A DNA stretch of 56,150 bases, filler included, from Dugesia japonica (taxonomy: Eukaryota), in NCBI GenBank assembly GCA_001938525.1. It is 5 parts of 5 records of this genome, joined end to end, with 100 filler letters (N's around TTAATTAATTAA, not from the genome) between each part and the next. Parts side by side here need not be neighbours in the genome. Positions count along the whole stretch, not along the records: positions 14,726 to 26,291 come from MQRL01498259.1; 4 more parts are not named here. One strand, given 5' to 3'. This document shows, piece by piece, positions 1 to 56,150 of this stretch. Made by a program: the position numbers and the translations under genes. Every line of letters starts with the position of its first letter. Position 1 is the stretch's first letter. Below the pieces are notes generated by a model. The model did not search any database, was not told the origin of the DNA, and worked only from the letters and a program-made list of their open reading frames with translations.

Positions 1-616
1 TATTTAATTTAAAAAATATGTAACAGTTTGAATTATTTCTGATAGAGTTTTTATCTAAATGATAATATGTTTGTAAAGTATAAAGTACATTTCAATTTGA
101 ATGTCGACCTCTTGTAAAATAACTTTTTTGAATTTCTTGATTCTTTTCATTAACTACATCATCAAAGATTAATAAATTTTTCTTTTCTTTTGAAAATCTG
201 TCACATGAAATTATTCCATTAAGTTTATTTGATAATGTCACATTTATAGATCTTGGTTTTATAATAAACTAATTTTTTCTCAAGATAATATTGAACAACT
301 TGATATGAAGTTGTGTAATGATTTGGTATTATATTTTGTTTTTCAAACATGTAAATAATTTCATCTTTAGATAATCCATTTTCAAATCCTTAATATAATA
401 CTTGAATTTCAAATTGATTGATTGTTGTAGAATAAAAAATTAATACATCATAATCTAAAAATCTGAAGTTAATAACATTTTCATTAATAAAACATTTTTA
501 CCACATCCTGAAGATCCAATCATTAATAATCTAAAATTATTAGGAAATACTTAATTATTAAACTTTGTTACATTTTTGTTCTGCCATTTTTGAATGTAAT
601 ATTTTAGTGTATACAT
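1..616 (-). pseudogene. Polinton DNA-packaging ATPase (A32/FtsK-HerA-like), disrupted, 3' end outside window
   Basis: Manual translation: FPNNFRLLMIGSSGCGK (Walker A, ~497-545) and LIFDDVVNE (Walker B, ~147-173); ATG at 616; internal stops and frameshifts. Confidence 0.85.
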
Positions 617-639
617 TTCTATCTATTTTTATAAAGAAG

Positions 640-1993
640 TTTTCTGAAGTTCATTACTATAAAATCTCTCCAAAATTTTGTTGTCGCTAAGATTTGAGAT
701 TTCATGTCAAAGGTTCTTCATGATAAATTTTAGTAATAATATAAATTCTTTTTGATCATTTAAAAGTATAACCTTTAGGAAATGTTTTTCCTATTTTAGT
801 AATTCTGACACGATCTCCAATATTAAACTTCACACTTTCGGTGTAGGGTTTATCTATATTTAGTGAAATATTTTCTGGATTCAATGAAGCTTCTTGAGGT
901 GAAATGTTAATTGTAGAATGTTTTGTGTTATTGTAATCATGTATAATTTCTTCTTAAAGCTCTAAATCTATATCTTGATTTCCAACGGCAGTAAAATGTT
1001 TAAAGAGCCTATTTTTAAATGTTCTGTTAAATCTTTCATTGACAACTGCCTTGCCTTGATTTTCAGTTGAATAGATTTCAATGTTATCATTTTTACAAAA
1101 AGATTTAAATGTTGATTATAAAATTCTTTACCTTTATCTACCCATAATTTATTTGGAATTCTAAAACTTTTTTCTAAAATTCTTTCAAAAGCAGTTGTTA
1201 TTGATATTCCAGTTTTATTTTTAGAAATTTTATCAAATGCATATCTAGTGTAAAAATCTATAACTGTTAATATTACATTTTTACCTATACGTTCAACACC
1301 CTGAAATATTAAATCTGCAGACCAAATGTCATCTTTATCATGTACAATTACTTTTCTAAAATGTTTTGGCTTTCTATAATCTTTATGAAGTTCTTTACTT
1401 TTGATAATATTTGCGACTTCGTCGTCATCAGATTCTTCATTTACAATTGTACTTTTTTTAAATGGATCTTTTTTTGTGCAACTTTTTGAAATTAATATTT
1501 TTCCTTTCATAGCTAATTTTACAAGAGCTCTTTGAAATTTTTCTGTTAATGTTGGATTTTCAATATTATTCAAATCATGTATTAAATTTACATCTGCAAT
1601 ATGTCTATCTCTTATGTTTTCTGAAATGTATGAGATGTCGTGTTTTAAAGCCGCAGCATCAACATTATTAATAGGTTCCTCTCCTGGATTTAGGATAAGA
1701 TTTTCGTTTAAACGGATATCTAATCTCGTTCCAGGTCCGGTATAATTAGGTTTAAATAAATGTCTTTCTCCAGGATATTTTTCAGTAATAATTGGTTTTA
1801 ATAATGTTTATATAACTTTTGAATTTTTTAAGTCACCACCTTTGGTTTGCACTCGCATTAACTCCAACTCGCCACCTTTTACATTTATCCTTTTCTAGGC
1901 TACGCTATTTATGCATAAATCTAAATGTCTTGACTTATTCTTTTTTAGAATTATTTTTCCACATTCTTCACATATAAAATTTTTATTCTTCAT
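640..1993 (-). pseudogene. Zn-ribbon + parvovirus-like PLA2 + retroviral-type (rve) integrase fusion gene, disrupted
   Basis: The frame of ORF 968-1573 extends to ATG 1993: FICEECGK...KGGD...YPGERHLFKPNYTGPGT...PINNVDAAALKHD (PLA2), then WSADL, LTVIDFYTRY, LWVDKGKEFYN (integrase). After a frameshift come YNNTKHSTI and FNIGDRVRI...KGY. In-frame stops at 1895-1897 and 1808-1810. Confidence 0.88.
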
Positions 1994-1995
1994 TT

Positions 1996-2090
1996 TTTAT
2001 ATTTAAGATTTAACATCTAAGATTTTTATATTTAAGATTTACATCTAACATGTTTATATTAAAGATTTAACATCAACACCTTTTATATTT
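1996..2090. repeat. About three imperfect ~28-nt repeats (tttatatttaagatttaacatcta) between capsid and integrase genes
   Basis: Read directly; the acatctaa core recurs near 5690-5760. Confidence 0.6.
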
Positions 2091-3372
2091 TCTATCATAA
2101 CAATTTTACTGTTAGATAATTTCATTTCAACATGTTTTTCTTCAAGTATACACTAGTAAATTGTACCTTTAAAATCAGAATCTTTTGTTAAATGAAGTGT
2201 AACATCAACATTATTAATATTCATTTTATCATCATGTGCGCTTACATCAAAACAAAACATTGGATATAAATTACTAAAATCTAAAAGTGATAACTGTGGT
2301 TCTGTTAAAAAATTATGACAACATTTTACATAATTCCTATATGGATTAAACCATTTCATTATTTTGCATGTTAAATTTACATTCATTAATTGGATAATAA
2401 GTATTGTTTAATTGTATCTGAATAGATTTTAAATAATAATTTTTTGTTACCTCTACTTCTGGATTTCCTTCTTTAACTTTCTTACTAGATTTTTGAATGA
2501 ATAAATTATTATTTTTTTCATATGAAATTTCATTATCTTTTACGCAAATAAAAACATATCTAGGTTGATATGCAAGAGTGCTAATTTTAATTGAATAATA
2601 TCCTCCGGCATCTAAATTTGATTGAGCAGTTATGCGATTCAAATTTGAAACTTTTATTAGTTTATTTGTTGCAATTCTTTCTAGGAGAATTAATTCTGTT
2701 TTAGGTAATAATCTCAATTCTGGAATGTGAAGTTCAAGTGTTAAAAATTTTAATGTTGCAGTTGTTTTATCTTCTCCATAAAATAATAATTTATCTTGAA
2801 TTTGTCTGTTGCATGTAAACTCTATCATTGTATTATATAAAANTCTATTATAATTTTGCATAAAACCAAATAGATTTCTTAATTGAAAATATCCTTCAAA
2901 TTTTTAACTTGAATAAATTTTTTTTCTATTATAATAACCAATATTACAATCCCAATTTTGTTTTCAGTATCTCCTTTATTTATATCTGGTATCCAACCTG
3001 ACATTTGTCCATATTCTTTTTTATATGTTTCAGTTGTAGATATTAAATTTAACATCGTACTTATTACACCTGGATCATTTATTGTTTCCACATCTGTCGA
3101 ACTCAGGGTTAATCTCATCGATTTAAATAAACTTGGGAAAAAATTATTTTCTAAAGTTATTTTATCTTTATCTGATGGAGTTATTTAAATTCTAAAGTAT
3201 AATAATGAATTACAAATGTCAAGTGGATTTTTAGATTGTAAAAATTGAAAAACAATATCACCTGAAGAATTTAAATTATTTATCAAACCTGATGATGGTA
3301 AAATTTTAAGTGTATCATTTTTAATTGATGTATGTGCAAATTCAACATTATTATCTGAATTCAATGTTGCAT
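2056..3372 (-). pseudogene. Polinton major capsid protein (double jelly-roll/hexon-like), frameshifted
   Basis: ORF pieces 2879-3118, 2346-2861 and 2153-2386 are collinear: LNSSGDIVF, VETINDPG, LELHIPELRL, QPRYVFI, IQLNNTYYP, LYPMFCFDVS, which are motifs typical of Polinton MCP. Total about 430 codons. Confidence 0.8.
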
Positions 3373-3522
3373 TTTATAAAGATAAAAATTAATATTATTA
3401 CTATAAAATTGTTAAAAAATAAATAATATGTTTCTGCTGTGCAACTTTTGAATTTAATCTTTCATTAATATTTAAAAAACTGAATAAATATTTTGTTTGT
3501 ATTTCATTTTTAGCCATTTTTA

Positions 3523-5562
3523 TTATATAAATTTTTCATCTCTAAAATTCTTTGGTCTTAAGTTGAAAGAATTTAATATTTTATGATTTCTCGATTTAGT
3601 TAGAGTATCTCCCATTTTCTTAACTGTTGTTTTACATATTTTAAAAGAATCTAGAAATCTAATATTTTTATATTGAAATGTGATATATTGATCGTCAGAA
3701 TGTGAAATTATTTTTTTTTTTAGGATTTTTTCTTAAAAGTTGTTTAAAAAATAAATGATTATCATAACCCATCGCATTATAAAAATAAAATGGAATGAAT
3801 AAATTTCTTTTACTTTTATCTTGAAGATTACCATCTGAATGTGAATAACCTCGAAATTTTCTATTAAAATGATTATGATCTTTAACTGGATTTTCTATTA
3901 TTGGTTTGTCGCAATATCTACATTTTTGGTATGGTATAAATTCTGGACATGTTCCTGTGAAATCTTTTTGTAGTTTGTTAAAAATAACATCTTTAAATTT
4001 ATTATTAATTTCTTCAAGAAACTTTATAAAATCTTTAATTACATTTTCTCCTGAAAATTCATAATAATTATTTGGTATTAAATCTGGATAATCACTTTTG
4101 AAATATATTCCTAAACTTATTGGATCTTGTTTATTATTTTTTTTGTGTAAGATTCAAAATCTTCATATATAACAAATGGAATTTTATTTATAAAATGATT
4201 ATTTTTAAATTCAAAATATTTCTCTTTGGAAAATATAACATTTGCNNNNNNNNNNNNNNNNNNNNNNNNNNNNNNNNNNNNNNNNNNNNNNNNNNTTATT
4301 TTTAAATTCAAAATATTTCTCTTTGGAAAATATAACATTTGCTGCTTTGTGATGAATACATTCTTGTTGGTGTTTTAATAAAACTTCTTTACTTGAATAT
4401 TGATTCATACATCCTAAACATAAATGATTTCCTTGTGATACATTAAGTAAAGTTTCCACATTTCTAACAAATACATAATGATTTCTATAAATTAACAAAT
4501 TACATTTATTTTCTTCCGGATTTGGTTTTGATTTATAATGTGAAATGTAAAGTGGTAAAATGTTAGATTCTCCATTTAATTCAAAAACATTTATATTTAA
4601 ATTATTTAATTTTTCTAATTTCTTTACATCTTCAATTCCTGATAAAAATTTCATTCCTTGAGTTTCTAATTCAGGTAAATATGGAATATAATTATTTACT
4701 CGTCTTGCATTTGGTAAAACATATTTATGAGCTAGAACTGAATAAAGTAAACATTTATCATCTTTATTTTCAATATTAATAACTCCATATTTTTGAAATG
4801 GTAAAACACAATATGTTGCACCAACTAAAGATTGATATTTTTCTAATTCTATTTTAAAATCAATTATGTGATCCATGTATCAATTAGAGTCACTTCGATG
4901 CATATCTTCCATAAAATTTTGAACTTCTTTAAACATCTCATGTACTTTTTCTAATATTGTTTCTCTTGTATAAATTTTTCTATTTTTAGTTAGTTTCTAT
5001 TTTTGGGTTAAGAATAGAACTTTGTTATTTTTCCTTCTTTACTATATTGTGAATTTACACCCATTCTCATTTTAAATTTATAACTTAATTTAAAAAACTC
5101 TTTGACAATATATACTATTTCTGGTTTAACACTTTCAAGTGTTCTTAATTTAAATTTTTCAATATTTCTTACCATCTCTACTTTACTATTTAAAAATATT
5201 TTAATATCATAATTTGAATATGTTTCANTATTGAACACATCTTTAATATGTTTTGGTTCTCGATTTCTTAACCAATTATTTACTATTTTCATATGGCTTT
5301 GACTTCGCATATGTTCATATAATAATTCTTTATTTGGTAAATGTTTATCGCAAAGTTCACAATATAAATCAACATTGTCACATAAAGTTTTACTCATGTG
5401 TAATTTAAAACCAGATTGAGTTTTAAATTTTTTATGGCAAATTTCACATCTAACATAATCTTGTGGATTTATATATTCACATTTTTTAGATTGTATTTGT
5501 GAATTTAAACCACCACTAGTTTTAAATTTTTTATTACATTTAAGACAAGAAAATGTGTTCAT
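3523..5562 (-). pseudogene. Truncated protein-primed PolB: Zn fingers, terminal-protein/vOTU region, HNH/EndoVII insert, exonuclease I-II; no polymerase domain
   Basis: ORFs 5008-5562 and 4211-4876 align by eye with the N-terminus of 15315-19799 (KCxxCxxKFKxSxGL, KPxPEENKCNLLIYxNHY, LCLGCMN). Further motifs are YEDFES, DHNHFNRKFRGY, GYDNHLF and RFLDS. Homology ends near 3550, followed by a stop. Confidence 0.88.
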
Positions 5563-5627
5563 TTTTTTACTGCTTATTTTATTATAATTAATTTAATCAC
5601 AAACCCTCCTAAACTCTAGTGTATAAT

Positions 5628-5783
5628 TTTTCACTCAAACTTTTTCACTCAACATCTTTCACTCAACATCTTTCACTCAAACTTTTTACTCAACATCTTA
5701 TATCTAAACTTTCAAACCCTTGAGCAACTCAAAATCTTTCACTCAACATCTTACATCTAAAATTTCAAACCCTTGAGTGAAAA
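5628..5783. repeat. Array of TTTCACTCAA motifs plus a ~35-nt direct repeat upstream of the element-1 pPolB
   Basis: About six tttcactcaa-like copies, one inverted copy (ttgagtgaaa 5773-5782), and duplicated tcaacatcttaYatctaaaMtttcaaacccttgag. Confidence 0.75.
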
Positions 5784-5803
5784 TAGGGTGTTATTTAACT
5801 ACT

Positions 5804-5962
5804 TATATGAAATAAGATGTAATTATTTTAGCAGGTTTCTTTAAAAATGTTAGAGAAACATGTTTAAATAATTAACAAATAAATCCTAGTTATTGTTATT
5901 CTGCACAAGGATTAACCTGGGTTGCAGGAAAAAATTTACACAAGTAAAATTAAAATATGCAT
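5804..5962 (+). pseudogene. Isolated pPolB fragment (exonuclease III region)
   Basis: YMK*DVIILAGFFKNVRETCLNN*QINPSYCYSAQGLTWVAG matches YNKLDVTILADFIETLRDFSLKYYKIDPCYCYTAPSLTWKAG of the 1494-aa ORF. Confidence 0.85.
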
Positions 5963-6479
5963 AAAAACATGATAGATATTCAGGAATGTGTTGAGAGAGA
6001 CAGGACTTTTCAAAAATTCAAAAATCAAATACTAGATTTAGAAAAACTAGACAACTAAACAAAGAACAAGTAGGTGATATATTTTTTTTTTCAGTTTTGT
6101 AAATGTTTTTACTAAATCTGTTCTTTTTAACGGATGTTGACATTGGCTATATTCCTTTATTGCCTCATTTAACTGATTTTTTATATCAATCGGAAAAATT
6201 AATCCAGATTTGTTATTAATTAACTCACAAAACTCTGTGTTTAAAAAAAATCTATTTTTTTAAATAATTAAAACATGTCACATAAATATAAACCACCCCT
6301 GTATGCGAAGATTCCTCACTGAGAAAGATCTTTAATCATTTAGTCCAAAAGTAATGTCCTTCATAATAACCTAGTTATAGTTTACTTTGGTTTTGAGACA
6401 TTTTATTACAGTCGGATTCATAATATCTACAACTGTTATTATTATTGTATTGAGCGTGACAATTATTTTAAACCTCAAA

Positions 6480-7350
6480 TTAAAAACCATTAGTTTTTTA
6501 CTTTGTAATTTGAAATATGCAAAGGAGAAGATATATAACTTTTACAGAGTGTTATATCGTTTTCGTGTGGTTTTAAATTTTTTTCAAGAACACTTATTGA
6601 AATATTAAATAGTTTTTCCAAAATTTTAATCTTATTTATTAGAAAACCTGTCTTAGCTATTTCATTTATATCTATAATATTTTTCATTAATACATCAGGA
6701 TTTATTGCTTTATAATATTTTAAATAATATCTAAAGTCACTTTTATGATGTGAATTATCCGCTTGAGGAAATAAATATATAATTAGATGCCAAAATACAT
6801 AGAAATTATCTATCATTTTAATATTTATAATTGAGTTAGATCTAAATGGGAAATTTAAAATGTAGCCCCCATGTAGAAATTTAACTCTAATAAATTATAT
6901 TGAAATATTTTTATAACCTATTATTCTACAATTGCTACATTGAAAACTGCTCATTTTGCTGTCAAATGCGTGATGTAACTGAATTAATATATCTTGTTCT
7001 AGAGAATTTCTATTTTCTATCTCTTCACTAATTAATAGATCATCCTTTTTATTATAAACAATGCAGGAAATTATAGATTTGAATTTTTTGTATGCACAGT
7101 GTTATATCCTATTTCTGATAACATTTTCATAGATCGATAAATAACCATTAATGTCGTCTCCCGAAATAAAATCATGTGTTATTGATTCTTTTAAATAATA
7201 TGGATGGGTAATAAATGCATTCAATCTATTAATTTCTCGTTCTTCTCAATTATATCTTCTAGATTTGAGTCAATTTAGACGAGGGGGTGATCTATTTATC
7301 CTTATAATTGGAGGTAAATTGAAAATAGTATTTCTTCGTAGCTCTCGTAT
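6480..7350 (-). pseudogene. Divergent relic of a pPolB terminal-protein/vOTU-like N-terminal region
   Basis: HGGYILNFPFRSNSII then (frameshift) DNFYVFWHLII...KIKILEKLFNISISVLE...PLHISNYK parallels VGGTYRELPFSKNGVVN..DNKCFLYSIL...IKKFERLNDWKINVLE...PLRIKHY. Confidence 0.6.
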
Positions 7351-7659
7351 GTCTTTTTTATAAATTAAATAACTTTTTATTATTATTTATCTTTTTAAAT
7401 AAAAATAATGTAAATTTGTAAAGTGAAGTAGTATTGAACTAAGCTGGTTTGACCTTGTACGGTTTTATTCATTTTTGAGCCTTTTCTAAATGTTATTTTT
7501 CATTATTTTAATTTTTATTTTTAAATTTTCTTATTTTAACACGTTCAATGTTTTTTCACTCCATTGGAACAAAAACTTGTAAAATTAACCATTTTGACTA
7601 CAGCGAAAAAATGAAAAAAATAGTATGGGGCCGAACCAGACCAGTTCGATACTACTACT

Positions 7660-7800
7660 GTCCTATTCTCTGCAAATTATCAAGACTGCCGAGTCCCATG
7701 CAAAATATAGATACTATTCTATCCTATGAAAAATATATAGACTATCCCGTTCCATGCAAAATATCAAGACTGTCTCATCTCAAACGTAAATATAAAGTCT
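7660..7800. repeat. Degenerate ~30-nt tandem repeats (atgcaaaatatcaagactg-like)
   Basis: Four to five imperfect copies read directly; they account for spurious ORF 7548-7805. Confidence 0.5.
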
Positions 7801-8805
7801 GCTAAAAATAATTTTAATTTCACATCAAAAAATATTTTTCTAAGTTTCGCGCAAAAAATATTTTCTCTTCAAAAAATCAAGACTACCCTCTTCCTTTTCA
7901 AAAAATATAAAAAATATTCCTTCATATACAAAAACACAAGGAAATACTCAAACATACATCAATTTTCAAAAATACTATTATTTTCAACAAATTCATTATT
8001 TTAAACAAAATACATAATTTTTGCGCAATATAAAGCTTTCAAAAAGTTAATACATTATACCCTCCCGACAGAAAATTTCAAAAATATCTCAAAAGAATTG
8101 ATTTTCTTTCAACCAATACAATTTTTCCTTCATAAAAAAATGTTCTTACTTATAAATATCAACTAATCAAATTTGAACACAACAAATCAAAAATCAAAGG
8201 CACAATCGACTACCTCTATTTTCCTCATTACAATACCTTTCCAGCAACACATTAATCACAAAAATCCAACTAACCGCTACAAACTTTAACTCTCCAAAAA
8301 ATCACCCCACGATAACTCATAAGCCTGTGCTGTGGCGCCACTTCTTTTTGTAGAACAAACTAGCCATTATACATCATAAGTCCTTTAAAAAATGTATTGA
8401 GAGAATTTTAATTACCCCCAAAAACTTATTTTCTAGATCCCCACCCCTCCCTCGAGTTTAAATTCACTTATTCACACAGATACACATACACCAACTAAAT
8501 TTAACCAATTTTAAATTAATTCCCTCGACAACTCAAACACGCACAAATTTTAAAAAATTAAAAATACACGCACACTCATTTTCAGGATCAAAAAAATGAA
8601 AACATTTTTGATCCAAAAAATCATAGCTAAAAAATCATTTTACAATTTCTTAGCACAATCCAAGTCACCGGGGAGTGATTTTTCATGTATTTTTATTGAC
8701 CAATAAAAATGCTCAAATTTTCANAACACTTTTTTCAAAACACTTGGTGGAAGAGAGATAAAAATTCTAATGCGCTAATATCTATCTACTGGGGTTCTGT
8801 GTGAC

Positions 8806-8890
8806 ATAAAATTCATTATTCACTATAAAATTCATTATTCAACATAAAATTCATTATTCAGCATAAAATTCATTATTCACTAGAAAATTC
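8806..8890. repeat. 19-nt tandem repeat, four copies plus a partial (ataaaattcattattcaNN)
   Basis: Units start at 8806, 8825, 8844 and 8863. Confidence 0.9.
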
Positions 8891-8989
8891 GCCATTATCC
8901 ATCTACTAATAAGCACTACAGAGAAATTTTAATTTTTATTTTTCAAAACGAAATTAGTAAAACATCATTGTTTTCCTTTTAGTATTAAA

Positions 8990-9553
8990 ATGTCAGAAAG
9001 TATTGATGAAACAAAAAATCAAATGAAAACTTCTTCCGAGAAATATTCTGAGTTTCTAAATTATGTTCAAAGGCGCATTGAAAATAGCAAAAATGATCTT
9101 CAAATAAACAAAATATTTAATAAAATACTCGAAATAATTGATGATCATAAAGGAAAATGTAATAAAGAAAATGCACCGCAGATGATTTCTAAAATCGAAG
9201 AAAACATTATAAGTAAAGTAATTGAATTAATGGGAAAACATTTAAAAGATTTGTGTATTGATGCAATCAATAATAGAAAACAAGAATTCAATAACGATCA
9301 CTCACATGAAATAACAATGGATTGTAATATTGATTATAAAATACCACAAGATCTATTAACCTTACCAAATTACGATGTTAAAGTATTTTTTTTTAAGTCT
9401 ATAAATTTATTATATTAATAAATATTCTAGAAAATATTTTGGAGTGTCGAATATGGAGACAAAACAATAAAAGTAAAAGAATCATATTCTACATTTGTAC
9501 AAGCTAATAAACAACAGATCAATGATTCAATAAAGGATTTGTATGAAACTGAG
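8990..9553 (+). CDS. Spliced host gene of unknown function (exons 8990-9382 and 9431-9553; continuation not resolved)
   Basis: ATG plus 131 codons, a 48-nt GT..AG intron (9383-9430), a phase-0 open second exon (KIFWSVEYGDK...) and a GT at 9554. Confidence 0.5.
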
Positions 9554-10867
9554 GTTAATAATTTAAAAATATTAAAATAATTTATTTTTGATGCGTTTAA
9601 ATAAAATGAAATCATAAAACGTTTATAAAAAAATAAATAATGTTTTCGTAACATGTATACGTTTAAAGATAAAGAGAATTACTCTGAAATCTGCACAAAT
9701 ATTTATTAAAAACGTTTGTCATTTATCTACTTAAAATAATAAAAACCTTAGTGTGAATTAAAAGATTTTTTCCAATGACGTTAATAGCTTAAAACATAAA
9801 TATATAGATAGACATTGGCATTTAAAATCAAATAAAGCTCCCTTTTCAATAACTGACACCAGGAATTGTTATTTACTCAATTAACACTCAGCAACGCATT
9901 ACAGTGGGAAGATATGAGCGCGCATGATGACTTCTTGCTCTTATCGTAAGTATATACATATTAGAACAGTTGAGAATAAATTTTGGTCCATTACATAATT
10001 TATGCACACATAACACATGCAATTTGACTTATCACTTTCATAGCATTAAGCATTATAAAAACAATACACAATTACCATATTGCACAATAAATATTTTCAT
10101 TACCATGGTTGATATTATTTTATGATTATTTACATATTTTAACAACTATCAAATATATTGTCTATTAAATATGCAACAACACAATTATATGTTTCTTATT
10201 ATTATCCTTATAAATAAAGCTAACAAGTCATTATACGTTTTTAAAAAAAATGTCTTATTATTCAAATATACATAATCAATATATAAATTAAACAAAATAA
10301 CAAATATATAACAACATTTATTTCATCATTTAAACTAAAATCATCGTCCTCTTCTTCTTTGATAAGATGGGGTCATTAAAGCAGTTATTTAATGCTTATT
10401 ATTAAATTATTAATTTTATAATGACTGTGAGTGTGTTATGAAGATTGAGTTGAAATATTTGTAGATTGATGATCATTTAAAAAAAAGATTTTTCAAAAGA
10501 TTCATATTATGGATACAAAAATTTAAATAACGAATATTTGATTTTTAAATCTTAATGACAATTAAGTANNNNNNNNNNNNNNNNNNNNNNNNNNNNNNNN
10601 NNNNNNNNNNNNNNNNNNTTTTAAGATAAATTTTAATAACTTTAAAATATGATCACCAATTTAAACACAGGATTTTAATTTGTTTGAATAAAGAAATAGT
10701 GTTAGCATAACTTTTGTTCTAATAGATTTTGTAATGAATTTAAGTCTTGATATTGATAATCAGATGAGTATTCCAAACTCATCTAAAATGGTGGCCACGG
10801 TAAACACCGAATCAATCACAGAAATATTGTTGTCAAAAATGATCTAGATATGTTTATAAGAACTACA

Positions 10868-11090
10868 GTGTTGAACATGTCAGAATTATGGACATACAAA
10901 AAGAGTGTTCAATACATTATTATGCAGAATGTTCAACTTGTTACAATAAAGGGCATTTAAGTAGAAATCATCCAGACAAGAAACCATCAAAATATTTTGG
11001 GTGTGGTAAGATTGGTCATATTAGATGGAGGTGCACAGAAATATAATGCGGAAGATGTAAAAGATCGGGTCACAGAGCGGAAGAATGTTG
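10868..11090 (+). pseudogene. Retrotransposon gag relic with four CCHC zinc knuckles
   Basis: C*TCQNYGH, CSTCYNKGHLSRN, FGCGKIGHIRWRC, CGRCKRSGHRAEEC. Confidence 0.7.
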
Positions 11091-11779
11091 TTCGAAGATT
11101 GGTGAACCCAGACTAGAAGAGACAAGATACAATTCTAAAAGCGAACAACAAACAAAAGATTAGAGTAGGAACAAACCAATTTATGCGTTTATTTGAGTAT
11201 TTTGTTCTGAAACTTATATCCACATATGGGATTTTGTATAAAATTTCATTTCCTTCTTTATCAATAGTTTTATTATATTTAAACATTATCATCGATTAAT
11301 TATTTTTCTTCTCAAATTCTGGAATGTTGATGAGCTTCTGTAGTATCTTCTGCTCATCATATACTAATTTATTTAGAAAACTGTTATTTTTCGCAGTCGA
11401 TGTCGACTATTCTTAACGATATCATATTTAGGCACTTCAAGTATGCTATACGCTATGCTATATATAAAGCTTTTATTATCTGTATTATGCACATTGATTA
11501 TTGCTTTTCATTTATGTAACGATTCAGTACTCTGAATGTATGATAAACCAGATAGATAAATCATTGGTGAAAATTTTGTTTAAATACATCAAAGTTATTT
11601 TAATTTTCCATCCACTGCTTAGTTCTAAATACACTGAAACGTATGCATTTGCTCTTTCTCTTATTTTATTTATAAAATTGTCTGAATATTCTATTGCTTT
11701 GTAAGACCATAACGATTCTTTTATTTCTTCTTTATAACCATATATTTTTAATTCTGCATGGAATCGTAAATTGCACATT

Positions 11780-11930
11780 GCGATGTTTGAATTTCTTAAA
11801 TTCTTCTTCAACATGATTACCCACATGTTCTGGAATTTGAACCGATTTCCATTCTAATTCTTCACTCTGAATTGGGGACTGATATATGATTCCTTTAAAT
11901 CTAATTTACAAAAATAATCATTGGTAATCC
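11780..11930 (-). pseudogene. Possible reverse transcriptase fragment
   Basis: DYFCKLDLKESYISVP resembles the LTR-RT (Y)FxKLDLxxxY motif; very short. Confidence 0.35.
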
Positions 11931-12215
11931 TAGTTATTCTTCAGCTCCTATTATTTTTATGGTTTATAATCTTAAAAATAAAATTAAAATTAAATATAAT
12001 AAATTTAAGAAAAATAATAATTACTTTATTGATTTTTCTATTCATCGAGTTTATGTTTATGTTATTGTTTGTTTTGCTTATCATTGTATTATTCCCTTGA
12101 TTATTTATATTCTAAAATTAAATTAAATTAATTATTTAAAAGAATGTAACTTACAATATTAGTTTTTAAGTTATAACGAAACAATATTTGTATTTTGTTT
12201 ATATCCTCAAAATAT

Positions 12216-13330
12216 TAGGTGTGTGTATTATTTTTAAAGGTATTTTCTTCAAAATCTACAAAACGAAAAGTCGAGAAAAACAGCTTTTTTATAGGAAATG
12301 GATACAAATTGTTCATTCAAAATATTAACCATCGCTGAATACTACTTTCTGCTATCTTTCCGGTAAAAAGTTGATTCCATGTCGATGCTTTTGATGCCAT
12401 CTCGGAATCCACCTATTTTTTAGTATCCTCATAAGAATGAAAACACTGACGTGTCATTGATCGGAAGAGATGAAAATCCGAATTAGCAATATCTTTGGAA
12501 TATGGCGGGTGTGGTAGTTTTTCCGAGTTCAGGTTTTCTAAAGTGTCCTTTAAAACTTGTCTTCTTTTATAATCTGGTCTTTTTACCTAAAACTCTTGAC
12601 TCAGTTGTTTTATTTAGTGTTTATAGACTTCTGAGGTGAAAGTTTCGTTGGTTTTGAGCAGTTCGTAATATATAACCCTAAGTTGATCTCACCAAATACA
12701 CAACATTAGTTTGACACCATGAATATTTGGTTTGGCAATCGATTTTGATAGTTTTCATGGTCTGCACCATGATTTTCTGCGCTTTGGTTTTTCATATCGT
12801 TCTGATTTTCGTCACATGTGAGAATACGATGTAAAAATGTTTTTCATTGATGCCTTTGAAGCAGCAATTTACAAATGAATTTACGCCTTTCTACATTTCT
12901 GGACTTCAATTCATAGGGTAGCTAATTTCCTTGTTTTTGTATTATTCCAATCTACTTCAGGCGTCTGGAAATTGCGGTTCAACTGATATCTAATGATTTC
13001 ACAAGTTTTTCCTGCGGTGCAGTTGGATCTTGATGAAATAAAGCCTCCAATTCCATATCGTTCTTTTTAGTAGGTTGTCCCGATCGAATCCTATCCTCAG
13101 TATCAAAATCACCACTTCTAAATCACCAGTATTCGCGTGTTTAAATCGATAGGCTATATTCGTCATAGGCATTTGGTGACATTCCGCAGTGCTCTTTTTT
13201 AAATGGAAGTTAAAAGCAAACCTTCTTACAAATGGCGTTTTGTTAGGAAAAATTTTGACATTTTGTTTGCTAAAATTAAAATGTCTTATGAGTATTTTTA
13301 AATGAAAATTACTGATTAGTACAATTCGGT
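12216..13330 (-). mobile_element. Decayed mariner transposon (Mos1/mauritiana-like)
   Basis: FHLKKSTAECH N-terminus, LPYEL (WVPHEL motif), ILTCDE, HPPYSKDIANSDFHLFRS (YSPDLAPSD motif); many stops. One TIR-like end, ttaggtgtgt, near 12216. Confidence 0.85.
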
Positions 13331-13809
13331 AATTATAAATCACGTGAAATGTTTAATACTGCGTGTTTATTATCAACTGCATGACCTTTTGATGTGTAAA
13401 TTGATGCGATTAAACAAACATCAATATTCTTAAAATTTCTAATATATTTCTAATTAATTAATACCTATAAAAAGAAACTTGTTAATCTTATATGTTTATA
13501 CAAAATATTATAATATAAAATATTAATATCAAAGAGTCTTCATAAATCAGTTAAATCAATAACTTATTCATATAAATATTAATAAATATAATAGTTATTA
13601 TATTTATAATACAAATATTATTATTGATTAATATTATTAAATCAAAACGTATCAAACCTGTAATTTATTAATATTATTTCATTTAAATTAACAAATTGAA
13701 TTATGGTCTAAGCAATTAAATCAAAACTGTAAATTAACAAAATAAATTCAATCCAATNNNNNNNNNNNNNNNNNNNNNNNNNNNNNNNNNNNNNNNNNNN
13801 NNNNNNNNN

Positions 13810-14350
13810 ATCATGCAGAATATAATAAAAAATGCTAAACTCAAACACAATCCAAGAATTATATTCAAAACGCAAGCACCTTTTGGCATCAAATTACAGA
13901 AACCAAGACAAAATGCATTTGTGGTGGCAAAATATATTCAATTAAAAAAATGTCACTTATAAAATAACATGCACCATTTGTCAAGAAACATATATAAATG
14001 AAACATGTAGAACCATCTAAACATGAATTTAGGAACATTTGAAACGAAAAGAAAGTGATGTCTTAAAACACTTTCAACACAAACATAGAATTGCAGCCGA
14101 CCAGTATCACATATCATGGAAAACACTAGGAACAAGCTACATTTCTACACTACATAAAAAAGCATGAAGAAATACTTATCAAAGAAAACAATTCTAAAAT
14201 AAATATAATTTACAATAATTAAAAAAAGAATTAAAATGAACCAATTAAAATTTAATAAAAATAAATTAATTCAAAATTAATATTTTATAAATATAAATTT
14301 TGAATAAATTAAAAAAATCAATTCCTGACGAAGAGAAAGTCGAAATATCG
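13810..14350 (+). mobile_element. Penelope-like retroelement relic (GIY-YIG endonuclease 3' end)
   Basis: NVTYKITCTICQETYINETCRTI*T*I*EHLK at ~13949-14045 fits the PLE GIY-YIG pattern. Related short sequence (cctgacgaaga; ttttgatcgMagcttttattttaaatgaat) recurs at 48420-48490. Confidence 0.7.
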
Positions 14351-14625
14351 AATCAATCTAAAAAAAAATAAAAAAAATTTTGATCGAAGCTTTTATTTTA
14401 AATGAATATTAAAAGAAAATTCGAATTAATGAAATTAAAATTTTTCCTCCCCAAAGAATCTAAATGTTAGAAATCATATTCTTTTATATTAAGTTAATTA
14501 CTCAGAAAAAGAAGTAATTAGAAAAACTGAAAAAAGTTCACGAATAATTCTCAAAAATTTGCAATATAAGTAACCGTGTTGTTGAAATCTATATAAATAT
14601 TAAAAGGCTTATTTCGATTTTCCAC

Positions 14626-14725
14626 NNNNNNNNNNNNNNNNNNNNNNNNNNNNNNNNNNNNNNNNNNNNTTAATTAATTAANNNNNNNNNNNNNNNNNNN
14701 NNNNNNNNNNNNNNNNNNNNNNNNN
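14626..14725. other. Artificial contig linker (44N-TTAATTAATTAA-44N); same at 26292-26391, 38874-38973 and 47498-47597
   Basis: Four identical 100-nt structures with a six-frame-stop core. Confidence 0.95.
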
Positions 14726-15151
14726 ATATATATATATATATATAAGTAGATGAAGGTAGTAGGGTAATTCGACAGTTAGTCATTAAAAATATATAAAATG
14801 TAAAATTTAAATGCCATACCACATTTATGTTATATGGCATCTACAATACTTATTAATATTTAAATATTGTCATTAATAATCCATAAATATTTCAATATTT
14901 ACAAAAACGTCACTTTTCAAATCCGATGCAAAATAAATTATTTAAAATGATTTAAAATAAATTATTTAAAAATATTTAAAATATTTAAAAATATATAAAA
15001 TGTATAAAAATATAAATTTATATTATATCGGCATCTATATTATCATTAAATAATCCAATCTGAGTGAAAAAAAATAAAAATAAAAAATTATATCAAAANN
15101 NNCCCCCCCTAAATTAAAATAAGGATCCTTGACAGGTAGTCAAAAAATTAT

Positions 15152-15244
15152 AATCCTGAATCCTGAATCCTGAATCCTGAATCCTGAATCATGAATCCAA
15201 AATCCTGAATCCTGAATCCTGAATCCTGAATCATGAATCCTGAA
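15152..15244. repeat. Heptamer tandem array (AATCCTG) x ~13
   Basis: Read directly; lies 70 nt upstream of the pPolB ATG. Confidence 0.95.
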
Positions 15245-15314
15245 TTTTTCCTTTAGAAAATATAATTTTATCTGAAGAGGTCATAAGAGGTGGCCCAAAT
15301 TTTACCTATAGAAA

Positions 15315-18300
15315 ATGGCTACGGCAGAAACAACCATGAGAACAATACCATTTAAATGTAAAAATTGTGGAGGAAAATTTAAAAATTCAACAGGTTTATT
15401 AACTCATTTAAAATCAAAATCATGTACAAGACCTAAAGAGAAAATTTATACTTGCACAAGATGTTTTAGTAGATTTGAAACTTTAAATGGATTAGATAAA
15501 CATAAAAAATCATCATTTTGTTGGAATCCAATTAGTGTAAGTTTACGTTGCAATGACTGTAAGAGAGATTTTAAAAGACAAGATCAAGCTAAAAGACATT
15601 TCAATGGGGAAGAACATAAAAACACTGTTAGAAGAAATCAACATTTACAACGGATTCAAGAATTAGAACAAAATGAACTTGAAGCTCCTGAAGATGAACC
15701 ATCAATAACTCCAACAAAAGAAAATTTATTTAATTCCGAAACATATCCCGATCATGAAATTGAAATTGGAGAAGATTCAATTTTGAAAATGAAAAAAGAT
15801 GTCAGTAGTATAAATTCACAATCAATATTAGATTTCCAACAAGAGATTACAGAAATAGTAAATAAAGTTTATGATAGTCAAGGAAGAGTTAAATTTAAAT
15901 TGTCTGTAACAGCCCAATATAATAAAGAAAATAAGACAGCCCTTTTCAATTCATATGCCCTGAATAATATTGTTTTAATAAAAAGGAAAATTCCAAAGAT
16001 TACTGCCGATGCATTAAAACATGCACAAAAATATGTTATATACGAAGCAAGAATCGAATCAAATTGGAATATAGAATTTATTACTGATTATAAACTTGAA
16101 TTTGTTAGTTATCAATCAATAGTTGGAGGAACATATCGAGAATTACCATTTTCAAAAAATGGAGTAGTTAATATAAGAAATTATGATAATAAATGTTTCT
16201 TATATTCAATCTTAGCCCACAGATACAATAATTTTGACCAACCAACACGTGTAGGTAATTATATTAATCGTTTAGGAGAATTAAAATATAGTGATTTAGA
16301 TTTCCCAATAACACTAGATGAGATAAAAAAATTTGAAAGATTAAATGATTGGAAAATAAATGTTTTAGAAGTAAATGCAAATAAAAAAATAAAACCACTT
16401 AGAATTAAACATTATGAAACAAAAACCAAACCTGAAGAAAATAAATGTAATTTATTAATTTACAAAAATCATTATATGCTATGTAGAGATGTTAATGTTT
16501 TTGCTCGAGATGAAAAAAATGCAAATAAATTATGTTTAGGATGTATGAATGCGTATAATAGTGAAAATTTATTAATAGATCATCAAAGAGAATGTATTCA
16601 TCAAGAACCAGCAAAGATTACATTTCCAAGAGAAGAATATTATGAATTTAAAGATTTTGATTACATAAATAAAATNNNNNNNNNACTATATGGAGATTAT
16701 GAAACTTACACTGACACCAACACTAAAAAACAAAAATCATTATGTTTAGGAGTTCAAATCGTAAGTCAATATCAACATTTACTGGAAAATAAATATTTGA
16801 GATTTACCAAGGAAAATAATATTGAAAATTTTTTAAAATTTCTAAAAGATATTAATGAAAGGGTTGATTTAATTTTGGATGAAAAATTAATAACAATATA
16901 CACTGGAACCGACCACCCTAATTTCATACCAAATCAAAAATGTAGATATTGTGAGAAACCAATAACTGAAAAGCAAGTAATTGATCATGATCACTTTGAT
17001 GGAAAATTTCGCGGATACGCACATCAAGTATGTATACTTAATGATCGATCCATAAAAAATTTATTTATTCCATTTTATTTCCACAATGGAGCCGGCTATG
17101 ATAACCATTTATTTTTTCGGGAATTAATGACAAAATATCCCGATGATGTTAAAAAAATAATACTCCATTCCGATGAGGAATATATTGCATTCCATTATAG
17201 AAAAATTAGGTTCCTGGATTCCAATAAATTATGCCCATTTACACCAGTAGAAAAAATGGGTAAAATGTTACTAAAAGCAAATAAATTTCCAATTACCCAA
17301 TCTCATGGTTTAATCCCAAAGAAGGTACATTATCCCTATTCCTATGTTAAAGGAAAAGATTTTAATGAAGTTCAAGAATTATTAAAAAGAAATTATACCC
17401 CAACAAAAGATGATTTCTATAATGATCTAAGAGAATCCCCAATGAGTGAAAATGATTATCAACAATTTTTACATGACTTCCAACCATTTAATAACATGTT
17501 AAAATATACTCATCATTATAATAAATTAGATGTAACAATACTTGCTGATTTTATTGAAACACTCAGAGACTTTTCTTTAAAATATTATAAAATCGATCCG
17601 TGTTATTGCTATACCGCACCAAGTCTAACCTGGAAAGCGGGAATGCGATTTACGAAAGCACAATTAACATATGCTAAACCATGGACTTATGATATCTTTT
17701 TAATGATTGAAAGAGGAATTCGTGGTGGGTATTCCGGATTATGCAGCAGCAGATTAGTATTACCCTTTAACGAAAAAACTCCACATAAATCATTTACTAA
17801 AGATCAAATGGAAGAAATGCAAAAATTAGCAAAAGAAGGAAAACCAATAGATAATTATTTTAGGGAATCATATTTAAAATACATCGATGCAAATTCTCTA
17901 TATGCAAGTGCAATGACTAAACCTTTACCAACTGGTGATATCTTTCCATCAACTGATTTGAATTATCAAAAAGCAACAAGTAGTTATAATTTTATTTATG
18001 AAGTCGATCTTGAATACACGGATACAATTCATGAAAAAACTTATGATTATCCACTGGCACCAGAAGTAGTAAATATTAGAGAAGAAATGTTAGGACCATA
18101 TCAAAAATCCTTCAAGAAAAAATTACCAAATGAAAATATAAAATTAACTCTTAATCAGTATGATAAAAAAAATTATGTTATACTCGGATCAACATTAGAT
18201 CTCTATATTCAAATAGGAATGAAAATAACTAAAATTCATAAAAAATATAAAATGTTAACATCCACATGGCTAAAACCATATATTGAATTTAACATTAAAC

Positions 18301-19799
18301 AGCGAAAAATAGCTAAAGAAAAACATGATGATTTTGGTGATCATTTTTTCAAATTATTAAATAATTCATTTTATGGAAAAACCCTAGAGAATATAAGAAA
18401 TCTGTGTAATGTACAAATTGTTGGAACTGATAAAGAAATACGGAGATTGGCATCAAAACCTTCATATATCGGATGTAAAGTTTTTACTAAAGATGAAGAA
18501 CGAGTTGGTCATGTTGTGGCAATGCATATGCGTAAGCCAAATCTAAAATACGATAAATTTCAATATATTGGTTTCACTATCCTCGAGTATGCTAAAGAAA
18601 TAATGTATAATTTTGTTTATAATGAAATGCAAATAAAATTAGGTAGAAAAAATTATGATATTCATTATTCGGATTCTGTAACCTATGATACTCCAATAAT
18701 AATAAAAGAACTTGGTGAAGAACCTGAAATTAAAATGATATCAGAAATAACTCAAGATTTTAAAGAAAGACCAGACGGCAAAGAATATTCAGAAATAGAA
18801 CATTGTCAAATATGGGCAAAATCTGGATGGGTAAAATTAAATAAAGTAATTAGACACCTTACACATAAAATGATTTATAGAGTTATTACTAATATGGGAG
18901 TAGTGGATGTAACACAGGATCATTCATTATTAGATGAAGATTGTGAAGAAATAAAACCAAGTGATTTAACTCCTGAAACTAAATTACTTCATAAAAGAAT
19001 ATTTAAATTAACTAATAAATATTCCTTTAACGGGATAAATCGAATTATAGAAGATAAAGTATCACTTGCAAAATTATACCATATTGGATCATNATTAGGA
19101 ATGAATTTATTTATTACAGAAGAAGATAATGGATTTAATATTTCGAGATTAAAATTAAAATTAGAAATTCCAACAAATGTACAAAGTGTAAAATTATTAA
19201 GAGAAGGCTTTGAATGGGTATACGACATCGAAACCCAAGATGGAACATTTAATTGTGGATTTCCATTAATAATTAAAAATACGGATTCATTATTTGTTGA
19301 AGTGTATGGAAAAGAAAATTTAACAAAATTAGAAAATACTTTAGGAGATGAACTTTTTCAATTGAAGGATGAGTTACCGAACTGTACCATAACCAAAGCA
19401 TGTTTCATCAAGGCAAAAACATATGGATATGAATACATTAAAGGCGATCAACTTATTTTCGATAAGAAACATAAAGGACTTCAATCTTTTAATAAAATTA
19501 AGATGGATCAATTTGAACAAGTATTAAATAATTCTAAATCAGTAGTTATGGGAACAAATCATTCTATAAAATCAAAAAATCATGAACTTAGAGTAGTTAA
19601 TCAAGATAAGATAGCATTTGGAGCTTATGATGATAAAAGAGTATTATCCAAATATGGAATTAAATCATGGCCAGCTGGAAATAAATATTTCTGTGAAACT
19701 TGTGAAATGTATCATTTAAGAATAGATGAATTAGATAATAAATTACCATGCCAAAATAATAATACTACTACTACTACTACTACAACTACTAATACTTAA
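15315..19799 (+). CDS. polB: Protein-primed family B DNA polymerase polyprotein (Zn fingers - TP/vOTU - exonuclease with HNH/EndoVII insert - polymerase) containing an intein
   Basis: Exo I YGDYET, Exo II FHNGAGYDNH, Exo III YNKLDV, RGG, motif A YIDANSLYASAM, motif B KLLNNSFYGK, motif C YSD|TDS split by 202 aa, KTY and YDDKR. Ns at 16676-16684 and 19093. Confidence 0.96.
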   Translation: MATAETTMRTIPFKCKNCGGKFKNSTGLLTHLKSKSCTRPKEKIYTCTRCFSRFETLNGLDKHKKSSFCWNPISVSLRCNDCKRDFKRQDQAKRHFNGEEHKNTVRRNQHLQRIQELEQNELEAPEDEPSITPTKENLFNSETYPDHEIEIGEDSILKMKKDVSSINSQSILDFQQEITEIVNKVYDSQGRVKFKLSVTAQYNKENKTALFNSYALNNIVLIKRKIPKITADALKHAQKYVIYEARIESNWNIEFITDYKLEFVSYQSIVGGTYRELPFSKNGVVNIRNYDNKCFLYSILAHRYNNFDQPTRVGNYINRLGELKYSDLDFPITLDEIKKFERLNDWKINVLEVNANKKIKPLRIKHYETKTKPEENKCNLLIYKNHYMLCRDVNVFARDEKNANKLCLGCMNAYNSENLLIDHQRECIHQEPAKITFPREEYYEFKDFDYINKXXXXLYGDYETYTDTNTKKQKSLCLGVQIVSQYQHLLENKYLRFTKENNIENFLKFLKDINERVDLILDEKLITIYTGTDHPNFIPNQKCRYCEKPITEKQVIDHDHFDGKFRGYAHQVCILNDRSIKNLFIPFYFHNGAGYDNHLFFRELMTKYPDDVKKIILHSDEEYIAFHYRKIRFLDSNKLCPFTPVEKMGKMLLKANKFPITQSHGLIPKKVHYPYSYVKGKDFNEVQELLKRNYTPTKDDFYNDLRESPMSENDYQQFLHDFQPFNNMLKYTHHYNKLDVTILADFIETLRDFSLKYYKIDPCYCYTAPSLTWKAGMRFTKAQLTYAKPWTYDIFLMIERGIRGGYSGLCSSRLVLPFNEKTPHKSFTKDQMEEMQKLAKEGKPIDNYFRESYLKYIDANSLYASAMTKPLPTGDIFPSTDLNYQKATSSYNFIYEVDLEYTDTIHEKTYDYPLAPEVVNIREEMLGPYQKSFKKKLPNENIKLTLNQYDKKNYVILGSTLDLYIQIGMKITKIHKKYKMLTSTWLKPYIEFNIKQRKIAKEKHDDFGDHFFKLLNNSFYGKTLENIRNLCNVQIVGTDKEIRRLASKPSYIGCKVFTKDEERVGHVVAMHMRKPNLKYDKFQYIGFTILEYAKEIMYNFVYNEMQIKLGRKNYDIHYSDSVTYDTPIIIKELGEEPEIKMISEITQDFKERPDGKEYSEIEHCQIWAKSGWVKLNKVIRHLTHKMIYRVITNMGVVDVTQDHSLLDEDCEEIKPSDLTPETKLLHKRIFKLTNKYSFNGINRIIEDKVSLAKLYHIGSXLGMNLFITEEDNGFNISRLKLKLEIPTNVQSVKLLREGFEWVYDIETQDGTFNCGFPLIIKNTDSLFVEVYGKENLTKLENTLGDELFQLKDELPNCTITKACFIKAKTYGYEYIKGDQLIFDKKHKGLQSFNKIKMDQFEQVLNNSKSVVMGTNHSIKSKNHELRVVNQDKIAFGAYDDKRVLSKYGIKSWPAGNKYFCETCEMYHLRIDELDNKLPCQNNNTTTTTTTTTNT
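18675..19280 (+). mobile_element. Mini-intein (202 aa) at the pol-c site of pPolB
   Basis: Block A SVTYDTPIII, block B VDVTQDHSL (TxxH), block F VYDIETQDGTF, terminal KN followed by Thr+1. Removal restores YSDTDS. Confidence 0.95.
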
Positions 19800-19834
19800 T
19801 TTTTTATTATAATAAAAGAATAGTAAAAAGCATA

Positions 19835-20454
19835 ATGAATATTACTGAAGAAGAGTTATTAAAATTAGTAAATTCTGATAAATGTAAATCAGTAAGAATA
19901 GATGGTAAAAATTATTGGATTAGTAAAAAAGTAAAAAATGAAATTAAAAATCATCCAAAATATAAAGAAGGTGGATTTGCATTCCTAGCCGCAATTCCAG
20001 CCATAATAGCCGGATTGGCAGGAACAGCTGGTATCGCATCAGGAATAGCGAGTACTGTTGCTAATTCAAAACAAGCAATCAAAATTCAGAAAGAAACAGA
20101 TTTATTAGGAAGCGAAGCTGCCAAAGGTAAAGGATTATACTTAAAAAAAGACGAAGGAACTGAAAGCCACAAAGGAACTGGATTATACTTAAAAAATGAC
20201 GAAGGACAAGGATTATACTTAAAATCTGACTCTAATGATAAAACAAAACCAACTCCGTTGGATCTGGTATTTATTTAAAACCATATGAAGNNNNNGCAAT
20301 TCATAAATATTTAAAAAATATTTTCGATGATGTAAAATTAAAAGATTCAACTAAAAAATTTAAAGATGGAATTGAAATAATACAACAGGGTGATGGTTTA
20401 TTTTTAAAGCCTTATAATTATTATGATAAAAATGGACATTCGGAAGAGGATTAA
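19835..20454 (+). CDS. Polinton core/membrane-active (pX-like) protein with GxGL(Y/F)LK repeats; frameshift near 20250
   Basis: KEGG|FAFLAAIPAIIAGLAGTAGIASGIA hydrophobic segment after an adenain-like xGG site. Three GxGLYLK repeats lie in ORF 19835-20278 and two more (GSGIYLKPY, GDGLFLKPY) downstream in a shifted frame ending at TAA 20454. Confidence 0.7.
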
Positions 20455-21337
20455 AGTATTAGAACAAATAATAGAATCTAGGAAAAGATATGATGATTAT
20501 TTTACTGCCAGTCACCTTAATGCTAATAATTTACAAAGTGAATTACGTGTTTTACAAAAATCAATTATTGATGCAATTAATACAGAAAAATTAATTACAG
20601 AAAAACCAAAAGTAATAGATAAAGATAAACTTGAAGCTAAACCCGATGAAGATAAACTTGAAGCTAAAAAAATAATTAAAGAAGAAATAAAACCTCCAAA
20701 ATTCATTATCAATATACCTGATGATATTGATCAAATTTTAAAACAAAAAACTACAACACTATTTTATCCAAAGAATACAATTATTTATGAAAGTCAATTA
20801 GGTCCAAATTTAACACCCCAAGAATGTGAATATCCAGTAGCAGAAAAAAAATATCGAATATTTCATTATCCAATTACAAAAGTAAATATTATTTTTTTCA
20901 ATGATGGTGCTAATTTAAGAATGTCAATTAATGAATATGTTTATAATTATAGTGAAATATTTTTAAATATAATTTTAGGTAATAAAAATAAAATAAAAAA
21001 TACTAAAGAAACAAAAAATTATCTTGAAATATATTTTGATAAAGTAGTAGTTAATAAAGATCCAAATAACACCTATTATAGTTTTTTAGAAAATAAATTA
21101 AATCCTCCCAAGACACGTTCTAAAAGTGTTCCGAAAAATAGCAAAGCACATAAAGGTAAAGGATTAAATAGTCCAATGAAATTATTTGAAAAATTAACAT
21201 TACTAATTTCGGCAACAAAATCCGGACACGATAATTTAGAAAATGATATTAAAAAAGTTTGTAAAAAATTAAAGATGATGAGATTACTTTCTGATAAAAT
21301 TTATGATAAATATAAGAGTAAATATTTTGATAAATAA
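20423..21337 (+). CDS. Conserved Polinton protein of unknown function
   Basis: 304-aa ORF; the C-terminal GKGL..P.KLFEKLTLLISATKSGHDN...I pattern resembles the Polinton 'LxLLxxxxxAGN' tail. Confidence 0.7.
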   Translation: MIKMDIRKRIKVLEQIIESRKRYDDYFTASHLNANNLQSELRVLQKSIIDAINTEKLITEKPKVIDKDKLEAKPDEDKLEAKKIIKEEIKPPKFIINIPDDIDQILKQKTTTLFYPKNTIIYESQLGPNLTPQECEYPVAEKKYRIFHYPITKVNIIFFNDGANLRMSINEYVYNYSEIFLNIILGNKNKIKNTKETKNYLEIYFDKVVVNKDPNNTYYSFLENKLNPPKTRSKSVPKNSKAHKGKGLNSPMKLFEKLTLLISATKSGHDNLENDIKKVCKKLKMMRLLSDKIYDKYKSKYFDK

Positions 21338-21525
21338 TGGCCCATGCAGTGGGCTTTGTAAATTATAAATTAAAATGTGTCATCCCCAAACGATTAATCG
21401 TATTGGATTGTCACACTTACATCTAGTAATTAATAAAGCCTGCTACGCAGGCATAATTTTAAAAAATATCGTTTAGGGATGTCAAATGTAAAATAACGAC
21501 ATGCATGTCGCAAGTTTACTAAAAT

Positions 21526-22191
21526 TTATAATCGATATCTCCTCAAGTGTTCTAAAATTGAAATTGGCTCTTGGTTAAAATCAATAGGTCTAAAATCTTG
21601 ATCTACAACTTTAAATTCCAAATCTGTAATATATTTTGTATTTAATTTTNNNNNNNNNNNNNNNNNNNNNNNNNNNNNNNNNNNNNNNNNNNNNNNNNNN
21701 NNNNNNGATGGAAATGAATATAATAAATTTACCGGCACTCCATTAATATAATTTGGTTGAATGATATTACAAGTTACATTTATCATGCTAACCCTTGAAA
21801 TGTCACATTTATTTAATGAAGTATAATTTCCTGGTTTATAAGTTCCTGGTGTAAAACCTGTAATTTTATTAAGAAAACATTTCTCATTAAAACTCAATGT
21901 ATTATCTTCTAATTTTAAATTACATTTTGTTGTTGATGTATCAATAATTATTTCAATTTTAAAATCTTTTAATCGATTTGACATCTCTTCTACTTCATAT
22001 GCACTGGGTTCAAGTTTTTCTTCTTTACCATTAATGTTAAATTTATTATTTTCCACAGTGACATTAAAAATGATATTGTAACATGCAAAACATAATAATC
22101 CTAATTCATACTCTGCATCTAATTCTATAGGATAAGTTAAATGCATTCTTAAATTATTTTCTTTATTAACTATTAAGAATTGGTTTGACAT
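21526..22191 (-). CDS. Minor capsid protein (penton, single jelly-roll)
   Basis: PIELDAEYELGL, FNVTVENNKF, AYEV, VTCNII..NYING...LLYSF and DQDFRPIDFNQEP are Polinton penton motifs. Confidence 0.85.
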   Translation of the reverse strand: MSNQFLIVNKENNLRMHLTYPIELDAEYELGLLCFACYNIIFNVTVENNKFNINGKEEKLEPSAYEVEEMSNRLKDFKIEIIIDTSTTKCNLKLEDNTLSFNEKCFLNKITGFTPGTYKPGNYTSLNKCDISRVSMINVTCNIIQPNYINGVPVNLLYSFPXXXXXXXXXXXXXXXXXXXXKLNTKYITDLEFKVVDQDFRPIDFNQEPISILEHLRRYRL

Positions 22192-22478
22192 TTTATTATA
22201 GGATAATTTAGGAAGCGAAGCTTCCTTTTGTTAATCTTCACTACTTATGTTAAATGTAAAATGCCAATACGATTAATCGTACTGGAAAATGACACACACA
22301 CTAATTACTAGAGTTTATTAAAGCCTGCTACGCAGACTAAACGATTAATCGTACTGGAAATGACACACTAATTATTAGTACTAGCATTTAATAGGGCCAT
22401 GCATGGCCCATTTAATTTAAATACCAAGTTTCAATTGCATTTCTCTAATAACTTTACTTTGATTTTCAACTAATGATT

Positions 22479-23045
22479 TTAATGAAACATCTNNNNNNNN
22501 NNNNNNNNNNNNNNNNCAGATTTATTTTTCAAATGTTTATTTCCAGATATTATTTCATGTACGTCATTTACCATATTTTTACTAATTACCAATTCTTCAT
22601 CAGTTAATATTTCATCATTAACAGCTTTCTGTTGAAAGAGAAATAATTTATTTTTAACAGCTTCAAGTTTTTTAATTAATTTTTCATATCTTTCTTTTCT
22701 AGTTTTTATTACTGATGAATTTATTGTTCCTATTACAGGTAGTACGGAAATTGCCCCTGTCAATATAGGAATGCCAATTGTTACTAAAGGTACTCCAACT
22801 GGGGCAATTAAAATGACTCCGGCAATCCCAATACCTGCAGAAACAACTATTTGAGTAATTTTAATACTTGAATCAATTCTGTTCCATCTTTTATATATTT
22901 TTTTATAATGATTAATTTTATCTTTTATAAAGAATAAATCATTCTCGAAATCCTTAATCCTTGATAATGCTAATTTATTTTTTAAATCTAAAATTGTATA
23001 GTTTTTACTTTCATCAATGTTTGGATATAAACTTTCTTCATTCAT
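22479..23045 (-). CDS. Polinton hydrophobic-hairpin (putative 2-TM) protein
   Basis: SLYP start, YKKIYKRW, ~45-aa Gly/aliphatic hairpin flanked by helices; 3' end in an N gap. Confidence 0.7.
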   Translation of the reverse strand: MNEESLYPNIDESKNYTILDLKNKLALSRIKDFENDLFFIKDKINHYKKIYKRWNRIDSSIKITQIVVSAGIGIAGVILIAPVGVPLVTIGIPILTGAISVLPVIGTINSSVIKTRKERYEKLIKKLEAVKNKLFLFQQKAVNDEILTDEELVISKNMVNDVHEIISGNKHLKNKSXXXXXXXXXMFH

Positions 23046-23065
23046 TTTTTAAAGATAAAAATTAC

Positions 23066-24178
23066 TCATTTAGGTTTTTTTAATGAAATATAAATTCTAT
23101 GAATGTAAAGATTTTTAGGTATTTCTATTTCAATAACATTATGAATCTTTGGTATTGGGGTTTGTTTTTTTAAAAAATTAAGACTTGATGAAGTTACTGC
23201 AAAGATACTTAATATAAATAAACTCTTAGTAATAAGTTTTTGTTTATCTACTAATATATTAACTTTTTCTATTTCACCTATTTTATTATAACCCCAAACG
23301 GTAACCCAAAAAACTTTCTTAAAAACTCCAGTTACAGTAATTTTTAATGAGTCTTCAACATACCAATGAAAACGTTCACCGGAAATTTTTAATAATCCAT
23401 TTATTCTTAAAAATTCAATATTAGTAATATTCATATCAGGATAATTTTTAAAAGAATAACATGGGAGTTTTACATTTAAAATTGTATAACAAAAACCAAA
23501 TATTAAATCCGATTTAACATCAGGTAATAACTTTTCCATTTCTGTATATAGGAAATAATTATAAATTAATAATTTCAATTTATATAAAACATACTCAGCT
23601 TTATTTTTTTTATAATCTTGAATTAAATTATTAATTTTTTCAACATCCTTGAAGAGAACCCCATGTTTTATTTCATTAAATTCTTCAAAATTTTTAATTT
23701 TTTTATTAAGATTTTCAATAAAATATAAATGATCTAGATAAGTTTTCTTATTTAAATTCTCATGTAAAATATTAATTTTATTTGTTAATAATTTAATTTC
23801 CCCATCAAAATCTTCATTATAAATTTCATTTATTTTAAATAATAAATCAGTTTTTTTAAATGGTAAAACTGTTGATTTTAAATTTTGAATGTCAGAATTT
23901 ATTTTATTAAATGTTTCTTGATTATAGTTTTTTGTTAACTTATTAATTTTATCATTTATAGTTTCAATTTTATCTTCTAATTGTTTTATGTATTTTAAAT
24001 TAACTGCATCAGAAAGATCTTTGGGATCATCTTTTATTTTTAAAGTTGTTATTGTATCTCCAGATTCATTTACAAATTTATTTTCATTTTTAGATTCTGA
24101 TATTCTAATTTTAGAATCAACTTTTTTTAATATTTCTTTTGAATTTATATTTTTTTTCGTTTGACCAAATTTATTCAT
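23066..24178 (-). CDS. Putative fibre/spike-like protein
   Basis: Probable start MNKFG (ATG 24178), PKDLSDAVNLKY fibre-type motif, long coiled-coil and beta-rich C-terminus. Confidence 0.55.
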   Translation of the reverse strand: MNKFGQTKKNINSKEILKKVDSKIRISESKNENKFVNESGDTITTLKIKDDPKDLSDAVNLKYIKQLEDKIETINDKINKLTKNYNQETFNKINSDIQNLKSTVLPFKKTDLLFKINEIYNEDFDGEIKLLTNKINILHENLNKKTYLDHLYFIENLNKKIKNFEEFNEIKHGVLFKDVEKINNLIQDYKKNKAEYVLYKLKLLIYNYFLYTEMEKLLPDVKSDLIFGFCYTILNVKLPCYSFKNYPDMNITNIEFLRINGLLKISGERFHWYVEDSLKITVTGVFKKVFWVTVWGYNKIGEIEKVNILVDKQKLITKSLFILSIFAVTSSSLNFLKKQTPIPKIHNVIEIEIPKNLYIHRIYISLKKPK

Positions 24179-24297
24179 TATCTTATTTCTTATAATAAAT
24201 ATTTGGGCCACGCAGTGGCCATATTAATTCCTAATATTAAATGTTAATTCCCCAAAACGATTAATCGTATTGGAATCACACATTTAATCTTTAATAA

Positions 24298-24786
24298 ATG
24301 GATTATAATTTATTAGATTTCTTAAAAACATTTGGTATTAATACATTTACAAATTTTGATTTATATTCCATAGCTGATTTTCTAGATTTAGATTTAGAAA
24401 TTTATATGAAGAATGAGATTTTAGAATTAGATGGCACCCGCGAGGGTGCCTACATATTTAATTATCAAAATGAAAATCAAAAAGGAACTCATTGGGTTTG
24501 TTTTTCTAAAGGATATTATTTTGATTCTTTTGGATTAAAACCATTAGAAAATATATCAAAGTATGTGAAAAAATATAACAATATTCAGGTTCAACATTTT
24601 GGTACAAAAATATGTGGTATTTTATGTATTTATTTTTTATTTAAAATTAAAGATACTGAGTTCGATGAAATAATAAATGAAATGAAAAAATTATATGATA
24701 AATTAGATGCCAATACGATTAATCGTAATGGGGAATTAAATTATAATATTTTAAAGGAAGCTTCGCTTCCTAAATTTTTACTTTAA
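24298..24786 (+). CDS. Adenain-like (C5) capsid-maturation cysteine protease
   Basis: GTHWVC, YFDSFG and Q...ICGILC give the His-Asp-Gln-Cys catalytic set. Confidence 0.92.
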   Translation: MDYNLLDFLKTFGINTFTNFDLYSIADFLDLDLEIYMKNEILELDGTREGAYIFNYQNENQKGTHWVCFSKGYYFDSFGLKPLENISKYVKKYNNIQVQHFGTKICGILCIYFLFKIKDTEFDEIINEMKKLYDKLDANTINRNGELNYNILKEASLPKFLL

Positions 24787-25175
24787 TAAATAGCATAATA
24801 AATAGAATAATAGAATATGAAGAATCTTATTAATATTTTAAATGAAGCAGTTGTAGAAATATCATTATTACCACAAGATGATAATGATTATTTTTTTAAA
24901 CATTTTTAAAATAATTTAATTGATGTAATAAGAATTATTGAGAAAATGGAAATAAAAAATAAATGTATAATAAAACATAATAACAAAAGTAAGAAAAAAA
25001 GTATAAGTCCAATTTATGATGGATCAATATTTGAAAATGAATTTGAAATTGAAAGTGAAAATAATATAATAAAAAGTAAGAAAAAAAATAAGAGTAAAAT
25101 AAAAGGTTAGTATTTTCAGACCAGGTTCCTAGTTCTTTCAGACCAAGGCACATGATTAAAATTATCTTCTAATAA

Positions 25176-26136
25176 ATGAGTAAAGAAATATTAGATAAAA
25201 CAATTGAAAGAATTAATAAATTGTATGATCTTAAACCAAATATTGATAAAGTAAAAGCAGAGGAAAGATTGAAAGAATTATTAAAACAAGATATTAATGG
25301 AAATTATATACATAAGAATAAATTATGTGTGAAATGTGAAGAAAAACTAAGAGATATTAGACAACAAAGAATAAATGAAGCTTATAATAAAAGTAAACCA
25401 AAAGGAACACAAGAAGAAAGAGATCACATGTTTGATGAAATTTTAATTGCCCAATTGGAAAGACATTTAAAAAACACACTTTATTCTAAAGCATTTATGT
25501 ATAACCTTAAAATTGATAAAGAAGCAATGGAAATGGGTACTAAAGCAGTAGATAAATTTGAAGATAAGTTACTTGATGATTTACTAAATGAAATAATAGA
25601 TAAAAGAGTAGATGATCAAATAGCAAACATGAGAATTGTATTAGCAACTGATAATAATATTTTTACTAAATGTAAATTTTTAAATTCATTACAAAATGTT
25701 GAAAATCCATATGATTCAACTGCATTAGTTGTTTATGGTCTTGAAGAAGAGTCATTAGAAAAATTAACTTTAGATATTAAAAAAGAATATCAAATTGTAA
25801 ACTTTATCAATAAATGTACTTTATTTTCACATGCCAAATTAGGAATGTTATTTAAACAATTAAAAAATCATTTTAAAACTAATAATAAAATAGAAAAATA
25901 TTTAAATTCAATTGGTATNNNNNTATAAAATAAATTATGTTAATAAAATAATAAAATTTACTAATTTAGCTGAAAGATTTCCAGAAATATTATCTTCAAT
26001 TTTACCAATAACTAAAATTATAAAACATTTCCCACAAATAGAAGGATATGTGGATGAGATATTAGTAGAAAGAAATTCACATTTGGCAATTGAAAATGAT
26101 GATACTGATATTGAAAGTGATTTTGAAAGTGATTAA
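25176..26136 (+). CDS. Hypothetical ~320-aa Polinton protein (ORFs 25176-25928 and 25912-26136 probably join across 5 N)
   Basis: Two overlapping same-strand ORFs broken only at the N run 25919-25923; acidic tail. Confidence 0.65.
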
Positions 26137-27129
26137 TTTAATACTAGATGTCCAGTACGATTAATCGTATTGGGTTATCACACTTAGAATAAACCATCCA
26201 ATAATTCATCTGATTCTTTATTTAAGTAAAAATAATTATACTTGGTCTTCCAGTGAAGATTAACCTCGTGATCATACTCTAACTTATTATTNNNNNNNNN
26301 NNNNNNNNNNNNNNNNNNNNNNNNNNNNNNNNNNNTTAATTAATTAANNNNNNNNNNNNNNNNNNNNNNNNNNNNNNNNNNNNNNNNNNNNTTATTTTTC
26401 ATTGTTAAACCGGAATATATGTACTATCATTGTAAATAAATATATTGCTACATTTCATACCTTAACCTTCTTTTATTAAAAATATAAAATATAACCTTAA
26501 ATTGGAACACCCTTTATATATAATATTGGAAAATTCAACAATATACACCAAGTTTAAAGATAGGCAATTGTGTTTAATAATGATGATTTGTTTGATTCAC
26601 TTCCATCAAAACACACTTGGAAATCTAAAAAGAATGAGCAATATTATTATACCAAAAGAATAAATTAGGTGAATATTGCACGGATAAGATATTGGATTTG
26701 CAAATACATCCATCAAAAAAGAGACGTTTAGATTCAAAAATAATGATATGAAACCCTATGAAAATAGCGGTAATAGTCAAAAAATTGACTTAGAAGAGAT
26801 TTATGACGNTGAATATTATGATAAAGATGTTATAGATTTAGAGAATAGCATCAAATACAGGAATATTAATTGAGCAATTGAGAGGAATTGGAAACCTCAG
26901 TATTTCTCATACGATAGCAATCATGAACTTCTACAACATAAAATTTTCGCATTTAAAAGAACTTCCATCAGCTCCTTAATTTGAAAACGATTTCATGAAT
27001 AAACTTTAGTATAAAAATGATTAACTTCATATTATTTATTAAAATGATTTTAAAAAACAGTTTCAGGGTATTTAAACTGTTTCAATATAGTCGGAGGCTT
27101 TCTTTTATTACGTAGTATAAGTGCTACAG

Positions 27130-27515
27130 TCATTTTCAAAAATAGACAATTTCTAGGTTTTTAGAGTTTTACATAAGATTTTCATTATTAGTTATAGGAA
27201 ATTGTCTATATTCTAAGAAATGATATTTCAAATTTCAAAATCTTTGCTGTAGATCGTATTAATTTTCGGTTTATGTGTATATTAGCGATCCTTAAACAAT
27301 AGTTGATCTTAAGGAGAACATCATCTATGAAATTGGTGAAATTAAGCCCCAGTTGTGCCAAAATGTCAAAGAAAACNNNNNNNNNNNNNNNNNNNNNNNN
27401 NNNNNNNNNGCAGCAGCAGGAAGTCACTTGAATGACATTATTTTTCATTGTTAAACCGGAATATATGTACTATCATTGTAAATAAATATATTGCAATAAA
27501 TTGGAACACCCTGTA
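27130..27515 (-). mobile_element. Tc1/mariner-like terminal relic; end sequence duplicated at 26392-26515
   Basis: TIR-like tacagggtgttccaattt on the minus strand and an exact ~57-nt duplication (ttatttttcattgttaaaccgg...). Confidence 0.45.
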
Positions 27516-27742
27516 TAATGTTATTTATTTAACAAAAATTAACTGGAAATAATTAATTTATACCGAAACATTTAGAAATTATAATCATTACCAACTTGGA
27601 AAATATTAAAATTTGACAGAAATAAGAAATATAAAACGATTTTAATTATGAATGTAAATTATAAATAATGAAAAAAAATAATTATTGTAAATGGGAAAAC
27701 TTTCTCTTTTAAAAAATAATTATAATGTATCAATAAACTCAC

Positions 27743-28995
27743 AATCATCAAAGACTTTAAATCATGCTCAATGAAATCCATCACTAAATAAATCTTGTCC
27801 ATATTACTGCCAACAACAACCTCTCGAACGGTAACAATATTTTCGTGTTGGGCTTTCATTAATGTATTAATTTCACGCAACGAAGTGATTGGAAAACCAT
27901 CACGCTCTTTCTCCATTTTTAATCGTTTGAGAGCCACAATTTCATTAGTTTTCCGATCACGTGCTCTAAACACAACCCCATAAGTACCTTCTTCAATTTT
28001 ATTTAGGCACTCAAATTCTTCCACCAAGCGACATCCCTATTAATAAATAATTGAAATACGGCGTGATGTGGTTCAATGATCAACAAATACTTGCACTGCT
28101 GGATAATACAAAGGACGTATGTCCACTTCTTCCTCTGATTCTGGTTCTTTGACTGGAGAAAATACTAACTTCTCTTCATAACCGTCTAAATATTGAGACT
28201 GATTTAAATTTTCAGCCTTCTTCCGATTCTTTTTTGGATTTCTACTACTGGAAATACTGCTACCAAATGATTCAGATGAAGAACTTTCACTGGACACAGA
28301 TTGAGAATCCATTTCATAACTTGAAGTAATATTTAAAAAAATATATTTATTTTTTGGTAAATTACCTGTGATCATTATTGTGTAAATTTTCAATGTCTGA
28401 TTCATCAGAAGTTAAAGACTCGAATTTTGATCTCATTGGATAATGCTGATAAATCTCATGATCATAGTCTTCAGAGTTTTCTAATTCGTCATCAGAATAT
28501 TCTTTGGCTTGTGGTTCATCGTCATTTTCCATACTATCATGGCATTCTTCTTTAACTAACATTCTCATTTCTAAAAATTCATCTAAATTCTTTTCAATAT
28601 TTGAAGACACTGAATTTCTTCGACTATCAATATTCTCATCGGCGGGATTTGGTTCTAGTGAGCTGAAATTGAGATTTGGCTTATCATCATTATTGACATC
28701 TGAGTCGATATTGCTATAATCATTATTATACGCAAATGGTTGATTAGAACGCTTCGAGTCAGGTTCATCTTCATTATTACTTTTTCTTCTCTTTAGTATT
28801 AAAAATGTTTATATTTAACAAACATAATTCATCTGATATTAGTTTTAGTTTTACCTTGTTATCTTTTTTTGATTTACTCTGATATTTATCTCGTTTCGAT
28901 TTATCTTTATGGTCGCGTGTTTTTTTATGTTTGCGACTTTCCCGTTTGTTTGATTGATCTTTATTTTTATGTGATGAGCGATCACTCTTTTTAAT
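27743..28995 (-). CDS. CDK11: Cyclin-dependent kinase 11 (PITSLRE), partial: exons 28995-28855, 28790-28366, 28319-28091, 28036-27743
   Basis: YYPAVQ|[25 protein letters not shown]...[24 protein letters not shown]...[26 protein letters not shown] introns of 64, 46 and 54 nt with consistent phases. The rest of the kinase domain was not found in this contig. Confidence 0.93.
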
Positions 28996-31214
28996 CTTTA
29001 AATTCAATGATTTATTATTTATAGAAATTAACAAAACTCGGTGTTTTAATAATTAAAATATTTACAACCAGATCTCTAAGTGGTTAATGAAAATAATATA
29101 AATAAATTTGTAATCAACATAATAATCATTATCACACAAAAAACAGTACCTAAAAAAGGAATATTTATTGAAATTCCAGTAAACTATTGCAGCTATTTCT
29201 AAGAACATATAAGAAATATTAAATACTGACTGAATACTTATCAATGTTCATGTTTAAAATGCAAGAAACAACACTTCATTTCCATATCATTTCAGAATTT
29301 AATTTAAATTATTAAAGCATTTTAGTATTAATTAAGTACTTCTGTTTATTTTTTAAATTTATACTTCGAAATTCGTATAATTTATTTGTAATTATTCATT
29401 TTCATTTAGTAGAAATTTTAATAATTCGTACTTTAGTTCCCGACACCTTTCTGTTATCATTGTCAAACGGTATACTGAGTTTAATTAAAGTCAAATAAAC
29501 TGAAAATTCTAATTTTGAATTAAAATGTGTCAAATATACATTGAAATTATGATTTTAATTGAATATTAGAAAAATTAAATATTAAAATATTTTTTTATAA
29601 CTACAGCACATTACTTACAAAAATATCAACTTTGTTGACAGAAAATAATACTTCCTCTGTCCGAAAATATGGTATACATTTGAAAGAAAATCAAAAACCA
29701 TTTAGATTTACAGAAGAAATTGATAATAATCACTAAACTAATAAAATTTACAGCTTTTGTATAGTAATCTCCCGGAAGGTGAAATGTGTAATTAATAAAA
29801 ATCACACATTCTTCTTTTGTGTACACATATCAACGAATGTATGTACATATGTACACACTAAGTTTTATAATTCATATAACTTTATAGTTAAAAAATTGCT
29901 AGTTTAGATCAAGCGATGAAGTGAAGCAGACAGAAACTGAATTATTGAGAACGTACAAAAAACCTCCAAGTACTAATTATAACAATCTTAAAAGTTTGTT
30001 TGATAACTTTCAAAGGAAATTAATAAAAATTACATTGGCAAATAAAACAATACAGAAAATTGAAAGAATGTTAGGCAATTGAAGAATTTTTAATAAAATA
30101 TTGATCAAAATTGTCTTTTTCATTACATATGCGTACTTATCATTTATTATAAAGAACCGGTTAAAATAAATTCAAAGAATAGAATTAATGGCACCTTAAG
30201 AACGAAAAATATGAAATATGTTACTGCAGTTCATTGTAAGAAAATTATTGCAGAAAATGATATCAAGATAAAAATTTCCACAAAATTATGAAAGCAATGA
30301 TTTACATACAGCAATAAAATGCAAAACCGTGTTCCGCTGACAATGATTATTTTGTTGCTGCAAGTTATACTGACAATTGGAATATATATTTAAGTCACAA
30401 CCACCAAACAGTCCTAATTTTAACATTCTAGATTCATTTTTTTTTATTACAATTATTACAAAATGAAACTTCACCACACAAAATTAATGAATTGATAAAA
30501 TGTATTCAAGATGCATTTTAAAAATTAGCGAAAAATACTCTTGATAATGTTTTTGTAGGAATCAATGTTGGAGAGATGTAGAGACTCATGTAAAATTCAT
30601 CAAATCTATAAAACAATACTTCAATTAACTGAAAATTGCATATGTTCAGAAGAAACCATAGACAAGGTTAGATCATACTTCAACTATATTTATTTGTACT
30701 GGATTACTAAAATTAATTTAATAGTTCCAAATTATTTAATTGAAGTAAAATTAATAATAATTAATTATATATGTTACAGTTAAAAATTGAAATTAACTAG
30801 AGAATGCATACATTCAACGAAGGTCTTTTATAAAGTTTAAAATTTATTTTATAATCGGAAGAATAACATTTATAGAAGTATAAATTTAATTTATTGATAT
30901 AATTATAATTCATAATTTAGGGAGAAAAATAAAATGAAAGACTTCTGCAATTCTATATCAAAAAAATTCAAATGACAATAGAAAAATAGAAAAATTTAAT
31001 TGAAGAAGTAAAACTATTTAGAACTAGTAATGAAACAGTCAACATTCCCAAAGTTACGTTATATGGAATAAAAATTTTCCTTAATTTAAGTGAATCGGTT
31101 GCACGAAAAATGAAATCGGAAAAGAAAGATTTATTTGTATATCATTTATTTATTTGTTTATCATTTCAATAGTAGATATGAAGTTGATTTAATTACTAAA
31201 AATATACACAGTAA

Positions 31215-31455
31215 ATCACATCACAACCAATTTCAAGGAACTGTTGAACGTGCGAATCAAGATAGAGAAAATATGATAACTACATAGATAAAACAAGAAA
31301 TTGGAGAAAAGTAAAAATTTATTCAGCAAAGACAAAGAAAGAGCTTTNAAAAACGCAATTGTAAAGTAAAGTGCAATAGTAAAAAATTATTCATGTGAAA
31401 TACAATATACTTTGCAATTCTAATCGTCATTCGCGTATACCATGTTGCAATAAAT
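31215..31455 (+). pseudogene. Ginger/KRBA2-like integrase relic
   Basis: QGTVERANQD.ENM and a decayed Cys-rich tail (CNS...HS...CCNK*). Confidence 0.55.
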
Positions 31456-31762
31456 AATATTAATATTTAGATTATATTTTTTAAATAACTAGACTTCAAC
31501 TAAAGATTTGCCGAGAAAGTGTTGAATATACATTATTGAAAATACATTCACTAAATAATCACATTGTCTGTAACATATATATACAATTTACAGCAGAAAA
31601 GAAATTTTGTTCGCAATTTTTGTCAAATTTTCGGACAGAGAATGTAATTTAATTGCAATTTAACTAAATTTAATTAAATTGATAGAATGTTTCGTGACCC
31701 AATACCTATTTTGCTTGATTGTAATTTGAAAAATGTTTCGATTTTTTCTATAATTTTTAATA

Positions 31763-32935
31763 TTATGTTAGGAAATAATGTCCATTTTTTGACTTTATAA
31801 TTCTAAACTGAAATAACATTATTAAATTATTTTAATTATTTATATATTTAAANGTCCGTATTGATTTCGTGTTTCTTTTAATATTTCAAAAAACTGTGAT
31901 TTCAATTGAATATTTCAAATATGGGAAAAAACTTAATTTTAGCTTAACGATTTACAAATTTGGTCACATGGCTGTCGAGGCCAAACGAAATATCCATAAC
32001 GCATTAGGCGAAGGAACGATGAATGCTCACTCGATGAGGAAGTACTTCAAGTTTTAGAGATGAGGATAAGAGCCTGGAAGACGCAAAAGGTCGTGGATGT
32101 CCAGCTTCCGTTGATAATGAAAAATTGAACGACTTGGTTAAAACAGATCCGCATACAACTATTCGACAGCTTGCGCAAGAGTTAAATGTCAGTCATTTAG
32201 CAAATTTGAATTACATCAAATAATTTTACAAAGCGAAGAAGCTTGAGAAATTGGTGCCGCAAGTGAAAAACAAAAACAGCTGCTATTCGCTTCTTTTCCG
32301 GAATACCTACAATGATTTCGTCGATCGAATAGTGACCTGCCATGGAAAATGGATAATGCATGATAACTTCAAGAGTTCCGCACAGTAACTGAAATATGAC
32401 CCAACTCCACGGCAATTGCCAAAACTCATCTAAAAATGTTACGATAAGCGTTTGGTGATATTCTGGAGACATTATCCATTATAACTTTCTGTCACCTGTG
32501 GAAACTACTACAGCGGACAAAGAAATCGACAAGATGCATAAAAAGTTACAGCTTCTTCATCCAGCTTTTGTCAACAGAAAACTTCCATTTGTTCTCCATG
32601 ACAATGTTCGGCCACATACTTCACAAATGACAAAAAAACGTTGAATGACTTGAGCAACGAAATTTTTCCCCATCATCCATACTCGACAGGCCTCTGCTCT
32701 TTTTTTATATATCTTGCTGTTTTACAGGATTGAAAATCTTAAAAAATCAAGGTTATGTCGAAAATGCTTTCCGTGACTTAAGTGAAGAGCAGAGGAATAA
32801 GATAACTTGTTTTCAGTTGCCAAGCATGAGTTGATTGACATAGTTGCTATTTTAATTAACAAATTTAGTTGTCTTTGAGTTATTTCAGTTTAACATTGAA
32901 AGTCAAAAACGGACAATATTTTCTTACCAACCTAA
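31763..32935 (+). mobile_element. Decayed near-full-length mariner (cecropia/Hsmar1-like TIR) flanked by TA
   Basis: Imperfect TIRs (ttatgttaggaaataatgtccattttttgac and reverse complement ttaggttggtaagaaaatattgtccgtttttgac); SLEDAKGRG, LHDNVRPHTS and HHPYS motifs. Confidence 0.87.
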
Positions 32936-33094
32936 TATTATTCAAATCAAAGAGCAAATTTAATTCGGAAATACAAAACGATTAAAATTGACAATAATCT
33001 CATTTTCGATTTTCTAACATTTAACCGATTTTTTATTAACCGATTTAATTTTTTAGTGGTTAAGTAATCTAAAATTTAATCTAAAACACAATTA

Positions 33095-33141
33095 AATAAT
33101 AATAATAATAATAATAATAAAAATAATAATAATAATAATAA
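33095..33141. repeat. (AAT)n microsatellite
   Basis: Read directly. Confidence 0.9.
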
Positions 33142-34329
33142 AAATATTAATAATAAATCTATATGTATTTAAATGAAGATTCGTTTCAATTAAATTGAAA
33201 TTTTAATTAATGCCAAATAAAACATCTCAATATTTTCACATCAATTAAATAACTTAACATTATGATTAACATAAAATTATTTCAATTTATATATCTAAAA
33301 CTTCGGAAACTTTTTAAAAATTTACCGGGCATCGTTACATTTTGAATCACAAGTACTGAAGATGTGATAGAGAAATTTCTCAACATCAAATAGAACTGTA
33401 TCCTCAGCATTAACCAGGACTTAAGTGGTCCTATCAAATTTGAATATATCTGATGATCATTGAAATTTCAATAAGTTAAAACTGCAATACACCGAGATTT
33501 ATTTGCACCGCGAATTTGACGGAGCATCTGAAATACAATTAGGAAATCAGAAGATGTAATGGTAAATTCTTTAAAATCTCCTGAATCATTGTAAATATAG
33601 TATTTTTTTCTGAAAGTTTTTTTTAACAATGGTCACCACTACTGTTTTTTTTAATCAAACGTTTAACACTGATTGTTGCAAGTGTCAATACAAAGTTTAA
33701 TTTACTTTTCCAAATAAATTAGTTTACATTTTGGTAAAAATATTCAGTAGTGATTTCATGTTAATTTAATTTATCAAGTTTAATTACAGTATTGTATTGT
33801 TGTGATTCGTTTTGAAATATTCATAATGGGATATGTTAAATAATAATAAATTTAAATAAAAATTGTAATAATCATACCATTTTTCTAGTTTTTTCGAATT
33901 CAATGTTGAAATTATCATCTGAATAAATGGTATACATTGTTATAAAATTGCATTTTTAATGCAAAAATTACTGTTTTATTTTCCAATTAATATAAGTTTT
34001 AATTATTACTTTTGACTCATATTCAACGCTAAATATTAAATTTATTTGCAAAATAATTTGTCTGTATTTTGAAGTCAAAAATATTTTGATTTAATTTCTT
34101 TTTATTAAAATATAGGGTTTCTCGATCTATTTAATAATCGTTGCACCAATTTAATAATTGTTGCAATCAATTTAAAAACTGTTTCAATTAATTTAATAAT
34201 TTTTGCAATCAATTATATAACAGTTGCATTGATTTAATAAACATCATTATTATACATAAAGTATTTGGACTTTAAAAAATTAAAGGTCATCATACTAATT
34301 CAAGGAGTTTATTTTACTAAATAGTTCAG

Positions 34330-34620
34330 ATTAAATTGAACTCTGTTGGCTGAAGTCAACTCCCAATAACTTGACTGTGTTTCCGATATATTAGTAAAGT
34401 ATTCAACAAGACTAAGGAGAAATTTGAAAAGTTAGACAGTATCGATGTTTTATCACATCAACCATACATCCCAGACGTTGCCTAGATCTATACAACCCTT
34501 CTTAAATGATGGTCGATATGAATCATTTGAAGAAGCCAGATTGGTACTTTGTACCGATTCAGAAACTTACAGACTGATGAGAAAGTAGTGAAAATTGACG
34601 GAATGTACTTTAAATAGTTG
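34330..34620 (+). mobile_element. Short mariner 3' fragment
   Basis: DVLSHQPYIPDVA resembles the HPPYSPDLA motif. Confidence 0.45.
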
Positions 34621-37600
34621 TTATTGTTTTAAATTTAATAAATTATTCTCTATTTTTTCGCAGTTTTATAATAGTGAATAATGTTGAAAAACTAAGACTG
34701 AAAAATTTTAGTTTTTTTTCTAGCTAAAATAACTAATGCTAACAGTTATTATGTTTTACTAATAACAATACGGATTAAAAACAGATATTGAAAGAAATTT
34801 ATATTTATTTTAGGGATTAAATCTTTTAATGCTTAATTTTTCCGATGCTTAATGGAATACTTATCAGTAGGACAACAAGAAAATTAACTTTATTCACGTA
34901 AAATCATCTACTTTATTGACCTATAAATCTTTCGCATCGTACATTTGTTATAAATCTTATTTAATTAACGTTTTCATGAAAACCAGACATTATAGTTCAC
35001 AAAATTAAAAACCTTTATCAATTTTCCCATAAATATGAATTATAAAAAGAAAATAACAATTTCATATTCAGTTTCATTTTAGTTACAAATTTACAATGTC
35101 ATTGAATTGTAATGTAAAGTTAAATAAGATTTAATGTTTTTAGCAGAAAAATGCCTGTCTTTTGCCAGTATTTTTTAGCATTGAGAAATTTCTCTCTACA
35201 GAAGTAGATTGAAACTTTTGTAATATTGCAAAGATTGATGGTGAAATTACACAATCTCAACTGCAGTTCACAATTGACAGAATATCATTAGCATCCAATC
35301 GCTTTTCTAAATACGGAGCACATGTAGGTTTTATAAGTATTCAACAGCTTGTTTAAAGTTACACCCAGGACTCTCCAAAGAAATTACTAATACTGCAAAT
35401 TGATGGTAGTTTTGTAGAATAGTCAAAAGATCTTGGACAAGTGGATCATTTTCCACTATGTCTTTTGCTTGTGATACCAAGGAACCTTTATCATCATTAA
35501 GTTACTTAAATTGACATAAAAATGCAGTTATTGACTTTTTTAACCTTATATGGAAAAGTTGATTTTTTGTTGACCTTTTTATAGGGGTGGTGTAAAAAGT
35601 TAGAAATCACATATTTGAGTTTTTCTCAAATAATTAAATCTGAATTTTCAAGTTTATTGACTTTTTATGGCCCTACTTATCAGACTTTAAAAATAATAGT
35701 CAACTGCTCGATATAAAGTACAGTTCTAAAATGTACACTTTTTATTTAAAAAAAATATTGGTTCTTTTTCTATATATTGGTTCTTTTTCTATATATTCTT
35801 TTTCTATTCAAATTATTGTTATCTAAGCTACGTATAAATTACACTCTTATAAAGTATTTCAATTTTTCATTTTTGACTGTTAACATATCCGATGCTACAT
35901 GTTTTTTTTAATTTTATAATTGATATGATATCAAATTAGAATTTAAAAATTTAATGTATACTTAAAATCATAATTACAACTTCTATCAACGAAAAGCTAT
36001 GCTAATTGTCATTGAAAATGAGAGACTTATTTAAAATAACAATTTTCATGTCGATAATTTTTTAATAAATTTATATTAAAAATAATTAAGATTCATAACA
36101 TTTTTTACTCTCAAATGGATATAAAAATTGCAAAACAGAAGAAACCTATCAGTATTAACAATAAAATAGAGATTATCAAGTAAATTAAAGAATTCACAAT
36201 TATAATTTTAATGTCTCGAAAGGAACAGTTCAACAGAGCATAAAAAATGGAAAGGGATTTAGAACATGAAAATAGTAAAAGTTAATAGTAAAAATATTGT
36301 TCGAACAAACAAAGACATAAAAATAAACATACAAAATATTCTGCTTATAGAGAACAAAAATTGTCGGTCCAGCTGATATAGTGTACCAAGAGTCTTTGCG
36401 AGAATTAAAATATGTTTATAGAAAAATGACATATTAAATCCAATAATCATCATTACAACATTAAATATCTTCCCCCTTAATCCTATTTCTTGAACACAAT
36501 AGAAAATGTATTCTCAGCTGAGAAAAATACTGTAATTAGTCAATTACGGGGTAAATTATAGTTTTAAGTAAATTTGTCGGAATAATCGAAGTTATTTATT
36601 ATTTAATCGTAAATGCTTGGTAATCAGTTCGTTGCTCTAATCGAGAAGAAATTCTTGAATAAATATGATGATGACGTTTTTTAAAGTCGATAAACTTTAT
36701 GAATAATGAAGTTCATTAAATCAATGCAAATGTTATTAAACCGATTGCAGCAATTATTAATGGTACACCGATTGTTGAATAGATAAGGAAACCTTATAAT
36801 AAATTTGAAAATCACTCACAATACTTACCATTACAGCCGTTTGAGTATTAATTCCTTTGATTGCTTGTGAAATATTACTTTCATTGGAGTTCAGTGTTTA
36901 ATTTTTTTAAAATTATTTGTTACTTAATGCATATTACAAAAAATAATTTCGGAAAAGATTCGTATTACTAAAATCCTTGAAAAAAACCAAACTTTAGAAA
37001 TTTAAAATCCTTCAAATATATTTTACCATTAGTCCATTGTGCAACGAATAAAAATATTTTTTTCAATTTCTTACTTTAACTTCCAATGGTAATTATATCT
37101 TTGTTCCAAACAAAACTTTTTGAAATATCATTAACAAAATCCAAAAATAGTTAGTTTTCGATAATTGTAACTTTGNNNNNNNNNNNNNNNNNNNNNNNNN
37201 NNNNNNNNNNNNNNNNNNNNNNNNNNNNNNNNNNNNNNNNNNNNNNNNNNNNNNNNNNNNNNNNNNNNNNNNNNNNNNNNNNNNNNNNNNNNNNNNNNNN
37301 NNNNNNNNNNNNNNNNNNNNNNNNNNNNNNNNNNNNNNNNNNNNNNNNNNNNNNNNNNNNNNNNNNNNNNNNNNNNNNNNNNNNNNNNNNATTTAATGTT
37401 CTGTTAGCTAAAAAACAAACGCATCCGTCTTATTAAAATAAGTTAGCAAATTAAAAGGAAATTTCATTTTGCGTAGAAAAAACGAATAATTCTCTTTTAC
37501 CATTAATGAAAAACCAATGAAATTCCTTTTTATAGTAGTTATTCATATATAAAACTGACAAAAATTATATAACAAAAATAGAAAATTATTCACGCTTTCC

Positions 37601-37880
37601 AAATTGAATATTGATTTAAAAGATTTCAACCCCGTCCACTACTTAATTACAATAAAATAGTAATAAATGATAATGGTTAAAATGACGAAAGATATAATGA
37701 TTTCGAAAGTGTTCGTAATTTATAGAACAATTCAATTTTAATATTTGGAAAGATATTAAGTACAAAACATTTAAATAAATTACTAATATTTCATTTAAAC
37801 ATTTGAACTCATTAAATAATTTACCACTTAGAGTTCTGTTTATAATTTCATTTTTATCAAATAAAATAAATACAACTTAC

Positions 37881-38297
37881 ATCTTTTTCAATTAATTCTT
37901 CAGAAATTCTCGATCTTTTATTTTTATAATGTGATTCTTCTTTATAAGTTTCTCGATATGTTTCAACTTTAAGAGCTAACAACAATAAATATATAAATTT
38001 GATAAATAATCACTAAAATTTCTACATTTATAATTACTGTGAAATTGTTTTTCTATTTCTTCATTGTAAAATCTATCGCGTTTATTTTTACTGATAAATG
38101 AGTGCTTATAATTTGAAGTTAAATGCTCTTCTGAATTAATTTGATGATGACGCCTTTTATTATGAATACTTATTACAGAACTATTCATGTGAATATGTCG
38201 CTCGTTCGTATCAGATTCATCCGAACTTAATTAATAAGTCAGCATTATTATAATAGCATAGTTATAAAGGTTTATTTTACCTTTTTTTTAATGGCAT
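37881..38297 (-). CDS. First three exons of a host gene (38297-38281, 38225-38026, 37975-37881), probably the CDK11 5' end
   Basis: ATG MPLKKS|SDESD...; GT-AG introns of 55 and 50 nt with matching phases. Ends in phase 0 at a GTAAGT donor, compatible with the phase-0 exon at 28995. Confidence 0.65.
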
Positions 38298-38973
38298 AAT
38301 ATAAAATATTAAAAAAATAACAAAGTCAAATTTTTAAATACCTTAAATATATTTAAACAAAATTAATCATTCAAAAGTAATTTTAATTTCTAATTTGTTT
38401 ATAATTTCTATTGAAAAATGGTATTCTAAAGAAATGAAAAAATAAGTAAATAAAATACATTTTTTAATGTAGAAGCCAAAAATACATCTATTTAAAAGAT
38501 CTTTGTAGAGAAATATGTAAAAATATATATTTAAACTGAATTGTAAATGACAAACTAGTTTTTAGAAATTAATTAGATTGATTAGTTTTCATAAATTTTA
38601 TAATAAATTCTTAAATTCAAATAAATTTCTGAAAGATGTATTTTTTTAATTGGGTGAATTTCAAACCGAGTTTACTCGGTTTCGCATGTTTAAATATGCA
38701 AATAATTAATTTCATAAATGGAAATTAAAGCTGTAGTAAAATGTTTTATAAATTAAAGAAATCAGTGTTGTAGTGCTAAATAAAACAGGCTAGGTGTGCA
38801 ATGCGGGATGGGGGCATACAAAACAATGTTTGAATAATTCACATGTTACATCATAAAAGCATTTATATATATANNNNNNNNNNNNNNNNNNNNNNNNNNN
38901 NNNNNNNNNNNNNNNNNTTAATTAATTAANNNNNNNNNNNNNNNNNNNNNNNNNNNNNNNNNNNNNNNNNNNN

Positions 38974-38995
38974 ATTATTACTATTATTATTATCA

Positions 38996-39049
<54 letters not shown>

Positions 39050-39050
39050 T
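38974..39050. repeat. (ATT)n microsatellite at contig start
   Basis: Read directly. Confidence 0.9.
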
Positions 39051-41929
39051 GATAATTAACATTTTATTAATTTTATTGTTATTATTGTTCAAATAAATTT
39101 GAAATCTTTACATTTCATACAAATAATGTATTTAAACAAACATGTAATAATTCATTTAAATATAAAATTATTTAAATAGAAAGACATTACATTATCAAGT
39201 TTATGTACTAGTTTTTCTGTGAGTAAATACCAATAAAAATTAAGATAAATTTTGATTGGTTGATTTTATCTATATGGAACGTATATAAACTGAATTAAAT
39301 TAATATTAATTCATTGAAAATGTCAGATTACACTGAAGAAAATTTTAAGAGTCAGAAAGAATTATGTATGTCTGATGGTGCCGATAAATCTTCATGAATT
39401 AAACCATGTTTTAATAACAAAACAGATGATGATGAATAAGGTATGGAATCAGAAGAAATTAACATAGACACAATAAAAATAGAGGAGTATATTGCTGACA
39501 AATATGTTGTAGAAAAATAAAGAATTTTATTTAAATTATAATAATTAATTATTATTCTTTAATTATGATTCTTGACATATTGAAAGAAGAATTCCTAAAT
39601 CTTAAGAATGAATCAGTATACTAGTCACCAGAAGTATACTGGTAAAAAATCATGCAGTATACATGGATTGACATAAATTCTATAATGAAATTATACTTGG
39701 ATGAACCATTTAGTTTTACATCATTAAGTGACTGTTGTTCCCGATTAAAGTTAAGAAGAATTATCAATAGTTTCCTTAAATAAATATTAGTCATTACTTT
39801 GTTGTTATTATATATTATTAAATGGCTACCTTAATCTAGTATCAAATATAATGTATAATACACCTCCATAAAGTCACTTAATTCAATGTTATTTATATGA
39901 TTTATACTAATTTTCTTTGTTTAAGATTTTCCCCATAGTTTGCTCTATTTCCAAATATTTTGCCCGATTTTCCTATATTTTGCTCTGTTTTATACCTCAT
40001 TTACCCTATTTTTCTTTATTTTATTTACATTTATGGAATAAGCCTGGAATATCAATAATAAGACTAGGTTTAATTTATTGGAAGATTACGTAACAAGATA
40101 AGCCTCTATTAATAAGTTATGGTTAATTTAATAAGCTAAAAGATTAAGTCCATTAAACTTTGAGATCAATATGATTTCAACATGAAAATAATAGGTTTAT
40201 CTTGTGACAAATAGGTATTTCTTTCAATAAATTCCTTCACATTTTGCCTTCATCCTTGCTTGGTTCCTGATTCCTTGCTTGCTCCTTGGTTTCTTACGTA
40301 CACCTTGGCAAACCTGCATGCCNCTTGGTTTTTATGGGTTTATTTATCTTATAAATACACAACTATCAGTCAGTAAAATCAATCATTTGACNATAANTTA
40401 TACATTATTAAATGGTTTNGTTATTGAAAATATGAGTTTCAACATTAGAAAATAATTATTCATCATTAAAAAAGTACTAGCTTTATCATAGAAAAGTTAT
40501 GGACTTATTGAAAATAAAAGTTTAACATAGGAAATACTGGTTTGGCTATGTAAAATATTTAATAGAGTAAATCTAGTCACTAATAATACTGCATTTATTC
40601 TATACATAATCATTTATTATGCCTAACTTTTTTCTATTCGTTGAAAAATTACACAAACTTTTAAAACTGTTGAAAATTTACTAGAACCTTTCTAATATTA
40701 GTCAGAATTTACAGGCACTTTTCGAAAATCAAGCAATCATATGTAAAAGAGCTAGAAAATAATTCTAAAATTTACTAGACCTTTTTAAAAATCATTGAAA
40801 ATTTAGATGAACTTCTCTAAAACTAGTCAAAATTTTCAATCTTTTTAAGCATCGTTTAAAATTTCCATTAACGTTTTCATCATTATAGAAAATTTCCACA
40901 AACATTTCTAAAGCTGGTTAAAATTTACATAAACCTTTCTGTCATAATGACTCTTATACTGACTATTGACTTTAAAAAATCCACCGATTGTTCACTCAAT
41001 TATTTGTACTATCAATCAAACCAAATAATTCAGTCAATCATTCACATATGTCTAACTTTAATATAATAAAATTCTTTGAAAATATATGTTCATTCCAAGT
41101 AATGCACATTAATCGCCTATTAATCATACTTAGTATTATATTCGCTTTCATCAAGTTTTTACGTCCACAATAATCACATACAAAATACACGCTATTAACA
41201 TGTCTTGACATATAAACAGTACAATATTCGCTTTCATCACGTCTAATAATAGATGTCTAACAGTACAATTTCCACCACTCAAAAGCGAGACTAACAAACA
41301 ATGAGAAAATTAGTAAAGATTGAAGAACGAGACAACCATTGATAACTGAAGACCAGTGCTCAGTGATCAGAGGATTAAGGACTGAAATATAGTGCACTGT
41401 GAGCAGAACACAGATAATTAGGCACCTTCAAACATAAACTTCCATAACTTTTCTTGGATTTCATTAGATTTTTACCAACCATCCAATTGGATCATTAAAA
41501 CATGAATTATGTTCCAGATTTTAAGAATTATATAAAAATGTAATGAAATCAGATAAGATTTGTTAATTTTATTAATTGTTCACCGTTTATTTTAACTATT
41601 ATTAAAAATGTATACTTTTCACTTAATTTGCTTGTGAAATTTGAATTTATTTGAGTTTAATTATGATTTTATTGTTTCCTTTATGATTAGTTTGATGACC
41701 TTTAATTAACGATGAATGAAAGTTCTGAGGATTAGTTTAATAAATGCAATTGATTTATTACAAATTTAATGTTATCAATTTAAATTCTATACTTATAAAT
41801 TTTCTCAGGGACCAACTAATATAAAAAACTAGCCTTTTCAATTTATTTAACGAAGGATAAATATTGTTGATTTATAACCATGTTTTTCTTACTCAGGATA
41901 AAATTATCTATCAAATAAATACTTTGATG

Positions 41930-42550
41930 ATCAAACTTGAGTCACCTTTTATTTTTTCAACATTCTATGGTCAATTAATATGATTACAATAATATGAGAT
42001 TACAATTATCCATGATAACAACCAACAAAAGTACTTTTTAATTTTATTCCGTTAATGATAATGTAAACGTCTTTTATCCGTAATACTACTGATATGTGAA
42101 AAAACTTTATTGAATTTATAGTCTACCGTTAATAGCATTGTTTTACAACTCAATAGTAGTGGTTTTGATTCCTATAATTGTCTACTTGTTTTGCACTTTG
42201 TTTTTCGGATTTCGTCAGTCACATATAAAGTTTAAAAATTTAAGATGATGATATTCAGAATAAATAAAAATGTCTCTATCTAATACATCCTTTGATGTTC
42301 CAATTTGAGTTACTTTTTATTTTTTCAAAATTTGATGGTTTATTATCAATGAGAGCAACCAATAATAAGTACTTGTTTTTAATTTATTTCATCAATAATA
42401 AAGTTTGATGATTTTTATCAGTATTAATAATGATATTTGAAAATTATTAAATTAGTTAATGGTCCAGCGGTAATAGCAGTTTTTTACAACTCATCTGTAG
42501 TGGTTCGATTCCTATGAGTGACTATTTATTTTTTCACTTTGTTTTTCTAT
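41930..42550. repeat. Old tandem duplication, period about 340-360 nt
   Basis: Shared blocks such as aatagcaKtKttttacaactca...gtagtggtt...gattcctat at ~42131 and ~42472. Confidence 0.6.
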
Positions 42551-45500
42551 ATAATCTTTTATGTATAAGGCGTTACGATTTGTAACTATGTTTTTCCTAC
42601 TCAACGTTAAATTCTCTATCGAATAAAATTCCAATTACTCTTCCCAAAATTCATAATTTCCTCCCGGACTCCCAAAATTAAGTACATGTTACTTATAGAT
42701 AACTTTTATCTATAAGGCCTGATAATTTTAGATTTACATATTTGCAATTAGTGAAAAATTCTCTATCAAATAGATACCTTTATGGTGAATATTGCGATAC
42801 TTTATCAATTTTCGAAAAAAGTTACCAAATCCGAGAGATCAGCTGAATATCTTCGTTAGGAAGCATTTTTACTGAGATGACATTTTAGCTTTGCATAGTC
42901 ACTTTTTCCTCTTGAGTGAAATATTACTAAATTCAAAACGATACGAGTTATTTATGAAGAGAAAATTGAGCACTAAAATTCAAAATTTGAGGTTTTTCCC
43001 CATAAAACCACATTTATTTCATCCGGATAAACTTTAACAATTTTAGGTTTAAATTTTTGGAATAAAAAAAATTCTCTAACTAATAAACATGGTTATCTTA
43101 TGTAAAAATGAGAAATAATTTTTTTGAAAATTTTTTTTCGTGAATAATTATTTCCATCGAATTCTGCATCGATTGATGTAAAAATCTCGACAACGTTTTT
43201 TTCAAACATTTTCGAAATTTCAGATGTGCTACCGGATTCCCATAAAAGTTTGATTTATAAATTTTAAAAATCTGAAAGTTTAAACAAAAATGATCTAATT
43301 TCACCAATTTATCACAAAAGTTTAAAATAATTTTAAAAAACTAGAAAATTTAAACTAATTCGACGTTTTACACGAATTTCTGAAAAAATTCAACCCAAAT
43401 TGACAGAATCATTCACAAATGAGCCAAATTCACCTGAACCACTTAAACATTCCCGAGTAAACAATTGACCAAACCACCCAAAAAATTACTCAAACTGACC
43501 AAAACCAAGAAAACATTTGACCTAATCACCCAAAATTACAAATCCCGAGGAAATATTTGACCAATTTTACCTAAACCAGCCAAAAATTGTCCACATTTAA
43601 CTTCACCGAGAAAGATTTCAACAAAATTCACCAGAACCAATCAAAAATCGACATCATTCCACCTCCCCGAATAAATTCATAACTAAATTCACAGTAAAAA
43701 AATACTACCGCTTAAAAATGCCTAAAAAATATGGCCACTTTAAAAGCATGAAAAACTCTACTGCTTTAAAAGACAATAACAGTTTTTCTGCTTAAAAAGC
43801 CTATAAAAATTTCCCCAACTAAATACACAGTAAAAATATTGCCTCTTAAAAAGCATATTAAAATTTTTCTAACTAAATACCCATGATAAATAAAAAATAC
43901 TGGCTCACTTAATCCGATTACGTAAATTTTGTCGACGATGAAATTAATCTTGCACACATAAATTTTAATCGCCACTTAAATACACATGAAAAATACTGGC
44001 TCACTTACGTAATAATGTCGCGACGAAATTAATTACATTATTTAATGCACACAAATGTGTGCCGCCGCCTATTTACTTACGTATTAATCCGATTACGTCG
44101 GAGGGGGGGTTGCACACAGGTGAGCCAGTCCGCTACTATCTACCTACTAACAATATAATATACAGTAAACACTTCAAAAATAAAGCACTCAGCATGGAGT
44201 TTTTTTTATGGATTTGTATCTGTCCTTTACCATTCGGTATAAAAGCAACAATTTTATCTAAATTTAATATTCATGAAAAAATAATTTTTATTATTATTTT
44301 TGTTTGATTGTTCTGGTTAATTTATCATAACAATGTAAAAATGTCATTTTTTTAGAGGTTAGCCGATTTTTAATGCATTAAAGGTATTATTTGGTATGAA
44401 TACAGAACAGCCATTTCATAGCAAAGATAATAAGATAAAAACATATTAAATGTCACTGAAAATGAAAATAAGTACAATAATACTAAAATCGTTGAATTAT
44501 TTAATAAATTTGTTCGAAAATAAGCGGATTTTTTAAAAGCTAGAAATTGAAGATAATTTATTAATTAGTCAAGTGTAATTTTTGTAGCAGAACTAATAAA
44601 ACATTTCGTAAGTATATTTGTAATTTATCTATATTGTATTTGTTAAATTGTACGTTTTAGTGTATTATTTATTCTATCTGTAAATATTTTACTGTAGCAT
44701 TTGTAAATCATTTTTGGATTAATAAATTTTAATATATCATTTCCTTAATCATTCGTAATGAAGGTTTAGATTACTCAGAGTTATGTGTGCCTCACAATTG
44801 TAATCATATTTTGTAAATTAACTAAAAAATTTAAATTAAATTAAAAAATTAACTAACTGAAATAATTAAGTAAATAAAAAAACAGACAATTTATTGATAA
44901 AATTAAATTTTATTTTATGTTAATAACATGTTTTTATTAAATTTTTATGACTCCACTTGANNNNNNNNNNNNNNNNNNNNNNNNNNNNNNNNNNNNNNNN
45001 NNNNNNNNNNNNNNNNNNNNNNNNNNNNNNNNNNNNNNNNNNNNNNNNNNNNNNNNNNNNNNNNNNNNNNNNNNNNNNNNNNNNNNNNNNNNNNNNNNNN
45101 NNNNNNNNNNNNNNNNNNNNNNNNNNNAATGTGCAGTAGATCTAAATGGATTAAGCGTAAGAAAAAGATAAAAAATTTGTTTTAATTTTCTTTCTAAATA
45201 TCGACAATAATCTCTAAAGATCAACCATTTTACGTTAAAAGATTTTTAAAAAGGTTCAAACGAAATTTTATAGAATACTTTTATTAATAATTTATTTTAC
45301 TATCTTCAATAAGTTTAATGAAAAATTTATGAGATCAATAAAGTCTAATAATTATTTTAGAAATAATGATTTTATAATGATAATAATTTTAAAAATATTT
45401 TACAATATAATTTAACACTCACTTATAGCATTAGATAAAAGGCCACATTAAGTGTTAAAATTTTTACATTTTTTACATACACGAATAAATTTAATTATTA

Positions 45501-48500
45501 TACTTTCACATAATTTTTTATTCTATTGTAATTTTTTTAAAAACAATTATAGGAAAAAATTTTTTATACTTATTACATATTTAAGAGAAAATGTTTAATA
45601 AGGAACAGAAAGGTAATATATAATACAAAGAACTAAAAATAGAGTTAAAAAAAAGAGATTATACAAAAAAAAACATTTGCAAAAATACAGAAAAGTGTTT
45701 ATAAGAAAACTAAAAATCAGTAGGAAATTCGCTAAGACTAAAAAACTAAAACTAACAGTATGAACCAGAAAAGGCAAAGTCAAAATAATAAAATAAAGAT
45801 ATAAACATTAACCTTTGAACGTCAGATGTAAATCTTTACAAAAATAATTTTTTCGATATATTTAAATGGTGTGTTAAATTTTATGTTTAGAAACCTTTAG
45901 GGAATTCATAATGAAACAAAAGATTATTTTAACAATTGCGATTTATTGACGAAAAAATTTACTAATTAATATTTAATTAATTCATGAACAAAATATATTT
46001 TAAACGAGATTCTAAATACCATTTACAAACCTACATTCTATCGTCAACAGTAATAAATCTCTTTCCTCTTTTGTATTTATTTTTGGTTATTGTTAACAAT
46101 CTAAATCCCAAAAACCATCAAGAGCGAAAGAAATTTTAATTATAATTGCTACATTACCAGTCGAAATATTTTGTCATTTTCTATTTAGTTAAAAGTTTTA
46201 TTCTTCTAATGCTTTCAAAATTTTTATCACCCAACTAAAAATTTTCAATTAACCAAAGGAAAGTTATTTTGAAGAAAAATATTATAATTTTCACTTGTAG
46301 TTCTTTTCTTTAACTGCCTTACATTGAAAATAAACAATCAATAGTGATTATCTTTAGAAATATTATTATTATTCAACACTGTTAAGTTTTCATCCATTTA
46401 TTTTGGATTTTAATCGAAATGACTATATTTTCTGATGGAAATCAAAGACGTAAATCCAAGGAATTTTACAATTGTATGGAATTGAAAATTTATAGCATGA
46501 AGTGAGTTTAGATTGAATTTTCACCCATGTAGAAAACATGTTTTGTTAAGAAATCATTTTATCTAGATGATTTAGAAAATTATTCATTATGCTTGTTCTA
46601 GTATTACACATATACACCTACTATGTGGTTTCAGCCAATTGGTTTCTTGCATAAATCACAGTAAAAAGAAGTCTTTATGACTTTCTCTTTTGGACATACT
46701 ATTAAGTTATCTGAAAATATTATTTTAGTTTAAATCAACTCGTGGCTTTAATAATGTTTTTATGTATTTTTATAAATATTTTTCATAATAATAATAAGTA
46801 ATGCTAACTTTGTTTAAATATTCTAATTAATTTAGCTTGTTTACATTTGTTTGACGTCATTTTCAAATTAACAGTAAAAAGTACATTTTAGACATATTTT
46901 ACTTTTGTATTTCAAGAAAGGCAAATCAGCCGCAAAATATACGTAAGTGTACACATAAATCTGTACAATTTTGAGACAGTAACAGAATGCACTTGCTAAA
47001 AGTGGTATAAAAATTATTTCCNNNNNNNNNNNNNNNNNNNNNNNNNNNNNNNNNNNNNNNNNNNNNNNNNNNNNNNNNNNNNNNNNNNNNNNNNNNATTG
47101 AAATTAATGGACATGTAACAATTTGTGAAATACCAGGACAGTTAAATTACTGAAAATAACTGTAAGTGACCAATTTAAAGGCTTGGATACGTAGAGAAGT
47201 TTATTATTTAAATTTCATATGAATTGCATAAAAATCATTTGACATAAAGAATCAATATCTGCAATTTGTTCTTAAGATGTAATCAGACCAATTCATATTT
47301 GGGGAAACTCATAACTTGCGATGAAAAATAAATTGTACAGAGTAATGTCAAACGCAAAAAATCTTAGTCCAATACAACTAAGCCATTTCAAACAACAACA
47401 AAAGTAAAAACTGATCAGACAATGTCGTGTTGACAACATGATTAGATTATAAGGAAATTAAAAATTAGTAACTCTTCAGTTAACACTACAATCAACTNNN
47501 NNNNNNNNNNNNNNNNNNNNNNNNNNNNNNNNNNNNNNNNNTTAATTAATTAANNNNNNNNNNNNNNNNNNNNNNNNNNNNNNNNNNNNNNNNNNNNCTG
47601 AAATGTCTACTAAAAATAAAAAGGATAAGCAAATGTTTGGGATATGTTAAAAGAAAATTTGAAATTAATTTACATAAACTATGGATAATTGAATGTAATT
47701 AATTCTTCCACTCCCAACGTATCCAATTGGATACACTTGAATTTCCAGATAAACAGCTATGGGAAGGTTGTCATATTACATATCATTTTAAATAGTTTAA
47801 TAAGGCCAATCTTATGCATAAGTGGTTTTGATTTCAAATTATTTACACAAAAAGTTATGTGTTTTAGTGCGCAGCAATTTGAAAATGGAATATCTTTGTG
47901 TTTCCCTGAGTGCTTTAAAATCTATCATACAGTCGTAAACTATAAAATAATGTTACAATCAACACGAACGAACAATTATATACCCAAATGTTGAAAAATT
48001 AAAATTTATATTTNATTTNCTAATGAATTTTATAGGTTAAGAATGAAATGTATTTTTTTAAAATTCCAAATAATTCTGTAAAGTGGGTTCATTTTTAAGA
48101 AAAAACTTGTTTGTTGAAAAGTTTGTTAAGTAATCTTAATCTATCATTTGAGACTAAAATTCAAAAATGTGCTCGCCGGGAGTGAAAGAGTCAATGATGA
48201 TAAAAAAATGTGTGCGATCAAAGTAAAACATAACAATTCATGCATTTCTACCAATACTTCAGAATTCTTTTAGTATAATCGAATTAGTAAAAGATCACAA
48301 TTTATATCGGAAATTATTTAAAGATTTTTAATACATTAATTTTAATTAAATAAATATTTCAATATTTTTTTAATATGAAATTATTTTTTGTTTTTGATAA
48401 TTATTCTAATTCGCGAATTTGTCTTCGTCAGGAGTTGACTTTTTTTCAGGGAAAAAAAATTTTGATCGCAGCTTTTATTTTAAATGAATTCTGAAAAACG

Positions 48501-48896
48501 ATCAATCGTTTCGTCAAGCAATTATTCTCGCCTCAATAATTGCAATTGTTATTCAATATTTTATATTGAAATACAATACTAATTTAATAAATTAAATTTA
48601 TTTCCAAATTTATTTCTATAATAATTTGATGTCGATGATTATCGTGGCCCATTATTTATCGGGTTCAGAATTTTCATAATGGTGAATACAGTTATTCATT
48701 TTACTCATCCTTACAATAACAAAACTAATAATTTTTTATATTCTCATAAAACATTAATAAGGTATTTCATAAGTGGTTTCAATTATTGAGTTCGCATTGA
48801 GATAGAATATTTTAGATCCAGATTGTTGTTTTTCTTTTAAATGGCAATCATCCGATAAATATTGCTCATTCTAAGATTTCATTGGGAAAAACACGA

Positions 48897-56150: not shown

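What the first reader, a model, noticed from the sequence alone, without database searches (positions are those of the whole stretch)
18675..19280. Giant-virus-type mini-intein inside the active site of a Polinton/adintovirus protein-primed DNA polymerase
Seen: motif C reads IHYSD-[SVTYDTPIII ... VDVTQDHSL ... VYDIETQDGTFNCGFPLIIKN]-TDSLFV. The 202 codons are in frame, with Ser1, TxxH, terminal Asn and Thr+1, and excision restores YSDTDS. Known: pol-c is the intein site in archaeal and NCLDV PolB. From memory, the SVTxDTP start, W..GW..I.RH..K.IYRV, DVTxDHSLLD and Lys-Asn end match the Mimivirus/HaV PolB intein type. The middle keeps only a remnant (KVSLAKLYHIGSXLGMN) of the endonuclease and has no LAGLIDADG. 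Inteins are not known from animal cellular genes, and I know of none described in Polinton pPolB. Inference: the intein moved between an RNA-primed giant-virus PolB and this protein-primed PolB through the shared Y-x-D-T-D-S site. That would imply co-infection and would make replication of the element depend on protein splicing.
Basis: partly seen in the sequence, partly recalled or inferred. Interest (0 to 1): 0.93.

Follow-up and report, generated by a model that had tools for sequence, protein, structure and literature searches.

The report
Mini-intein inside a protein-primed DNA polymerase
A 202-residue self-splicing protein insert (intein) of the type found in giant-virus DNA polymerases splits the catalytic motif of a Polinton-type, protein-primed DNA polymerase, so it has crossed between two very different polymerase families.

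Summary
ORF 15315-19799 (1494 codons, no stop) carries an in-frame 202-codon insert at 18675-19280, exactly between the Asp and the Thr of polymerase motif C. None of the 120 nearest protein-primed PolB relatives has the insert. It has Ser1, T-x-x-H, a terminal Asn and Thr+1, and keeps every column that is invariant in 50 relatives. Its predicted structure (pLDDT 91) matches only inteins in the PDB. Its closest viral matches are PolB inteins of Megavirus, Heterosigma akashiwo virus, Pithovirus, Marseillevirus and Klosneuvirus. About 150 residues of LAGLIDADG endonuclease are missing, so it is a mini-intein. Of the 147 nearest cluster representatives, 112 are RNA-primed PolBs, 13 are topoisomerase II and none is a pPolB. 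The single closest relative (about 50% identity) is the endonuclease-bearing intein of one other metagenomic pPolB, whose polymerase part cannot be aligned with this one. So the giant-virus origin is supported, but the last transfer may have been between pPolBs. An animal host, or full Polinton/adintovirus membership, is not established. The piece holds only the PolB, an adenain-like protease and small unassigned ORFs. Splicing itself is inferred, not shown.

The parts
15315..19799 (+). [quoted passage not shown] 1494 codons, no stop or frameshift, two masked (N) stretches.
   Evidence: It has 232 relatives, best E = 4.7e-128. Relatives carry PF03175 and/or PF02945.
15345..15620 (+). N-terminal C2H2-type zinc-finger region (aa 11-102).
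   Evidence: Weak Pfam zf-C2H2 hits. PDB phmmer hits to C2H2 fingers at E = 1e-5. Relative P0055 has zf-C2H2_jaz/zf-met.
16062..16634 (+). Conserved N-terminal domain of this pPolB family (aa ~250-440). It lies where polinton pPolBs carry the TP/vOTU domains. Its fold was not tested here.
   Evidence: BLASTP matches in 111 of 120 relatives. The relatives' N-terminal domain aligns with P0001 residues 17-278 by hhalign, probability 85%. No Pfam name. Literature: PMC11161782, PMC8502044.
16932..17033 (+). Endonuclease-VII-like zinc motif inserted in the exonuclease region (aa 540-573).
   Evidence: Pfam PF02945 at E = 0.0033. PHROG endonuclease VII at E = 2.8e-5. 22 of 24 family members match PF02945.
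16689..18674 (+). Exonuclease and polymerase part of the N-extein. It ends with the first Asp of motif C (..H-Y-S-D).
   Evidence: 40-41% identity to P0054/P0055 over about 650 columns. 52 invariant columns in alignment A2.
18675..19280 (+). Mini-intein, 202 residues: Ser1, Thr80-x-x-His83, Asp184, Asn202.
   Evidence: AlphaFold2 pLDDT 91.3, pTM 0.88. Foldseek against PDB: the top 50 are all inteins or Hint domains, best E = 3.3e-8. BFVD: giant-virus PolBs, E = 9e-18 to 6e-11.
18675..19010 (+). N-terminal splicing lobe of the intein (residues 1-112; blocks A and B).
   Evidence: Conservation profile. Strands 7-87 in the model. Aligns with P0001 residues 1111-1236.
19011..19169 (+). Middle region (residues 113-165): a poorly conserved linker, then one strand, one helix and a hairpin. 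This is the remnant left where relatives carry a LAGLIDADG endonuclease.
   Evidence: Relatives have insertions of up to 134, 42 and 86 residues after intein residues 111, 115 and 125. P0001's LAGLIDADG_3 match at 1357-1401 overlaps the part aligned to residues 128-144. Model pLDDT falls to 54 at residues 111-120.
19170..19280 (+). C-terminal splicing lobe (residues 166-202; blocks F and G), ending Lys-Asn.
   Evidence: The Lys-Asn end is the commonest in the family: KN 43, HN 11.
19281..19796 (+). C-extein. It starts with Thr+1 and the second Asp of motif C (T-D-S-L-F) and holds the K-x-Y region.
   Evidence: Aligns from residue 1 with P0055 (1106-1243) and P0054 (1007-1146), and with 77 of the 120 relatives.
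24298..24786 (+). Neighbouring gene: adenain-like (clan CE, Ulp1-type) cysteine protease, 162 aa. It is the only virion-maturation hallmark found in the piece.
   Evidence: Pfam Peptidase_C5 at E = 0.021, and 4 of 7 family members match weakly. The family profile's best PDB hits are adenovirus proteases, E = 0.08. The model (pLDDT 76) best matches adenovirus 2 proteinase, E = 3.7e-4, prob 1.00.

Best explanation
The 202 residues are a class-1 mini-intein of the family that occupies the pol-c site of giant-virus (Nucleocytoviricota) family B polymerases. Here it sits at the homologous point of a PF03175-type protein-primed PolB, in a Polinton-like element that also encodes an adenain-like protease.

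The gene is translated as a 1494-residue precursor in which the two catalytic aspartates of motif C are 202 residues apart. The inferred splicing path is:
1. Ser1 makes an N-O acyl shift.
2. Thr+1 attacks the resulting ester.
3. Asn202 cyclises and releases the intein.
4. An O-N shift joins the exteins, giving the contiguous motif Y-S-D-T-D-S and an active polymerase.

Replication of the element therefore depends on splicing. The homing endonuclease has been lost (about 150 residues relative to the nearest relative). The intein can no longer home by itself and persists because only a precise deletion would leave a working active site.

Shown here: the precise insertion, the Hint fold, the family membership, retention of all family-invariant residues and the loss of the endonuclease.

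Inferred: actual splicing, and the history. The likely history is ultimate origin in giant-virus RNA-primed PolBs, then presence in at least two deeply diverged pPolB lineages. That requires either transfer between pPolB elements or two entries from closely related donors.
For: Precise in-frame insertion, absent from all 120 nearest pPolB relatives, with motif C contiguous in 22 of 23 aligned ones.

Homology to intein-bearing PolBs at E = 2.7e-37 to 1.8e-8. 50 of 53 hits have the junctions ..G-D|S ... N|T-D-S... 92 representative RNA-primed PolBs have Y-G-D before the intein and 96 start S-V.

All columns invariant in 50 relatives are kept: Ser1, Thr80, Asp82, His83, Asp184, Thr187, Gly195, Asn202.

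The model has pLDDT 91.3. The top 50 PDB matches are all inteins or Hint domains. The best viral matches are PolBs of Pithovirus, Megavirus, a phycodnavirus, Marseillevirus, Heterosigma akashiwo virus, Klosneuvirus and Pandoravirus, with query TM-scores of 0.74-0.90.

Host proteins of the 147 nearest representatives: 112 RNA-primed PolB, 13 topoisomerase II, 0 pPolB.

Nearest intein is P0001, a PF03175 pPolB with LAGLIDADG_3: 46-53% identity by BLASTP, 51% over 199 columns. The two group together in 74-84 of 100 NJ bootstraps. P0001 is the nearest neighbour in 422 of 500 resamplings among 188 inteins. The polymerase parts of the two exteins align no better than shuffled sequence: score 24 against 19 +/- 5.

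The reading frame is open for 1494 codons at about 27% G+C.

The Mimivirus PolB intein is described at Y-G-D|T-D-S with Ser, Asn and Thr nucleophiles (PMC549080).
Against: - The Pfam Intein_splicing model does not match the window's own 202 residues, and phmmer against PDB gives only E = 0.12.
- The penultimate residue is Lys, not the usual His, although Lys is the norm in this family.
- One codon is masked and unread.
- There is no expression or protein data.
- G+C and codon usage of the intein equal those of the host gene. There is thus no compositional trace of a recent transfer.
- The deeper nodes of the NJ trees are poorly supported, so the donor clade is not resolved.
Confidence: 0.8

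Rival explanations
1. The intein is a dead relic in a decaying, non-functional copy of the element. The precursor is not spliced, or not made, and nothing depends on it.
For: The homing endonuclease is gone. One codon of the intein is masked, so an interruption there cannot be excluded. No expression data exist. The Pfam intein model does not match.
Against: There is no stop or frameshift in 1494 codons of sequence at about 27% G+C. Every family-invariant residue of the intein is kept. 52 invariant columns of the polymerase family are kept. The intein model is confident and compact.
Confidence: 0.12
2. The element is not an animal Polinton or adintovirus. It is a virophage-like or Polinton-like virus of a protist that also hosts giant viruses. 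The intein passed between polymerase genes replicating in the same infected cell.
For: The closest relatives of the PolB (P0054, P0055), of the protease (P0335-P0340) and of the intein (P0001) all come from short metagenome or read-archive contigs, not animal chromosomes. The intein family lives overwhelmingly in giant-virus-type PolBs, and also in the protist Anaeramoeba (PMC10710043). No integrase was found in the piece. A 12-nt palindrome recurs beside genes, six exact copies where none is expected. Inteins are reported absent from metazoan genomes (PMC5784728).
Against: Named relatives of the PolB lie in animal genome assemblies (Nematostella, Ylistrum, Uloborus), and many unnamed ones lie on megabase contigs. 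The PolB has the N-terminal domain and the EndoVII-like insert shared with those relatives. No capsid or ATPase gene is available to type the element.
Confidence: 0.45
3. The direction of transfer was the reverse, or there were two separate events. Either protein-primed PolBs are an old home of this intein family and seeded the giant-virus PolBs, or the window and P0001 each acquired it independently from unsampled giant viruses.
For: The basal nodes of the intein trees have low support. The clade of the window, P0001 and the main giant-virus group appears in only 3-24 of 100 bootstraps. The window-P0001 grouping rests mainly on the C-terminal block: N block 26/100, C block 77/100. The intein shows no compositional difference from its host gene.
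Against: 0 of 147 nearest representatives and 1 of 53 word-indexed hits are pPolBs. None of 120 relatives of this PolB carries the intein. That sporadic pattern fits a recipient, not a source.
Confidence: 0.15
4. Assembly chimera: a giant-virus PolB fragment was joined into a pPolB contig by misassembly.
For: The piece is a short scaffold with N stretches.
Against: Both junctions are in frame and fall exactly at the intein boundaries. No RNA-primed PolB extein sequence flanks the insert. G+C, GC3 and codon usage match the host gene. The insert is only about 50% identical to its nearest known relative. An independent pPolB, P0001, has the same arrangement.
Confidence: 0.02

Closest known systems
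Mimivirus / Megavirus PolB intein (pol-c allele; PMC549080; BFVD K7YWE8, Megavirus courdo11)
   Same: Same insertion point between D and T of the Y-x-D|T-D-S motif. Same Ser1, terminal Asn and Thr+1 chemistry (PMC549080). The model superposes with a query TM-score of 0.90, E = 8.6e-17.
   Different: The host is an RNA-primed PolB (PF00136). The Mimivirus intein is 351 residues with a LAGLIDADG endonuclease (PMC549080). The window's is 202 residues without one, in a protein-primed PolB. Identity is 26%.
Heterosigma akashiwo virus 01 PolB intein and other giant-virus mini-inteins (BFVD Q4JF81; Pithovirus LCPAC302 A0A481Z7V3; metagenomic P0002, P0006, P0010, P0018)
   Same: Same site and similar length: 207-233 aligned columns in BFVD, 218-233 residues for the metagenomic inteins. 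Same S-V start and Lys-Asn end, and the same helix-plus-hairpin middle region. Query TM-scores are 0.86-0.87.
   Different: Host protein class. Identity is 27-29% to the two BFVD matches and 39-42% to the metagenomic inteins.
P0001: unnamed metagenomic pPolB (PF03175) with an intein (PF14890 + PF14528)
   Same: It is the only other protein-primed PolB found with this intein, at the same D|S...K-N|T-D-S junctions. It is the nearest relative of the window's intein: 46-53% identity by BLASTP, 51% over 199 columns.
   Different: Its intein is 350 residues and keeps the LAGLIDADG domain. Its polymerase is so diverged that the polymerase parts do not align pairwise.
Archaeal mini-inteins with solved structures (TFIIB Mvu/Mja 5o9i/5o9j; Pho RadA 4e2t; PolB-borne Aes123 PolB1 9hth)
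   Same: Hint fold: Foldseek E = 3e-8 to 2e-6, TM-scores 0.6-0.7. Blocks A and B align at sequence level with 5o9j.
   Different: 11-19% identity. They sit in other host proteins or other sites and lack the family-specific middle region.
Polinton/Maverick and adintovirus pPolBs (PMC11161782, PMC8502044, bioRxiv 10.1101/2023.08.22.554363)
   Same: PF03175-type pPolB with a long N-terminal extension. Endonuclease-type inserts are known in polinton pPolBs (HNH, VSR). An adenain-like protease lies nearby.
   Different: Those papers report no Hint-domain intein. 'Intein' does not occur at all in the adintovirus and nematode papers and occurs once, as a conjecture, in PMC11161782. This piece shows no integrase, ATPase or capsid genes.

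Membership tests
Intein (Hint superfamily, class 1) | Hint (horseshoe beta) fold | tested here: met
   AlphaFold2 pLDDT 91.3, pTM 0.88. The top 50 Foldseek PDB matches are all inteins or Hint domains, best E = 3.3e-8.
Intein (Hint superfamily, class 1) | Nucleophile at residue 1 (Ser/Cys), block B T-x-x-H, C-terminal Asn, and a nucleophile at +1 (Ser/Thr/Cys) | tested here: met
   Ser1, Thr80/His83, Asn202 and Thr+1 are read directly. Ser1, Thr80, His83 and Asn202 are invariant in 50 relatives. The T-D-S that follows is present in all 50 bounded relatives.
Intein (Hint superfamily, class 1) | Penultimate His assisting Asn cyclisation | tested here: not met
   The penultimate residue is Lys. 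In this family Lys-Asn is the commonest end: KN 43, HN 11. The feature is known to be dispensable in some inteins (general knowledge).
Intein (Hint superfamily, class 1) | Match to the curated Pfam Intein_splicing (PF14890) model | tested here: not met
   The window's 202 residues give no PF14890 hit at E <= 1. Relatives do hit: P0188 at E = 1.9e-23, P0001 at E = 3e-6.
Intein (Hint superfamily, class 1) | In-frame insertion at a conserved site that is absent from homologues | tested here: met
   Absent from 120 of 120 relatives. Motif C is contiguous in 22 of 23 aligned relatives.
Intein (Hint superfamily, class 1) | Autocatalytic protein splicing | not testable with these tools
   No protein data. 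Inferred from the retained residues and fold.
pol-c allele inteins of giant-virus family B polymerases | Insertion between D and T of Y-x-D|T-D-S | tested here: met
   PMC549080.
pol-c allele inteins of giant-virus family B polymerases | Sequence and structural kinship with named giant-virus PolB inteins | tested here: met
   E = 2.7e-37 to 1.8e-8 to PF00136/PF03104 proteins. BFVD matches to Pithovirus, Megavirus, HaV-01, Marseillevirus, Klosneuvirus and Pandoravirus PolBs.
pol-c allele inteins of giant-virus family B polymerases | Host protein is an RNA-primed PolB (PF00136 + PF03104) | tested here: not met
   The host belongs to the PF03175 pPolB family.
Homing (endonuclease-bearing) intein | LAGLIDADG or other homing endonuclease domain | tested here: not met
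   No endonuclease Pfam hit. About 150 residues are missing relative to P0001. Relatives carry insertions after intein residues 111, 115 and 125.
[quoted passage not shown] | Match to PF03175, or clear homology to members | tested here: met
   The window's own protein gets no PF03175 hit. It is 40-41% identical over about 650 columns to P0054/P0055, which match PF03175 at E = 4e-16 and 1e-17. 9 of 24 family members match.
[quoted passage not shown] | TPR1/TPR2 insertions and a terminal-protein priming domain | not tested
The family profile finds no phi29-type chain in the PDB by sequence.
Polinton/Maverick or adintovirus | pPolB with an N-terminal TP/vOTU extension | tested here: inconclusive
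   A conserved N-terminal domain is present but has no Pfam name and was not modelled.
Polinton/Maverick or adintovirus | Adenain/Ulp1-type maturation protease | tested here: met
   ORF 24298-24786. The scores are modest: Foldseek E = 3.7e-4, TM-score 0.48.
Polinton/Maverick or adintovirus | Retrovirus-type integrase, FtsK-type packaging ATPase, double jelly-roll major and single jelly-roll minor capsid proteins | tested here: not met
   No such Pfam or PHROG match in any ORF of at least 60 aa in the piece. The piece is only 11.6 kb and cut at both ends, so they may lie outside it.
Polinton/Maverick or adintovirus | Terminal inverted repeats | tested here: not met
   No inverted repeat pairs the two ends of the piece. 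The ends of the element are probably not in the piece.

The most novel reading that the evidence does not exclude
The element is an animal-associated Polinton or adintovirus-like virus. This would then be the first Hint-domain intein seen in a genetic element of Metazoa. It would have been acquired from giant viruses and passed between unrelated protein-primed polymerases, and its splicing would gate the element's replication.
Probability: 0.2. Interest if true: 0.85.

Novelty: new variant of a known kind. Interest (0 to 1): 0.62.

Why it matters
Inteins are thought to spread by homing into near-identical alleles. Here one intein family occupies the same catalytic motif in polymerases whose other parts no longer align: RNA-primed giant-virus PolBs and two deeply diverged protein-primed PolBs. 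It also occurs in topoisomerase II and an XRN exonuclease. This is a concrete, testable case of site-directed spread across protein families.

It is also a molecular trace of gene flow between giant viruses and Polinton-like elements. It places an obligatory protein-splicing step in the replication enzyme of such an element. [quoted passage not shown]

Tried and rejected
Searches that gave nothing useful:
- Pfam and PHROG scans of the 202 residues gave no intein family.
- phmmer against the PDB gave only E = 0.12.
- A PDB profile search with alignment A1 was swamped by the PolB C-exteins of the fragment sequences.
- The pPolB family profile found no phi29-type polymerase in the PDB by sequence.
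- Exact look-up of four neighbouring ORFs found none in the protein collection, so the source organism could not be named.
A nearest-neighbour resampling replaced it.

Literature:
- No paper in the held library describes a Hint intein in a Polinton, PLV or virophage pPolB.
- Kapitonov & Jurka 2006 (PMC1450207) and Krupovic & Koonin 2015 (PMC5898198) are not held.
- From memory only, I believe the 2006 paper mentions an intein in a protist Polinton polymerase. This is unverified and would lower the novelty.

Readings rejected:
- Assembly chimera and chance in-frame insert.
- The middle region as an independent domain of new function. It aligns with the tail of P0001's endonuclease region and recurs in giant-virus mini-inteins.

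- The two exteins were never joined. All extein comparisons were made on the pieces apart.
- The masked bases were not resolved.
- No DNA of relatives was fetched.
Full report
**Observation**

The piece (14726-26291) holds one long ORF, 15315..19799 on the + strand. It is 1494 codons long, with no stop and two masked stretches. At 18675-19280 it carries 202 in-frame codons that begin with Ser. They contain T-x-x-H at residues 80-83, end in Lys-Asn, and are followed by Thr-Asp-Ser. The residues just before the insert are His-Tyr-Ser-Asp.

I compared the pieces apart and did not join the exteins.
- In 22 of 23 aligned nearest relatives of the polymerase, the residue aligned with the last N-extein Asp is followed directly by T-D-S or T-D-C.
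- None of the 120 nearest relatives (824-1406 aa) has a significant match to the 202 residues.
- The C-extein aligns with the relatives from its first residue.

The insert therefore sits exactly between the two halves of polymerase motif C. The match is not chance. The best hit has E = 2.7e-37 in 5.8 billion proteins. An exhaustive HMMER scan of 1.84 billion representatives gives 1561 hits at E <= 0.001 and 765 at E <= 1e-10.

**Is it an intein?**

Pfam Intein_splicing does not match the window's 202 residues. phmmer against the PDB gives only E = 0.12, to two TFIIB mini-inteins. All other evidence agrees that it is one.
- The relatives carry PF14890 and PF14528.
- An AlphaFold2 model built on 20 relatives has pLDDT 91.3 and pTM 0.88.
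- Its top 50 Foldseek matches in the PDB are all inteins or Hint domains, best E = 3.3e-8, TM-scores 0.60/0.70.
- Every column invariant in 50 bounded relatives is kept in the window: Ser1, Pro7, His61, Lys65, Arg69, Thr80, Asp82, His83, Leu85, Val182, Asp184, Thr187, Gly195 and Asn202.
- The penultimate Lys is the family norm: KN 43, HN 11.

**Which intein?**

- 50 of the 53 word-indexed hits have the junctions ..G-D|S...N|T-D-S... Of these, 49 are PF00136-type PolBs (most also with PF03104) and the 50th is P0001.
- Among representative RNA-primed PolBs, 92 have Y-G-D before the intein and 96 start S-V.
- In the library of predicted viral structures, seven of the eight best matches are named giant-virus DNA polymerases: Pithovirus LCPAC302, Megavirus courdo11, an unknown phycodnavirus, Marseillevirus LCMAC201, Heterosigma akashiwo virus 01, Klosneuvirus KNV1 and Pandoravirus hades. 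Their E-values run from 9e-18 to 6e-11 and their query TM-scores from 0.74 to 0.90.
- The Mimivirus intein is described at Y-G-D|T-D-S, the 'pol-c allele', with Ser, Asn and Thr nucleophiles and 351 residues (PMC549080).
- One cellular member is the Pol delta of Anaeramoeba (PMC10710043).
- The same family also sits in topoisomerase II (13 of 147 representatives, at D-x-D|S...N|T-D-G) and in one XRN exonuclease.

I could not check his recalled letters against Mimivirus itself.

**Mini-intein**

Against P0001, window residues 1-121 align with 1111-1236 and residues 128-202 with 1385-1460. About 150 residues are therefore missing. P0001's LAGLIDADG_3 match lies at 1357-1401. Relatives carry insertions of up to 134, 42 and 86 residues after intein residues 111, 115 and 125. 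The remaining middle is modelled as one strand, one helix and a hairpin. It superposes on giant-virus mini-inteins of the same length (207 columns, query TM-score 0.86).

**The host protein and element**

Pfam gives the window's polymerase no PF03175 hit. It nevertheless has 232 relatives (best E = 4.7e-128). It is 40-41% identical over about 650 columns to P0054 and P0055, which match PF03175 at E = 4e-16 and 1e-17. In the family, 9 of 24 members match PF03175 and 22 of 24 match the endonuclease-VII zinc motif.

Named relatives lie in animal genome assemblies (Nematostella, Ylistrum, Uloborus) at 32-33% BLASTP identity. The closest relatives come from contigs under 4 kb. An N-terminal domain (aa ~250-440) is shared by 111 of 120 relatives. 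It lies where polinton pPolBs carry TP and vOTU domains (PMC11161782; PMC8502044). I did not model it.

Downstream, ORF 24298-24786 is an adenain-like clan CE protease.
- Pfam Peptidase_C5 is weak.
- The family profile's best PDB hits are adenovirus proteases, E = 0.08.
- The model (pLDDT 76) best matches adenovirus 2 proteinase, E = 3.7e-4.

No integrase, packaging ATPase, capsid protein or terminal inverted repeat was found in the 11.6-kb piece. No stop or frameshift is seen in the polymerase gene, so it has no breaks. 'Polinton-like' is a fair description. Membership of Polintons or adintoviruses, and an animal host, are not established.

**History**

The nearest intein is that of P0001, the only other pPolB found with it.
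- Identity is 51% over 199 columns.
- The two are sisters in 74-84 of 100 NJ bootstraps on the whole alignment. Support is 77/100 on the C block but only 26/100 on the N block.
- P0001 is the nearest neighbour in 422 of 500 column resamplings among 188 family members.
- The polymerase parts of the two exteins align no better than shuffled sequence: score 24 against 19 +/- 5 (BLASTP E = 4).
- The C-exteins are 27-34% identical.

Of the 147 nearest representatives, none is a pPolB. The simplest reading is an origin in giant-virus PolBs, followed by presence in two deeply diverged pPolB lineages. That needs either a transfer between pPolB elements or two entries from close donors. Deep nodes are weakly supported, so the donor clade is open. 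The intein shows no compositional shift: G+C 0.264 against 0.272, and a codon-usage correlation of 0.906 against 0.926 +/- 0.029 for host windows. The transfer is therefore not recent, or the donor was equally A+T-rich.

**Mechanism (inferred)**

The path is standard class-1 splicing through Ser1, Thr+1 and Asn202. Until splicing occurs, the two aspartates of motif C are separated. The polymerase, and with it replication of the element, depends on splicing. With the endonuclease lost, the intein persists because only a precise deletion restores the active site.

**Literature**

No paper in the held library describes a Hint intein in a Polinton, PLV or virophage pPolB. PMC11161782 conjectures intein invasions from endonuclease inserts. 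[quoted passage not shown] From memory only, Kapitonov & Jurka 2006 may mention an intein in a protist Polinton polymerase. That paper is not held.

- I did not resolve the masked bases.
- I fetched no DNA of relatives and did not look up the window's own proteins in assemblies.
- Column resampling for bootstraps was done on alignment columns. No sequence was built, kept or printed.
- hhalign and alignment tools printed consensus lines.
- Slip: in my reasoning I wrote a few short generic motif patterns from memory. These were family B polymerase motif patterns, an OTU Cys-box pattern and telomere repeat units.

Noticed in passing
window 21390-21401, 22269-22280, 22341-22352, 24257-24268, 24715-24726, 26157-26168: A 12-nt palindrome (core of a ~22-nt palindromic motif) occurs six times exactly where none is expected by chance. 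Five copies lie between genes, at both gene starts and gene ends, and one lies in the 3' part of the protease ORF. It may be a shared promoter, terminator or protein-binding site of the element.
   Followed up: partly
window 15124-15266: A 7-nt tandem repeat (about 14 units with a few variants) lies about 50 nt upstream of the polymerase start codon. The 590 nt upstream of the gene are non-coding and about 21% G+C.
   Followed up: no
window 19835-20278: This 147-aa ORF has a Gly/Ala-rich hydrophobic segment followed by three copies of a short G-L-Y-L-K-type repeat (DNA repeat at 20107-20232). It may be a small membrane-active or protease-processed virion protein. It has no family match.
   Followed up: no
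proteins P0219, P0222, P0233, P0237, P0241, P0245, P0259, P0276, P0285, P0304, P0317, P0329, P0330, P0022, P0032, P0326; P0230: Close relatives of this intein also sit in type II topoisomerases, at a D-x-D | ... | T-D-G junction, and in one XRN 5'-3' exonuclease. The shared acidic D | T-D context suggests that the family targets a short motif rather than one gene.
   Followed up: partly
window 16932-17033 (aa 540-573 of the polymerase): An endonuclease-VII-like zinc motif is inserted in the exonuclease region. 22 of 24 members of this pPolB family share it. Its role is unknown. It parallels the HNH and VSR inserts reported in other polinton pPolBs.
   Followed up: partly
window 21526-22191, 22479-23045, 23066-24211 (- strand); 20423-21337, 25176-25928 (+ strand): Five ORFs of 188-381 aa have no family match. 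The 381-aa ORF has a long coiled-coil N-terminal half (fibre-like?), and the 188-aa ORF has a hydrophobic core segment. Several hold masked stretches. None is long enough to be an obvious double jelly-roll capsid protein.
   Followed up: no
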